A stretch of DNA of 55,689 nucleotides from an uncultured Lentimicrobiaceae bacterium (GTDB lineage: Bacteria; Bacteroidota; Bacteroidia; Bacteroidales; WCHB1-69). Position 1 is the first letter of the stretch; every line of letters begins with the position of its first letter. This document shows positions 1 through 55,689 of the stretch, in pieces. Below the pieces are notes generated by a model that saw only the letters and a program-made list of their open reading frames with translations, had not been told where the DNA came from and did no database searches. The stretch is taken from contig CAZSTX010000005.1 of assembly GCA_964610025.1 (NCBI GenBank), forward strand, positions 1 to 55,689, in the 5' to 3' direction. The position numbers were made by a program, and so were the translations under genes.

Positions 1-132
1 GTGCTGCGGTAAGGCAAGGGATTGCCAGCAAAATAGGCAGCGGATTTATTATGGTTCTTTCTTGGTTTGCTTTCTTCCCATAGATTTTATCTTGGAATAA
101 CAGGAAGTGGCATTTTGTATTTATTTACTGGA

Positions 133-152
133 CAAGTGGGCAAGCCCACTTG
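133..152. other. Perfect GC-rich inverted repeat (hairpin/cruciform)
   Basis: CAAGTGGGC-AA-GCCCACTTG: 9-bp perfect arms at 133-141 and 144-152. Confidence 0.7.
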
Positions 153-182
153 GTAATATTAGTTTTCACAATACAAATTCAC

Positions 183-290
183 ATAGTGCGGTTAAGAAAT
201 TTCAAAAATGAATAATAATGCAGTTTGAAATAATAATAATAATAAAATAGTGCAGTTTCTAGTGATAAAATTTACAAAATAGTGCAGTTT
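183..290 (+). repeat. Four phased 12-bp direct repeats (core ATAGTGCAGTTT), period exactly 32 bp
   Basis: ATAGTGCGGTTA 183-194, ATAATGCAGTTT 215-226, ATAGTGCAGTTT 247-258, ATAGTGCAGTTT 279-290, separated by 20-bp AT-rich spacers. Confidence 0.85.
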
Positions 291-340
291 AAAAATGATA
301 TTAAAAAGATAAATAGAGAATTCCTGCCAAAATCACCTGC

Positions 341-473
341 TTCTAACAAGCGATATGGTTAATTGCCGATGCAGTGCGTATTCGAGCGGCGCAGCTCGTA
401 TCAAAAGTAGTTGTAACTTGATAGAGAATCGCTTCGAAATGCCAAACGTTTCATACACGCAGCCGTTAGGTGC
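341..473 (+). mobile_element. attC-like recombination-site candidate (imperfect inverted repeat, ..CTAAC ... GTTAG..)
   Basis: TTCTAAC at 341-347 and GTTAGGT at 465-471. Inner complementary blocks are GCG/CGC and TATG/CATA. The length of about 130 bp fits attC sites. No integrase is present in the window. Confidence 0.45.
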
Positions 474-486
474 AAGTGGAAGAAAT

Positions 487-535
487 ATCCACTCTTCTAT
501 CTAGCGGAGTAGCCGAAAGCCGTAAGCGAGTGGAT
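487..535. other. GC-rich hairpin element
   Basis: ATCCACTC (487-494) pairs with GAGTGGAT (528-535) around a GC-rich interior. The right arm overlaps the start of direct repeat 1. Confidence 0.55.
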
Positions 536-589
536 TGATATTCCCAATAAATTCTGGATAGTAAGATAAGTCCAAAAATTTTATCTTTG
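534..589 (+). repeat. 56-bp direct repeat, copy 1 (left of R-M module)
   Basis: ATTGATATTCCCAATAAATTCTGGATAGTAAGATAAGTCCAAAAATTTTATCTTTG, 55/56 identical to 3181-3236. Ends in TATCTTTG (TAnnTTTG). Confidence 0.95.
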
Positions 590-1031
590 TTCACGTCTAA
601 ACTAAATGTTTTCACACGCTTATTATTTTAATACATAAAAAGACATGAAACATTTGTTTTTTTCAAGATATTCAAAAAACATTAAATTTACATCAAAAAT
701 CTAAGGAAATTTATAAATTTTTATTGAATATAATCAAAAAAATCCATTGAATTTAAAAAAAAGCAAAACGTAACGAATTGATACATATATTATAAAAAAT
801 ATTTTTAAAAATATGTTATTTTATTAAAATATTTGTATAATTTTGCACCTACAAAGAAACAAGAAAACATTAAAATTTAAGTGTCTTGAACTAAAATAAA
901 TATATATCAAAATAATTCTCATAAAAACTTTACCAAGCCAACCATTATGTTGTATAAACAAGAATTTATGAAGGGTATAAATATATTAGAGCCAATGCTA
1001 TTTGACCGCACCGTTTAAAGATAACCCGAAG

Positions 1032-1047
1032 TAATTTTGTACCTTTG
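1032..1047 (+). promoter_or_regulatory. Bacteroidota -7 promoter boxes upstream of the methyltransferase
   Basis: TAATTTTG 1032-1039 and TACCTTTG 1040-1047 both match TAnnTTTG. The ATG is at 1080. Confidence 0.55.
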
Positions 1048-1079
1048 TACCTATAAACTAAATTAATGAGAAGAAAAAA

Positions 1080-2369
1080 ATGTTGAATAAAACAAAGCAT
1101 ACAATTATAAACGGAGACAGCCGACATATGAGCGAACTTAACGATGAAAGTGTTCATTTAATTACGACTTCCCCACCTTATTGGCAACTCAAAGATTACG
1201 GAACAGAAAATCAAATCGGATTTCATGATGATTATGAAACATACATTAATCACTTGAATTTAACTTGGCAAGAGTGTTTTCGAGTTTTGCACAAAGGGTG
1301 CCGTTTATGTATCAATATTGGCGACCAATTTGCTCGTTCAACCTATTATGGTCGTTACAAAATCATTCCTATTCATACTGAAATTATCAAATTCTGTGAA
1401 GTGATTGGGTTCGATTTTATGGGACAAATCATTTGGCAAAAAGCAACCACAATGAACACTTCGGGTGGTGCAAGTATTATGGGAAGTTATCCAAATCCAA
1501 GAAATGGTATCGTAAAATTGGATTTTGAATATATTTTGTTGTTCAAAAAACAAGGAAATGCACCCAAACCGACCAAAGAACAGAAAGAAAACGCTTCAAT
1601 GACTAATGAAGAATGGAATACTTACTTTAATGGGCATTGGTATTTTTCTGGAGCAAAACAAGATAAGCATTTGGCCATGTTTCCTGAAGAATTACCACAT
1701 CGTTTAATCAAAATGTTTTCTTTTCCGGGAGAAACCATTTTAGACCCATTTATGGGAAGCGGAACAACTGCTTTGGCTGCAAGAAACTTAAACCGAAATT
1801 CTATTGGTTACGAAATTAATCCTGATTTCATTCCAATCATCAAAGAAAAAATTGGAACAGATGATGCTTTTACAAAAGTTCAAACTGAAATAATCCAACA
1901 GCCTGAATTAAAAACAGATTTTGAAAAACAAATAAAAGAATTACCTTATCAATTTATTGACACGCACAAATTAGACAAGAAAATTGATGTAAAAAAAATT
2001 CAATACGGTTCTAAAATTGATGCAAATAGCACAGGAAAACGAGAAGAATTTTTCTCTGTAAAAGAAATTATTAGTCCTGAACTTATTCGTTTGAGTAATG
2101 ATTTAATAATTCGATTAATTGGGATTAAACAAAATCCAGCTTTTAACGGAAAAGCAACCGAATATTTAATCAATAAAGTTCGTGGCAAAAAAGTATTCCT
2201 TAAATACGATGAAATTAAGCACGACAATGAGAATAATTTAATGGCTTACCTCTATCTTGAAAACAAAACTTTTATAAATGCACATTTATTAAAAGAAAAT
2301 TTAGCATTAGTAGATAATTCCATTGATTTTAAATATAAAACAAAATTTAACTCATTTATCAATGGCTAA
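1080..2369 (+). CDS. Type II R-M DNA methyltransferase (N4-C/N6-A, beta class) with C-terminal SNase-like domain
   Basis: Motif IV SPPY lies near the N-terminus and motif I DPFMGSGTT later (beta order). The last ~110 aa align by eye with thermonuclease (IRLIGI..., D...LMAYLYL...INAHLLKENLA). Confidence 0.93.
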   Translation: MLNKTKHTIINGDSRHMSELNDESVHLITTSPPYWQLKDYGTENQIGFHDDYETYINHLNLTWQECFRVLHKGCRLCINIGDQFARSTYYGRYKIIPIHTEIIKFCEVIGFDFMGQIIWQKATTMNTSGGASIMGSYPNPRNGIVKLDFEYILLFKKQGNAPKPTKEQKENASMTNEEWNTYFNGHWYFSGAKQDKHLAMFPEELPHRLIKMFSFPGETILDPFMGSGTTALAARNLNRNSIGYEINPDFIPIIKEKIGTDDAFTKVQTEIIQQPELKTDFEKQIKELPYQFIDTHKLDKKIDVKKIQYGSKIDANSTGKREEFFSVKEIISPELIRLSNDLIIRLIGIKQNPAFNGKATEYLINKVRGKKVFLKYDEIKHDNENNLMAYLYLENKTFINAHLLKENLALVDNSIDFKYKTKFNSFING

Positions 2370-3060
2370 AAAAGAAATCAAAAGATACTCGTTAGAATTT
2401 GGGAAAAAGGAAAAAGTTCTGAATTATGCTACACAAACTTACCAACTTTCAAGACCCAACAAAGTTGGGGCTGTAATGGCTTTAATCAGAGAATGTCAGC
2501 CAAATACTATTCAAGAATGGGAAGAATGGTATTTTGAAAATGCTACAACAGCAGGAAAAAACACTTTCAAAATAACGAAAGAAAGTTTAGAAGAACTTGG
2601 AGAAAGGCTTTACGAAAAAATTACGGAAGTTGTTATTCCCGAATGGCAAGAGGCTTTTAATGCTTTGACAAAAGAAGATTGCTACAATTATATTTACAAT
2701 CTTACTATCAATCGAACCTTTGACGGATATTTAAGAGAAAAATCAGTCGTAAATGATGGTTTGGTAAAGGCGTTTCCAAATGTTCGTTTTGAAGAAAGTC
2801 CACCTGAATTAGACCACGCAGGAGATATAGACTACCTTGGATACGTTACAGATAATAAGGCATTTGGAATACAAATAAAGCCTGTAACTGCACAGTCAAA
2901 CTTTGGCAACTATTCTGTTTCAGAAAGAATGAAAGCAAGTTTTGAAAGTTTCAAAAAAGATTTTGGAGGTAATGTATTTATCGTTTTCAGTTTAGACGGA
3001 GAGGTTGCAAACAGACAAGTAATTGACCAAATTCAAACTGAAATTGAACGACTGCAATGA
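2362..3060 (+). CDS. Type II restriction endonuclease, probably MjaI family (PD-(D/E)XK variant)
   Basis: Coupled to the MTase by an 8-bp overlap (ATG at 2362 preferred over the ORF-track start at 2323). Carries IDY...GIQIKP (D...QxK) and an N-terminal RPxxVGxVMxLIxE..TIxEWEEWY block that I recall as typical of RE_MjaI-like proteins. Confidence 0.75.
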   Translation: MAKKEIKRYSLEFGKKEKVLNYATQTYQLSRPNKVGAVMALIRECQPNTIQEWEEWYFENATTAGKNTFKITKESLEELGERLYEKITEVVIPEWQEAFNALTKEDCYNYIYNLTINRTFDGYLREKSVVNDGLVKAFPNVRFEESPPELDHAGDIDYLGYVTDNKAFGIQIKPVTAQSNFGNYSVSERMKASFESFKKDFGGNVFIVFSLDGEVANRQVIDQIQTEIERLQ

Positions 3061-3064
3061 TAAT

Positions 3065-3169
3065 GCACTGGCTATAACAGCGTATTGCCAATAGAGCGAG
3101 TGAAGTGCTTCTATGAAACATTCGTGAAGAGTTCAACAACAGTAACTTTATTGAACTTTTGTACTAAAA
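3065..3169 (+). mobile_element. Left half of a second attC-like element, truncated
   Basis: GCTATAAC at 3071-3078 lies 11 bp after the REase stop. There is an internal hairpin AGTTCAA/TTGAACT (3130-3136/3151-3157). No matching GTTA right arm occurs before direct repeat 2. Confidence 0.4.
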
Positions 3170-3180
3170 GAAATTAGAGT

Positions 3181-3236
3181 ATTGATGTTCCCAATAAATT
3201 CTGGATAGTAAGATAAGTCCAAAAATTTTATCTTTG
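3181..3236 (+). repeat. 56-bp direct repeat, copy 2 (right of R-M module)
   Basis: Identical to 534-589 except A540/G3187. Confidence 0.95.
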
Positions 3237-3272
3237 CGTCCAGAAAAAATTATAAATATCAAATTATTACTA

Positions 3273-4007
3273 CTATCTCAATTCAAAATTCTTTCCAAGA
3301 TAAACTTTACGTACTATTTCGTCGTTAGCAAGTTCTTCGGGTGTGCCCGATTTAAACACTTTTCCTTCCAATAACAAATAGGCTTGATTAGTAATGGCAA
3401 GTGTTTCATGCACATTATGATCTGTAATAAGAATTCCTATATTTTTATCTTTTAATTTATAAACTATCTGTTGAATATCTTCGACAGCAATGGGGTCGAC
3501 ACCTGCAAAAGGCTCATCTAAAAGGATAAATTTGGGGTTACTTGCCAACGAGCGGGCTATTTCTGTTCTTCTACGCTCACCTCCTGACAACTGTAAGCCT
3601 TTGCTTTTTCTTATACGCTGTAATCCAAATTCTTCTAACAAAATTTCAAGTTTTTCTTTTTGCTCTTCCCGCGATAAGTTTGTAAATTGTAAGACTGCCT
3701 TTAAATTATCTTCTATCGACAAATGACGAAAAACAGAGGCTTCTTGTGCCAAATAGCCTATGCCTATTCGTGCCCTCCTATACATAGGTAAATGCGTAAT
3801 TTCGGTATCATTAATAAATATTTTACCCGCTAATGGCTTTATCAGACCTACTATCATATAAAAAGAGGTTGTTTTTCCTGCACCATTAGGACCTAACAAG
3901 CCGACTATCTCGCCTTGTTTTACTTGCACACTTACATTATTGACAACAGTACGATTGTGGTATTTTTTATAAAGTCCTTCTGTACGTAAAACATCTCTAT
4001 TTTCCAT
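3273..4007 (-). CDS. lptB: LPS export ABC transporter ATP-binding protein
   Basis: GPNGAGKTT, LSGGERRR, LLDEPFAGVDP, ITDHNV. Start placed at MENRDVL (4007), immediately after the rseP stop. Confidence 0.95.
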   Translation of the reverse strand: MENRDVLRTEGLYKKYHNRTVVNNVSVQVKQGEIVGLLGPNGAGKTTSFYMIVGLIKPLAGKIFINDTEITHLPMYRRARIGIGYLAQEASVFRHLSIEDNLKAVLQFTNLSREEQKEKLEILLEEFGLQRIRKSKGLQLSGGERRRTEIARSLASNPKFILLDEPFAGVDPIAVEDIQQIVYKLKDKNIGILITDHNVHETLAITNQAYLLLEGKVFKSGTPEELANDEIVRKVYLGKNFELR

Positions 4008-4008
4008 C

Positions 4009-5478
4009 TTATCCAAAGAGTTTAAAAATATCGTTCCCAAAAACGAATATCATCAATGTCAATAATATAACCCAACCAATAGTAAGAGCATATTCCATAA
4101 ATTTATCGGGTAATTTCCTACCTATAATCATTTCTATTAAGGTAAACAAAACAAAACCTCCATCTAATCCTGGTATAGGCAAGATATTCATAAATGCCAA
4201 TATCAGCGACAACAAAGCAGTAATATACCAAAATTTAGCCCACACCCACTTGCCGCCGTATATTTTTGCTATTCCAATCGGTCCCGAAACAGATTCGCTT
4301 GCTTTTTCTTCTCCTGAAACTATTTTTTTCAGCCCTTTAATGTTTAATTTCAACATGGTCATAGCATCTTTCCATCCATAAACTAAGGTTTGCAAAACAG
4401 AGTATTGTTTCAATTCATAAGGCATAGCATTAATACCTACTCCTATTTTTCCAGTCGAATCTAACAAGAGCGATTTAACAAGTGTATCTTCGTTGCTTAC
4501 AATGGTCAAATCGATTGCTTGATTAGCAAATTGTATAATATTTTCTTCAAAACTTCCCCAAGTTTGCACATTAATAGAATCGTTAATAAACAATATAGCA
4601 TCTCCTTTTTTTATTCCTATTTTATCGGCTGTTGAACCATCAAATACAGTATCAATGTGAAAAGTAAAATTAGATGCTTTTATAAAATTTTCTCCCGTTT
4701 TCAATAAATGATAGCTTGCCTCTCCCAGCACAACATCTAATGTTTCGCGATTTCGTTCGACTGTAACAATAGAGCCAAAAAACATTTCAGGACTTATCGC
4801 ATCTTGAAAACGTTCTACTGCTTTGCCTTGCACTCTTATGATTTTGTCTCCTGTCATAAAGCCTATTTTCCTTGCATTTTCGTAGGCATAAATTCCATCT
4901 TTCACTGCACTATTAGGCAAGTATTCTTTTTCATAAATTCCTAAAAACATAGCAAACAACAATACTCCTACGACAAGATTAATGATAACACCTCCCAAAA
5001 CCACTATCAAACGTTGCCATGCTGGCTTGGAACGAAACTCCCATGATTGCGGTTCTGATTGTAGATTTTCAATACTTTGCGTTTCATCAATCATACCTGC
5101 TATTTGACAATAGCCTCCCAAAGGCAGCCACCCAATACCGTATTCGGTATTATCGGGATGTTTTCGCCAATCTGTATCGTCTAATTTGTTAATATCTATA
5201 TTTTTATACTTCTTTTTTCCTTTTTCATCTAAAATAGGATTGCCATTGTCGTCTGTGAGCAATTCGGTATCTGGCAAATTTTTAGAAAAAAACTTCCATT
5301 GTAATTTTCCATTTATTTTTTTTATTTTTACAAGAGAATATTTTGGATTAAAAAAGATATAAAATTTATTGACGCGTATACCAAACATACGTGCCGTAAT
5401 AAAATGTCCAAATTCGTGAATAAGTACTAAAAAAGATAAGCCCACTATTAATTGGGCTGCCATAATAAATCCTGTCAT
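4009..5478 (-). CDS. rseP: RIP intramembrane metalloprotease RseP
   Basis: HEFGH, LPLGGY, PDZ region, NILPIPGLDGG. ATGA overlap with dxr. Confidence 0.95.
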   Translation of the reverse strand: MTGFIMAAQLIVGLSFLVLIHEFGHFITARMFGIRVNKFYIFFNPKYSLVKIKKINGKLQWKFFSKNLPDTELLTDDNGNPILDEKGKKKYKNIDINKLDDTDWRKHPDNTEYGIGWLPLGGYCQIAGMIDETQSIENLQSEPQSWEFRSKPAWQRLIVVLGGVIINLVVGVLLFAMFLGIYEKEYLPNSAVKDGIYAYENARKIGFMTGDKIIRVQGKAVERFQDAISPEMFFGSIVTVERNRETLDVVLGEASYHLLKTGENFIKASNFTFHIDTVFDGSTADKIGIKKGDAILFINDSINVQTWGSFEENIIQFANQAIDLTIVSNEDTLVKSLLLDSTGKIGVGINAMPYELKQYSVLQTLVYGWKDAMTMLKLNIKGLKKIVSGEEKASESVSGPIGIAKIYGGKWVWAKFWYITALLSLILAFMNILPIPGLDGGFVLFTLIEMIIGRKLPDKFMEYALTIGWVILLTLMIFVFGNDIFKLFG

Positions 5479-6632
5479 AAATTATTTTTAATTTGAAAAG
5501 CAATTTGTCTTGCTTCGTTATTTATTTGTATATAATTTTCAATAGTTGGATGCGATATATTGTTTATTTTCGATAGCGTTTCTTCTATCACTATAGGAAT
5601 TTGTAAAAAATGAATCTCTTCTTCTAAAAAAGCTTCTACAGCTACTTCATTAGCAGCATTCATAGCACAAGGACAAGTTCCACCTACTTCAATCGCTTGA
5701 TAAGCTATATCTAAACATTTAAACAATTTTTTATCCGGTAAAGAAAAATTAAAACTCGGATAGTCAGTAAATGAAAAGCGTTTCAATTCGTTATCAAAAC
5801 GATGTGGAAACGAAAGTGCATAAATAATAGGTAAACGCATATCGGGTAATCCTAATTGAGCTTTAATAGAAGAATCAGAAAATTGCACCATTGAATGTAT
5901 AATGCTCTGGGGGTGAATTACCACTTCAATTTGTTTAGGCGAAATATTAAACAGCCATTTCGCTTCTATAACTTCTAAACCTTTATTCATCAGTGTAGAT
6001 GAATCAATTGTTACTTTATTTCCCATTTTCCAATTAGGATGCTGCAAAGCTTGTTGAGGGCTTATCTGTTGCAACATCTCTTTGTTCATTCCCAAAAATG
6101 GACCTCCTGAAGCTGTTAGAATAATCTTTTCAACTTTATTGTAATTCTCTCCTATCAAGCATTGAAAAATAGCCGAATGTTCTGAATCAACAGGAATAAT
6201 AGGAACTTGATTGTCAAGTGCTAATTTCGTAATAATTTCGCCAGCTACTACCAAGGTTTCTTTATTAGCCAAAGCTATCGGCTTTTTATGTAAAATAGCG
6301 TTATAAGTAGGCAGTAAACCCGCATAGCCAACCAAAGCCACTAAGACCATATCGATACTACTCATTTCAACAATTTGTTCGAGCGAACGACTACCTGCAA
6401 AAACTTTGATATCGTATGCCAACAAAGCAGTATTAAGCTGCTGATAATATGTTTCGTTTTCGATTACTACTGCGTTGGGACGAAAAGCAATAGCTTGTTC
6501 TATAAGCAAATCAACATTATTTTGTGCTGTAAGCACTTCTACTTCAAAAAATGAATCATGTGTTGCTATTTGCTCTAATGCTTGCCTGCCTATGCTACCC
6601 GTTGAACCTAAAATCGCTATTCGCTTTTTCAT
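5475..6632 (-). CDS. dxr: 1-deoxy-D-xylulose-5-phosphate reductoisomerase
   Basis: ILGSTGSIG, LANKETLV, PVDSEH, HPNWKMG. Start at MKKRIAIL (6632). Confidence 0.97.
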   Translation of the reverse strand: MKKRIAILGSTGSIGRQALEQIATHDSFFEVEVLTAQNNVDLLIEQAIAFRPNAVVIENETYYQQLNTALLAYDIKVFAGSRSLEQIVEMSSIDMVLVALVGYAGLLPTYNAILHKKPIALANKETLVVAGEIITKLALDNQVPIIPVDSEHSAIFQCLIGENYNKVEKIILTASGGPFLGMNKEMLQQISPQQALQHPNWKMGNKVTIDSSTLMNKGLEVIEAKWLFNISPKQIEVVIHPQSIIHSMVQFSDSSIKAQLGLPDMRLPIIYALSFPHRFDNELKRFSFTDYPSFNFSLPDKKLFKCLDIAYQAIEVGGTCPCAMNAANEVAVEAFLEEEIHFLQIPIVIEETLSKINNISHPTIENYIQINNEARQIAFQIKNNL

Positions 6633-6656
6633 ACAATACAATAAAATAAATCAATG

Positions 6657-6664
6657 CAAAAATA
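6657..6664 (-). promoter_or_regulatory. -7 promoter box of the dxr-rseP-lptB operon
   Basis: TATTTTTG on the minus strand, 25 bp upstream of the dxr ATG. Confidence 0.6.
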
Positions 6665-6845
6665 CGAAATTCTAAAACGTGAATAAACAAAGTTTAGTAT
6701 TTAATTGAAAGTATTTTTCAAATCTTCTATTCTATGAAAAGAAAAACGTAAATATTTAATACATTTTCCTAAAATAGTTCTCAAAAACTGTTTCTTATAA
6801 AAAAATGCTTACTTTTGTGATTAAGAAATAAATAAAAACCAATAA

Positions 6846-7001
6846 ATGAAAAATTTTAAAGAGAAAGCAGTCCTGATTTGGAGAATAGCAGACATGCTAA
6901 GAGAAGATTACAAACAGTCTGACTATGAAAAAGTAATACTTCCAATGACTATATTAAGGGGATTAGATTGTGTAATTCAGCCAAGCAAACATACCTTATG
7001 A
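6846..7001 (+). pseudogene. hsdM: N-terminal stub (51 aa) of a type I R-M modification subunit
   Basis: MKNFKEKAVLIWRIADMLREDYKQSDYEKVILPMTILRGLDCVIQPSK* matches the HsdM_N pattern (IWxIADxLRGDYKQSDYGKVILPxTxLRRLDC), with substitutions at conserved G and R residues. TACTTTTG box at 6810-6817. Not in the ORF track. Confidence 0.8.
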
Positions 7002-7277
7002 ACATTCTTTATCTTTTAAGACACATACTTTAAAGATAGGTCTTGTGCCTTAATTGTAATGCCAGCAAAGAGTATTAAAATAAAAAGTTTTTCATACTAT
7101 GTTGCGATTAGAGTGCTATATTGATATAATAGCACAAAACAACACCATTCTTTATTTAGATTATTGCAATTATATAGGAATTAAAAACAACACTAAACTC
7201 TTGTTAAATAAAAAGAGTAATAGAAATGTTTTTTTCAACAAACAATCACCTTATTAGCAACAAATTAGTTGTTTTTC

Positions 7278-7703
7278 CTATTTTAACTTATCGCCCGAAT
7301 AAGTAATTATTTTCAAATCCATTATGTCGTACAACTTATAAGAAAGATACATATCTAAATGCTTTTTTGAAAAAGTCAGTTTACAATTAGCTTTTTCGAT
7401 TTGATCACTTGACACAGAAGGATAAATTATTTGTATAATCGTAGATAGCTGGATTCCTGTAATTTCATATTCATTTTCTGTTTTTTTCGTCAATGGCATT
7501 CCGTCCATATAAAGCGATGTTTCGTCTAATGGACCATTGGTAATTAGTATTTTTATATTATCTTTTTTCAAAGATGAATTTTCTACACTTGAAGCCAATG
7601 TTCCTTGGTAAGTACCTGCATATTCATTGGATACTAATTTTTCACAATTGGTAAACAACCCAACAATTGCTAAAACTGTCAAAACTGAAATAATTCTTTT
7701 CAT
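7278..7703 (-). CDS. Hypothetical lipoprotein
   Basis: Basic N-terminus, hydrophobic stretch and GLFTN-C lipobox. 141 aa. Confidence 0.7.
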   Translation of the reverse strand: MKRIISVLTVLAIVGLFTNCEKLVSNEYAGTYQGTLASSVENSSLKKDNIKILITNGPLDETSLYMDGMPLTKKTENEYEITGIQLSTIIQIIYPSVSSDQIEKANCKLTFSKKHLDMYLSYKLYDIMDLKIITYSGDKLK

Positions 7704-7786
7704 ATTAATAATATTTTTATAAGTTTTTGAATGATTGTAACAGTAACAAAAATAAACATAAAAAGTTTAATATTTATTTTAAATAT

Positions 7787-9388
7787 TTATTTTTCTTGCT
7801 TATAATGTATAATAGGCATTAGAAAAAGAAAAAACGCATTAAAAAAAGCAAAGAAAGTTACGCCATCTTGTCTTTCAAATGTATCATCTATTAGCATAGC
7901 AATAAACATAATAATTAGAAAAGCTAAAAAGAGATTATTTTTATACTTGCGAGTAATGATAATGGGATATAAAAAAGAAATCATTATAATGGCAAATCCT
8001 ATGATTCCAAACTGTATTAGAAAAAATAGATATTGATTATGGCTTAATTTATTTGAATCCTTAAGCGATGAGTTGCTTAGTTGCAGTTGCTGTGTAAAAT
8101 CATCTTTTGCATCTCCACTACCCACTCCTACCCAAGGATGTTTTAAAAAGAGATAATATGCATTTTTCCATAATTCAAAGCGTTGTGGCAAAGTGTATCC
8201 ATATACTTTATTATTTTTATTGTAATCGCTCATCTCCCATAGAAAACTGTATAAACGTGCCTTAAATCCAAAATGATTAAGATAAACAACATTAGCTATT
8301 CCGTTTTCAACATATCGAATATCTTCTGCTGATAATTTTCTGATTCCCTCTCTATCTTTTCTTAATCCTTTTGAGTTTAAATATCTTATTAAGGTTGATT
8401 TTATTGTATGCTTCCCATTGATAGTAGCATTATCAAAGTCGATACTACTTCTTTGATTCCATTCGTTTCTTAATTCTTCTTCACAAACATAAGAAAAAAC
8501 ATAACTCCCATTTTCAATTAAACTTTGTTCGATTTTATGGGTGTATACATTCCCTTCAACAGTATATTTATCTGCTTTTGTTGCTATAAAATCTACGGTA
8601 TAATATTGCTTTATTAAAATAGAAATATAAACAACAAAACCAGTTAGAAAAATGAAAAACAAGGAAAATAATGTTATTTTATAAGATTTATTTTTAATTT
8701 CAAGCATTTTTTTCAAAGTAAAAAATAAAGCTAAAAAAATCAATATACTAATAGCTGTTAATGCACCTATATAAAAAACGAGCAAGCATAGCCATATTAT
8801 ACATATTGCAAGTAAATACTTTAGATATTTTTTTTCTTCTTTTTTTAAAATTAAATAAATTGCTGTGGCAATACCAAAACAAAGATTCATTTCAAAGCGA
8901 ATGTAAGAAATGAAAACAGCTATTTCGCGTTTGTCAATCAAAGAGTTATTAAGTTGAAAAACAATAGTTCCATAAACAGAACTGATAAGCACCCCAATAA
9001 GATATATCTTCAATAGTTTGTTTATTTCGACATTGGTCAATGGTGTAGACGATGCGAAAATAATTGGCATAAACAACAAAGGCGTTTTCATCCAAACGTC
9101 TTTCCATGCTTGTTGATAATTATCGGTTAGAAAAAACCAAAGTATATAAACACTAAACAAAGCAAGTGTAAAGAATAAAGCCTTATTCTTTTTTATACGT
9201 TCCCATTTTTCTAAAAATTTCCCTTCTAAGAACCAATTTGCCACTAATACTCCGCCACCAATACTCATAAAAGGACGACAAAAAGGAATGCCTATAAGCA
9301 AAAGGATAATAGCTACAAAAAATACAAAACGATGAAATATCGCTTTGTAATATAAAAAGTTTGCTTTAAAGTTGTTATTTTCCGTCAT
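7787..9388 (-). CDS. O-antigen ligase (Wzy_C/WaaL) family membrane protein
   Basis: Multiple TM segments, a large periplasmic loop, RFELWK...GVGSG and the SHNQYL motif. Confidence 0.8.
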   Translation of the reverse strand: MTENNNFKANFLYYKAIFHRFVFFVAIILLLIGIPFCRPFMSIGGGVLVANWFLEGKFLEKWERIKKNKALFFTLALFSVYILWFFLTDNYQQAWKDVWMKTPLLFMPIIFASSTPLTNVEINKLLKIYLIGVLISSVYGTIVFQLNNSLIDKREIAVFISYIRFEMNLCFGIATAIYLILKKEEKKYLKYLLAICIIWLCLLVFYIGALTAISILIFLALFFTLKKMLEIKNKSYKITLFSLFFIFLTGFVVYISILIKQYYTVDFIATKADKYTVEGNVYTHKIEQSLIENGSYVFSYVCEEELRNEWNQRSSIDFDNATINGKHTIKSTLIRYLNSKGLRKDREGIRKLSAEDIRYVENGIANVVYLNHFGFKARLYSFLWEMSDYNKNNKVYGYTLPQRFELWKNAYYLFLKHPWVGVGSGDAKDDFTQQLQLSNSSLKDSNKLSHNQYLFFLIQFGIIGFAIIMISFLYPIIITRKYKNNLFLAFLIIMFIAMLIDDTFERQDGVTFFAFFNAFFLFLMPIIHYKQEK

Positions 9389-11036
9389 TTTTTCGCAAAA
9401 CTCGTATATACTGCTCTTTATCTTCTATAATTTCTCTTGCTTTTTTAATCTCTGTATCCATCAATAGCGCTGCTTCTGCTCTGCCTTTTTGATAGTAATA
9501 ACGAGACACTATTTCTATATATAACAACTCTTTAATTTCTTTTTTAAATCGTTGTAAATCATTTGTTTTTTCTCTCATTATTGTTTCTTTCAATTTGTCT
9601 ATTTCTTTTGTAACATCAGGGGAAAATTTATCTTCTTCTACGCTTTTTTCTAAAATCGCCAATTGTTTTTCGCTATATGTTTCATAACTTACGTTTTGAG
9701 ATGCAAAATATTTCAAAAAATCGTCGTACATAGCATCTGTGAAAACAAAATTTTTAACCGCAGGAATATGATTATTTCTAAACTTAAATTCATTTGCATA
9801 GTTAAATATAATTCTATTTTCTAACATCGTTAATAAAACAGTACTGTAAATATCTGACGCTATCAAAATATCGGGTTCTACTCCACCATAATCATAAACA
9901 ACTCTTCCATTTTTTGTCTTAAATGCTACAGCATTAGAATCTGCTTTTAGTTTAGAATGGCCGCTATCGTCTCTATCAGAATAATCATATTTCTGAATAC
10001 ATCGTCCTGATGGAATATAATATTTCGATACTGTTACTTTTAATTTTGTATTATAGCTTAAAGGTAAAATATTCTGTACTAAACCCTTGCCAAACGTACG
10101 TCTTCCAATCACCAAACCTCTATCTAAATCTTGAATGGCACCAGCTACAATTTCTGAAGCAGAAGCGCTTGTTTCATCTACAAGAATAACCAATGGTATA
10201 TTGACATCGATTGGTTCGCTACGTGTATAATAAAACTGATTTCTATCTTGCAATTTTCCTTTAGTACTTACAACAAGTTCATTCTTAGGCACGAATAAAT
10301 TAACCAATTCAACAGCTTCGTTTAATAGCCCACCACCATTTCCTCTTAAATCAATGATTAAAGCTGTTATATTTTGAGATTTAAGTTGCAAAAATGCGTT
10401 TTTAACATCCATAGCCGCATTTTCCATAAATTGCGACAAGCGGATATAAGCTATATCGTTATTTATTTTAGCAAAATAAGAAACATTCGGAAGTTTAATT
10501 TCTTCTCTAATAATATTTTTAATAGTGCTTGTTTTTTTTCCATAAGGCATTATTTCTAATTTAACAGAAGTGCCAGGCTGCCCTTTTAAAATAGCACTGA
10601 CATCAGCAACTGTTTTCCCTTTTGCACTTTGACCATTAACGCTGATTATTTTATCACCAGCCTGTAAGCCAGCATTTAAAGCAGGAGACCCTTCATAAGG
10701 TTCAGCTATTGTTACATAATCGTCTGCTTGTTGAATAATAGCTCCTATTCCACCGTAATGCCCAGTAGTTAATAATTTGAACTCTTCCATTTGCGACTCG
10801 GGATAATAAATAGTATAAGGATCTAAATTGTTGAGCATTGCATTGATAGACACTTCTACTAAATCGTTAGGGTTAATATCGTCTACATAATTTTCATTCA
10901 ATTGCTTTAAAAGTGTGGCGTAAATATCTAAATTTTTAGCTATTTCGAAATCATTACGCACAAAACTTAATGTAATAGATATAATTAACGTAATGCTAAC
11001 TATTACTATAATGCTAATCTTTTTTTTATTTTTCAT
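9375..11036 (-). CDS. S41 family C-terminal processing peptidase
   Basis: LDPY, PDZ domain, DLRGNGGG, SASASEIV, GKGLVQ. Confidence 0.93.
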   Translation of the reverse strand: MKNKKKISIIVIVSITLIISITLSFVRNDFEIAKNLDIYATLLKQLNENYVDDINPNDLVEVSINAMLNNLDPYTIYYPESQMEEFKLLTTGHYGGIGAIIQQADDYVTIAEPYEGSPALNAGLQAGDKIISVNGQSAKGKTVADVSAILKGQPGTSVKLEIMPYGKKTSTIKNIIREEIKLPNVSYFAKINNDIAYIRLSQFMENAAMDVKNAFLQLKSQNITALIIDLRGNGGGLLNEAVELVNLFVPKNELVVSTKGKLQDRNQFYYTRSEPIDVNIPLVILVDETSASASEIVAGAIQDLDRGLVIGRRTFGKGLVQNILPLSYNTKLKVTVSKYYIPSGRCIQKYDYSDRDDSGHSKLKADSNAVAFKTKNGRVVYDYGGVEPDILIASDIYSTVLLTMLENRIIFNYANEFKFRNNHIPAVKNFVFTDAMYDDFLKYFASQNVSYETYSEKQLAILEKSVEEDKFSPDVTKEIDKLKETIMREKTNDLQRFKKEIKELLYIEIVSRYYYQKGRAEAALLMDTEIKKAREIIEDKEQYIRVLRKNDGK

Positions 11037-11099
11037 GTAAATAATTTTAAGAAAAAACGAAATATTAATATTTTTATTGCTGCTATTAAATGCTTAAAT

Positions 11100-11717
11100 T
11101 TAAGAAAAAGCATCTATTATGTTTAAGAAAAAATGAATAATTAATTTATAATCAAATATCAAAGCAAAAAAGAATCCGTAAATTGCTCCATAAAAATGAG
11201 CATTATGTCCTATATTATCAACATTTCTCCTTGACATATAGGCAGAATATGCCAAAAACAATATGCCAAAAATAAATGCCGGTATGCCGATTGGAATAAA
11301 AAAAAGATATATTTTCTGCATAGGATAGACTAAAATAGCAGCAAAAACCACTGCCGAAGTAGCTCCTGAAGCTCCTACTGCATGGTAATTATAGTTGTCT
11401 TTATGTTGCTTTAAATCAAACATTGTAGCAATAATAATAGAAGAAATATACAGTAGTGCATACATAAAATAACCTTTGCTATTAAACAAATAAACATAAG
11501 TCTTTTCTAACATGTTTCCAAACATCCACAATACAAACATATTAACAAACAAATGCAACCAGTTAGCATGAATAAAGCCATACGATAAAATGCGATACCA
11601 TTGGTGCCGATGCGCTACTGCATAAGCATTAAAAGACAAAGCATAAAATAAATCTTTTCTATTAAAAGCAATAATAGAAATAAACACAGTAATTAAAATG
11701 ATAGTTACATTAATCAT
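11100..11717 (-). CDS. Rhomboid family intramembrane serine protease
   Basis: GFIHANWLHLFVNM, GASGA (catalytic Ser), AHFYGA (catalytic His). TACTTTTG box at 11742-11749 (-). Confidence 0.92.
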   Translation of the reverse strand: MINVTIILITVFISIIAFNRKDLFYALSFNAYAVAHRHQWYRILSYGFIHANWLHLFVNMFVLWMFGNMLEKTYVYLFNSKGYFMYALLYISSIIIATMFDLKQHKDNYNYHAVGASGATSAVVFAAILVYPMQKIYLFFIPIGIPAFIFGILFLAYSAYMSRRNVDNIGHNAHFYGAIYGFFFALIFDYKLIIHFFLNIIDAFS

Positions 11718-11770
11718 CTTTTTTATAAAAAAATAAGATTACAAAAGTATATAAATATCTAAAGTAATAT

Positions 11771-11828
11771 AAAAAAACGTTTCACTTCGAGCTAGTCCAT
11801 CTTATCCTACCAAGGAATCAAACGTTTT
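11771..11828 (-). ncRNA. Candidate ~58-nt small structured RNA (unit A)
   Basis: Own TACTTTTG box (11836-11843, minus), 9-bp closing stem AAAACGUUU/AAACGUUUU, GC-richer core with a UCCU-UGGU-AGGA hairpin, and a terminal U run. Confidence 0.55.
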
Positions 11829-12026
11829 AATGTTGCAAAAGTAATAAAACAAACAATATATATGCTCTCTAAAATAAGAAAACCAACATTGCAATTGTGT
11901 TTAACAACTGTTACGAACTTTTCGGCACATCAAACTGCAAAAACAGATACGTTAAAATAATAATGGATAAAATGAGAATAGAGACTATTGTTGAGGAACT
12001 TAAAAAAACATAATAAATTATGGCTT

Positions 12027-12069
12027 TAGAAAACACGAGCTTGAAAACTCTCACCCTTTCGGTTTTCTA
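12027..12069 (-). ncRNA. Candidate ~43-nt structured element (unit C)
   Basis: 8-bp closing stem UAGAAAAC/GUUUUCUA, CC-GAAA-GG tetraloop and GAGUU-UUCA-AGCUC hairpin. Near-consensus TGCATTTG box at 12077-12084. No U tract. Confidence 0.3.
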
Positions 12070-12093
12070 TAATGCACAAATGCAATTATATAT

Positions 12094-12153
12094 AAAAAAA
12101 GGAATAATCCATTTCCATACCCAACAGGGGTAGGCTGTTATTATTCCTTTTTT
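12094..12153 (-). ncRNA. Candidate ~60-nt small structured RNA (unit B)
   Basis: TATTTTTG box (12160-12167, minus), 14-bp perfect closing stem AAAAAAGGAAUAAU/AUUAUUCCUUUUUU, and a GC-rich core with a CCUACCC-CUGUU-GGGUAUGG hairpin. Confidence 0.5.
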
Positions 12154-12365
12154 ATAATGCAAAAATAAAATAAATTTTAATACAAACTTAAAAAGTAAAA
12201 CAAACAACAAAACAAAAAGTAATATCTTGAATATCAAAATACTAAGAATTTTCATATAAAATTAACTCAATTTTTAGTTAAAACAACATTATATTTTTAT
12301 ACTTTTGTAACCTATTTTTTATATAGATTATATAACATTTTTTAATAAAATTAATTAAAACATAA

Positions 12366-14825
12366 ATGATTAAAAGTATTTATAACAGCAAGAAAAACAG
12401 GACAAAAAACAATAGGAACACTGCAATAAAGCAAATATTATTCATTTTATTCGTAACTATTAGTTTTAATTTATTAGGACAGCAAGTGCATAATTTAAAT
12501 AACAATAGCAAGCAAATGGAAGCATATCTCAACTCATTAGATGCTATGCCACAACATGATTTATCAGAAGGAGTAATAAACATTCGCTCTTTTGAAATCA
12601 ATCCTAATTTGCAAAATGCAAGAAAAATATCTACGGGAGATACTATTGTATTGCAATTATTTAAAGATAAAAACTACCAAGCAATAGTTCATGCTAACTA
12701 TACTGATATAAATGGTAATTTTACTATCATTTTAAAATTATCAGACTATCCTATGGCTAGCGGCTTTATTACAACAAGTCGCAAAGAAAAATCACTTTTT
12801 TCAATATCCATACCCGAATTAAATCAAGAGTTTATAAGTAAAGGAAACGTTTTCTCTCCAATTGATTTTTTAATTGAAATAGAAAACACTATCGATACTA
12901 ACTTAAAAAACGATTATTTAGAAATACCAAAAGAAATTCCAGCAATAGAACTCAAAGAAGATGAAGGCTATATAATAGAAAAAGATTTACTCCCAGATAC
13001 CGAAGCAGACGGATACCCATGTGAAAAAGACCCTAATTTAAAAGGCAGCGATCCTGCTACAATAGACCTATTAATAGTTTATACACCAGCTGCTAAACTA
13101 TGGGCTGATACCAATACAAATGGTATAGAAAATGCCATTGCTGGTGCAATGGCAAAAACAGCAGAAGTGGTAAATAACCAAAAAAATGGAGATAGTATCG
13201 TATTAGTACATTCAGCATTAGTAAATTACGTAGAAGATGGCAGCGACCAAATGAGCACAGATTTAAACAGATTAATGAATACAGCAGACGGTTATATGGA
13301 TGAGATACATCAATGGAGAAAAGAATATAATGCCGACATTGTATCTCTTTTTGAGTTTTATCCGGCTACAGTTGGTGGACTGGGATATGTATTGACAGAT
13401 ACAAACAAAGGAAGACATGAATATGCTTTCAATGTATGCCGAATACAACAAGCTTATAACGACTACACTTTAATACACGAAATGGGGCATAATATGGGCA
13501 TGAGACACGACAGAGAGAACAATTCGGGCGAGCCACTTTATCCTTATGCACTCGGTTGGCGTTGGAAAGGTAATAGCGGCACAACATGGCGTTCGGTAAT
13601 GGCTTATGCTCCTGGCAATAGAACACCTTATTTTTCAAATCCAAATCAACTTCACGATGGTGTGCCTACAGGTAACGACACCTCCAACAACGCACGTGTT
13701 TTTAGAAACACCAAACATACAGTTGCTTTTTATAGCGATATATTAAATAATTTACCTCAAGCACCAAAAAATGTAATCGTTTCAAATTTAGGAAACAATG
13801 GAGCTACTTTTAGTTGGGATAGCAACGTAAATGCTGCCGGCTATAGAGTTTATACATATTTGGGAAGTGGTTATGTTTTCTGGAGTACAACCAACGCCTC
13901 ATACACAGTCTATTCCCCAACTTACTTTAACCCTTGCAATACGTATCAAGTAATAATTGCAACTGTCAACAATTGCGGAGATGTAACGCGAGGCGAAACT
14001 ATTACATTTTCGACCAAATGCCCCAACGACCCCACAGTTACTACTTTGCCTGCTACTGATATAAGTGTCAATTCGGCAGTACTTAACAAAACGACAAGCA
14101 ACAATGGAGATGCTATCTTATCCGAAGGGTTTTATTACAAAGAATTAAATGCCGACACTTGGCAAAATAGTGCCGATGGTAATCTATCTGGATTAATTGA
14201 AAGCGAAAAATACAAATATTACGCTTATGCAACAACAGCAAAAGCAACATACAATGGAAATGTATTAACATTTATTACCTCGTCATCTGGACCTTGCGAT
14301 AAACCTAACAACTTAAATGCTCCACAAGAATACATCACTGAACAGTCAGCACTCATTAATTGGAATGGCACTACTGCCGAATATATATTAGAATATAAAG
14401 AAACAAAAAATACTCAATGGACAATTTACACTCCTAATCCCACTACAACAAGTCTTACGCTCTCCTCTCTTTCAGATGATACAGAATACAATGTGCGTCT
14501 AAAAGCCATTTGTGGCAGCTACAACTTAAGCGAATACAGCGACACCATCACTTTTAAAACAATCAAAGACAGTTCGCCTATTGCTTCAAATTCAAAAAAA
14601 AACAACTCATTATACATTTATCCTAATCCCTTCAGTAATGAAATTTTTATTAAATCAGATATAACAATAAACAAAATTGAATTATATAGTATTTTTGGCA
14701 GCCTATTGTTTACTGAAAATAACTTCAATAAAAAAATAACTATTCCCGACCTCAGTGCTAGTATTTATATTCTAAAAATTCACACCGAAAATGGGATAAA
14801 AACTCATAAAATTATAAAAGAATAA
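12366..14825 (+). CDS. Secreted reprolysin-like (M12B) zinc metallopeptidase with FN3 domains and T9SS C-terminal sorting domain
   Basis: HEMGHNMGMRH (HExxHxxGxxH), Met-turn SVMAY, FN3-like repeats, and CTD IYPNPF...IYILKI...HKIIKE. TACTTTTG box at 12300-12307. Confidence 0.88.
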   Translation: MIKSIYNSKKNRTKNNRNTAIKQILFILFVTISFNLLGQQVHNLNNNSKQMEAYLNSLDAMPQHDLSEGVINIRSFEINPNLQNARKISTGDTIVLQLFKDKNYQAIVHANYTDINGNFTIILKLSDYPMASGFITTSRKEKSLFSISIPELNQEFISKGNVFSPIDFLIEIENTIDTNLKNDYLEIPKEIPAIELKEDEGYIIEKDLLPDTEADGYPCEKDPNLKGSDPATIDLLIVYTPAAKLWADTNTNGIENAIAGAMAKTAEVVNNQKNGDSIVLVHSALVNYVEDGSDQMSTDLNRLMNTADGYMDEIHQWRKEYNADIVSLFEFYPATVGGLGYVLTDTNKGRHEYAFNVCRIQQAYNDYTLIHEMGHNMGMRHDRENNSGEPLYPYALGWRWKGNSGTTWRSVMAYAPGNRTPYFSNPNQLHDGVPTGNDTSNNARVFRNTKHTVAFYSDILNNLPQAPKNVIVSNLGNNGATFSWDSNVNAAGYRVYTYLGSGYVFWSTTNASYTVYSPTYFNPCNTYQVIIATVNNCGDVTRGETITFSTKCPNDPTVTTLPATDISVNSAVLNKTTSNNGDAILSEGFYYKELNADTWQNSADGNLSGLIESEKYKYYAYATTAKATYNGNVLTFITSSSGPCDKPNNLNAPQEYITEQSALINWNGTTAEYILEYKETKNTQWTIYTPNPTTTSLTLSSLSDDTEYNVRLKAICGSYNLSEYSDTITFKTIKDSSPIASNSKKNNSLYIYPNPFSNEIFIKSDITINKIELYSIFGSLLFTENNFNKKITIPDLSASIYILKIHTENGIKTHKIIKE

Positions 14826-15026
14826 AATAAAAAGAATATTATCAATTCTAATACTATTTAGAATCAAAAAAATCTAATTTATTAGCTACTTTTACTTTAA
14901 GACAATCACAATTAAAGATAAGTGTTTAATATTCAATCTTTAAATTTTATATTGAAAATTAAAAACATACGTTTTAATTTGCTATTTTTGCAATTACTTA
15001 ATTTTAATAATTACTAAATAAATATA

Positions 15027-16235
15027 ATGAATATGGAAATATTAGCCAACAGAGTATTGCAAATGTCAGAATCAGAAACCTTAGCTATGACAAGAATAGC
15101 AAGAGAACTCAAAGCGCAAGGTAAAGATGTTATCAGTTTAAGCATAGGTGAACCAGATTTTAACACACCTGAAATTATTAAAGAATCGGGAAAAAAAGCT
15201 ATCGATGATAATTATACGCATTATCCCCCTGTACCAGGATATGCTGACTTAAGAGATGCTATCAGTAAAAAATTTAAAAGAGATAATAATTTAGATTATA
15301 AACCTGAACAAATAGTTGTCTCAACAGGAGCTAAACAATCTATTTTTCAAACCGTTATGACATTAGTCAACCCTGGTGACGAAGTCATTATTCCAGCACC
15401 CTACTGGGTATCGTATAAAGAAATTGTGAAAGTAGCTGAAGCAAAAACTATTTTTATAAAAACTACTTTAGAAAATAATTTTAAAGTAACAGCAAAACAA
15501 TTAGAAGAATACATTACTCCTAAAACAAAACTTATCATGTTTAGCAGCCCATCTAATCCCACTGGCATGCTTTATACAAAAGAAGAGTTAAAACAGATAG
15601 CCGATGTATTAGCTAAAAATCCTCACGTATTTGTCATGGCTGACGAAATCTATGAGCATATTAATTTTGAAGGAAAACATGAAAGTATTGCTCAATTTGA
15701 TTATATCAAAGACCAAATTATTACAGTAAACGGAGTTGCAAAAGGTTTTGCTATGACAGGATGGCGTATTGGATTTATAGGCGCTCCTTTACAAATAGCC
15801 AAAGCTTGCGATAAACTGCAAGGACAAGTAACATCAGCCACCTGTTCCATTGCTCAACGTGCTACAATAACAGCCATGGGATTAGACCCTTCTAATAGTA
15901 AAGATATTATTACAATGCGTAATAAATTTCTCGAACGCAGAGATTTAATGTACAAATTATTAAAAGAAATACCCGATATAAAAGTCATACTTCCACAGGG
16001 AGCTTTTTATTTCTTTCCAGAAGTAAATGCATACTATGGCAAATCTTATGATAAATATACTATCAACGACAGCAACGATTTAGCCATGTATTTATTGTAT
16101 GAAGCTAATGTTGCATTGGTTCCAGGAGCCGCTTTCGGCGATGACAATTGCATACGCTTTTCATATGCCACCTCCAACGAATTGCTTATTGAAGCAGTAC
16201 GTCGTATCAAAGAAGCTTTATTAAAATTAAAATAA
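15027..16235 (+). CDS. PLP-dependent class I/II aminotransferase (aspartate aminotransferase-like)
   Basis: GEPDF, SPSNPTG, DEIYE, GVAKGFAMTGWRIG. Confidence 0.93.
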   Translation: MNMEILANRVLQMSESETLAMTRIARELKAQGKDVISLSIGEPDFNTPEIIKESGKKAIDDNYTHYPPVPGYADLRDAISKKFKRDNNLDYKPEQIVVSTGAKQSIFQTVMTLVNPGDEVIIPAPYWVSYKEIVKVAEAKTIFIKTTLENNFKVTAKQLEEYITPKTKLIMFSSPSNPTGMLYTKEELKQIADVLAKNPHVFVMADEIYEHINFEGKHESIAQFDYIKDQIITVNGVAKGFAMTGWRIGFIGAPLQIAKACDKLQGQVTSATCSIAQRATITAMGLDPSNSKDIITMRNKFLERRDLMYKLLKEIPDIKVILPQGAFYFFPEVNAYYGKSYDKYTINDSNDLAMYLLYEANVALVPGAAFGDDNCIRFSYATSNELLIEAVRRIKEALLKLK

Positions 16236-16255
16236 TTTTTTTTATATCAACTTCT

Positions 16256-16831
16256 ATGCAATTGATATTTGCTACGCACAACCAACATAAACTTCAAGAA
16301 ATACAATCTGTATTAAATAATTCTTTTCAATTATTATCTCTTGCAGATATTGGCGTGCATGAAAATATACCCGAAACAGCTAATAATATTAGCGAAAATG
16401 CTTTATTAAAAGCTCGTTATATCTACAACCTATATCGTCAGCCTTGCTTTGCTGACGATACAGGTTTAGAAATAGAAGCAATCAATGGCAGACCAGGTGT
16501 TTATTCTGCTCGCTATGCCGGCAAAAACTGCAACTTCGACGATAACATAAACAAAGTTTTAAACGAAATGCTCAGTATTTCGAACCGTAAGGCTTGTTTT
16601 AGGACTGTAATAGCACTAATTATAAATGCTAAAGAGTATAGTTTTGAAGGTAAAATTGAAGGCGAAATTTTAGTAAGTAGAAAAGGGAAACAAGGTTTTG
16701 GATATGACCCCATTTTTCGACCAAAAGGCTATAATAAAAGTTTTGCCGAAATGGAAATAATAGAAAAAAATCGTATTAGTCATAGAGGAATAGCTGTCAA
16801 TAAACTTATTACATTTTTAAATACGATTTAA
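16256..16831 (+). CDS. rdgB: Non-canonical purine NTP pyrophosphatase (RdgB/HAM1)
   Basis: FATHNQHK, ADDTGL, PGVYSARY, GFGYDPIF, SHRG. Confidence 0.95.
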   Translation: MQLIFATHNQHKLQEIQSVLNNSFQLLSLADIGVHENIPETANNISENALLKARYIYNLYRQPCFADDTGLEIEAINGRPGVYSARYAGKNCNFDDNINKVLNEMLSISNRKACFRTVIALIINAKEYSFEGKIEGEILVSRKGKQGFGYDPIFRPKGYNKSFAEMEIIEKNRISHRGIAVNKLITFLNTI

Positions 16832-16898
16832 AACTTATTATAAAAACATATCCTATTTTGATATATTTATTGCAATAATTATTCAATAGTAGAAAAAT

Positions 16899-17678
16899 AT
16901 GAAAACAAAAAAAGACATTGTAGAAAATTGGCTATCAAGATATACAGGCTTAAAACTAAACGAGTTTGGCGAATATATTATTCTCAGTAATTTCAAAAGC
17001 TATATAAAAAATTTTGCAGAAATTATGGATACACAAATGCGTGGATTAGATTATCCTATGCAAAGTGCTACAAAAGAAAATATTACCATTATTAATTTTT
17101 CTATGGGAAGTCCAATGGCAGCTACTATCATGGACTTGCTTACGGCTATTATGCCAAAGGCAGTTTTATTTTTAGGAAAAACAGGCAGTTTAAAACCTTA
17201 TTTAAAATTAGGAGAGCTATTGCTTCCTATTGCCGCCGTTAGAGGCGAAGGAACATCAAATGATTATTTTCCAATGGAAGTCCCTGCCCTACCCGCTTTT
17301 AATTTGCAAAAAGCCATTTCATCTACTATTCGAGACTATGGAAGAGAATACTGGACGGGTACCGTTTACACTACCAATCGAAGAGTATGGGAGCACGACG
17401 AAATTTTTAGAGCTTATTTAGCACGCATCAAAGCTACTGCAATAGACATGGAAACAGCAACACTTTTTTCTGTAGGATTTTATAACAAAATACCAACAGG
17501 AGCATTATTATTAGTTTCAGACCAACCTTTATACACTGATGGAATTAAAACTGAAGCAAGCGATAAAATGGTTACAGAACAATATACAGAAGAACATCTC
17601 AGAATAGGCATTGACTCATTAAAGCAATTAATCAATAAAGGATTAACTGTTAAACATTTACGTTTTGATTATTATTAA
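16899..17678 (+). CDS. amn: AMP nucleosidase (short Bacteroidota type)
   Basis: NFSMGSPMAA, RGEGTSNDY, DMETATLF, LVSDQP. Confidence 0.9.
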   Translation: MKTKKDIVENWLSRYTGLKLNEFGEYIILSNFKSYIKNFAEIMDTQMRGLDYPMQSATKENITIINFSMGSPMAATIMDLLTAIMPKAVLFLGKTGSLKPYLKLGELLLPIAAVRGEGTSNDYFPMEVPALPAFNLQKAISSTIRDYGREYWTGTVYTTNRRVWEHDEIFRAYLARIKATAIDMETATLFSVGFYNKIPTGALLLVSDQPLYTDGIKTEASDKMVTEQYTEEHLRIGIDSLKQLINKGLTVKHLRFDYY

Positions 17679-17692
17679 TAAAAATTAAAAAG

Positions 17693-18415
17693 TTGAATAA
17701 GGCTATTGTTGTAAAAAATTTAACAAAAAAATTTGGCGACTTTACTTCCGTTAATAACATTTCTTTTGAAGTGAAAAAAGGCGAAATTTTCGGTTTATTG
17801 GGTGCCAATGGAGCCGGCAAAACAACCACCATACGCATGCTTTGTGGCTTACTCATACCCACTTCTGGCGTTATGGAAGTTGCTGGTTATAACGTTTTTA
17901 CTCATGGAAAGGAAATAAGAAAACACATTGGCTATATGAGCCAAAAATTTTCTCTTTACGAAGACCTTACAATAATAGAAAATTTAGAATTATTTGGTAC
18001 TATCTATAAAATTCCAAAAAAACTATTGCAAAAAAGAATCTTAAATATTATTGTTCATTTAAAAATTCGCGATTTTGCCAATAGCAGAGTCGAATTTTTA
18101 CCACTTGGACAAAAACAAAAATTGGCATTTGCCACTGCACTAATCCATACACCTGAAATTGTCTTTTTAGACGAACCAACAAGTGGCGTAGACCCATTAG
18201 TACGTAGAGACTTTTGGAATATGATTTATGATAGTGCATCGCAAGGAGTTACCATCGTTGTTACGACCCATTACATGGACGAAGCCGAATATTGTAACCG
18301 ACTATGTTTTATGTCAAATGGTAAAATCGAAATCATTGGAAATCCCAACGAATTAAAAGAAAAATACAAAGTAAATTCTATGACAGAAGTATTTCATAAA
18401 ATAACCAATCGTTAA
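17693..18415 (+). CDS. ABC-2 type exporter ATP-binding subunit
   Basis: GANGAGKTT, LPLGQKQ, LDEPTSGVDP, TTHYMDEA. TTG start. Confidence 0.9.
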   Translation: MNKAIVVKNLTKKFGDFTSVNNISFEVKKGEIFGLLGANGAGKTTTIRMLCGLLIPTSGVMEVAGYNVFTHGKEIRKHIGYMSQKFSLYEDLTIIENLELFGTIYKIPKKLLQKRILNIIVHLKIRDFANSRVEFLPLGQKQKLAFATALIHTPEIVFLDEPTSGVDPLVRRDFWNMIYDSASQGVTIVVTTHYMDEAEYCNRLCFMSNGKIEIIGNPNELKEKYKVNSMTEVFHKITNR

Positions 18416-18420
18416 ACAAG

Positions 18421-19530
18421 ATGGAAGCATTTAAAGCTATATTAATTAAAGAATTTAGACATATTTTTAGAGATATACGCACCTTAGCATTAATATTTAT
18501 GATGCCCATCGTATTGGTTGTATTATTCGGCTACACTATTAGAAATGAAATTACAAATATAAAAATAGCTGTTTTAGATTATTCGCAAGATACTTATTCT
18601 AAATTATTATTAGAAAAAATGACTGCTTCTACTTATTTTAAAGTTACAAAACAACTTAATTCAGAAAGTGAGATAGAACAAGCATTTCAGCAAGGAGCTA
18701 TACACATGGCAATAGTAATACCTCGCAATTTTGAAGAAAACATAATACGTATTAAATCAACAGATATACAACTTATTACAGAAGCCTCTAATATTAACGT
18801 TGCTACTACTCTCGAAAGCTATGGAAAACAAATAATTGCCGATTTTCAAAAAGAAATAAATAACGAAAAAGATAACTATATACCATTTGAAGTAAATATT
18901 AAAATGCAATATAATCCATCGTTAGAAAGTGCATATATGTTTATTCCAGGCAATATTGCATTGATTATGATTATAGTTACAGCTCTAATGACTTCAATAA
19001 CTTTAGCAAGAGAAAAAGAAACAGGAAGCTGGCGTATGCTGGCTATTACTCCTGTAAATCAGCTTACAATGGTAGTGGCAAAAATCATACCTTATATGGT
19101 TATTTCTCTGATTTGTACTATTATCATTATTCTATTAGGTGTATTTATGTTTAACATGCCCATGAAAGGTAGTATTTTATTATTAACAATCGTTTGCATT
19201 CTATTTATGCTAACAGCCTGTTCAATAGGAATATTAATTTCTGTTATCACAAAAACACAACAAGTCGCTATGCTATTATGTATGTTAGGACTCTTCTTGC
19301 CAGCTCTCTTACTTTCAGGTTTTATTTTTCCAATTGAAAATATGCCTTTTATTATTCAAATATTTTCACATATTGTTCCAGCCACATGGTTTATTATTGC
19401 ATTGAAAGATATTATGATAAAAGGAGCTGGACTTGTTACAGTTTGGCTACCTGTAATAGTTTTAACAATTACAACATTGATTTTAATTTCACTCAGCGTA
19501 AAAAAATTAATATCAAAAAACATTTCTTAA
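18421..19530 (+). CDS. ABC-2 type exporter permease (YbhS-like)
   Basis: KEFRHIFRD, periplasmic domain, AREKETGS, LSGFIFPIENMP. Confidence 0.88.
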   Translation: MEAFKAILIKEFRHIFRDIRTLALIFMMPIVLVVLFGYTIRNEITNIKIAVLDYSQDTYSKLLLEKMTASTYFKVTKQLNSESEIEQAFQQGAIHMAIVIPRNFEENIIRIKSTDIQLITEASNINVATTLESYGKQIIADFQKEINNEKDNYIPFEVNIKMQYNPSLESAYMFIPGNIALIMIIVTALMTSITLAREKETGSWRMLAITPVNQLTMVVAKIIPYMVISLICTIIIILLGVFMFNMPMKGSILLLTIVCILFMLTACSIGILISVITKTQQVAMLLCMLGLFLPALLLSGFIFPIENMPFIIQIFSHIVPATWFIIALKDIMIKGAGLVTVWLPVIVLTITTLILISLSVKKLISKNIS

Positions 19531-19633
19531 CATTTTAGTTATTTTTAGTATAAAATAATAAAACATACACATTTATCACAAAAAAAATTATAACTTTGCA
19601 AATTCGTATTTATAACATATAACACAACAGAGA

Positions 19634-21001
19634 ATGAATATTTTAAGAGAAAATATTAGTCCATTAAATGATATTATTTCAATAGAAATACAATTAGCTG
19701 ACTATAAAGAGAAAGTAGAAAAAAAACTAAAAGATTTGAAGCGTAAAGCTAATATACCAGGATTTAGAGTTGGACACGTACCTATAGGTATGATTAACAA
19801 AATGTATAAAAAATCAGTCCTTGTAGACGAAATAACACAAATAATACAAGATAGTTTATTAAATCATATAAAAGAAAACAACATCAATATTTTATTTGAA
19901 CCCCTCCCCATTCCTGATAAAACAAAAGGAAATTTTGACAACGAAGATGAGACTTTTACATTCTTTTTTGAAATTGGATTGCATCCAGAATTTGAAATAA
20001 ATTATGAAAAAGCTAAAAAAATCAACTATTTAAAAATCAACGCAAACAACAAAGATGTTGAAGAAGAAATAAAAAAAATAAGACATAAAATGGGTAAATT
20101 TTCTTCAACAGAAATAGTAGTTGATAATGATATGCTATTAGTTACAGTACTTGCCGAAGATGATATAAAAGAAGATTTTACAGCTTCCTTATTGTTAAAC
20201 TATATAAAAGACGAATATAAAAAGTTATTTGTTGGAAAAAAACTGCACGATATTATAAAATTTAATACAAAAGAAATATTTAAAAGCGATTACGAACGTT
20301 CGACTTTCTTAAAAACAAAAATAGAAGATTTAGAAAATGCTCCTATTAATATTAGCGTTAAAATAGATGCTATACACCACATTGAATTAGCCGAACTAAA
20401 CGAAGAATTTTACACAAAAGCATTCCCTAATGGAGAAGTAAATAACGAAAAATCTTTAAAAGAAGAAGTAAAAAAGCAAATCGAATTAGGCTACGAAAGA
20501 GATGAAAAAATGTATTTTCGTACTAAAATCATGGAAAATTTAATGGAAGAAACCACAATTGATTTACCCGAAAATTTTATCAAAAATTATTTAACAACTA
20601 ATAAAAACGAAGAATATAACGCAGAAAACATAGAAGATAAATATGCTGACATTGAAAAATCGATTCGTTATCAATTAATTGAAGATAAAATTGCAAAAAC
20701 GGAAAAAATAGATATTAGCAAAGAAGAAATTAGCAAATACATCAAAGATTATATTCGTAGCGCTTATTTTGGTGTTACATCTAATCAAACTCTTCCCGAA
20801 GAACAAGAAAACCAAGTAACAAATTTTGCAAATGAAATGTTGAGTAAATCAGAAAATGTTAAAAATGCTTACGAAAATATTTTTTCAGAAAAGCTTATTG
20901 AATCACTCATAAAAAACATTAATCCAGCAAGCGAAAAAGTAAGTTTTGATAAATTTATCGAAATAATGACTAATAAATCAGAAGAAAAAACAACTAAATA
21001 A
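19634..21001 (+). CDS. tig: Trigger factor
   Basis: IPGFRVGHVP ribosome-binding signature, upstream of clpP-clpX. TAACTTTG box at 19591-19598. Confidence 0.92.
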   Translation: MNILRENISPLNDIISIEIQLADYKEKVEKKLKDLKRKANIPGFRVGHVPIGMINKMYKKSVLVDEITQIIQDSLLNHIKENNINILFEPLPIPDKTKGNFDNEDETFTFFFEIGLHPEFEINYEKAKKINYLKINANNKDVEEEIKKIRHKMGKFSSTEIVVDNDMLLVTVLAEDDIKEDFTASLLLNYIKDEYKKLFVGKKLHDIIKFNTKEIFKSDYERSTFLKTKIEDLENAPINISVKIDAIHHIELAELNEEFYTKAFPNGEVNNEKSLKEEVKKQIELGYERDEKMYFRTKIMENLMEETTIDLPENFIKNYLTTNKNEEYNAENIEDKYADIEKSIRYQLIEDKIAKTEKIDISKEEISKYIKDYIRSAYFGVTSNQTLPEEQENQVTNFANEMLSKSENVKNAYENIFSEKLIESLIKNINPASEKVSFDKFIEIMTNKSEEKTTK

Positions 21002-21022
21002 TAATATTAAATATCTGACAAC

Positions 21023-21688
21023 ATGAAAGATGAATTCAGAAAATATGCTTTAAAACATATTGGCATCAACAGCATGACACTTTATAAATACACGTCTGTA
21101 CTTAATGAATACATTACTCCAAATATCATTGAAGAGCGACAATTAAACGCCGTAGCTATGGACGTTTTTTCACGTTTAATGATGGATAGAATCATTTTTA
21201 TGGGTGTTCCTATTTTCGATGATGTAGCCAACATCATACAAGCACAATTATTATTTTTAGAATCTGTCGATTCTAAAAAAGACATTCAAATCTACATCAA
21301 TTCTCCAGGAGGTTCTGTATATGCAGGTTTAGGAATTTACGATACCATTCAATACATTGAAGCAGATGTAGCTACAATATGTACAGGCATGGCTGCTTCT
21401 ATGAGTGCTATTTTATTATGTGCTGGTGCACCAAAAAAACGATCAGCCCTCAAACACTCACGCATCATGCTACATCAACCTATGGGAGGCGTATCAGGAC
21501 AAGCATCTGATATAGAAATTGAAGCGCGTGAAATACAAAAAGTAAAAAAAGAACTTTACGAAATCATTTCAAAACATACCGGGCAACCTTACGATAAAGT
21601 ATGGGCAGATTCCGATAGAGACAATTGGATGTCATCGCAAGAAGCTAAAGACTATGGTATGATAGATGAAATTTTACAAAGAACATAA
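21023..21688 (+). CDS. clpP: ATP-dependent Clp protease proteolytic subunit
   Basis: DVFSRL, YINSPGG, MAASM, MLHQP. Confidence 0.97.
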   Translation: MKDEFRKYALKHIGINSMTLYKYTSVLNEYITPNIIEERQLNAVAMDVFSRLMMDRIIFMGVPIFDDVANIIQAQLLFLESVDSKKDIQIYINSPGGSVYAGLGIYDTIQYIEADVATICTGMAASMSAILLCAGAPKKRSALKHSRIMLHQPMGGVSGQASDIEIEAREIQKVKKELYEIISKHTGQPYDKVWADSDRDNWMSSQEAKDYGMIDEILQRT

Positions 21689-21709
21689 AATATTAGTTTT
21701 TCTATTATT

Positions 21710-22933
21710 ATGGCTAAAGCAGTAAATACCACAAAAAAATGCTCTTTCTGTGGTAATGAAGAAAGTAATAACCTTCTACTATTAGATGGAATAAATGCAC
21801 ATATTTGTGAAAATTGCATTCAAGCAGCAAACGATATATTGCATCAAATCAAATATCACGACAAAAAGAATGAAGTTGAAACATTTTCTTTTGATAAAAA
21901 ACCAATCGAAATCAAAACTTTTTTAGATAAATACATTATAGGACAAGAAGAAGCTAAAAAAGTGATTTCCGTAGCTGTTTATAATCATTATAAACGCATA
22001 CGTTATTATCAAGACAAAGAAGAACAAGACGATGTAGAAATCGATAAATCCAATATTATTTTAGTAGGAGAAACAGGAACGGGCAAGACATTATTAGCCA
22101 GCACAATAGCTAAATTATTAGACGTGCCATTCTGTATTGCCGATGCTACTGTTTTTACACAAGCGGGTTATGTTGGAGAAGATGTAGAAAGTATTTTAAG
22201 TAGATTGCTACAAGCAGCTGATTACAATGTAAGTAAAGCTGAAAAAGGCATTGTTTTTATTGATGAAATAGACAAAATTGCACGCAAATCCGACAACCCT
22301 TCCATCACAAGAGATGTTTCGGGCGAAGGCGTACAACAAGCATTATTAAAGCTATTAGAAGGTAGTATCGTAAACGTGCCGCCAGAAGGAGGACGCAAAC
22401 ACCCAGAACAAAAATTTATTCAAATCGACACTAAAAATATTTTATTTATTGCTGGCGGAGCTTTTGATGGTATTGAAAGAAAAATAGCAGCTCGTTTAAA
22501 CACTAAAATCATTGGCTATAAGAGTAGTGACAACAAAATAGACGACGATGATATGTTACAACATATTACATCACAAGATATTAGAAATTATGGTTTAATA
22601 CCCGAAATATGTGGACGCTTCCCAGTTATTACTTATATGACTAGATTAGACGAAGATGCACTAAAACGGATATTATTAGAACCTAAAAATGCTTTAATAA
22701 AACAATATAAAAAACTATTAAAAATAGACAACATTGATTTAACCTTCGACAATGATGCAATAAATGCTATAGTAGAAAAAACAGTAGATTTAAAATTAGG
22801 TGCGAGAGGTTTACGTACTATCATAGAAAAAATCATGACAGATGCCATGTTTGATTTTCCAAGCAAAAATAAGAAAAAACTTCATATAACCCAAGCATAC
22901 GTAACATCTAAATTAGCTATTATTAATAAATAA
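21710..22933 (+). CDS. clpX: ATP-dependent Clp protease ATP-binding subunit
   Basis: CSFC..CENC zinc finger, [27 protein letters not shown]. Confidence 0.97.
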
Positions 22934-22964
22934 AAATAAATTAAAAAAAAATCTTATCATCACA

Positions 22965-23402
22965 ATGGACTTAAAAAAAATATTGACAATATCGGGTAAA
23001 AGTGGATTGTATCAAATTATTAATCAAGGTAATAATCGTATAATAGTAGAATCGATTCAAGATAAATCGCGGCATCCTATTTTTCCTACTAACAAAATAA
23101 TTCCATTAGAAGATATTAGTGTTTTTACAAATACTAAAGAAGTTCCATTAAAAGAGGTATTTAAAAAAATATTTGACATAGAAAATGCTCAAAAATGTAT
23201 CGACCATAAATCAGACAATAATACATTAAAAGCATATATGGAAAAAATATTACCAGAATATGATAAAGACCGCGTATACATTTCAGATATGAAAAAGATA
23301 TTTTTTTGGTATAATTCATTAATAGAGCAAGACATGCTTAATTTTGAAAACACAGAAGAAGACAAAAAAGAACCCACATCTGATGAGTCACATAAGCAAT
23401 AA
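22965..23402 (+). CDS. DUF5606 family protein
   Basis: MDLKKILTISGKSGLY...LEDIS...YDKDRVYISDMKK..WYN pattern recalled as typical of this Bacteroidota family. Confidence 0.75.
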   Translation: MDLKKILTISGKSGLYQIINQGNNRIIVESIQDKSRHPIFPTNKIIPLEDISVFTNTKEVPLKEVFKKIFDIENAQKCIDHKSDNNTLKAYMEKILPEYDKDRVYISDMKKIFFWYNSLIEQDMLNFENTEEDKKEPTSDESHKQ

Positions 23403-23407
23403 ACTGT

Positions 23408-23839
23408 ATGGTTATAAAAAACAAATGCTTATGTACTAAAGAAGAAGATCTATACAATGCTGCTTCTCAAGTCTTTGAAAAATATCCCAACCAGCTTATT
23501 TTTTCATTAAAAGGCGATATGGGAGTAGGCAAAACTACTTTTATGAAATACGTTTGCCGTTATTTACAATGCAATGATATGGTAAGTAGTCCTACTTTTT
23601 CGATTGTCAATGAATACCAATTACCCAACTTAAAAAAACTATATCATTTTGATTTTTACAGAATTAACTCTATTGAAGAAGCTATCAATATTGGAATAGA
23701 AGAATATTTGTACAGCAATCATTATTGTTTTATCGAATGGGCTGAAAAAATAAACATATTACTTCCTCAAGATACAGTAGAAATAAATATAACTATCGAT
23801 AATTCTAATAATAAAGGGCATAGAATTTTTACCTTTTAA
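23408..23839 (+). CDS. tsaE: tRNA threonylcarbamoyladenosine biosynthesis ATPase
   Basis: GDMGVGKTT, SSPTFSIVNEY, YHFDFYRI, IEWAE. Confidence 0.95.
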   Translation: MVIKNKCLCTKEEDLYNAASQVFEKYPNQLIFSLKGDMGVGKTTFMKYVCRYLQCNDMVSSPTFSIVNEYQLPNLKKLYHFDFYRINSIEEAINIGIEEYLYSNHYCFIEWAEKINILLPQDTVEINITIDNSNNKGHRIFTF

Positions 23840-25107
23840 TATTGATAAGTATTTTTCCACATTTTTTGAAGTTGTGCACGCATTTCTTTTTCTCTTGCAT
23901 TATCTCCTGGTTCGTAAAATTTCTTTCCTATTAGTTCTTTAGGCATAAAATTGGTTTCGACAAAATTCCCTTTAAAATTATGTGCATATTTATAGCCTAC
24001 CCCATAGGATAAATCTTTCATAAAACGAGTTGGTGTGTTTCGCAAAGAAAGAGGAACTGATAAATTTTTTGTTTTTTCAACAGTCTCTAAAGCTTTATCT
24101 ATCGCCATATAAGCAGTGTTGCTTTTAGGCGAAGAAGCTAAATAAATAGCTGTTTGCGATAAAATTATACGTGCTTCGGGCATGCCAATCATTGTTACAG
24201 CCTGAAAACAGTTAGTTGCAAGCAATAAAGCATTGGGATTGGCATTTCCTATATCTTCTGAAGCTAATATTAGCATTCTACGGGCTATAAATTTTGGATC
24301 TTCGCCTGCTGCAATCATACGTGCAAGCCAATAAAGTGCAGCATTGGGATCGCTACCTCGTAAAGACTTGATAAATGCAGAAATAACATCATAATGCATC
24401 TCTCCCGATTTGTCATAAATTTGTATATTTTTTTGTATAACCGCCATTATTTTTTCATCAGTAATCTGTATTTCGTCAGCATCTGAAATAAGGCTATAAA
24501 CAGTTAACTCAAATGCATTAAGCAACTTCCGAACATCACCGCCTGAAATATAGAATAAAGTATCAAAAGAATGAATAATAATTTTCTTTGCAAACCGTGT
24601 TTCTAATATCTCCTGTGCTTTTAATAGAATTTTTTTTAAATGATTTTCTTCCAATGGCTTTAATATATACACCTGACAACGAGATAATAATGGAGAAATA
24701 ACTTCAAAAGAAGGATTTTCTGTTGTTGCTCCTACTAAAATGATGATTCCTTGTTCAACAGCTCCTAACAACGAATCTTGTTGTGATTTGTTAAATCGAT
24801 GAATTTCATCTATAAACAAAATAGAAGATGTATTTGTTTTTTTTGCGTTATCAATTACATCTCGCACGTCGCGTACACCAGCATTAATAGCACTTAGTTT
24901 ATAAAAATTAACTTGTAAATAATTGGCAATAAGATGTACTAATGTCGTTTTCCCTACGCCGGGTGGTCCCCATAAAATCATTGATGGCACTTTTCCTATT
25001 TCCAAAGACTTACGAAGTATCCCCTCCTCTCCTATTAAAAATTCTTGTCCGTAATATTCTTCAAAAGATTTAGGACGCATTTCTTCTGCTAATGGAATTG
25101 ATTTCAT
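23836..25107 (-). CDS. rarA: Replication-associated recombination protein A (MgsA/RarA)
   Basis: PLAEEMRP, WGPPGVGKTT, DEIHRF, SAFIKSLRGSD, ASPKSN. Confidence 0.95.
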   Translation of the reverse strand: MKSIPLAEEMRPKSFEEYYGQEFLIGEEGILRKSLEIGKVPSMILWGPPGVGKTTLVHLIANYLQVNFYKLSAINAGVRDVRDVIDNAKKTNTSSILFIDEIHRFNKSQQDSLLGAVEQGIIILVGATTENPSFEVISPLLSRCQVYILKPLEENHLKKILLKAQEILETRFAKKIIIHSFDTLFYISGGDVRKLLNAFELTVYSLISDADEIQITDEKIMAVIQKNIQIYDKSGEMHYDVISAFIKSLRGSDPNAALYWLARMIAAGEDPKFIARRMLILASEDIGNANPNALLLATNCFQAVTMIGMPEARIILSQTAIYLASSPKSNTAYMAIDKALETVEKTKNLSVPLSLRNTPTRFMKDLSYGVGYKYAHNFKGNFVETNFMPKELIGKKFYEPGDNAREKEMRAQLQKMWKNTYQY

Positions 25108-25171
25108 AATAAATTTATGCGTAATTATAAGTTACTATAAATTGACTGAATTGTTAGAACCTATTGTTTAA

Positions 25172-27616
25172 TTATTTACATTCGCTGCAAATAATATTCT
25201 TAACAGCTAAATTTTCGAGAATAAGAATAGAATATGTTTTTATTTCATTGCAAAAACGCGTTCTGTTTTTTTGAGCAGCCAATTTACAAGCTATTTCAAA
25301 ATTTTTCGTAATATAAGTATTTTCATTAATAGAATATAAATTCATATAAGTAAAAATAAAATCTTCGCTCACAGAAGTATCTGTAATATAAGCATCCATT
25401 GTTGTTCTAGCAAATTCATAATCTTCATACTCAATAAAAGTAGAAGCTACTTCGTAGGCTTTTTGCCAAGTGGAAATGGTTGGTAATGCTATTAATTTTA
25501 TTTTATCATAAGTTATATTCATTAAATTTTCATCAGGAGATTCACTTTCGTTTATATAATCCAATACTTTATATTGAAAAGTCATATTCAATGCGTCTAC
25601 CTTAGCAGGGTATGTCTTTCCAATAGTAGTATTATAAAATTTATCAATTTTAACTTGTGTAGGTGTTATTTGTGTTGTAGATGTTATTTCTACATCAAGC
25701 ACCGAACAGCAAAGAGCATTAAATTCAGCTATTAAATTTTTAGCATCAAATTTATATAAATCAATCACATTTTTCATATTATCAGAAGACCAAGCTCCTT
25801 TGAAAAATGATAGCATATAATATTTATTTGTTAAAAAAGGTAACATATTAGCACGATAAGGAATATTCATACTATCAATTAAATTTTTAGTGTATTTCCC
25901 GTCTTCTACTCTTTTCATAATAAATTTTTGAATCGCAAAAGCCATAGGAAAATCACCTTTTTCTAATGTTTTATTAAATTTATTTACAGTAAAACCTTGT
26001 TCATATTTTTCCGAAATATCATATGTTATATACATCGTGATGTGAGCTCTTCTATGATTTTTCAAAATAGGTTCTATATTTTTCAATAATTTACTATTTT
26101 TCAATTGTGTTTTTAAATCATTTTTCGACAAATTGGATAGATTAGCATATTCTTTATTATTTTTCAAATCATTTACTAATAGTTCATAGCCATCATCTAA
26201 ATCAATGGAATATGCAATATTTTCGATTTGCATTTTCTTTAGTGCAGCTACAATACTTTCAGAGCGTTTTTTTTGTAGAATTTCATTCGATTGTTGACTA
26301 CCTTCTAATGATGTAGTAGCAATAATTACTATGCTATCAATAATAAATCTTGGTTCTTTCAACGTTTCGATAAAGGGACGTATATCCTCTGCTTCATATT
26401 CTGATTTGTTGACTTCAAAAGGTACATTAAATTCTAAAACGGCTTTTTCGGGTTCGGGAATATAATTAATAGATGTTTGAATTCCAGACAAATCAGGGAG
26501 TAAACTTGTTTTTCCAGAATAATCTGATGTAACTTGTTTAATATTTGTTTTTACTAAAGTTTTACATACAGCTTTATCTTTTATAATTATAAGATTAATA
26601 TCATAGGGTGTTCTTACGTTGTTTGGAATTGTACCTATATAGGCGTTAAGTCCTTTATTCTTTTTATCCGTTATTTCGTTCTTTTTTACTAATTTATTAA
26701 ATTTAATATATTTTTGGAGTACTCCACGATTATAAAAATTAAGGTCTATATCATTTTGTTTATTACAAAGATATTGAGAATGTTGAACAATATCAATAGC
26801 TATAGCATCTTTTTTCTTCCCTATCAAACGTTTTAATTCTTTAATATTAGGATGAACAAAATAAATATCATTTCCTTTTAAGGTGATACATTTTTGTAGA
26901 TTTTCGATACCTTTCACTTCACATTTGCGACAAGTTTTTTCTTGATAGGGTTTTAAGCCATAAAGTTTTCTTGTGTAAGTAGTATTTTTATACGTAATAT
27001 TATCTTTATTAAACGATAAATCGTTACCAAAGACCAATGAGATGTATATATTTTTATTGTTCTCATCTACAGATGTTCCAACTCCAATATATGTAAATTT
27101 TTTATGCAATGGAATAATATTTGTTTTTGTGTTTTTCAATAAATAGCTAATAGCTTCAATTGCTACTTCTAAATAAGAATAGTCGCTTCTCGCATTGTCT
27201 TTTGAAGCTTTTGCTCTTGTTACTAGTTCGGCAACACGTTTGGTACCACCCGCTTTAACAGCACGTAATTCAGTAGTTTTCAAGTAACTCACTATGTTTT
27301 TGTAAGTTCTTTCTTTCTTTTTAGCCATAAATACTGATTGATAAGTAGCAGCACTATCTAATATCTCTTTATTTATTAATGCTTCTGCTGAATTGCAATT
27401 TTTACGTGAATAATTAATAACTTCAATGATACATTCTTTCATCAAATCATTGTCATAGTAAACTGGATTAAAATTCTTTAGAAAATCGGGATGCGTTTCT
27501 CCTAATTTTTCATAATCAATATCACAAACGGGTGCTTGCTGCGCAAATACAAAATAATTAAAAGTAAGAGATACTACTAAAAAAGGGGTTAAAAAATAAG
27601 TAAAAAATTTTTTCAT
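25172..27616 (-). CDS. Large exported hypothetical protein with N-terminal CAP-like and central OmpA-like domains
   Basis: Signal peptide ending VFA-Q. CAP-like segment (INYSR...LDSAATYQSVFMA...YIGVG...YISLVFG) and OmpA-like segment (FEVNKS...TSLEGSQQSNEILQKKRSESIV). Confidence 0.6.
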   Translation of the reverse strand: MKKFFTYFLTPFLVVSLTFNYFVFAQQAPVCDIDYEKLGETHPDFLKNFNPVYYDNDLMKECIIEVINYSRKNCNSAEALINKEILDSAATYQSVFMAKKKERTYKNIVSYLKTTELRAVKAGGTKRVAELVTRAKASKDNARSDYSYLEVAIEAISYLLKNTKTNIIPLHKKFTYIGVGTSVDENNKNIYISLVFGNDLSFNKDNITYKNTTYTRKLYGLKPYQEKTCRKCEVKGIENLQKCITLKGNDIYFVHPNIKELKRLIGKKKDAIAIDIVQHSQYLCNKQNDIDLNFYNRGVLQKYIKFNKLVKKNEITDKKNKGLNAYIGTIPNNVRTPYDINLIIIKDKAVCKTLVKTNIKQVTSDYSGKTSLLPDLSGIQTSINYIPEPEKAVLEFNVPFEVNKSEYEAEDIRPFIETLKEPRFIIDSIVIIATTSLEGSQQSNEILQKKRSESIVAALKKMQIENIAYSIDLDDGYELLVNDLKNNKEYANLSNLSKNDLKTQLKNSKLLKNIEPILKNHRRAHITMYITYDISEKYEQGFTVNKFNKTLEKGDFPMAFAIQKFIMKRVEDGKYTKNLIDSMNIPYRANMLPFLTNKYYMLSFFKGAWSSDNMKNVIDLYKFDAKNLIAEFNALCCSVLDVEITSTTQITPTQVKIDKFYNTTIGKTYPAKVDALNMTFQYKVLDYINESESPDENLMNITYDKIKLIALPTISTWQKAYEVASTFIEYEDYEFARTTMDAYITDTSVSEDFIFTYMNLYSINENTYITKNFEIACKLAAQKNRTRFCNEIKTYSILILENLAVKNIICSECK

Positions 27617-27702
27617 TATTTATTATTTTAATTTAAATTGATAGTATTTTATTATGCAAAAGTAATACTTTTTTTTATATTTTCTTTATAATTTTCATTT
27701 TT

Positions 27703-28797
27703 TCACACATTAAATCGAATATGTAAAATATCTCCATCTTTTATGAGATAGTTTTTCCCTTCTACTGTCATCTTTCCTGCTTTTTTACAATTAAGTTCAC
27801 TTCCGTATGCAATTAAATCGTCATATTTAATGACTTCTGCACGAATAAAACCTCTTTCTAAATCGCTATGTATAACACCTGCTGCTTGCGGTGCTAAGGT
27901 TCCTAATGGAATTGTCCATGCTCTATTTTCTTTCCCTCCCACTGTAAAAAACGATATGAGATTCAACAATTTATAAGATGCTTGCAACAACTTATTTACT
28001 CCCGGTTCTTTTAATCCAACATCTTCTAAAAAAACCATTTGGTCTTTTTCTTCTAACTCTGCTATTTCGGCTTCTAATTTTCCAGCTATTACTAACACAT
28101 GGGTATCAGTATCTTTAAAAAACTCCAACACCGAATCGGAATATTTATTTCCTGTTAATACCGATTTTTCATCTACATTACATACATAGAGAACAGGTTT
28201 ATCGGTCAACAACATCAAGTCTTCCACTACTTTTTTTTCATTATCAGGCAGTTGCAAAGTTCTTGAGTTTTGAAAATTTTCGAGATGTGTTTTATATTTT
28301 TGCAATACTTCTATCTGAAATCGTGCTTCTTTATCGCCTACTCTTAGTGCTTTCTCTACTTTTTGTATTTTACGTTCTATTTGTTCTAAATCTTTAATTT
28401 GAAGTTCTAAATCAATAGTTTCTATATCTCTGATAGGATTAATATTTCCATCTATATGTGGCAAATTAGCATCTTCATAGCAGCGTAATACATGAATAAG
28501 TGCATCGCATAAACGTATATCAGATAAAAAAGAATTCCCAATTCCTTCGCCAGCACTCGAACCTTTTGCTAATCCAGGAATGTCAATTATTTCGACAGTA
28601 GCATACACTAATTTTTCTGCTATAATGAGTTGATGTATCTTCTCTAATCGCTTATCGGGGACATTACAAATACCTATATTCGACTTCTCGGTACTAAAAG
28701 CAAAATTAGTTATTTGTGCTTTTGTTTTCGACATACAATTAAACAAAGTAGTCTTTCCAGCATTGGAAATACCGACAATACCACATTTTAATCCCAT
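27703..28797 (-). CDS. ychF: Redox-regulated ATPase YchF
   Basis: GIVG.SNAGKTT, DIPGLAKGSS.GEG.GN.FL, FFTVG, HSDLERGFIRAEV, TGS C-terminus. Confidence 0.95.
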   Translation of the reverse strand: MGLKCGIVGISNAGKTTLFNCMSKTKAQITNFAFSTEKSNIGICNVPDKRLEKIHQLIIAEKLVYATVEIIDIPGLAKGSSAGEGIGNSFLSDIRLCDALIHVLRCYEDANLPHIDGNINPIRDIETIDLELQIKDLEQIERKIQKVEKALRVGDKEARFQIEVLQKYKTHLENFQNSRTLQLPDNEKKVVEDLMLLTDKPVLYVCNVDEKSVLTGNKYSDSVLEFFKDTDTHVLVIAGKLEAEIAELEEKDQMVFLEDVGLKEPGVNKLLQASYKLLNLISFFTVGGKENRAWTIPLGTLAPQAAGVIHSDLERGFIRAEVIKYDDLIAYGSELNCKKAGKMTVEGKNYLIKDGDILHIRFNV

Positions 28798-28807
28798 AAA
28801 ACTATGT

Positions 28808-29053
28808 TTAGAAATCTAAATTAATATCTACAACCGATTTTATTTCCGGAAGATGTTTTTTTAAAGTTTTTTCTACACCATCTTTTAGTGTCATTCTGCT
28901 ATAAGGACAACTGCCACAAGCTCCTTGCAGTTCTACTTTCACTATATTATCAGGGGTTAATTCTACAAAGCGAATATTGCCTCCATCGGCTTGAAGATGA
29001 GGTCTTATTTGGTCAAGTATTTGAATTACTTTTTCTTCTAATGTCATTTCCAT
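28808..29053 (-). CDS. NifU/NfuA-type Fe-S scaffold protein
   Basis: IRPHLQADGG...GACGSCP. Start probably at 29053 or 29047 rather than 29125. TATTTTTG box at 29085-29092 (-). Confidence 0.9.
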   Translation of the reverse strand: MEMTLEEKVIQILDQIRPHLQADGGNIRFVELTPDNIVKVELQGACGSCPYSRMTLKDGVEKTLKKHLPEIKSVVDINLDF

Positions 29054-29211
29054 TTTAAAATAAATTTTAAATTTAAAATTTTTGCAAAAATACACGAAAA
29101 TACGAAACAATAGTAAATATTTCACTAAAAATTATAAATCTATTCTTATTTTATATTAGATAGCTCAAATTTATCGTTATAATAAATTAATTTTTCATAA
29201 AAAAATGAGAC

Positions 29212-29835
29212 ATGAATAATAGTTGGATTGAAAAATGGGATGAAAGATATAAGCAGAAAGAATTTGTTTATGGTAAAACACCCAATCTTTTCTTTAAAGA
29301 GCAAATTAGTAAACTAACTATAGGTTCTGCACTCTTTCCTGCTGAAGGAGAAGGACGCAATGCTGTGTTTGCTGCACAACTTGGCTGGGCGGTTGCTGCA
29401 TTCGATATTAGTAGCGAAGCAAAAAAGAAAGCTCTTTTATTAGCTAAGGAAAATAATGTGAAAATTGATTATCAAGTAGGTTGTATAGACACTGTAAACT
29501 ATAATCAATCCCAATTTGATGCAATAGTTCTAATTTATGCACATTTTGCTCCTAATATGCGTTCAGAAATACATAAAAAATTAAGTAATTATTTAAAAAC
29601 AAATGGACTAATAATATTAGAAGGGTTTAGTAAAAATCACACACAACACCAGCAAACAAACGAAAAAGTAGGTGGACCACGTAATAGCGAAGCATTATTT
29701 TCAATAGAAGAAATAAAAGCAGATTTTTATAACTACAACATCATACAATTAACAAAATCAGAAGTCTATCTAAATGAAGGCATTAGTCACAATGGTTACA
29801 GTTCTGTTATTAGATTTATAGGTCAAAAAAAGTAA
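29212..29835 (+). CDS. Class I SAM-dependent methyltransferase
   Basis: WDERY...YGKTPN...PAEGEGRNAVF...FDIS. Confidence 0.85.
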   Translation: MNNSWIEKWDERYKQKEFVYGKTPNLFFKEQISKLTIGSALFPAEGEGRNAVFAAQLGWAVAAFDISSEAKKKALLLAKENNVKIDYQVGCIDTVNYNQSQFDAIVLIYAHFAPNMRSEIHKKLSNYLKTNGLIILEGFSKNHTQHQQTNEKVGGPRNSEALFSIEEIKADFYNYNIIQLTKSEVYLNEGISHNGYSSVIRFIGQKK

Positions 29836-29937
29836 TTTTTCATATTATCATTAAAGATAGTAATTATTATGATAATTTTGCAAAAAAAAATACCATACTA
29901 TTAAACAATAAAAACACTCCAAAATAAAATAATAATT

Positions 29938-32094
29938 ATGATAGATTTTTTCAGTAAATTAACTCAAGAATTTATGTTACCATTAGAAAATCCTATTTTA
30001 GTTTTTTCATTGGTATTATTTATTATATTATTATCTCCCATTGTTTTAAAAAGATTTAATATTCCTGGAATAATAGGTTTAATTATAGCTGGCGTTATTA
30101 TTGGACCTCATGGATTATATATTTTAGAAAAAAACTCGGCTGTCGACCTTTTTTCTACCATAGGTCTTTTGTATATAATGTTTATTGCTGGATTAGAATT
30201 AGATTTAAATGAATTTAAAGCCAATAAATACAAAAGTCTTTTATTTGGCATATTAACTTTTATTTTACCCTTATCCATCGGATTTCCCGTATGTCATTAT
30301 TTATTAGGATATGATTTTAATGCAAGTTTTCTTACTGCCAGCATGTTTGCCACTCACACATTGGTAGCTTATCCGATAGTAAGTAAATTAGGTGTGTCTA
30401 AAAATCAAGCAGTAGCTGTTACCGTAGGGGGAACAATTCTAACCGACACAGCAGTACTTATTATTTTAGCCGTTATTATGGGGAAAAGCCAAGGTTCTTT
30501 AAGTCAAGAATTTTGGATAAAACTTGGCATATCATTAGCTATTTTTACAGCTATTATGTTTTTAATTATTCCCCGTGTAGCTAAATGGTTTTTTCGCAAA
30601 TTAGAAAGTGAAAAACACTCCCATTATATTTTTGTATTATCAGTTGTCTTTTTTGCTGCATTTTTAGCTGAAGTAGCTGGCGTAGAACCTATTATTGGAG
30701 CTTTTGTAGCAGGTTTAGCACTCAACAAACTCATTCCCAACTCTTCTGCTTTAATGAATCGCATCGAATTTATGGGCAATTCATTATTCATACCTTTTTT
30801 TCTGATTAGTGTAGGAATGATAGTAGACGTAAGCGTTATTTTAAGTGGACCTATGGCTATTATAATAGCTATTACGCTTTCGGTAGTAGCTATTACTGGA
30901 AAGTGGGTAGCAGCCTTATTTACTCAATTATTTTTCAGGTACTCCAAAGTGCAACGTCAACTTATATTTGGACTTAGCAGTGCGCACGCAGCAGCCACTC
31001 TCGCTGTTATATTAGTAGGTCACAGAGCTGGTATTATTGACGATAATATACTTAACGGGACCATTATTCTTATTTTAATTACTTGTATCATTGCTTCGTT
31101 TGCAACCGAAAAAGCAGGAAAAAAACTCATTATCCAATCGGACGATGAAGAAACAAGTGTAGTAAAAACAAACACTACAAAAAGTGAACACATTCTCTTA
31201 CCTATTGAAAACGTAACAAATATTGAGAAAATTGAAAAAATATTGGAATTTGCTATTTTTATTAAAGATAAAAAATCTGCACATCCTATATCGGTACTTA
31301 CTGTTGTATCTAACGACAATGAAGCTGAAATCAATATAGTTAAAGCAAGAAATAAATTAGAAGATTTTGTACGTCATGCCTCTGCTTCCGAAACCAAAGT
31401 TAGTGTGATTACTACTATCGACCATAATCCAGGAAGTGGTATCGGACGCATTTCGCGAGAAATCATGGCTGATATTATCGTTTTAGGCTGGCCTTCGCGT
31501 ACAGGATTTATTGATAAATTAATTGGTGAAAAAATAGATAATATTTTAACCAATACCGATAAAACTATTTACGTATGCCATTTAGAGAAGCCTTTAATCT
31601 TACATAAAAGAATTATTATTACCATTCCACCTTTGGCAGAACATGAAAATGGATTTAAATTGTGGTTTATAAATATGGCAAAATTAGCACAAGAACTTAG
31701 TATATCCATTCAACTTTATTCTAATGAATCGACACAGAAAGCCATCGATAGACTATATAAAAAGAATAAATTAACGGCAAGTATGAATAAATATATTTTT
31801 GCCGAATGGGACGACTTCTTAATCCTATCTAGAAATATTCATGAAGACGACCTTATTGTTTTAGTCTCCGCTCGAAAAGGAGCAACTTCTTATCTAAGCA
31901 TCATGGATAAATTACCTTGGAAATTAGAAAAATATTTCAAAACTAACAGTAGATTAATAATTTATCCCCAACATTTTAGTGGAGACAACTTTTTCGACCA
32001 ATACCATGATGTAACAGGTGTTCCTTTAAATAAAGGAATAGAAGCTATGCAAAAAATTGGGAAAGAAATTGGATCTATTTTTACAAAAAAATAA
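29938..32094 (+). CDS. Cation:proton antiporter (CPA2) with C-terminal USP-like region
   Basis: About 12 TM segments (GLLYIMFIAGLE, IIGAFVAG), followed by a soluble ~300 aa tail. Confidence 0.88.
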   Translation: MIDFFSKLTQEFMLPLENPILVFSLVLFIILLSPIVLKRFNIPGIIGLIIAGVIIGPHGLYILEKNSAVDLFSTIGLLYIMFIAGLELDLNEFKANKYKSLLFGILTFILPLSIGFPVCHYLLGYDFNASFLTASMFATHTLVAYPIVSKLGVSKNQAVAVTVGGTILTDTAVLIILAVIMGKSQGSLSQEFWIKLGISLAIFTAIMFLIIPRVAKWFFRKLESEKHSHYIFVLSVVFFAAFLAEVAGVEPIIGAFVAGLALNKLIPNSSALMNRIEFMGNSLFIPFFLISVGMIVDVSVILSGPMAIIIAITLSVVAITGKWVAALFTQLFFRYSKVQRQLIFGLSSAHAAATLAVILVGHRAGIIDDNILNGTIILILITCIIASFATEKAGKKLIIQSDDEETSVVKTNTTKSEHILLPIENVTNIEKIEKILEFAIFIKDKKSAHPISVLTVVSNDNEAEINIVKARNKLEDFVRHASASETKVSVITTIDHNPGSGIGRISREIMADIIVLGWPSRTGFIDKLIGEKIDNILTNTDKTIYVCHLEKPLILHKRIIITIPPLAEHENGFKLWFINMAKLAQELSISIQLYSNESTQKAIDRLYKKNKLTASMNKYIFAEWDDFLILSRNIHEDDLIVLVSARKGATSYLSIMDKLPWKLEKYFKTNSRLIIYPQHFSGDNFFDQYHDVTGVPLNKGIEAMQKIGKEIGSIFTKK

Positions 32095-32349
32095 CATTTT
32101 TACTGTTCTATTTAGTTTTATAGTACTCTATTTTCTTTGCTAACCAACTCTTATATTACATTAACTTTATTAGCTTTTGACAAATGATTCATAAACACTA
32201 TCCCATTTGTATAAAAATATTTAAGTTTATTTTTTCGCATACCTAAAAGCAAAAAAACAAATATTTCATTTACAAGATTTGACTTTATGTTTTTTTATAC
32301 TTTTGTATGATAAAAATATAGGAATAATTTTTTAATAAAATAATTAAAA

Positions 32350-34659
32350 TTGAAGGCATTATTTGAAGAACTCAATAACGAACAAAAAAAAGCAGTATCT
32401 CACATCAATGGAGCTATGATGGTAATAGCTGGAGCAGGTTCTGGTAAAACGCGTGTTTTAACACATCGTATTGCCTATATGATTACACAAGGTGTCAATC
32501 CATTTGAAATACTCAGCCTGACCTTTACCAATAAAGCTGCTGCAGAAATGAAGGAAAGAATTATGACATTACTCAATAATACTATAGGACGTAATGTTTG
32601 GATGGGAACTTTTCATTCTATTTTTAATAAAATATTGCATATAGAATCAGAATATTTGGGTTTTTCTAAAAATTTTACGGTTTATAATCAAGACGACAGC
32701 AAAAATTTAATAAAGACAATTATAAAAGAAAAAAAATTAGACGACAAACAATACCGCCCTTCTGTAGTTCAAAGCATCATATCAAATGTAAAAGCTAATT
32801 TAATATCTCCCGAAGAATACAATAATAATTCTTTAATATACAAAGAAAATCAGGCTAAAAGATTAGACATGTTAGGCGATATCTATACAACCTATAATCA
32901 GCGATTAAAACGTATAGATGCAATGGATTTTGACGATTTGCTCTTTAATATGTACGTCTTATTAAGAGATTTTCCCGACATGCTTTACAAATACCAACAT
33001 AAATTCAAATACATATTAGTAGATGAATACCAAGACACGAACTACGTACAGTATCAAATTGTAAAAAAATTAGCCGCCTTGCATGAAAACATCTGCGTTG
33101 TTGGCGATGATGCACAAAGCATTTACGCATTTAGAGGTGCTAACATTCAAAATATTATAAATTTTAAAGAAGATTATCCTGATTGTAAATTATTTAAATT
33201 AGAACAAAATTATCGTTCCACTAAAACAATACTGCACGCTGCTAATGCTGTTATTAAAAACAACCAAGAGCAAATACATAAAACCATATGGACAGCTAAT
33301 GATGAAGGAAAAAAAATAAAAATAATAGAATGCCTTAGCGAAGCAGATGAAGCACAAAAAGTGATAGACTCTATCGTTTATTATAAAGAAAATAAAACAT
33401 TAACATACAAAGATTTCAGTATTTTATATCGTACCAATGCTCAATCGCGAGCTTTTGAAGAAGTGTGCATCAGAAAAGGAATACCCTATCGTATTTATGG
33501 TGGAAAATCTTTTTATCAACGCAAAGAAATAAAAGACATATTAGCATATTATCGCTTGACAGTCAATTTTAAAGATGATGAATCTTTACGGCGTATTATC
33601 AATTATCCACAAAGAGGTATTGGAACAACTACTATGGATAAAATAATGGCTGTGGCAAACGACAATAATTGTTCAATATGGGAAATTATTTCTCAACCAG
33701 AAAAATATTACAACATTCTCAATCAAGGAACTTGGAATAAACTAAACAATTTTGTAGACAAAATTAAAAGTTTTCATTTTTTATTAGACCAAAAAGATGC
33801 TTTTGAATTAGGAAAATACATTGCTGATAAAAGCGGCATAACAGAAGAATTAAAAGCATTAACAGAAGAAAAAGAACGCTACGAAAATCTTGGCGAATTA
33901 TTCAATGCAATGAAAGATTTTACTGAAAGAACACCCGAAAATACCATCGATTTCGAAACAGGCGAAGACCTGAGCAATTATTTTCCTTCTATCAACCGTT
34001 TTTTAGACGAAGTTGTGCTTCTTACCGATGCCGACGAAGAAGATAAAACAAATAGTAACAAAGTAAAACTCATGACTATACATGCTTCAAAAGGCTTGGA
34101 ATTTCCTTATGTTTATATAGTAGGATTAGAAGAAAATTTATTCCCATCTCACATGGTTAGTAGTCATTCTGAAATGGAAGAAGAACGAAGATTGTTTTAT
34201 GTAGCCATTACACGAACAAAAGAACACCTCACTTTATCTTACGCTAGAAGTCGTTTTGTTTTTGGTACTATCAATTATGCTACTCCAAGCTCTTTTCTTA
34301 AGGAAATAGACACGCGTCTTATCGAAAAAATGTACACTTCATTTAATCAATCATCTGTTATTTATAAAACTAAAATTCAAAAAACTACTAACACATTTCC
34401 CCCAAAAATTACTACTATAAACAAAAAAGAAGCACAAGAAGTATCACAAATAAAATCAACAATAGCATTAGGAGCTGAAATTGAACATTTAAAACAGTTA
34501 AAAGTAGGCATGAAAGTATTTCATGATAAATTTGGACTAGGTAAAATTGAAGAACTAATAGAAGATGGAGCTAATAGTAAAACCATTATTTCTTTTGAAA
34601 AATTTGGAACAAAAACAATGCTACTACGCTTTGCTAAACTAAAAATTGTCAATCAATAA
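32350..34659 (+). CDS. uvrD: UvrD/PcrA superfamily 1 DNA helicase
   Basis: AGAGSGKT, TFTNKAA, VDEYQD, LEQNYRS, TIHASKGLEF, EERRLFYVA. TTG start. Confidence 0.95.
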   Translation: MKALFEELNNEQKKAVSHINGAMMVIAGAGSGKTRVLTHRIAYMITQGVNPFEILSLTFTNKAAAEMKERIMTLLNNTIGRNVWMGTFHSIFNKILHIESEYLGFSKNFTVYNQDDSKNLIKTIIKEKKLDDKQYRPSVVQSIISNVKANLISPEEYNNNSLIYKENQAKRLDMLGDIYTTYNQRLKRIDAMDFDDLLFNMYVLLRDFPDMLYKYQHKFKYILVDEYQDTNYVQYQIVKKLAALHENICVVGDDAQSIYAFRGANIQNIINFKEDYPDCKLFKLEQNYRSTKTILHAANAVIKNNQEQIHKTIWTANDEGKKIKIIECLSEADEAQKVIDSIVYYKENKTLTYKDFSILYRTNAQSRAFEEVCIRKGIPYRIYGGKSFYQRKEIKDILAYYRLTVNFKDDESLRRIINYPQRGIGTTTMDKIMAVANDNNCSIWEIISQPEKYYNILNQGTWNKLNNFVDKIKSFHFLLDQKDAFELGKYIADKSGITEELKALTEEKERYENLGELFNAMKDFTERTPENTIDFETGEDLSNYFPSINRFLDEVVLLTDADEEDKTNSNKVKLMTIHASKGLEFPYVYIVGLEENLFPSHMVSSHSEMEEERRLFYVAITRTKEHLTLSYARSRFVFGTINYATPSSFLKEIDTRLIEKMYTSFNQSSVIYKTKIQKTTNTFPPKITTINKKEAQEVSQIKSTIALGAEIEHLKQLKVGMKVFHDKFGLGKIEELIEDGANSKTIISFEKFGTKTMLLRFAKLKIVNQ

Positions 34660-34660
34660 T

Positions 34661-35425
34661 ATGGAGTTATCACACATTATTCTATTAATAATTTCTGGAT
34701 TATTAGTAGGATTTATTAATACTTTAGCAGGAGGAGGAACTATTATTTCTATTTCCTTATTTATGTTATTAGGACTTCCCCCTATGGTTGCCAACGGAAC
34801 AAATCGAATAGCCATATTTTTACAAAATTTAGTAGCAGTTACTAATTATTCTAAAAAGAAAATTTTAAACATACGCAATTCTTTTAAATATGCCATTCCA
34901 GTCGCAGCAGGTTCTATTATCGGAGGAAATATAGTTATCACATTCAATGAGAACACTTTTAATTATTTTTTTTTAGTAATTATAGTCTTTATGATTGTGA
35001 TGATTTTATTAAAACCTACTATTTGGCTAAAAGAAAACTCTATAAAAATCAAAACTCCTTTTAGTATATTTCAATGGATAATCTTTTTTATCATTGGTAT
35101 TTACGGTGGCTTGATTCATGTTGGAATAGGGTATTTTTTAATAGCAATGGTTGTATTAATGCGAGGCTATGATTTATTAAAAGCCAATGCTATAAAAAAT
35201 CTTATTGTACTTATTTACGTTCCATTTTCTCTTATTCCATTTATTACTCATCAACAAGTACGCTACGACTACGGATTAGTACATGCTGCTGGAAATATGA
35301 TTGGTGCTTACATTGCATCAAAATGGGCGTCGCAATTAGGAAGTAAATTTATTCGATATGTGCTTTTAGTCTTGCTTATCATTTCATGCCTTCAAGTTCT
35401 AAGCATGTTTTATTTTAACAAATAA
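34661..35425 (+). CDS. Sulfite exporter TauE/SafE family protein
   Basis: GFINTLAGGG, ANGTN, GIYGG, multiple TM segments. Start at 34661 just after the uvrD stop. Confidence 0.88.
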   Translation: MELSHIILLIISGLLVGFINTLAGGGTIISISLFMLLGLPPMVANGTNRIAIFLQNLVAVTNYSKKKILNIRNSFKYAIPVAAGSIIGGNIVITFNENTFNYFFLVIIVFMIVMILLKPTIWLKENSIKIKTPFSIFQWIIFFIIGIYGGLIHVGIGYFLIAMVVLMRGYDLLKANAIKNLIVLIYVPFSLIPFITHQQVRYDYGLVHAAGNMIGAYIASKWASQLGSKFIRYVLLVLLIISCLQVLSMFYFNK

Positions 35426-35523
35426 TTTCCTTTTATAAGTTCTTTCATATTAAATATGAATTTATTTTGATTTTTAATCAATATTTAGTATTTTTGCAAA
35501 TTGATATAAAAAACATATCTTAT

Positions 35524-36072
35524 ATGAATAAAACATTACAAGAATTTGATAGTGTTATAAATATATGCAAAGATATATTTATAAAAAAAATGCATGATTA
35601 TGGAACTGCGTGGCGAATATTACGTCTTACCTCCATTACCGACCAAATATACATAAAAGCACAACGCATTAGAAGTATCGAAGAAAAAGGAGTGCATAAA
35701 GTAGCAGAAGGAATTTTTCCCGAATTTATTGGCATTGTCAACTACGCAATAATGGCACAAATACAACTCAAATTAGAAGCAAATGCAACAAACAATTCCA
35801 ATATATCCCAAGATGAAATCATTCAACTATATGACTATTACGTCTCGAAAGGAAAAGAATTGCTTACAAATAAAAATCACGATTATGACGAAGCATGGCG
35901 TAATATGAGAATAAGTTCTTATACAGACATTATATTAATGAAACTTTTAAGAATAAAACAAATCGAAGATATTAAAGAAAACACCATTGTATCTGAAGGG
36001 TTAGATGCTAACTATTACGATATTTTTAATTACGCTATTTTTGCCCTTATTAAATTAAACGATAACATTTAA
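35524..36072 (+). CDS. DUF1599 (nucleotide modification associated domain 1) protein, tandem domains
   Basis: Two copies of the KxHDY.xAWR motif (KMHDYGTAWR, KNHDYDEAWR). ATG at 35524 preferred. Confidence 0.85.
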   Translation: MNKTLQEFDSVINICKDIFIKKMHDYGTAWRILRLTSITDQIYIKAQRIRSIEEKGVHKVAEGIFPEFIGIVNYAIMAQIQLKLEANATNNSNISQDEIIQLYDYYVSKGKELLTNKNHDYDEAWRNMRISSYTDIILMKLLRIKQIEDIKENTIVSEGLDANYYDIFNYAIFALIKLNDNI

Positions 36073-36083
36073 AATTTACATAT

Positions 36084-37424
36084 ATGAGTTATATAAGAAA
36101 ACAACGTAAAGATATTCTCTATTATTTAAGAGAATTTTCACGCCTATTTATGGGAATATTATTTGTATTCTCTGGCTATGTTAAAGGAGTAGACCCTTAT
36201 GGATTTTCAATAAAATTAGAAGAATACCTTATCTCATTTGGATTAGATTTCTTCACACCTTTAGCAATGTTGATGGCTATAGCAGCTATAACTGTTGAGT
36301 TTTTAATTGGAATTGCATTGATTGTCAATTTTAAAATGCGATTTACCTCATGGATATTATTGCTTTTTATGTTGTTTTTTACTTTTCTCACCTTCTGGTT
36401 AGCCTATGCTTTAGATATCGTCAATCTATACAACACCATTTTTCATAAATCATTAAAAATATTTGTCGTAACTGACTGTGGCTGCTTTGGCGATTTTGTT
36501 ACTTTAAGCAACAAACAAACATTTTATAAAAATGTAGTATTCATGTTGTTTACACTCGTTATTTTTGTACAAAACAACAAATACAAGCAAAACAAATCAG
36601 CTTTAATAAAACAATGGACAGCCTTAATAATAAGTCTTATTGTTGTATTATTTATACAAATATACTGCTTACGTCATGAACCATGGCATGATTTTCGTCC
36701 TTGGTATAAAGGTAATTTTATAGCAGCAGAAACTTATTCTGAAGCTCCTGAAATGGATTTTATTTTCATATATAAAAACACTACAAACAACAACATTGTC
36801 GAATATACTACTGATGAATTGATGGCTATTACAGAAAATGAAGCTGCAAATGAGGAGTTTGAAAACAAATATATTTATGTCGACAGAAAAGATAAAATAA
36901 TAAAAAAAGGAACAGAAGCAACATTATCAGATTTTGAACTAAAAGATTTAAGTCAACAAATTGATTTAAAAGAAAACATCATCGAACAAAAAGGATATCA
37001 TTTTATATTATTTATTAGAAACATAAAAAGTGCTTCTTTAAAAAACTTAGATAAAATTAACGATTTTGCCAATCAATGTATCAATGAAAACATTCCTTTC
37101 ATTGCAGTTACAAGCTCTCTGCCCGAAGAAGTAGAAGCATTAAAACAAAAATACAATATCGAATTTCATTTTTACTATAGTGACGAAACACCTTTAAAAA
37201 CTGCCGTTCGCAATAATCCTGGATTAATCTTATTAAAAGACGGATACGTAATAGACAAATGGAGCTACCGCGACATTCCAAGTTTCGATAAATTTAAAAA
37301 CACCATTCCTAAATATAATGTAAAACTACAAAAATATAAGACTAAAATGCCACCCATACTTCCCAATGGTACAAATTTAGACTCAATCAATTATCCTACA
37401 AAAGAAACCATTTCAAACGAATGA
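36084..37424 (+). CDS. DoxX/MauE-family membrane protein with thioredoxin-like C-terminus (BT_3928-like)
   Basis: SGYVKGVDPYGF...DCGCFGD...DFRPW...NPGLILLKDG. Confidence 0.75.
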   Translation: MSYIRKQRKDILYYLREFSRLFMGILFVFSGYVKGVDPYGFSIKLEEYLISFGLDFFTPLAMLMAIAAITVEFLIGIALIVNFKMRFTSWILLLFMLFFTFLTFWLAYALDIVNLYNTIFHKSLKIFVVTDCGCFGDFVTLSNKQTFYKNVVFMLFTLVIFVQNNKYKQNKSALIKQWTALIISLIVVLFIQIYCLRHEPWHDFRPWYKGNFIAAETYSEAPEMDFIFIYKNTTNNNIVEYTTDELMAITENEAANEEFENKYIYVDRKDKIIKKGTEATLSDFELKDLSQQIDLKENIIEQKGYHFILFIRNIKSASLKNLDKINDFANQCINENIPFIAVTSSLPEEVEALKQKYNIEFHFYYSDETPLKTAVRNNPGLILLKDGYVIDKWSYRDIPSFDKFKNTIPKYNVKLQKYKTKMPPILPNGTNLDSINYPTKETISNE

Positions 37425-38275
37425 CTAATTTAGAAAAACATATTAAAGACTACTTTTTAAACTTTATCACTTCTGAAGATGAGATGATAAAAACAATTAA
37501 TTTTATACAATCAGAAACAGAAGATTATATAAAAAAACATCAATTAAAATCTTTAATATTAGGTATATCAGGAGGAATTGATAGCGCCTTTGCTGCAGCC
37601 TTGTTAAAACCTGTTTGTGATAAAAATAATATTCCATTAATAGGAAGATCAATCAGTATTGAAACAAACAAAAAAGACGAAATTGAACGTTCTATTTTAA
37701 TAGGAGAAAATTTTTGTCATGACTTTCAACATTTAGATTACGCTTCCTTATTTCAAAATCACAAAATTTTACTTCCAAATTTAGACAATACATTAAAATC
37801 TAGATTAAGAATAGGCAACTGCAAAGCAAGACTACGTATGATTGCTTTATACGATTTAGCACAACTCCACTCAGGAATTGTAATTTCAACAGATAATTTT
37901 ACCGAATATTTAATAGGCTTTTGGACATTACATGGCGATGTAGGAGATTATGCTCCCTTTTGCCACTTATGGAAAACAGAAATTTACTTCGCAGCTAAAA
38001 TATTAATGAAAAAACTAAATAATTCTTCCAAGAATGCAATCGATTTATGTATAAAAGCAACCCCTACAGATGGGCTAGGAATAGGAAATTCCGACTTTGA
38101 ACAATTAGGTGTTAACAGCTACGAAGAAGTAGACAAGCTATTTTATAGCTACTTTAAAGGAGATAAAACTATTAAAAACCATATACTTATCAAAAAATAT
38201 GAAACTACTTTTTACAAAAGAAACAGTCCTATTATTATTAAGAGAGAAAAAATTACAAGAAAAATAAAACAATAA
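37421..38275 (+). CDS. nadE: NH3-dependent NAD+ synthetase (single domain)
   Basis: LGISGGIDSA, GNCKARLRM, STDNFTE..GFWTLHGD, PTDGL. No glutaminase domain. Confidence 0.88.
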   Translation: MTNLEKHIKDYFLNFITSEDEMIKTINFIQSETEDYIKKHQLKSLILGISGGIDSAFAAALLKPVCDKNNIPLIGRSISIETNKKDEIERSILIGENFCHDFQHLDYASLFQNHKILLPNLDNTLKSRLRIGNCKARLRMIALYDLAQLHSGIVISTDNFTEYLIGFWTLHGDVGDYAPFCHLWKTEIYFAAKILMKKLNNSSKNAIDLCIKATPTDGLGIGNSDFEQLGVNSYEEVDKLFYSYFKGDKTIKNHILIKKYETTFYKRNSPIIIKREKITRKIKQ

Positions 38276-38578
38276 AACTATCTGATTATTAAGTATATAT
38301 ATAAAATTCAAATATTTAAATCTATTTTAAATTACTGTACAAACTTATGATTAACAATAATATATGTATATTACAAACGAAAATCAACAATAGAAAGTTA
38401 AAAATGCTAACATTAAAGAGTTTATTACTAAAATATATTTTAGTACTTTTGCTTTTTAAATGAAGATTTTTTTTTGAAATTAAAAAAAAATGAAACTTTA
38501 TAAAAGGATATGGAGTATAAGAATAGAAAGTTGCAAAAACATAGATCAAATAATGTTGTCTACAAGAAAATAAAAAAT

Positions 38579-39598
38579 ATGAGAAAAGAAAGAATTTACA
38601 TATTATATCTGTTCTTATTTTTCATATTAGGCGTTAATGCTCAACAAGATCCACAATTCACACACTATATGTACAGTGATTTTCTTATAAATCCAGGCGT
38701 AGCAGGAAGCGGTGGCATCTGTGCCACAGGCATTTTCAGACAACAATGGGCAGGATTTCAAGATACATGGGAAAATTTAGAAACTGGTAAGACAGATAAA
38801 TACTCCACTGCACCACAAAATGTCCTTATTACTTTCCATGCACCCGTCAAAGCCTTACATGGCGGTTTAGGAATGGCTGTATACCAAGATAAGTATGGTT
38901 ATCAAAACGATATTGCAGTGAAATTAGCTTATTCATTTAAAATAAATTTTGGTGGCGGTTCTTTAGGAATTGGTTTAGCTGGCGATCTTTTAAGTAGAAC
39001 CCTTCAAGGCGATAAATACCATCCCAGAGAACAAGGCGATCCAAAAATAGCAACTTCAAACATATCAGACTTCTATATTGATGCAGCTTTTGGATTATAT
39101 TATATAAACCCTGACAAATGGTATGCAGGTATAAGCGGAACCCATTTAATTACAGGAGAAGGAAAAAATACACACCAAAGCACAACAAGACATTTTTATT
39201 TCTATGGTGGTTATGAATTTGCACTCCCTTTTAATCCAAATTGGAGTTTGAAACCTAGTGCTATGATAAAAACAGATTTTACAAAAGCACAATACGATTT
39301 TACAGTATTAGCCGAATGGAATAAATTAGTATGGGGTGGTGTGAGTTGGCGTATTGACAGAGATGCCGTTGCTATTTTAGTAGGAGCAAGACCATTTATC
39401 AATTCATCAACAGCCATCAGGGGATTAGAAATTGGGGTATCTTACGATATAACAACTTCGCTTTTAGGCTATAATCATAAAAGAAGCTTTGGAGGACCTG
39501 AAATAATGTTAAAATATTGCTTTACCATTATTCCTCCTGTATCAGTTTATGGATATAAAAACACACGATTATTAGGAAATAAACCTACGGAATATTAA
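38579..39598 (+). CDS. porP: Type IX secretion system membrane protein PorP/SprF family
   Basis: AQQDPQFTHYM...NPGVAG...RQQWAGF, beta-barrel pattern, YDIT..., first gene before gldKLMN. ATG at 38579 preferred. Confidence 0.9.
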   Translation: MRKERIYILYLFLFFILGVNAQQDPQFTHYMYSDFLINPGVAGSGGICATGIFRQQWAGFQDTWENLETGKTDKYSTAPQNVLITFHAPVKALHGGLGMAVYQDKYGYQNDIAVKLAYSFKINFGGGSLGIGLAGDLLSRTLQGDKYHPREQGDPKIATSNISDFYIDAAFGLYYINPDKWYAGISGTHLITGEGKNTHQSTTRHFYFYGGYEFALPFNPNWSLKPSAMIKTDFTKAQYDFTVLAEWNKLVWGGVSWRIDRDAVAILVGARPFINSSTAIRGLEIGVSYDITTSLLGYNHKRSFGGPEIMLKYCFTIIPPVSVYGYKNTRLLGNKPTEY

Positions 39599-39666
39599 AA
39601 TATATTGAAATAAGATATAATAAATTTAGAAAAATATTAGTTAATTATATTAAATATTATAAGAGT

Positions 39667-41112
39667 ATGAAGAAATTGATCTTAACATTAACAGTTTTTG
39701 TTGCCATAGTATTAACGGGATGCCGTAATTCAGGCGACGGTCAACTTATTGGAGCTCAGGACAGAATACAATACAAAGAAATAGAACCTTTTGGCATGAA
39801 ACACATTCCACAAGGACATTATGTGATGGGAGTCGGTGCTGAAGACCCAACCTATTCAATGACATATAGTGCTAGAAATGTTACTGTACAATCATTTTGG
39901 ATGGACGAAACAGAAATAACCAATAACGAATATCGTCAATTTGTAGAATGGGTTGTCGACTCTATTATCCACGTTCAACTCGGAGAAACTTTAGATGAAG
40001 AAGACAATGAGCATTATCTAAAATATAAACGTAGGCAAGCTACCGAAGAACACGATGAAGGAGAAATAATTGAACCAAAACACATCAACTGGGATACCAA
40101 AATAGATTGGGACTCTAAAGATGAAGAATACCGTTCTGCCCTCTCCTATTTACTTTTAGACCCAAGCGCAGGCAATGAAAGATACTATCATTATAAAATG
40201 CGAGATATGGATATTAAAAAAATAGTTTTCGAATATTGGTGGTATGATAAAAGAGCATTTAGAGACGACGACGTGCAAGGTGCCGCTTTTAAAGAATTTG
40301 ATAATGTAGATCCACAAACCAAAGACATGGGAATGTTTTCTAATAGACCTACCGCTTATAACCAAGGATCTAAACCTTTCTTACGACACGAAGCCGTCAA
40401 TATTTACCCAGATACTTTATGTTGGATACACGATTTTGTACACTCTTTCAATGAACCTCAAACCAATAGTTACTTTTGGCACCCTGTTTACGATAATTAC
40501 CCTGTAGTAGGAGTTAGCTGGAAACAAGCTAAAGCATTTTGCGCATGGCGTTCTCACATCAGAAACAACTATTTAAGTACACAAGAATGGGCATACGAAA
40601 ATGAATTTCGTTTACCCAACGAAGCAGAATGGGAATGGGCTGCAAGAGGTTATTTAATGGAAAGCCCTTATCCATGGGGAGGTCCTTACACACAAAATGT
40701 AAACGGATGTTATTTAGGTAATTTCAAACCTTTAAGAGGAAATTATAGTGCTGATGGTGGTGTCTTAACAGTAGTAGTAGCACACTATCATCCAAACGAC
40801 TGGGGACTGTACGATATGGCAGGTAATGTTTCTGAATGGTGCGAAGATGCATACAACGAATCAGCACTTAACTTTGCCCATGATCTCAATATGCAATACA
40901 CTTATTATGCAAAAGACAATGACCCTCCTGTATTAAAAAGAAAAGTAATACGTGGTGGTTCTTGGAAAGATATCAGCTATTATTTGAATAATGCCACTAG
41001 AACTTATGCTTATCAAGATACAGGTAAATCTTATATTGGCTTTAGATGCGTTCAATCTTATTTAGGACGTGTATACGGAGATAACTTAGCTACATCATCT
41101 AACGTTTATTAG
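39667..41112 (+). CDS. gldK: T9SS/gliding lipoprotein GldK (PorK), FGE-sulfatase domain
   Basis: LTG-C lipobox, MDETEITNNEY, YPVVGVSW, RLPNEAEWE, MAGNVSEW, RGGSW. Confidence 0.93.
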   Translation: MKKLILTLTVFVAIVLTGCRNSGDGQLIGAQDRIQYKEIEPFGMKHIPQGHYVMGVGAEDPTYSMTYSARNVTVQSFWMDETEITNNEYRQFVEWVVDSIIHVQLGETLDEEDNEHYLKYKRRQATEEHDEGEIIEPKHINWDTKIDWDSKDEEYRSALSYLLLDPSAGNERYYHYKMRDMDIKKIVFEYWWYDKRAFRDDDVQGAAFKEFDNVDPQTKDMGMFSNRPTAYNQGSKPFLRHEAVNIYPDTLCWIHDFVHSFNEPQTNSYFWHPVYDNYPVVGVSWKQAKAFCAWRSHIRNNYLSTQEWAYENEFRLPNEAEWEWAARGYLMESPYPWGGPYTQNVNGCYLGNFKPLRGNYSADGGVLTVVVAHYHPNDWGLYDMAGNVSEWCEDAYNESALNFAHDLNMQYTYYAKDNDPPVLKRKVIRGGSWKDISYYLNNATRTYAYQDTGKSYIGFRCVQSYLGRVYGDNLATSSNVY

Positions 41113-41181
41113 TAAAAAAAAGACAATTTAAATTAATATAATAAATAACAAAAAATAATAACAATTAAAAAAAATTAATCT

Positions 41182-42075
41182 ATGGGATTATATGAATTAG
41201 TAAGAAGTAAGCCATACAAAAATTTTATGGCAAAGTTGTACGGAATTGGTGCCGCAGTTGTAATCGCAGGTGCTTTGTTTAAAATCATGCACTTCCCAGG
41301 TGCAGGAATAATGCTATTGATAGGAATGGGTACTGAATCTGTTATTTTCTTCATGTCAGCTTTTGAACCATTACACGTTGACTACAATTGGGCTTTGGTC
41401 TATCCTGAATTAGCAATGGGACTAGACGATGAGAAACCAAAAAAGAAAGAAAAAGAAAAAAAAGGTACTATATCCCAACAATTAGACAATGCTTTGTTAG
41501 AAGCAAAAATTGGACCTGATTTATTAGATAGCTTAGCAGCTGGAATGAAAAATTTAGGCGAAAATGCCAAACAATTATCTGGTATGTCCGATGCTGTTAA
41601 TGCTACTGATGGATATATTACTAATGTATCGAAAGCATCAGAATCAGTTAGGAATTTAGGCGTAGCATACGAAAAAACAACTGACTCTTTAGAGTCGTCT
41701 TTAAATAAATCTCAAAATTATTTTACAAATGTAGAAAAAGCATCTAGTGCAGTAGGCTCATTAGCCAATGTCTATGAAGACACTATTCGCAGTATGACTG
41801 CCGGATCTAATTATAATGAAGAGGTTTCAAGACTATCAAAAAATCTTTCAGCTATAAATGCAGCTTACGAGCTTCAATTGCAAAGTACTAATGAGACTTT
41901 AAACATTTCTAAAACTTTAGATGAACATCTTAAAAACTTAGCAACTAACTTAAACGAATCTACCAATAATATATTAAGTTATAAAGAACAAGTTGATATG
42001 TTATCCAAAAATGTCAGTAAATTAAACGATATTTATGGCAATATGTTAGCTGCTATGGGTAATAGGATTAGTTAA
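41182..42075 (+). CDS. gldL: T9SS/gliding motor subunit GldL (PorL)
   Basis: YGIGAAVVI.GALFKI.H.PG...GMGTE..IFF.SAFEP, coiled-coil tail, YGNMLAAM. Confidence 0.95.
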   Translation: MGLYELVRSKPYKNFMAKLYGIGAAVVIAGALFKIMHFPGAGIMLLIGMGTESVIFFMSAFEPLHVDYNWALVYPELAMGLDDEKPKKKEKEKKGTISQQLDNALLEAKIGPDLLDSLAAGMKNLGENAKQLSGMSDAVNATDGYITNVSKASESVRNLGVAYEKTTDSLESSLNKSQNYFTNVEKASSAVGSLANVYEDTIRSMTAGSNYNEEVSRLSKNLSAINAAYELQLQSTNETLNISKTLDEHLKNLATNLNESTNNILSYKEQVDMLSKNVSKLNDIYGNMLAAMGNRIS

Positions 42076-42113
42076 TAAATAAAATAAGATAATAATAAAA
42101 ATTATATTATAAT

Positions 42114-43721
42114 ATGGGAGCAACAAATTGTCCGGAAACTCCCCGGCAAAGAATGATTTCAATGTTATATTTAGTGCTAACAGCTATGCTTGCATTAAAT
42201 GTTTCTAAAGATATATTAGACGCTTTTATAGTTGTGAATGAAACATTGGAACAAACAAACACAAACTTCACTAGCAAAGTTGATCAAAGTTATATTTTAT
42301 TTGCAGGTGCTTTAGAAAATGAAGGTGCAAAAGTAAAACCTTTCTACGACAAAGCACTAAAAGTAAAAAAAGCATCTGAAGAAATGGTAGACTATATAAC
42401 TCAAATAAAAAAAGAACTTTTTATGGAGGTAGATGGCCTAACTGCCGAGCAAGCGGAAGGTAAAACATTGAAAGATATGGATGCGAAAGATAACTATGAT
42501 AAGCCTACTCAATATTTTATAGGTCAAACTGGAACTGGAAAAGCTACAGAATTGAAAGGTAAAATAGAGACTTATAAAAAAAATCTAATTACTATAGTTA
42601 ATAACCCTGAATACGCTAATATAATAAAACAATCTTTAGTTACTGAAGGTGACTTTAGAAATACATCTGGCGAAAAAGAATCATGGGAACAACATAATTT
42701 TGACCATATTGTTGCAGCAGCCACCTACACTATTCTCAACAAATTAATTGGTGAAATAAAAAATACTGAATATGCTACTGTTAGTTTTCTTTATTCTGCT
42801 ATTGACGCAGGTAGCTTCAAATTCGACAATGTTAGCGCTAAAGTAATTCCTAATAGTCGTATCGTTTTTTCGGGTGATTCTTACGAAGCTGATATTATTG
42901 TAGCAGCTATTGATTCGCGTCAAAACCCTTCTGTTTATTGGGGAGCAGGAAGAGATACTGTTTCTGTATCTGATATTGACAAATTAACCTTAGTAGAAGG
43001 AGAAAATGGAATGGTACATTTAAAAATACCTACAGGAGGAGTTGGGGATCAGCGTTACGCTGGTATAATTAAACTAAAAACTGCTGAAGGAGATAAATTT
43101 TATCCTTTTAAAGATGCTTATACAGTAACTCGCCCTTCTGCTGCAATAGCTGCAGAAAAAATGAACGTACTCTATGCAGGTATTCCAAATCCTATCGCAA
43201 TAGCAGCACCAGTAGCCCCTGAAAAAATGCGTATTTCATGGGGAGGACTTTCTCCTAAACAAATGGGTGGTGGAAAATATGAAGTTACACCAGATAAAAA
43301 TACAATCGGAAAAAAAATAATGATTACTGTAGCCGCTGACTTAGGAACAGGAAAATCTCAAAATATGGGAAGTCAAGAATTTAGAGTAAAAGCAGTTCCT
43401 AATCCTGTAGCTTATATAGGGTCTAATGTTGGTTCAGGAAAAGTAGCTAAAAGTCTTTTAGTTGCCAATCCTTTCTTAACTGCAAAAATGGAAAACTTTG
43501 ACTTTGCACTAGCATGGCGAATAACTTCTTATAAAGTTACCGTAGTTAAAAATGGAAGAGAAGTTTCGAGTACTACTAATGCAGGTGCTCAATTTACTGA
43601 AAGCTTAAAAGGAACTATACGTGCAGCTACTGCAGGTACCACTTTTGAGTTTACCGAAATTAAAGCTCAAAGTATTGCAGGAGTAAAAAATTTAGAAAAT
43701 ATTACAGTTCGTGTAAGATAA
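42114..43721 (+). CDS. gldM: T9SS/gliding motor subunit GldM (PorM)
   Basis: PETPRQRMISMLYLVLTAMLALNVS, MNVLYAGIPNPI. Confidence 0.95.
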   Translation: MGATNCPETPRQRMISMLYLVLTAMLALNVSKDILDAFIVVNETLEQTNTNFTSKVDQSYILFAGALENEGAKVKPFYDKALKVKKASEEMVDYITQIKKELFMEVDGLTAEQAEGKTLKDMDAKDNYDKPTQYFIGQTGTGKATELKGKIETYKKNLITIVNNPEYANIIKQSLVTEGDFRNTSGEKESWEQHNFDHIVAAATYTILNKLIGEIKNTEYATVSFLYSAIDAGSFKFDNVSAKVIPNSRIVFSGDSYEADIIVAAIDSRQNPSVYWGAGRDTVSVSDIDKLTLVEGENGMVHLKIPTGGVGDQRYAGIIKLKTAEGDKFYPFKDAYTVTRPSAAIAAEKMNVLYAGIPNPIAIAAPVAPEKMRISWGGLSPKQMGGGKYEVTPDKNTIGKKIMITVAADLGTGKSQNMGSQEFRVKAVPNPVAYIGSNVGSGKVAKSLLVANPFLTAKMENFDFALAWRITSYKVTVVKNGREVSSTTNAGAQFTESLKGTIRAATAGTTFEFTEIKAQSIAGVKNLENITVRVR

Positions 43722-43759
43722 TTTAAATATCATAATATTCATTTTAAAAACTTATAGAA

Positions 43760-44836
43760 ATGAAACATTTACGATTAGTCATAACAATAATAATAGTAAG
43801 CTGTATGGCAAGTGTTCATACACAAACTATTGATAGTGAAAATAATCAAAGAGGTGCATTTGATGCTCCAGAAGCAATACGTAAGCCTATAGACAGACCT
43901 TACGAAAAAAAATTGCTTAAGGATAACACGCCAGCTCCTTTACAACCTTTAGATGAAGAATATATCCATTACGCTTCCCTATTTTGGCGTGTAATTGATC
44001 TACGAGAAAAAATGAACTTACCACTCTACTTTCCTACTGAGACAAAAGGAAATTGGAAAAGTTTTGCACGTATTATTTGGGAAATAGTCGACTCTAATGA
44101 AAGTAATCCAATGCCTACTCGCATTTACACTACTGAATATTTTGATATACCTTTATCAAACGAAGAGTTTAAAAGCAAGTTTAGCATAGAACCTATCACT
44201 CAATTATTATGGCTAACAGATCCTGAAACAGGAGAACAAGTATTTGACGAAGAAACAGGAGAACCTATATCTACTGGTGATACTACTATTATGCAATTTG
44301 CAGACCCTAAAGACATTATGCAATACGACATGAAAGAATTATACTACGTTGATAATCAAAGGTCAATGTTAGATGTTCGTATTATGGGCATATGCCCGGT
44401 GCTGCAAAAAGGTGCTGCTGACTTCGGATTTGATGACGAAGACGACCAACCTGCTTATGAAGAACCTGCTGATGACGAGTTTGCTTATGATGATTTTGAA
44501 GATGAAGGATCCCCTGAAGAAGAATACCAAGAAGAGGAAGAGTTACCAGAATTAGGTGGAACTAAATTAGCCCCTATTGGATGGTTCTATTATCCAGAGT
44601 TTAGACCTGTTATGGCAGTAAATGAAGTATTTAATCCTCATAACAATGCAAACCGTAGAACTTATGATGATATTTTTCTACAACGACACTTTTCGAGCTT
44701 TATAAGAGCCGAAGAAAATGTATACGATAATCGAGAAATATTCCATTATATACTAAATGGATTAGACCAAATATTAGAAGCAGAAAAGATAAAACATAAA
44801 GTTTTTGCTTTTGAACATGATATGTGGGAATACTAA
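43760..44836 (+). CDS. gldN: T9SS/gliding protein GldN (PorN), with acidic insertion
   Basis: WRVIDLREKMNLPLYFP, RIMGICP, WFYYPE, FLQRHFSSFI, FEHDMWEY. Confidence 0.92.
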   Translation: MKHLRLVITIIIVSCMASVHTQTIDSENNQRGAFDAPEAIRKPIDRPYEKKLLKDNTPAPLQPLDEEYIHYASLFWRVIDLREKMNLPLYFPTETKGNWKSFARIIWEIVDSNESNPMPTRIYTTEYFDIPLSNEEFKSKFSIEPITQLLWLTDPETGEQVFDEETGEPISTGDTTIMQFADPKDIMQYDMKELYYVDNQRSMLDVRIMGICPVLQKGAADFGFDDEDDQPAYEEPADDEFAYDDFEDEGSPEEEYQEEEELPELGGTKLAPIGWFYYPEFRPVMAVNEVFNPHNNANRRTYDDIFLQRHFSSFIRAEENVYDNREIFHYILNGLDQILEAEKIKHKVFAFEHDMWEY

Positions 44837-44853
44837 AACACTATACATAAAAT

Positions 44854-44884
44854 AAAAAGGCTGCTTTTAAGTAGCCTTTTTTTA
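44854..44884 (+). terminator. Intrinsic terminator after gldN
   Basis: AAAAGGCTGC-TTTTAA-GTAGCCTTTT plus further T residues. Confidence 0.75.
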
Positions 44885-44902
44885 TAATGAAGTTTATAAA
44901 AA

Positions 44903-47014
44903 ATGAATCATTTTTTTAATACTAAAATTACATATCTAAAAAACGTTGGAAGTAAACGTGCTGAAATCTTAAATAAAGAAGTAGCTATCTATACTTTTTA
45001 CGATCTTTTACATTATTACCCATATAAATATATAGATAAATCGAAATTTTATAAAATAAATGAATTACAAGACAATATTAATTCTTATGTACAACTTAAA
45101 GGTAAAATAATTGATATTCAAATAATAGGAGAAAATAGAGCTAAAAGATTAGTTGCAACACTACAAGACAATACAGGATTTATAGATTTGGTCTGGTTTA
45201 ATGGGATTAATTATATTGAGAAAAAAATTATCAAACAAAAAGAATATATTGTATTTGGAAAACCAAGCATGTTTGCCAAAGCATTTAATATGATGCATCC
45301 TGAAATTACTATTGCCGACCAAGAAGAAAATGCCCAAACAATACCAATTCCTTTTCAGCCTTTTTATAACACATCAGATGCTATGAAACGCTGCGGATTG
45401 GATAGTAAAGGAATAAGCAAACTGTTGTATCAACTACTCATCTCTTACCATCACGAAATTGAAGAAAATCTCCCTGACTATCTTATTGCAAAATTAAAAT
45501 TTTTAGATAAAAAAAATGCACTTTTTAATATTCATTTTCCACGAAATCAAAAATTATTAAAATTAGCACAAGAACGTCTGAAATTTGAAGAAATATTTTT
45601 CACTCAGCTTCATCTAATACAAAACAAATTAATTCGCTCAACAAAAAGTAAAGGATTTTTATTATCTAAAATAGGAAAATACTTTAATAATTTATATTTC
45701 AACAATTTACCTTTTGAATTAACTAATGCTCAAAAAAAAGTAATAAAAGAAATACATTCTGACTTTATTTCAGGAAAACAAATGAATCGTTTACTTCAAG
45801 GAGATGTAGGAAGCGGAAAAACTATTACTTCTTTACTAGTCATGATGATTGCTATTGACAATGGCTATCAATGTTGCCTAATGGCACCTACTGAAATATT
45901 GGCTATACAACACTATAATAGTATTAGTAAATTTCTTAAAAACATTAACTTGCAAGTAGAGCTATTAACTGGTAGCACAAAAACGGCAAAACGAAAACAA
46001 CTATTGGAAGACACAAAAAACGGCAAAACTTCCATATTAATAGGAACACATACACTTATCGAAAACAGTGTTATATTCAATAAATTAGGATTAATCATTA
46101 TCGATGAACAGCATCGATTCGGAGTGGAACAAAGAGCTAAGTTATGGGCTAAAAACACAATGCCACCTCATGTATTAGTTATGACTGCCACTCCTATTCC
46201 TAGAACTTTAGCAATGACAGTATATGGAGATTTAGACATTTCTATTATTGACGAATTACCGCAAGGAAGAAAATCTACCATCACCTACCATTACACTCAA
46301 AAAAATCGCAATAAACTTATTGACTTTTTAAAAAAACAAATACATAATGGCAGACAAATATTTGTTGTATTTCCTCTAATTGAAGAATCAGAAAACCTTG
46401 ATTTAGAAAATCTAATGGAAGGATACGAAATTTTCAAAAACTATTTTCCTCTCCCTCATTACAAAGTAAGTATTATTCATGGTAAAATGACTATTGCTGA
46501 AAAAGAAGAAATAATGCAAAGTTTCATACAAAAAACAACAGATATATTATTAGCTACAACAGTAATAGAAGTAGGTGTTGACATCCCTAATGCTACGGTT
46601 ATGCTCATTGAAAATGCAGAACGATTTGGATTAGCACAACTACATCAACTCAGGGGAAGAGTTGGAAGAGGTGCCAATCAATCTTATTGTATTTTATTAA
46701 CAGGAAATCAATTGTCTAACGAAAGTAAAAAACGTATTCAAGCCATGTTAGAAACAAATGATGGTTTTGAAATTGCCAATTTTGATTTAAAATTGAGAGG
46801 TCCTGGCGACTTATCTGGTACAAAACAAAGTGGTATTATTGAATTTAAACTACTCGATATTATCAAAGACGAACAGCTTATTATTTATACAAGAAATTTA
46901 GCCACTGATATACTAAAAGAAGACCCTTTATTAGACAAACAAGAACATTATTATTTAAAAAAACAACTCCATTTTATTTTCAATAGAACCAATAATTATT
47001 ATCAAATTAGCTAA
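44903..47014 (+). CDS. recG: ATP-dependent DNA helicase RecG
   Basis: QGDVGSGKT, MAPTEILA, DEQHRFGV, MTATPIPR, QLRGRVGRG, LRGPGD. Confidence 0.97.
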   Translation: MNHFFNTKITYLKNVGSKRAEILNKEVAIYTFYDLLHYYPYKYIDKSKFYKINELQDNINSYVQLKGKIIDIQIIGENRAKRLVATLQDNTGFIDLVWFNGINYIEKKIIKQKEYIVFGKPSMFAKAFNMMHPEITIADQEENAQTIPIPFQPFYNTSDAMKRCGLDSKGISKLLYQLLISYHHEIEENLPDYLIAKLKFLDKKNALFNIHFPRNQKLLKLAQERLKFEEIFFTQLHLIQNKLIRSTKSKGFLLSKIGKYFNNLYFNNLPFELTNAQKKVIKEIHSDFISGKQMNRLLQGDVGSGKTITSLLVMMIAIDNGYQCCLMAPTEILAIQHYNSISKFLKNINLQVELLTGSTKTAKRKQLLEDTKNGKTSILIGTHTLIENSVIFNKLGLIIIDEQHRFGVEQRAKLWAKNTMPPHVLVMTATPIPRTLAMTVYGDLDISIIDELPQGRKSTITYHYTQKNRNKLIDFLKKQIHNGRQIFVVFPLIEESENLDLENLMEGYEIFKNYFPLPHYKVSIIHGKMTIAEKEEIMQSFIQKTTDILLATTVIEVGVDIPNATVMLIENAERFGLAQLHQLRGRVGRGANQSYCILLTGNQLSNESKKRIQAMLETNDGFEIANFDLKLRGPGDLSGTKQSGIIEFKLLDIIKDEQLIIYTRNLATDILKEDPLLDKQEHYYLKKQLHFIFNRTNNYYQIS

Positions 47015-47016
47015 AT

Positions 47017-47997
47017 ATGAATTATTTAAATAATATCTTTTTAAATAAAACACAATTACTATTAGCACCTATGGACGATATTACAGATCTATCATTCAGA
47101 AGTATTTGTAAAGAGTTAGGTGCCGATATTACCATAAGCGAATTTGTAGCATCTGATGCATTGATTCATAATATTGAAAAGACAAAACGGAAAATGCTTT
47201 TTTCTTCTGATGAACATCCTTTTGGTATTCAATTATTTGGAAATAATAAAATTACAATGCGAGAAGCTGCTATCATCATAGCAACTTACCAACCTGATTT
47301 TATAGATATCAATTGGGGATGCCCAGCTAAAAAAGTAGCAGGAAAAGGCTCTGGTTCAGGAATGTTACAGAACATACCCTTGTTATTAGAAATTACCGAA
47401 GAAATTGTAAAATCAGTACAATTACCCGTTACAGTAAAAACTCGTCTTGGCTATAATGACAACACTAAGGGCATTATAGATTTAAGCGAACAGCTGCAAG
47501 ATATAGGCGTTAAAGCTATCAGCATACACGGTCGTACAAAAACACAAATGTTTAAAGGAGAAGCCGATTGGTCTTTAATAGGAGCAGTAAAAGCCCACCA
47601 TAGAATTAAAATACCTATAATTGGGAATGGCGATATTACATCTGCCGAAGAAGCCTTAAAAATGGTACAAACACATTGTGTTGATGGCATTATGATAGGA
47701 AGAGCAGCTATTGGAAATCCATGGATATTTAAACAATGTAAAGCATTATTCAATAATAATACTATTATCGATGAGCCTTCTATTAAAGAACGTGTAACTA
47801 TATGTAAAAAACATTTATTATTATCTATTGAAAATAAAGGCGAACACAGAGGTATACGAGAAATAAGAAAGCATTATAAAAATTATTTTAAAGGAATTAA
47901 TAATTTTAAAGCATATAGAATTAAACTTTTAACTTTAATAAATGTTAAAGATATATTAGAATTATTAGATGAAATTAATTATAAATTTTCTTTATGA
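47017..47997 (+). CDS. dusB: tRNA-dihydrouridine synthase B
   Basis: LAPM.DITD, INWGCP, VKTRLG, IHGRT, IGNGDI, GRAAIGNPW. Confidence 0.92.
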   Translation: MNYLNNIFLNKTQLLLAPMDDITDLSFRSICKELGADITISEFVASDALIHNIEKTKRKMLFSSDEHPFGIQLFGNNKITMREAAIIIATYQPDFIDINWGCPAKKVAGKGSGSGMLQNIPLLLEITEEIVKSVQLPVTVKTRLGYNDNTKGIIDLSEQLQDIGVKAISIHGRTKTQMFKGEADWSLIGAVKAHHRIKIPIIGNGDITSAEEALKMVQTHCVDGIMIGRAAIGNPWIFKQCKALFNNNTIIDEPSIKERVTICKKHLLLSIENKGEHRGIREIRKHYKNYFKGINNFKAYRIKLLTLINVKDILELLDEINYKFSL

Positions 47998-48824
47998 ACG
48001 AAAATCAGACAATACAGATTGATGTAGATAAAATTATTTATAATAAGAATAAAACTTTATACCGGCTACTTCCAAAGTTTTTTATTCGCTACCTTAACCG
48101 TATATTACATACAGAAGAAATCAATACTATTTTAAATAATGTAAAAGGCATTAATGGAATAAATTTCGCAAATAAAATAATTACCGATTTCAATGTCTCC
48201 TATTCTATTATTAATGAAGAAAACATTCCAAAAAACAGCAATCATATCATCGTTTCCAATCATCCTTTAGGCGGTTTTGATGGGTTAATATTAATAGACG
48301 TATTTTCTAAATACAAAGAAAAAGTAAAAGTTACACTCAACGACTTACTATTAAACGTACCCAATCTTGTTGACCTTGCTGTTCCTATCAATAAAACAGG
48401 AAAAAATACAACAGAATTAGCTAGAGCTTTAAACAAAGCATTTGAAGAAGACAATATGATAGTTTTTTTTCCAGCAGGCATATGTTCTCGAAAAATTAAA
48501 GGAAAAATTGTAGATTTAGAATGGAAAAAAACATTTGTATCCAAAGCAAAAGAATACAAAAGAGATATACTACCTATTTATTTTGAAGGAAAAAATACAA
48601 ATTTCTTTTATAATTTAGCTAATATAAGAAAAAGAATAAAACTAAAAGCAAATATCGAAATGCTATATCTCCCCGATGAATTATTTAAACAAAAAAATAA
48701 AAAATTTAAAATCATCATAGGAGAAACTATATCTTACAAAACTTTTACAAATGAAAAAACAGATTATGCATATGCTAATGAAATAAAAAAGAAAGTTTAT
48801 CAATTAAAAAGTAATTTATATTGA
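47994..48824 (+). CDS. Phospholipid/glycerol acyltransferase family (putative aminolipid O-acyltransferase)
   Basis: SNHPLGGFDG (HX4D), FFPAGICSR, DLEWKKTF. Confidence 0.85.
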   Translation: MNENQTIQIDVDKIIYNKNKTLYRLLPKFFIRYLNRILHTEEINTILNNVKGINGINFANKIITDFNVSYSIINEENIPKNSNHIIVSNHPLGGFDGLILIDVFSKYKEKVKVTLNDLLLNVPNLVDLAVPINKTGKNTTELARALNKAFEEDNMIVFFPAGICSRKIKGKIVDLEWKKTFVSKAKEYKRDILPIYFEGKNTNFFYNLANIRKRIKLKANIEMLYLPDELFKQKNKKFKIIIGETISYKTFTNEKTDYAYANEIKKKVYQLKSNLY

Positions 48825-48862
48825 TTTTTTTTATAATATTGTAAAAATATATTTTATAAAAG

Positions 48863-55689: not shown

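Follow-up and report, generated by a model that had tools for sequence, protein, structure and literature searches.

A probable decayed integron-type restriction-modification cassette between two pre-existing repeats beside lptB in a Bacteroidales genome

Description

We describe a type II restriction-modification (R-M) gene pair beside lptB in a 55,689-nt stretch of a Bacteroidales metagenome-assembled genome (MAG); this whole stretch is referred to as the window, and the features of the locus are listed in Table 1. The DNA methyltransferase (MTase) and restriction endonuclease (REase) are the only real genes between two copies of a 56-bp direct repeat. A preliminary description had read everything from 534 to 3236 as one 2.6-kb unit holding just these two genes; its account of the genes holds, and its unit does not, as 590-992 is a separate AT-rich repeat.

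Table 1. Features of the R-M locus (positions in the window)
Feature	Position	Strand	Remarks
ATARTGCRGTT boxes, four, 32-nt period	183-310	+	lie in an ORF-less unit to the left of the hybrid attC-like site; neighbour, outside the R-M unit
Hybrid attC-like site	341-471	+	R''-like TTCTAAC 341-347; family centre ~371-444; R'-like GTTAGG 465-470
Unique spacer	471-533	+	between left site and left repeat; polymorphic between samples
56-bp repeat, left copy	534-589	+	first 56 nt of full-length AT-rich unit E
Repeat unit E	534-984	+	AT-rich (17-29% GC), non-coding, multi-copy; right limit between 957 and 984
Conserved mobile R-M unit	993-3169	+	gene cassette without recombination-site arms; only stretch common to relatives
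TAnnTTTG boxes, two, overlapping	1032-1047	+	in conserved 87-nt leader; putative cassette-borne promoter
DNA methyltransferase, beta-class N4/N6	1080-2369	+	PF01555, E 9.5e-46; SPPY motif
MjaI-family type II REase	2362-3060	+	PF09568, E 7.6e-32; overlaps MTase stop by 8 nt
Truncated attC of the cassette	3071-3171	+	R'' GCTATAAC 3071-3078; L'' GTATTGCC 3082-3089; centre to GTACTAAAA; stem', L' and R' absent
56-bp repeat, right copy	3181-3236	+	start of a second E unit, ends after 56 nt at the lptB flank
lptB (ABC ATPase)	3273-4007	-	first chromosomal gene

The R-M genes

The MTase matches PDB entry 2zie (E 1.6e-56) and carries a C-terminal SNase-like domain (aa 351-416, PF00565, E 3.2e-7), and the REase aligns to the RE_MjaI profile over 155 of its 164 positions; no structure has been solved for this REase family. 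An RE_MjaI domain and an adjacent, co-oriented MTase are thus both present, and the pair resembles MjaI / CTAG type II R-M systems (PF09568) in combining an RE_MjaI REase with an SPPY beta-class MTase, differing from them in the extra SNase-like domain. By family assignment the pair would be CTAG-specific, which is consistent with the depletion of CTAG in the window (24 observed against 131 expected, 0.18 of expectation). The REase has 4122 homologues, many at 80-95% identity across phyla; on plasmids, tblastn with the REase reached no closer than 24-27% relatives, in Firmicutes, and phages yielded none; a plasmid megablast with 1-6700 gave no match, and exact-protein look-ups of LptB, MTase and REase returned no record.

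The 87-nt leader before the MTase is kept in all relatives, and its two TAnnTTTG boxes, which we take to be the Bacteroidetes -7 promoter box, may form a promoter, judging from their sequence; the 3' end of the left repeat copy (TATCTTTG) also fits this box. A foreign origin had earlier been suggested on the basis of codon usage. The codon-usage check gave a small deviation: ATC and CGN codons are somewhat raised in the MTase only (13 Arg codons), and GC, GC3 and KL divergence from host usage place both R-M genes within the range of 43 host ORFs.

The mobile unit and its relatives

A foreign origin is borne out by other evidence, as is an origin as a cassette: R-M units at 83-88% nucleotide identity occur in Flavobacteriales-type, Chitinophagaceae and Ignavibacteria contigs, and in four contexts they are flanked by genuine attC sites. 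Six independent relatives have DNA in common with the window only over 993-3169 or less. Loci L081-L084 and L089 align to all of this span (blastn, 87.6-88%); L085-L088 and L090 have it save for extra genes between the MTase and REase genes and, in L087 and L090, save for what is cut off by contig ends; and in L091 and L095 the shared span is shorter. The bounds 993 and 3169 recur in five independent contexts, the behaviour of a discrete unit such as a gene cassette. The repeats had been taken as the bounds of the R-M unit, a role that falls away, since the conserved unit starts about 400 nt inside the left repeat. Next to the start of the array in L085 lies the remnant of a tyrosine recombinase, which among NCBIfam families best fits TIGR02249, integron integrase (E 4.9e-21). 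The first cassette of this array comes after attI-like DNA; L087 has the same first cassette after an attC, and the breakpoint between the two contexts is at GTTAGCA. Among the ORFs of the window, checked to ~16 kb, no mobility gene or integron integrase was found; the contig starts 340 nt to the left of the left attC-like site, within another high-depth repeat.

The unit in relatives comes after ...CGCCAAGCC-N5-CCGTTATGCA and before an attC of 139-140 nt, which folds as a long hairpin (dG -23.2, z -2.4). RNAalifold returned no consensus structure for six attCs. An R/L/stem structure was written by hand on the six sites and tested by pair counts: 84% of its cells are paired, against 27-44% in slid controls, and 12 pairs show compensatory changes, a number matched by 0 of 500 shuffles. 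Covariance model R1 scores full sites in the relative loci at 56-138 bits and recovers an unseeded site (L089:5405-5543). In the window R1 matches only 3105-3171 (E 1.6e-4), which corresponds to the unpaired model positions 35-101, without arms. Moreover, 3060-3169 aligns to the 5' arm and centre of the relatives' attC (Smith-Waterman score 54 against a shuffle maximum of 24), and the half site noticed earlier just after the REase stop is thus real. This remnant forms no hairpin (fold z -0.75), and our own covariance model found no complete attC anywhere in the window; a complete attC, a feature of gene cassettes, is present in relatives and absent here. With the 3' arm missing, excision by an integrase is not expected. 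TTAGAGC (984-990), the proposed start of the cassette, from the TT of a GTTRRRY core, complements the R'' of this cassette (GCTATAAC); by sequence reading, GCATAAC and TTATGCA are the corresponding pair in relatives.

The 56-bp repeat and unit E

The two repeat copies had been described as 56 bp long with one mismatch, and they are indeed identical at 55 of 56 bases, with an exact 49-mer inside (541-589 = 3188-3236) and a possible extension to 61 nt at 95% (529-589 / 3176-3236). The window holds two copies, where shuffles predict 0.00. It contains no tRNA or tmRNA, and the repeat is therefore not a tRNA-derived att site, an identity that was considered and dropped; Rfam gave nothing at the gathering threshold for the whole window and nothing at E<=1 for 1-3400, and two JGI metagenome scans and one viral scan had 0 matches to the repeat core.

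A search for further copies, as the preliminary description had advised, showed the repeat to be multi-copy. The depth of its core is 357-456x against a host depth of 13.7-13.8x in public runs X1 and X2, and 105x against ~7x in X6; that of the left copy is 750-970x at 85% likeness (host 13.8). The family amounts to ~15-32x host depth, and it lies at the ends of other contigs of host depth (11-17x), with at least 8 differing left flanks; elsewhere the repeat also occurs in tandem or inverted. The matching depth of these contigs suggests that the copies lie in the same genome. The 56-bp repeats are copies of a repeat that probably occurs many times in the organism and are not insertion scars, which leaves the idea of a two-copy att pair or target duplication without support.

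R-M pairs are known to insert with long target duplications (Furuta, Abe, Kobayashi, 2010; PMC2853133), and a self-insertion of this Nobusato / Furuta / Kobayashi type, in which the R-M unit duplicated 56 bp with no other mobile element, would suit several features of the locus: a bare R-M pair, direct repeats of ~50 bp (30-100 bp is documented around bare pairs of types I-IV), no transposase or integrase adjacent, and no mobility gene among the ORFs checked to ~16 kb. We nevertheless consider it highly improbable. Documented targets are single-copy in the empty genome, whereas this repeat is a 15-30x family with many flanks; the left copy does not abut the conserved unit, with ~400 nt of non-R-M repeat DNA lying inside it; and neither a single-copy target nor a one-copy empty site was found. 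Synteny with the closest GTDB relative (L001, LptB 93% identical) stops at the lptB stop codon. L001 has no repeat and no alignable empty site and, its DNA past lptB being unrelated, is uninformative on this point. The locus fits instead the third class of the same study, a chance position of, or insertions between, repeated sequences (PMC2853133).

We give very little credence to the repeat or its junctions having arisen by mis-joining in the metagenome assembly. It is true that repeats longer than k=31 abound in the region, that in X1, X2 and X6 the Logan contigs are interrupted at 3232, and that 483-527, within the polymorphic spacer, has zero depth in four runs (X1, X2, X4, X5) even at 85% likeness. 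Against this, single exact public contigs cover 439-565 (X6), 2950-3210 (X1, X2) and 3120-3294 (X25), and further exact contigs cover 541-632 (X5) and 851-1376 (X1). Both outer repeat junctions are present in independent public runs, and the repeat is therefore not an assembly artefact, the finding that would have undone the earlier reading.

The repeat is the head of unit E, which has no + strand ORF of at least 40 aa and has paralogues on contigs of 12619, 5950, 20141, 3226, 1956, 547 and 447 nt at 11-17x. These run on past 905/907 as GCAAAATAATCCTCAyWAAACyTWCGCCAA. The 3' part of E (906-950) resembles an attC 3' arm (CCAAGCC..CCATTATG), a likeness that at 933-949 is not significant alone (reached by 10-49 of 200 shuffles). 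E, of which only the window's copy was readable from end to end, may be an ORF-less cassette, a MITE-like element or an insertion into attCs. Its imperfect terminal inverted repeats (534-555 / 961-982) agree at 16 of 22 positions, which is not significant alone, and were rejected as too weak to be MITE evidence.

Elements that target attC sites include IS1111-attC elements and group IIC introns, and a mobile, non-autonomous, MITE-like E could similarly have entered the centre of the cassette's attC, displacing a 3' arm that was then lost, and have inserted separately upstream. The right copy begins 11 nt past the attC centre motif GTACTAAAA, the left flanks of other copies are mutually unrelated, and the inverted repeats, such as they are, point the same way. 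This history is unlikely all the same: there is no visible target-site duplication, the inverted repeat is weak, no transposase was identified, and the right boundary is not clean, 906-957 having the same sequence in all five readable right ends of E copies.

The repeats had also been thought to make the R-M pair excisable or amplifiable. Repeats identical at 55 of 56 bases are probably long enough for RecA-dependent recombination, and a circular R-M element with one 56-bp copy could have integrated at a matching copy in the chromosome beside lptB in the manner of Campbell, by site-specific or RecA recombination, leaving attL/attR-like repeats and an excisable segment of 2,647 bp. Indeed, 534-3236 can be written as a circular permutation of [R-M][attC 5' arm][E][attC-3'-arm-like 906-950] whose ends are redundant over 56 nt, and the multi-copy E units would supply targets. 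What makes such an integration improbable is that, by sequence reading, the 906-950 arm is not complementary to the 5' arm of the R-M cassette, that no recombinase is seen, and that relatives share 993-3169 only and never E. The segment lacks the features of an attL/attR island as well, with only the MTase and REase genes between the repeats and a transferred unit of 993-3169 rather than 534-3236. Neither the excision or empty-site joint (589->3237) nor the circle joint was found in the contigs of seven runs, in which rare forms are invisible, and the exact R-M contigs stand at 10-20x, about single copy at host depth, and so show no amplification.

The left attC-like site

The attC-like sites of the window come to one hybrid, of a different and very abundant family, and one truncated, neither of them full in R1. 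The hybrid (341-471) had been called a complete attC-like site: its ends are complementary (TCTAAC/GTTAGG), it shows no hairpin in the fold tests (z +0.24, +0.5 and +0.66) and no match to R1, and its arms come from different family members. Past 440, other copies of the family read CGGCAACTAACCATACC, the complement of the window's 5' arm ATATGGTTAATTGCCG, and TGCCAAA, the 3' arm in the window, has its pairing partner in the arms ATTTGGCA that other copies carry; the site is a hybrid of two attC family members. Its centre reaches a depth of 1000-5000x in bioreactor runs (host 13.8). Upstream, ATARTGCRGTT occurs at 183, 215, 247 and 279, four matches against 0.2 by chance. As no single public contig spans the join at ~421-439, the first 440 nt of the window may represent a variant or have been mis-joined. 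The locus is composite, as had been suspected.

Discussion

Taken as a whole, the locus is probably a decayed integron-type R-M cassette between two repeats that were there before it. The MTase-REase pair, a type II system whose SPPY methylase would be of the N4-cytosine type, probably spreads as an integron-type gene cassette with a putative promoter of its own. Here it would have ended up on the outer margin of a region that abuts lptB, is rich in repeats and resembles a cassette array, and with loss of the attC 3' arm an integron integrase would no longer fold and cut the site, leaving the cassette stranded. The 56-bp repeats would be the heads of two neighbouring E copies, one full length and one cut at the chromosome boundary; pre-dating the cassette, they would have been placed on either side of the R-M pair and not created by it. 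The array, possibly with intI, presumably continues leftward off the contig.

The locus probably belongs to a known kind: it would be a defence cassette on the margin of a CALIN-like array, its host being a Bacteroidales MAG. Like the defence cassettes, type II R-M among them, of sedentary chromosomal integrons and CALINs (Darracq et al., bioRxiv 10.1101/2024.07.02.601686; Cury/Neron, IntegronFinder), it is a compact MTase-REase unit with a putative promoter and an attC right after the stop codon; its relatives lie in arrays whose R''/R' cores are TAAC/GTTA and whose L boxes covary, the same cassette occupies attI-like as well as attC positions, one relative has an integron-integrase-like remnant, and contigs likewise break inside repeated attCs. 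Unlike them, the window shows no intI, and its attC is without a 3' arm; the host belongs to Bacteroidales, in a phylum in which RefSeq integrons are rare; and the neighbouring array units are AT-rich and ORF-less, with a 56-bp head that is not a described attC feature. E with its head might be an undescribed, lineage-specific array element of Bacteroidales, either a family of ORF-less cassettes or an element aimed at attC centres, with homologous recombination between units, in place of the integrase, moving, trapping or deleting defence cassettes. We find this doubtful; if true, the repeats would bound a functional module of 2,647 bp that RecA could excise. With repeats that are multi-copy and not insertion scars, the locus is a fairly ordinary decayed cassette.

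For genome scanning, the lesson is to establish how many copies of a long direct repeat exist before calling it an insertion scar when it flanks an R-M pair. The locus also adds evidence for integron-like cassette arrays in metagenome genomes of Bacteroidales and Flavobacteriales, in a phylum whose reference genomes have almost none. In some Bacteroidota the R-M unit stands in arrays, bounded by attC sites, and in three lineages it is stranded, in two of which (the window and L091) the attC arms are lost, and the locus shows how a widely travelled defence cassette becomes fixed in a chromosome.

Results

Two 56-bp direct repeats, reported in the preliminary description as bracketing the restriction-modification (R-M) genes, are borne out (55 of 56 positions identical), share an exact 49-mer (541-589 = 3188-3236), match over 61 nt at 95% (529-589 / 3176-3236), and are the only copies in the window (0.00 expected from shuffles). 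The methyltransferase (MTase) and restriction endonuclease (REase) genes, the REase start overlapping the MTase stop by 8 nt, are indeed the sole two credible genes between them, but 590-992 is not part of the transferred unit. No tRNA, tmRNA or Rfam family was found at the locus.

Features of the locus and exact public-run contigs (window coordinates)
Feature	Position	Strand	Evidence or context
Left attC-like site	341-471		
Left 56-bp repeat	534-589		
AT-rich repeat unit E	534-~984		
Beta-class N6_N4 DNA methyltransferase	1080-2369	+	PF01555, E 9.5e-46
MjaI-family restriction endonuclease	2362-3060	+	PF09568, E 7.6e-32
Right 56-bp repeat	3181-3236		
lptB	3273-4007	-	beyond right repeat; then rseP-like M50 protease, dxr
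Exact contig	439-565		X6; left site into left repeat
Exact contig	541-632		X5
Exact contig	560-621		X2
Exact contig	851-1376		X1
Exact contig	2950-3210		X1, X2; REase end, half site, into right repeat
Exact contig	3120-3294		X25; half site, whole right repeat, lptB stop

The repeats had been taken as the borders of the unit. In DNA comparison with six independent contexts of related R-M genes, homology to the window never exceeds 993-3169, so the transferred unit excludes the repeats and 590-992; it is a 2.18-kb block from 87 nt before the MTase start to 109 nt past the REase stop. Identity is 87.6% over the entire block in contigs L081-L084 and L089 of other bacteria; L085-L088 and L090 cover it save for extra genes between MTase and REase and, in L087 and L090, for contig ends, and homology is shorter in L091 and L095. 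REase homologues number more than 4000, many 80-95% identical, in Flavobacteriia, Bacteroidia, Chitinophagia and Ignavibacteria. The extra genes (L085-L088, e.g. L085:4652-4999; L090:1462-3206) comprise a 115-aa ORF of no known family in one case, and in another a GmrSD_N protein and a HEPN protein, which are defence genes nested within the R-M operon.

By its flanking sequences, the R-M unit of these relatives is an integron-type cassette. It is preceded by the 3' end of a different site (...CGCCAAGCC-N5-CCGTTATGCA, then CAATGC...) and followed by a 139-140-nt site, GCATAAC-AAG-GTATTGCC-AAAA-GCGGGG-(~70 nt)-CCCCGC-CTTC-GGCAATAC-CCAAAAC-GTTGGCG. The relatives' attC folds into a long hairpin (bottom strand dG -23.2 kcal/mol, z -2.4), and a hand-written R/L/stem structure was tested by pair counts on an alignment of six sites: 84% of cells are paired versus 27-44% with partners slid, compensatory changes occur in twelve pairs, and none of 500 shuffles attains these values. 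R1, a covariance model of attC built from the relatives' sites, recovers full sites in their loci at 56-138 bits and finds L089:5405-5543, unused in its building, at 65 bits. The R-M attC R'' (GCATAAC) is complementary to the first cassette bases (TTATGCA), as expected of a circularisable cassette. L085 holds four cassettes in series on one strand, adjoining a frame-broken tyrosine recombinase on the opposite strand whose C-terminal piece best matches TIGR02249 'integron integrase' (E 4.9e-21), ahead of XerA, XerD and XerC. Its first cassette is preceded by attI-like DNA, the same cassette in L087 by another cassette's attC, and the breakpoint is GTTAGCA, the canonical crossover core.

The half site described after the REase stop was confirmed: 3060-3169 aligns to the relatives' attC over its 5' arm and centre (SW 54, shuffle maximum 24), with stem', L' and R' gone after GTACTAAAA and GAAATTAGAGT plus the right repeat in their place. 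An R1 search of 55.7 kb gave one significant match, 3105-3171 (29.7 bits, E 1.6e-4), spanning unpaired model positions 35-101 only, and the right site showed no hairpin fold (z -0.75). The window copy of the R-M cassette is degenerate. In L091 (Chitinophagaceae), where this R-M stands as a single isolated copy, the match is likewise centre-only, an internal deletion of ~25 nt having taken out stem' and L'. Homology to the window begins 7 nt past the expected cassette start, and 983-990 reads A/TTAGAGC; since TTAGAGC complements the window's own R'' (GCTATAAC, complement GTTATAGC), this left edge, judged from the sequence itself, is probably a genuine cassette start that covaried with R''. Separately, the last array cassette of L081 (3880-3990) ends, at the border with chromosomal genes, in an apparent attC 5' arm (CGCCAAC-ATC-GGTTTGGCG-CAAGCGGGGG) without a 3' arm, which parallels the window truncation.

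The left site, described as a complete attC-like site, has complementary ends (TCTAAC...GTTAGG) but neither folds (z +0.24, +0.66, +0.5) nor matches R1. Its centre reaches 1000-5000x in metagenome runs versus 13.8x for the host. Most other copies continue after 440 as CGGCAACTAACCATACC-N5-CCGTTAGC, the complement of the window 5' arm ATATGGTTAATTGCCG, and the partner of the window 3' arm (ATGCCAAAC...) is the ATTTGGCA 5' arm that other copies carry. These pairings mark the left site as a hybrid in which two family members meet at a shared centre; it does not fold because its arms come from different members. Either genuine recombination (cassette deletion) or an assembly jump could have produced the hybrid; no single public contig bridges ~421-439 within the shared centre. 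The flank varies from sample to sample: 483-527 is missing from runs X1, X2, X4 and X5. Immediately upstream of the site, an ORF-less AT-rich stretch (183-310) carries four ATARTGCRGTT boxes at exact 32-nt spacing (183, 215, 247, 279; 0.2 expected), which look like iterons or a regulator-binding array. The contig start (1-37) lies at 70-80x versus 13x for the host, which places this contig end within a further repeat and fits an unresolved array farther left.

The host lineage belongs to Bacteroidales of bioreactor and wastewater metagenomes, and exact contigs from independent public runs cross both outer repeat junctions (Table), ruling out an assembly artefact there. Repeat core depth at >=98% identity is 357x (X1), 443-456x (X2) and 105x (X6), versus host depths of 13.8x, 13.7x and ~7x. 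Other contigs of host-like depth (5950, 20141, 12619, 12687 and 1143 nt; 12-16x) also end in the repeat, which has at least 8 mutually unrelated left flanks and is joined elsewhere in tandem and inverted arrangements. Most copies continue into 590-660-like sequence, and 536-~977 is multi-copy throughout at 80-85% likeness. Past 905/907, paralogues of E (3226, 1956, 547 and 447 nt; 11-17x) read GCAAAATAATCCTCAyWAAACyTWCGCCAA, which is window 906-935 with an unbroken attC L' box (CGCCAAGCC). The left repeat therefore forms the head of a full AT-rich unit E, and the right repeat the head of a second E that the lptB flank interrupts after 56 nt. E has 17-29% GC and a plus strand lacking any ORF of at least 40 aa, and two JGI scans with the repeat core gave no match; it may represent a family of ORF-less cassettes, be MITE-like, or have inserted into attC centres. 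A second short repeat family, a 35-nt stretch of the lptB 3' flank (3227-3261, TTTATCTTTGCGTCCAGAAAAAATTATAAATATCA) that reaches 125-290x in X1 and X2 and is bordered on either side by other sequences, explains why public contigs break at 3232.

The proposal of an excisable or amplifiable cassette found no support. The R-M genes are not amplified, since their exact contigs have a depth of 10-20x against 13.7-13.8x for the host contig. The 589-to-3237 and circle joints are both absent from contigs of seven runs, which cannot exclude rare forms. The closest GTDB relative (L001, LptB 93%) was uninformative as an empty site, the DNA beyond its lptB being unrelated.

Codon usage, earlier described by eye as favouring ATT/ATC and CGN, is not aberrant: GC (0.31, 0.34), GC3 (0.25, 0.24) and divergence from host usage (KL 0.073, 0.136) of MTase and REase lie within the spread of 43 other ORFs, with ATC and CGN modestly higher in the MTase only. 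The MTase combines an SPPY motif, as is typical for N4-cytosine enzymes, with a weak C-terminal SNase-like domain (aa 351-416; PF00565, E 3.2e-7; NucI-like in NCBIfam) kept in most relatives. From their families, the MTase would protect CTAG and the REase cut unmethylated CTAG of incoming DNA; CTAG occurs 24 times in the window versus 131 expected (0.18), consistent with but not specific evidence for this specificity. The conserved leader contains two TAnnTTTG boxes (1032-1047), which suggest a Bacteroidetes-type promoter carried by the cassette itself. Other palindromes are also depleted across the window (GATC 28 vs 112, GGCC 4 vs 45, GCGC 15 vs 35 expected), and with CTAG suggest a past of several restriction systems in the lineage. 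A 51-aa ORF (6846-7001), 200 nt from dxr and matching only the HsdM N-terminal domain (PF12161, E 1.2e-9), looks like what is left of a type I R-M methylase and would be another decayed trace of R-M close to the locus.

Discussion

The R-M genes probably came in as a gene cassette that entered, or landed next to, an array adjoining lptB, and they are now stranded because their attC cannot fold. RecA-dependent loss of 2,647 bp via the flanking 56-bp repeats may still be possible, and post-segregational killing, for which type II R-M systems are known (Kobayashi), would select against it.

Of the three classes of repeats around R-M genes distinguished by Furuta et al. (site-specific recombination, long target duplication, and chance insertion between repeated sequences; PMC2853133), this locus falls in the third. 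Defence cassettes including R-M are established in integrons, types II and IV being the prevalent cassette restriction systems (bioRxiv 10.1101/2024.07.02.601686), and CALINs and degraded arrays have been described (PMC8618304; IntegronFinder 2.0). Less described so far are the AT-rich E unit and, because only a single complete Bacteroidetes integron was detected in RefSeq (IntegronFinder 2.0), cassette arrays in Bacteroidales and Flavobacteriales.

Follow-up and report, generated by a model that had tools for sequence, protein, structure and literature searches.

Organization of the locus and of the fused methyltransferase

The window, i.e., the whole stretch of 55,689 nucleotides analyzed here, carries at 1080-3060 a gene pair that is a type II restriction-modification (R-M) system of the MjaI/MthZI kind. 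The protein encoded by the first gene is a complete beta-class DNA methyltransferase followed by a C-terminal domain with the staphylococcal nuclease (SNase) fold. The features of the locus are the following:

1032..1047, + strand: TAnnTTTG motif in two tandem copies (TAATTTTG, TACCTTTG), 33-48 nt before the start codon, read from the sequence
1080..2369, + strand: methyltransferase-SNase-like fusion gene, 429 aa, stop codon at 2367-2369 (ORF list, Pfam N6_N4_Mtase and SNase, PADLOC)
1080..1865, + strand: beta-class methyltransferase core, aa 1-262 (Pfam PF01555)
1170-1181, + strand: motif IV SPPY, aa 31-34 of the methyltransferase
1743-1769, + strand: motif I D-P-F-M-G-S-G-T-T, aa 222-230, in which FMGSGTT is aa 224-230
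1866..2039, + strand: inter-domain region, aa 263-320, with a strand (265-273), a helix (281-286) and then the tether (aa 304-320)
1986-2021, + strand: tether motif D303-P-x4-F/Y309-G310-S311-K-I-D314, conserved (column conservation)
2040..2366, + strand: catalytically degenerate SNase/OB-fold domain, aa 321-429 (Pfam, profile, hhalign, AF2 and Foldseek)
2362..3060, + strand: type II restriction endonuclease gene of the MjaI family, 232 aa with the ATG at 2362 (RE_MjaI PF09568, 110.7 bits)

Over aa 5-425 of its 429 residues, the fusion protein was matched with 579 bits by the PADLOC type II methyltransferase model MTase_II (PDLC03259; 423 positions, REBASE-type), and the Pfam N6_N4_Mtase domain (PF01555) was found at aa 25-256 with 156.9 bits. 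In the translation, motif IV (SPPY) precedes the AdoMet motif I, which is the beta-class order, and the residues D222-T230 are invariant across the methyltransferase family. The nearest solved folds to the core were those of TTHA0409 (33% identity), RsrI, the rotifer N4CMT, CcrM, BceJIV, HpyAVI, MboIIA and PvuII, and the SNase-like appendage is absent from all of them.

In the AF2 model of the full-length protein (mean pLDDT 79.8), the catalytic core extends to about aa 258 and is followed by an additional strand and helix (aa 265-286) that are modeled confidently, with a pLDDT of 87-92 for aa 261-300. The pLDDT then drops below 50 for aa 304-320, a segment flanked on both sides by confidently modeled domains, the SNase-like domain itself reaching 80-91. 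A flexible linker of about 20 residues joining the core to the SNase-like domain is supported by this model. The low-confidence segment still bears the conserved D303-P-x4-F/Y-G-S311-K-I-D motif, and Pfam gave zero matches for the inter-domain linker. In the window protein, the isoelectric point is 6.4 for the core, 9.7 for the tether and 9.1 for the SNase-like domain. The position originally given for the fused domain (2040-2369) was correct, nt 2040-2366 encoding aa 321-429 and being followed by the stop codon.

The endonuclease was also matched by the PADLOC model REase_II (PDLC03450) with 409 bits. The 3' end of the methyltransferase gene and the start of the endonuclease gene share 8 nt (ATGGCTAA), a layout that recurs in related loci. 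The locus is a plain two-gene R-M pair devoid of a controller gene, in which the two genes are translationally coupled. The MthZI/MjaI/BfaI-type CTAG systems have in common with it the beta-class SPPY core and the adjacent PF09568 endonuclease. On plasmid pFZ1, the genes of M.MthZI and of its MjaI-family endonuclease are convergent, whereas those of the window are co-directional and overlapping. The target is probably CTAG, with methylation at N4 of cytosine, as suggested by the SPPY motif found in the characterized CTAG m4C enzymes (PMC5867850), the 34% identity to M.MthZI and the MjaI-family partner. The window is strongly depleted of CTAG (24 observed vs 131 expected, O/E 0.18), which is consistent with cleavage at this site, although bacteria often avoid CTAG on other grounds.

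Regarding expression, the tandem TAnnTTTG motifs are a possible Bacteroidota-type -7 promoter element, TAnnTTTG being the consensus known for Bacteroides promoters. A sigma-70 promoter scan performed no better than shuffles and was uninformative, and Rfam gave no match, neither over the window nor in the upstream kilobase that lacks ORFs. The fused domain could bind an operator in its own promoter and thereby autoregulate the expression of both genes, as does the N-terminal HTH of M.SsoII-type methyltransferases. This would suit a co-translated locus devoid of a controller gene. In some relatives, the two genes are separated by an extra ORF of about 105 aa, for which Pfam gave zero matches and which could be a regulator. 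However, the loci with this extra ORF keep the full domain, so that the two are not distributed in a complementary manner, and the upstream regions differ among loci inserted at different chromosomal sites. Besides, SNase folds are not known to bind DNA in a sequence-specific manner. Autoregulation by the domain is hence very unlikely.

A staphylococcal nuclease fold that has lost its catalytic site

As proposed in the original prediction, the C-terminal region (aa 320-429) was compared with PF00565 and, through AlphaFold and Foldseek, with known structures. The Pfam SNase family (PF00565) matched the whole protein with 31.2 bits and the tail alone with 34.8 bits (aa 351-420), against a curated gathering score of 21. 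NCBIfam returned a weak match to thermonuclease NucI. Against PDB sequences, phmmer retrieved nothing but noise for the tail, and BLASTP against S. aureus nuclease A gave no significant match. As the pairwise comparisons with the S. aureus nuclease are not significant, the similarity is visible at the profile and structure levels only. A family alignment was used, consisting of 45 diverse tails that are 29-61% identical to that of the window. The resulting profile matched thermonuclease chains of S. aureus in the PDB with an E-value of 7e-6, and hhalign against wild-type nuclease A gave an E-value of 8e-6 over 89 columns. Both comparisons reproduced the block-by-block alignment to thermonuclease initially drawn by eye from the translation.

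The structural comparison led to the same family. The AF2 model of aa 300-429 had a mean pLDDT of 86, with values above 90 over most of the domain. Its best Foldseek matches in the PDB were all staphylococcal nuclease (TM 0.71-0.73, rmsd 2.1-2.4 A, about 115 columns), and the top 50 matches were all SNase (TM 0.68-0.73), the model displaying the OB-fold barrel and three helices of this fold. In a viral structure library, the best matches were likewise nucleases. Pfam, the profile, hhalign and AF2/Foldseek therefore agree on a fusion of a beta-class methyltransferase to an SNase/OB-fold domain at aa 321-429, as first proposed. The domain has in common with staphylococcal nuclease/thermonuclease (PF00565) the fold, the core motifs (RLxG strand, AYxY...N..L...GLA) and the R35 position. 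Thermonuclease is secreted, whereas the domain of the window is intracellular and fused to a methyltransferase.

The residues of the SNase active site were mapped onto the window protein by hhalign as follows (SNase residue, then window residue):

D19, S332
D21, E334
R35, R345
D40, K350
T41, Q351
E43, P353
K84, N383
Y85, E384
R87, N386

The substitutions announced in the original prediction (D19 to S, D21 to E, D40 to K, E43 lost, R87 to N, with R35 kept) were all recovered in this mapping. In addition, the SNase omega loop (45-53) is deleted. The same picture was obtained across the 45 family members. The D40 column (K14/R12/V4/S4/N2) is lysine or arginine in 26 of them, with no acidic residue among the five commonest. 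The E43 column (P15/E5/A4/Q3/S3) is unconserved, the R87 column has no majority residue, and the D21 column (E14/D11/N10) is acidic in 25/45. Arginine or lysine is found at R35 in 38/45 members, and Y115 is possibly retained, position 417 being Y or F in 38/45. The invariant residues G348, Y390, N395 and N400, along with near-invariant ones, belong to the conserved core of SNase (RLxG strand, AYxY...N..L..GLA). The only conserved acids are D377, which aligns with the position of SNase D77, and D412, and no alternative conserved acidic cluster was found among the 45 members.

In SNase, Ca2+ is bound by D21, D40 and the T41 backbone, and catalysis involves R35, E43 and R87. Neither the window domain nor its family has kept the Ca2+ ligands, the D40 position being usually Lys/Arg, and of the catalytic residues R35 alone is kept. 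Judging from the aligned residues, the canonical Ca2+-dependent SNase mechanism is lost in the whole family and not just in the window copy. With the Ca2+ ligands and the general base gone, the domain would therefore be unable to cut by the SNase mechanism. The family-wide absence of these residues agrees with the earlier proposal of a binding or interaction module, which the domain would be rather than a nuclease. A nuclease acting through a non-canonical set of residues could be imagined from the acidic residue at the D21 position in 25 of the 45 members and from the mostly kept R35. However, K/R predominates at the D40 position, neither E43 nor R87 is conserved, and no other conserved acidic cluster could take over; besides, tethering a nuclease to a protective methyltransferase would presumably be self-defeating. 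Residual cleavage activity is thus highly improbable.

Conservation, partner genes and relatives devoid of the domain

Relatives of the fusion protein were found encoded in 304 genomes in a scan with one genome per species, and 80 loci were retrieved, whose methyltransferases are 77-95% identical over the full length. They belong to Flavobacteriales, Bacteroidales, Chitinophagales, Sphingobacteriales, Cytophagia and Ignavibacteria, and bins from other phyla occur occasionally. The reading frames were intact in 76/76 usable genes (422-434 aa). Among these 76 genes, dN/dS was about 0.03 for the core, about 0.11 for the linker and 0.06-0.08 for the SNase-like domain, and synonymous sites had reached saturation (pS about 0.77). 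The tail is conserved down to 30-35% identity. The only point in favor of a functionless relic or read-through is the loss of catalytic residues; this explanation, which would have undone the original prediction, is refuted by strong purifying selection, as illustrated by the low dN/dS, the intact frames and the conservation across some 300 species genomes, and it is as good as eliminated.

When aa 290-429 were searched against 1.84 billion cluster representatives, 531 matches were returned. The 150 matches listed and re-examined all belong to the same methyltransferase family or are fragments of its members, and the degenerate domain is therefore specific to that family. Stand-alone "tail-only" proteins were looked for among the 50%-identity representatives; the candidate P0129 was rejected, as it lies on a contig of 0.6x coverage full of fragmented genes. 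Several others (P0128, P0192, P0208 and P0252) look like chimeras with unrelated N-termini, and neither stand-alone nor alternative fusion forms were treated as real. A tblastn search of the tail against GenBank phage records gave no match, and no full-length match was found in plasmids.

A survey of the pairing with MjaI-family endonucleases was suggested in the original prediction. An MjaI-family match was found downstream in 74/80 related loci, i.e., in 74 of the 76 with enough downstream sequence. Of the other six, four end at most 330 nt past the gene and two are true orphans, both with an intact SNase-like domain: one lies between infC and rplT (L013) and the other is followed by an AbiC-like gene (L080). 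An RE_MjaI gene also follows each of the distant members P0226 (51% identical) and P0123 (64%). The endonucleases include two subtypes that share only 37-39% identity, and both pair with methyltransferases that are more than 90% identical. Methyltransferase columns tracking the endonuclease subtype were sought and none was found. The domain is hence independent of the endonuclease subtype, given that closely similar methyltransferases serve both, that no column tracks the partner and that the orphans keep the domain intact. Besides the endonuclease, no conserved effector or sensor gene was found beside the methyltransferase across the 80 loci.

Relatives devoid of the domain are informative as well. 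M.MthZI, M.MjaI, M.BfaI and HVO_0794 are 303-364 aa long and are listed in a published comparison as SPPY, subtype-beta CTAG m4C enzymes (PMC5867850), and these characterized enzymes lack the SNase-like domain that the window protein has. The archaeal M.MthZI (355 aa, plasmid pFZ1) aligns to aa 4-274 of the window protein only, with 34% identity, and shows no SNase similarity. Its own tail of 83 aa is unrelated in sequence and basic (pI 9.7), behind a near-neutral core. As this is also the case in the window protein, a basic C-terminal appendage looks like a recurrent need of the clade. A phage homologue of 321 aa, present on three IMG/VR contigs (L089, L090 and L096), is 64-66% identical over aa 1-320; it includes the linker motif KKLQFGSK and terminates just after it (...KKLQFGSK) at residue 321. 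On these contigs, SNase-like sequence was found in no frame and the endonuclease is absent. The phage gene lies between Dcm-like and N6A-type methyltransferase genes, beside a DNA polymerase gene, and is presumably an anti-restriction orphan. Since the characterized CTAG enzymes and this homologue of about 65% identity lack the domain, the latter is separable and accessory, and not needed for catalysis. This bears out the earlier statement that a type II methyltransferase needs no such domain.

From this distribution, the dead SNase domain could be a protein-protein module, mediating dimerization of the methyltransferase or a contact with the MjaI-family endonuclease that balances restriction and methylation, e.g., by tempering or delaying cleavage. 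Indeed, cellular R-M loci retain the domain, which the phage homologue devoid of endonuclease lacks, the conserved residues of the domain are mostly structural, as for a scaffold, and the two genes are translationally coupled in a locus without controller gene. The inactive SNase domains of the eukaryotic Tudor-SN/eTudor proteins are a precedent for a catalytically dead fold serving as an interaction scaffold (PMC7641849). These proteins are nevertheless eukaryotic, carry an inserted Tudor domain and bind methyl-arginine peptides, unrelated to DNA methylation, whereas the domain of the window is bacterial and sits on a methyltransferase. Moreover, solved beta-class methyltransferases (CcrM and others) dimerize via their catalytic domain, and one and the same domain accompanies both types of endonuclease. 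Partner binding was envisaged in the original prediction, and the domain adjoins an MjaI-family endonuclease gene, but neither the absence of co-variation with the endonuclease nor the intact domain of the two orphans fits it. Such a module is the main alternative, although a rather unlikely one.

A possible DNA anchor and its alternatives

Accessory domains on DNA methyltransferases determine how DNA is found and held, as for CcrM and the PWWP domain of Dnmt3. By analogy with CcrM, the SNase-like domain may be a non-specific nucleic-acid anchor for the methyltransferase, a reading that we favor tentatively and with a confidence just short of even. According to this scheme, the methyltransferase has gained a C-terminal staphylococcal nuclease (OB-fold) domain via a flexible tether, and this non-catalytic, electropositive domain would give the near-neutral catalytic core an added, non-specific affinity for DNA. 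It might grip either the DNA flanking the site or the non-target strand, in a dimer possibly in trans, and could thus improve site finding or make chromosome methylation more complete in cells where the endonuclease is present as well. The charge of the domain is consistent with such a role. Seven columns of the family alignment (345, 375, 394, 396, 405, 418 and 422) are at least 70% K/R, vs two that are at least 70% D/E, and the domain family has a median pI of 9.5 and a net charge of +5. In SNase, R35 makes a phosphate contact. The retained R35 position, the basic columns and the high pI hence fit binding.

In CcrM, activity depends on a C-terminal domain, attached by a flexible linker, which in the dimer binds in trans to the non-target strand (PMC6787082). 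CcrM and the window protein are built alike, with a beta-class core, a flexible linker and then a C-terminal accessory domain, and the core of CcrM is a structural neighbor of that of the window protein. The CcrM domain has a SAND/PWWP-like fold, whereas the window domain has the SNase fold instead, and CcrM is an orphan m6A enzyme. The resemblance is therefore an architectural and functional analogy only.

Several observations argue against an anchor. The loops lining the nucleotide pocket of SNase are deleted (45-53) or variable (79-87). The invariant G348, Y390, N395 and N400 are structural and common to SNase, and no conserved binding surface is evident from the primary structure alone. 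SNase itself is basic, so that the positive charge may be inherited. The characterized CTAG methyltransferases of 303-364 aa function without the domain (PMC5867850), and the phage homologue lacks it; its advantage might lie in the R-M context and not in DNA binding.

The domain could instead be an R-M-specific regulatory or sensing module that binds ssDNA or replicating DNA, RNA or the endonuclease and sets the balance between methylation and cleavage. If true, this would explain both the strong selection in cellular copies and the loss at the exact domain boundary in the phage homologue devoid of endonuclease; it is nonetheless unlikely. Sensing or capture of ssDNA or RNA, or a decoy function, was put forward in the original prediction, by which methylation would be steered to replicating or incoming DNA or coupled to an infection signal. 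Single strands are common ligands of OB-folds, the domain has kept R35 and possibly Y115 (position 417 being Y or F in 38/45), and CcrM, a related methyltransferase, handles separated strands (PMC6787082). However, nothing in this plain two-gene R-M pair suggests signaling, no further effector or sensor gene is conserved alongside it in the 80 loci, and the loops of the nucleotide pocket are deleted or variable. This role is thus unsupported and quite unlikely, and a basic, flexibly tethered and non-specific DNA-binding appendage, i.e., the anchor, would fit the data better.

The architecture itself is already catalogued, since precomputed Pfam domains combine PF00565 and PF01555 and some members bear the NCBI name "thermonuclease family protein"; the PADLOC model described above covers it as well. 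Searches of the available literature library on methyltransferase-SNase fusions returned nothing relevant, in agreement with the initial remark that no characterized role is known for the domain. The locus is an ordinary MjaI-type R-M system whose methyltransferase bears an uncharacterized pseudo-nuclease module, and the fusion is not a new defense principle. Rather, a disarmed nuclease fold has been recruited to the protective enzyme of a widespread R-M family, which has been transferred across phyla, mainly within Bacteroidota. The phage homologue is a natural truncation and offers a ready-made experimental comparison. Should the domain make methylation more efficient or adjust the balance between the two enzymes, this would explain the unusually strong conservation of the system and would provide a clean bacterial example of a pseudo-nuclease acting as a binding module.

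Conservation of the methyltransferase and probable exchange of its endonuclease partner

Between the restriction-modification (R-M) pair of the window (1080-3060) and the related loci, a protein identity of 77-95% was maintained across orders and phyla despite saturated synonymous sites (pS ~0.77). Such conservation is unusually strong for a restriction-modification methyltransferase. Among the related loci, methyltransferases more than 90% identical to each other were paired with two subtypes of MjaI-family endonuclease, whose mutual identity is only 37-39%. One subtype was found in loci L002, L003, L005, L008, L010, L011, L016, L021, L024, L043, L047, L058, L075, L078 and L087, and the second one in L001, L057 and others. 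Such divergent partners beside near-identical methyltransferases suggest that the R gene was replaced by another while the M gene was retained. The chromosomal site of the L003 locus differs from that of the window pair, since the latter adjoins homologues of lptB, rseP and dxr.

In L003, the type-B endonuclease gene (7244-7942) was broken into two ORFs of 114 and 108 aa, next to a methyltransferase 95% identical; the split may reflect a pseudogene, or else a mistake in the assembly.

ORFs separating the M gene from the R gene

In a subset of the related loci, a small conserved ORF of ~100-113 aa (sequence pattern MNEEQ..ILEYL..A.G...) separates the two genes. It is not present in the window locus, had no match in Pfam and could be a small regulator. 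Besides, further, unrelated genes (ORFs of 217-365 aa) occupy this position in some genomes, which suggests that insertions are tolerated at the junction of M and R.

Genes found between M and R
Small ORF: L009:7283-7609
Small ORF: L020:1386-1706
Small ORF: L044:7285-7605
Small ORF: L056:7285-7611
Small ORF: L052:7262-7579
Small ORF: other loci
Unrelated insertion: L037:7281-9028
Unrelated insertion: L066:7272-8321
Unrelated insertion: L067:7292-7945
Unrelated insertion: L069:3555-4574

Phage-borne and diverged homologues

A truncated homologue of 321 aa, stopping at the linker that tethers the methyltransferase core to the SNase-like domain, is carried by IMG/VR phage contigs (L089:1820-2785; L090:171-1137, where a frameshift splits the gene; and L096). 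It lies in a methyltransferase island, preceded by a gene for a Dcm-like protein and followed by those for an N6A-type methyltransferase and a DNA polymerase. The diverged family member P0251 (L084:203-1474) retained the SNase-like domain; its motifs IV (APPR, not SPPY) and I (LNNGAAS, not MGSGTT) are degenerate, and it may be an inactive methyltransferase.

Upstream repeats and depleted tetranucleotides in the window

Upstream of the methyltransferase gene, an AT-rich, ORF-free stretch of ~1 kb, matched by no Rfam family, contains three direct copies of one repeat (0.17 matches expected by chance), spaced by exactly 32 nt.

214-290 (+): AATA(A/G)TGCAGTTT, copies starting at 214, 246 and 278

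Over the whole window (1-55689, 55.7 kb), no Rfam family reached the gathering score, so that tRNA genes, like those of any other known RNA, are absent from it. Throughout the window, CTAG showed an observed/expected ratio (O/E) of 0.18. GGCC (4 observed vs 44.6 expected, O/E 0.09) and GATC (28 vs 112, O/E 0.25) were likewise strongly depleted, which hints at additional restriction systems in this lineage.

Follow-up and report, generated by a model that had tools for sequence, protein, structure and literature searches.

The spacer at positions 11718–12365 of the window, the 55,689-nucleotide stretch of DNA that was analysed as a whole, contains three terminator-type hairpins in a lineage-specific stretch at a synteny breakpoint, which are not a family of related RNAs. 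The hairpins, here named U1, U2, and U3, are of very different quality. U1 is robust and clearly above chance. U3 is marginal, with a strict promoter box and a 9-bp stem at the level of chance, and U2 is weak, with an imperfect box and without an adjacent U-run, and is probably not a unit. The sequence is consistent with U1, and perhaps U3, being an orphan minigene that runs from its own promoter to its own terminator, with an RNA of ~60 nt as the expected product, a reading that is tentative and given somewhat less than an even chance.

The window has a GC content of ~30%, and its source is an uncultured Bacteroidales (Lentimicrobiaceae-like) bacterium of bioreactor and wastewater metagenomes. 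At 648 bp, the spacer is the longest in the window. The rhomboid and reprolysin/T9SS genes that flank it are divergent and both directed away from it, and no gene end lies inside, which bears out the statement of the first-pass annotation that no plus-strand gene ends here. The flanking genes and their promoters are the following:

11100–11717, minus strand: rhomboid protease gene, the first gene of the rhomboid–S41 peptidase–Wzy block.
11724–11758: left arm of the inverted repeat (35 nt, 86%; blastn E 3e-5) by which the divergent promoters are linked.
11742–11749, minus strand: box of the proximal rhomboid promoter, TACTTTTG, located 24 nt upstream of the ATG.
12291–12325: right arm of the 35-nt inverted repeat (86%), the same repeat as 11724–11758.
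12300–12307, plus strand: box of the reprolysin/T9SS promoter, TACTTTTG, located 58 nt upstream of the ATG.
12366–14825, plus strand: reprolysin-type metalloprotease gene with a T9SS sorting domain, 819 aa.

The 35-nt inverted repeat spans both of the outward promoters, which suggests that one promoter was copied from the other during rearrangement. The second long spacer of the window (6642–7277) contains a fragment of an HsdM_N gene. No tRNA or tmRNA was found, and no integrase, transposase, or recombinase genes are encoded in 1–21.7 kb, the only part of the window that was annotated.

Three closing stems of 14, 8, and 9 bp are located on the minus strand within positions 11771–12167 and enclose GC-richer cores of 31, 27, and 37 nt. 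Together with a further box upstream of U1, the elements of the three units are the following:

12183–12190, minus strand: fourth strict box, TAAGTTTG, which is not followed by a hairpin.
12160–12167, minus strand: U1 box TATTTTTG, a strict TAnnTTTG, then CA (extended form TATTTTTGCA).
12095–12153, minus strand: U1 hairpin with a perfect 14-bp outer stem AAAAAAGGAAUAAU/AUUAUUCCUUUUUU (arms 12140–12153 and 12095–12108) and a 31-nt core.
12115–12134, minus strand: inner GC-rich hairpin of U1, 7 bp with one bulge and the loop CUGUU, in the MFE and centroid structures.
12094–12100, minus strand: U7 run of U1, read directly from the sequence, with six of the seven U residues forming the end of the 3' arm.
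12077–12084, minus strand: imperfect U2 box TGCATTTG, with G instead of the conserved A at the second position.
12027–12069, minus strand: U2 hairpin with an 8-bp stem TAGAAAAC/GTTTTCTA (arms 12062–12069 and 12027–12034) and a 27-nt core.
12002–12008, minus strand: U7 run nearest to U2, 18 nt downstream of the stem, with only a weak AU hairpin before it.
11836–11843, minus strand: U3 box TACTTTTG, strict, then CA (extended form TACTTTTGCA).
11774–11828, minus strand: U3 hairpin with a perfect 9-bp stem AAAACGTTT/AAACGTTTT (AAAACGUUU/AAACGUUUU; arms 11820–11828 and 11774–11782) and a 37-nt core.
11771–11777, minus strand: U7 run of U3, abutting the region upstream of the rhomboid proximal promoter.

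The three minus-strand combinations of a box and a stem with a GC-richer core of 27–37 nt, as described by the first-pass annotation, are seen in the sequence, with very uneven strength. The offsets of 8, 7, and 8 nt from box to stem given there agree with the re-measured spacers of 6 nt in U1, 7 nt in U2, and 7 nt in U3 for the middle value and disagree for the other two. U7 ends are present in two units, U1 and U3, and are lacking in U2, the stem of which has no adjoining U-run.

The predicted fold of U1 has an MFE of −22.3 kcal/mol, with z-scores of −3.3 on the minus strand and −4.2 on the plus strand relative to dinucleotide shuffles, and none of 200 such shuffles folds as well on either strand. 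The corresponding z-scores are −1.4 (minus) and −3.4 (plus) for U2, and −1.45 (minus) and −0.8 (plus) for U3. Because the stems of U1–U3 are pure Watson–Crick, the fold favours neither strand. Among the perfect inverted repeats of the window that have a 20–45-nt spacer, the U1 stem is the longest, and the only perfect inverted repeats of at least 14 nt are U1 and one true bidirectional terminator between convergent genes. Perfect inverted repeats of at least 9 nt with spacers of 3–45 nt number 45 in the window, as against 24 in shuffles. A strict composite was defined as a strict box followed after 3–10 nt by a perfect stem of ≥9 bp, a core of 20–45 nt, and T6; two composites of this kind, U1 and U3, are seen, compared to 0.0025 per shuffled window, a ratio that is based on post hoc criteria and on mononucleotide shuffles, which destroy homopolymer runs. 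With a looser composite, two are seen and 0.72 expected, and when G–U pairs are allowed, composites of a box, stem, and T-run of the grade of U3 also occur inside coding regions. The cores of the units are GC islands, in which the GC content over 30 nt reaches 0.47–0.53, values that no ordinary short spacer of the window attains; the 31-nt core of U1 has 52% GC and contains the 7-bp inner hairpin, the sequence of which has no second occurrence in the window or the related loci compared. A terminator scan of the minus strand did not call U1 and U3, which have AU-rich stems and cores of 31–37 nt.

The real gene promoters of the window have the box TAnnTTTG, usually followed by C/T and then by A, positioned 16–59 nt before the start codon. 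The boxes of U1 and U3 (TATTTTTGCA and TACTTTTGCA) match this extended TAnnTTTG(C/T)A form exactly, and the U2 box does not. Three orphan strict boxes are found on one strand of the 648 nt of the spacer, compared to ~0.65 expected from the window-wide rate, and two of the three sit 6–7 nt before perfect stems.

The first-pass annotation had proposed the units as a candidate array built on a common scaffold and as the best candidate in the window for an undescribed non-coding system. That the cores differ in sequence, as it stated, is confirmed by core-to-core alignments of U1, U2, and U3, which provide no signal (pairwise z from −0.7 to 1.2). The AUGGA that was said to be shared after a hairpin is at the level of chance, since approximately one common 5-mer is expected between two such cores. 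The likeness among the units is confined to their flanks, where U1 and U2 have the 18 nt TTTKTGCATTATARAAAA in common, and U1 and U3 the box and the TTTTTTTATAT tail. A covariance model was built from U1 alone and run on the window and on the related loci. In the window it assigns 117 bits to U1 itself; the next matches are the real terminator at 44843–44896 (E 0.13) and U3 (E 0.58), followed by the real terminator at 51134–51187 (E 0.92) and U2 (E 3). Its matches in the related loci are all ordinary terminators of the form AAAAAAAGG...CCTTTTTTT. Since the U1 model rates true terminators about as highly as U3 and above U2, the supposed common scaffold is the generic combination of a promoter box and an A-tract/U-tract terminator. 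The claim of a common scaffold therefore fails, the cores being unrelated and the model giving U3 and U2 scores no better than those of true terminators, and U1, U2, and U3 are neither a family nor a system. Rfam 15 has no matches in the whole window at gathering thresholds, and a permissive scan of the spacer returned only noise, with the best sub-threshold match, to a plastid 3'UTR hairpin, at 25 bits relative to a cut-off of 48; the Rfam search that the first-pass annotation had suggested thus yields no family for any unit.

The units share an A-run, a stem containing GG..CC, and a T-run with the ordinary A-tract/U-tract (bidirectional-type) terminators of this genome and its relatives. The terminators likened here, at 44854–44881 and 51139–51177 of the window and at 5612–5665 of the related locus L003, are the next matches of the U1 model after U1. 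The TTTTTTATAATG tail of U1 is also present in the real terminator at 44854–44890 (tail 44873–44890), and on the plus strand U1 resembles the ordinary terminators of the genome. By contrast, the real terminators have loops of 3–10 nt and are preceded by a gene, whereas U1–U3 have cores of 27–37 nt and are located in a spacer without a gene end. The possibility that U1–U3 are the intrinsic terminator of a gene was rejected, because no same-strand gene end precedes them and the flanking genes are directed away.

Relatives were found through the S41 peptidase in GTDB genomes and through homologues of the rhomboid protease. The five nearest species keep the order rhomboid–S41–Wzy, with S41 peptidases that are 85–70% identical and rhomboid proteases that are 83–67% identical. 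In these species, the spacer upstream of the rhomboid gene is 183–525 bp long and has no similarity to the units. The divergent neighbour of the rhomboid gene differs by lineage and is an FGE-sulfatase, a 649-aa T9SS protein, or a 549-aa protein. Because the upstream neighbour differs in each lineage, the spacer 11718–12365 represents a synteny breakpoint. Conservation in related genomes, on which the first-pass annotation had made its proposal depend, is absent at every related locus found. The reprolysin protein has only relatives at 30–56% identity in the JGI metagenomes, and 12 DNA runs with this genome contain the identical strain only, with no substitutions in the spacer. A search of the spacer for remnants of neighbour genes, against the neighbour proteins of the relatives and all the proteins of the window, provided nothing above noise.

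A second copy of U1 is present in run X2, in which a 17,129-nt contig matches positions 12095–12152, the whole U1 hairpin, at its own positions 16119–16176, with 56 of 58 nucleotides identical. The match covers the hairpin alone; the flanks in the X2 contig are unrelated to the window, and there is no alignment of the contig at ≥80% to the rhomboid, S41, or reprolysin genes. The depth of the X2 contig is 9.6, compared to 13.7 for the window's own contig, and run X1 has the window genome at the same depth and lacks the X2 contig. On the minus strand, the X2 copy has a strict box TACTTTTGCA 6 nt before the stem, again followed by CA (GTACTTTTGCAATTG), and U6 after the stem (UUUUUUAUUUUGG). The chance of a strict box at the U1 offset in the X2 flank is ~1%. 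Because the X2 copy retains the box, hairpin, and U-run, it provides the best evidence that these three elements are a maintained unit, and it is also compatible with a hairpin that is mobile or that forms part of a site shared with another replicon. The 55.7-kb window itself contains U1 only once, and the contigs of the 12 runs contain, at ≥80%, one copy per genome plus that on the foreign X2 contig. The spacer has no blastn match among plasmids and phages, and pattern scans of IMG/VR for the U1 arms and core halves returned only chance matches. It is conceivable, if improbable, that U1 is a minigene of ~75 bp, with an RNA of ~60 nt, which moves between unrelated replicons or genomes of the bioreactor community or occupies a shared integration site. 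Such a mobile or shared-site minigene would account for the near-identical hairpin amid wholly different surroundings.

If U1 is a minigene, its −7 box TATTTTTGCA would be recognised by the primary-sigma (sigma-ABfr type) RNA polymerase of Bacteroidota. Transcription would start at approximately 12153–12156, at the foot of the stem, and would terminate at the U7 after the 14-bp A-tract/U-tract stem that encloses the GC-rich inner hairpin, giving a transcript of ~60–65 nt. The predicted product is a tiny, almost fully paired RNA, in which nothing would be exposed apart from the loop CUGUU and, in the internal loop, the strands AACAG and GGAAAUGG, and it may act through protein binding or through pairing of its loops. 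U3 could be a much weaker version of the U1 layout, and would be either a second such RNA or a terminator before the rhomboid promoter. From the earlier proposal of independently transcribed tiny RNAs, U1 survives as a credible candidate by virtue of its promoter-consensus box, its hairpin with U7, and the X2 copy, and the array does not. None of the RNA runs covers the spacer; a single metatranscriptome has dispersed pieces of the flanking genes and none from the spacer core, and is too thin to count either way.

In B. thetaiotaomicron, eight of nine northern-validated small RNA (sRNA) candidates have a mapped start site and an intrinsic terminator, and 27 of 49 high-confidence intergenic sRNAs are strain-specific (PMC7366714). 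Spacer units of B. thetaiotaomicron that combine a start site with an intrinsic terminator are usually real sRNAs (PMC7366714; dRNA-seq map, Ryan et al. 2020). U1 resembles the intergenic sRNAs of that species (PMC7366714) in its position in a spacer, its sigma-ABfr −7 box TAnnTTTG, its terminator-like end, and its AT-richness, and its spacer is lineage-specific in the same way as the sRNAs of B. thetaiotaomicron are often strain-specific (PMC7366714). With respect to the definition of an sRNA in that study (PMC7366714), the spacer location does not overlap a coding gene, and the −7 box of the predicted start is strict in U1 and U3 and imperfect in U2. Unlike the sRNAs of B. thetaiotaomicron, the transcripts of which have been mapped, U1 is known from its sequence alone. 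The predicted U1 RNA also differs in being only ~60 nt long and almost wholly paired, without a long single-stranded seed, and has no Rfam match. Should U1 prove to be transcribed, the still thin catalogue of Bacteroidota sRNAs would gain a very small, fully hairpinned member from an uncultured wastewater lineage, and the X2 copy would prompt one to ask how a minigene of this kind is spread or what constrains it so strongly. Should it prove not to be transcribed, U1 is a caution that in Bacteroidota genomes with 25–30% GC a box beside an A-tract/U-tract hairpin arises easily, and that such a chance pair looks like a designed scaffold.

The main rival to the minigene reading is that the spacer holds debris at the synteny breakpoint. 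According to this explanation, which ranks somewhat below the minigene in likelihood, the spacer would be a scar of rearrangement. The hairpins would be orphan terminators of the bidirectional type that outlasted their genes, or inverted repeats that arose by chance in DNA rich in A/T runs, and the additional boxes would be promoter fragments produced by chance or by duplication, with no discrete product or none that matters. A scar would fit the rhomboid's upstream neighbour, which differs in every related species, none of which has the units, and the flanking promoters, of which each duplicates the other in inverted orientation (35 nt, 86%); the gene fragment of HsdM_N in the other long spacer, 6642–7277, points in the same direction. 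It is also consistent with U3 and U2 being no better than shuffles on the minus strand, with ordinary terminators scoring at least as high as U3 with the U1 model, and with orphan boxes occurring in other spacers at about the background rate. However, debris does not account for the U1 copy in the unrelated X2 contig, which is identical at 56/58 positions and carries a box of its own, no remnant of neighbour or window proteins is detectable in the spacer, and the three orphan strict boxes, where ~0.65 are expected, include two that sit 6–7 nt before perfect stems. Another explanation, which is improbable, is that of a cis-acting leader or insulator, in which the U3 box is a distal and possibly ancestral promoter of the rhomboid–S41–Wzy operon, and U3 and the upstream U1 would serve as terminators, either attenuating read-through into the proximal promoter or blocking it, any short RNAs being by-products. 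All the boxes are directed toward the operon, and the U7 of U3 comes to an end shortly before the proximal promoter region. The sequence that precedes the U3 box is more similar to the rhomboid promoter regions of the related loci L002 and L005 (z 5.6 and 2.7) than the proximal region is (z 1.3 and 0.5), which lends weak support to U3 as a leader or insulator terminator that may lie behind an older promoter. The similarity to the promoter regions of the relatives is, however, weak (blastn E 0.21), and it is the proximal box that has the orthologous distance to the ATG, 24 nt compared to 27–30 nt in the relatives. Furthermore, a search for an alternative antiterminator fold was negative. The central part of the spacer is unstructured (z −0.35 and 0.09), and the second U1 copy lies in a different context.

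The same copy can be taken to indicate an element that functions as DNA, although the likelihood of this is slight: U1 would be a short mobile palindrome (MITE- or REP-like) or the core of an att site, present on the chromosome and on a mobile replicon of one sample. The arms of U1 form a perfect 14-bp inverted repeat, the identity block is the hairpin alone with unrelated flanks, and the X2 contig has a depth of 9.6 versus 13.7 and is absent from X1 despite equal host depth. By contrast, the assemblies of the 12 runs have one copy per genome at ≥80%, U1 is unmatched in IMG/VR and in the plasmid and phage collections, no integrase or transposase is encoded in 1–21.7 kb, no contigs with attL/attR-type junctions were seen, and a box conserved outside the identity block is unexpected for an att core. 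U1 is similar to REP and MITE sequences in having a short perfect terminal inverted repeat in two unrelated contexts; however, those elements have tens of copies, whereas U1 has one per genome, matches no collection of mobile elements, and has no readable target duplication. A REP or MITE repeat was rejected because there is no second copy in the window and none in the run contigs, save for the X2 contig. With att cores that overlap small RNA or tRNA genes, U1 shares an identity block of ~58 nt that is bordered by unrelated sequence, on a contig that differs in depth and occurs in one sample only, but unlike such cores it is accompanied by no integrase, attL/attR junctions, tRNA, or tmRNA. Small proteins are a very improbable explanation of the spacer, whether as plus-strand ORFs of 37 and 32 aa with U1 as their terminator or as a 47-aa minus-strand ORF resembling a type I toxin. 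A gene caller placed genes at 12020–12133 and 11862–11960 (plus strand) on a Logan contig, and the hydrophobic ORF47 starts 22 nt after the U2 box. However, the codon usage of all six ORFs is like that of open non-coding frames, with ORF47 and ORF62 below all, or all but 0.2%, of coding pieces; the plus-strand ORFs have no plus-strand box upstream, the reading frames continue across the hairpins, and a search of 1.8 billion representative proteins yielded no homologue of ORF47. The small-protein reading was rejected on account of the non-coding codon usage and the absence of homologues of ORF47, and a type I toxin–antitoxin system was discarded for the same two reasons. Equally remote is an invertible promoter segment, in which a recombinase would use the 35-nt inverted repeat to flip the 532-bp interior and re-aim the promoters. 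The inverted repeat (86%) flanks the interior, and all the interior boxes are directed one way, but each gene retains a promoter of its own, located within a repeat arm, so that a flip would change little. No recombinase gene is present within 1–21.7 kb, and no strand-changing joints were seen in the contigs of the 12 runs, which hide minority forms; on these two grounds the inverton reading was regarded as very unlikely. Unlike in the invertons of Bacteroidales, the repeat arms here carry both outward promoters, and no recombinase or second orientation was seen; what the spacer shares with them is inverted repeats around a few hundred bp with promoter boxes, beside the gene of a surface or secreted protein.

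The hairpin of U1, a minus-strand unit in which a promoter-like box precedes a 14-bp stem around a 31-nt core, has a second copy in sequencing run X2, at positions 16119–16176 of a 17,129-nt contig. The copy is identical to window positions 12095–12152 at 56 of the 58 nucleotides. A TACTTTTGCA box of its own precedes it by 6 nt on the minus strand; the sequences flanking the copy are unrelated to those flanking U1 in the window. The depth of the 17,129-nt contig is 9.6, compared to 13.7 for the window's own contig, and the contig was not found in run X1.

The spacer that contains U1 separates the divergently oriented genes of a rhomboid protease and a reprolysin/T9SS protein, and includes the following additional features:

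11724–11758 and 12291–12325: 35-nt inverted repeat (86%), whose arms are the promoters of the rhomboid and reprolysin/T9SS genes
11908–11952: fourth GC island, between units U2 and U3, with a hairpin of only 4 bp
12183–12190, minus strand: fourth strict (TAnnTTTG-type) box, without a hairpin behind it

Both divergent genes start with ATGATTAA, and it seems that the promoter and 5′ end of one of them were copied from the other. In the rhomboid loci of related genomes (L002–L006 and L050–L053), the divergent upstream neighbor of the rhomboid gene is different in every related lineage; in the window and two related lineages this neighbor codes for a protein sorted by the T9SS. The position next to the rhomboid gene appears to be a hot spot for the exchange of genes encoding surface or secreted proteins.

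A restriction-modification cassette near the start of the window is bordered by a direct repeat:

529–589 and 3176–3236: 61-nt direct repeat (95%), on both sides of the cassette
1080–2369: N6/N4 methylase with an SNase domain, inside the repeats
2323–3060: MjaI-like endonuclease, inside the repeats

Both repeat copies end exactly with a TATCTTTG box, immediately beyond which the sequences diverge. The cassette has the appearance of an inserted restriction-modification island with a duplicated junction. Adjoining the left repeat on its left is a segment with few open reading frames (354–549), the GC content of which reaches 0.67 over 30 nt in a genome with 30% GC. This segment has no matches in Rfam and folds no better than shuffled sequences (z-scores of −0.9 and −1.9).

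In a 347-bp spacer, two opposite-facing TATTTTTG boxes at 54381–54426 make up the two arms of an inverted repeat of 9 bp, with no gene at the usual distance from either box. The second long spacer of the window, after the one with U1 (6642–7277; 10461–10872 on the matching contig L001), is 636 bp long with a GC content of 0.25. It contains small called open reading frames, one of which matches HsdM_N, suggesting that part of a former type I restriction-modification methylase gene is left there.
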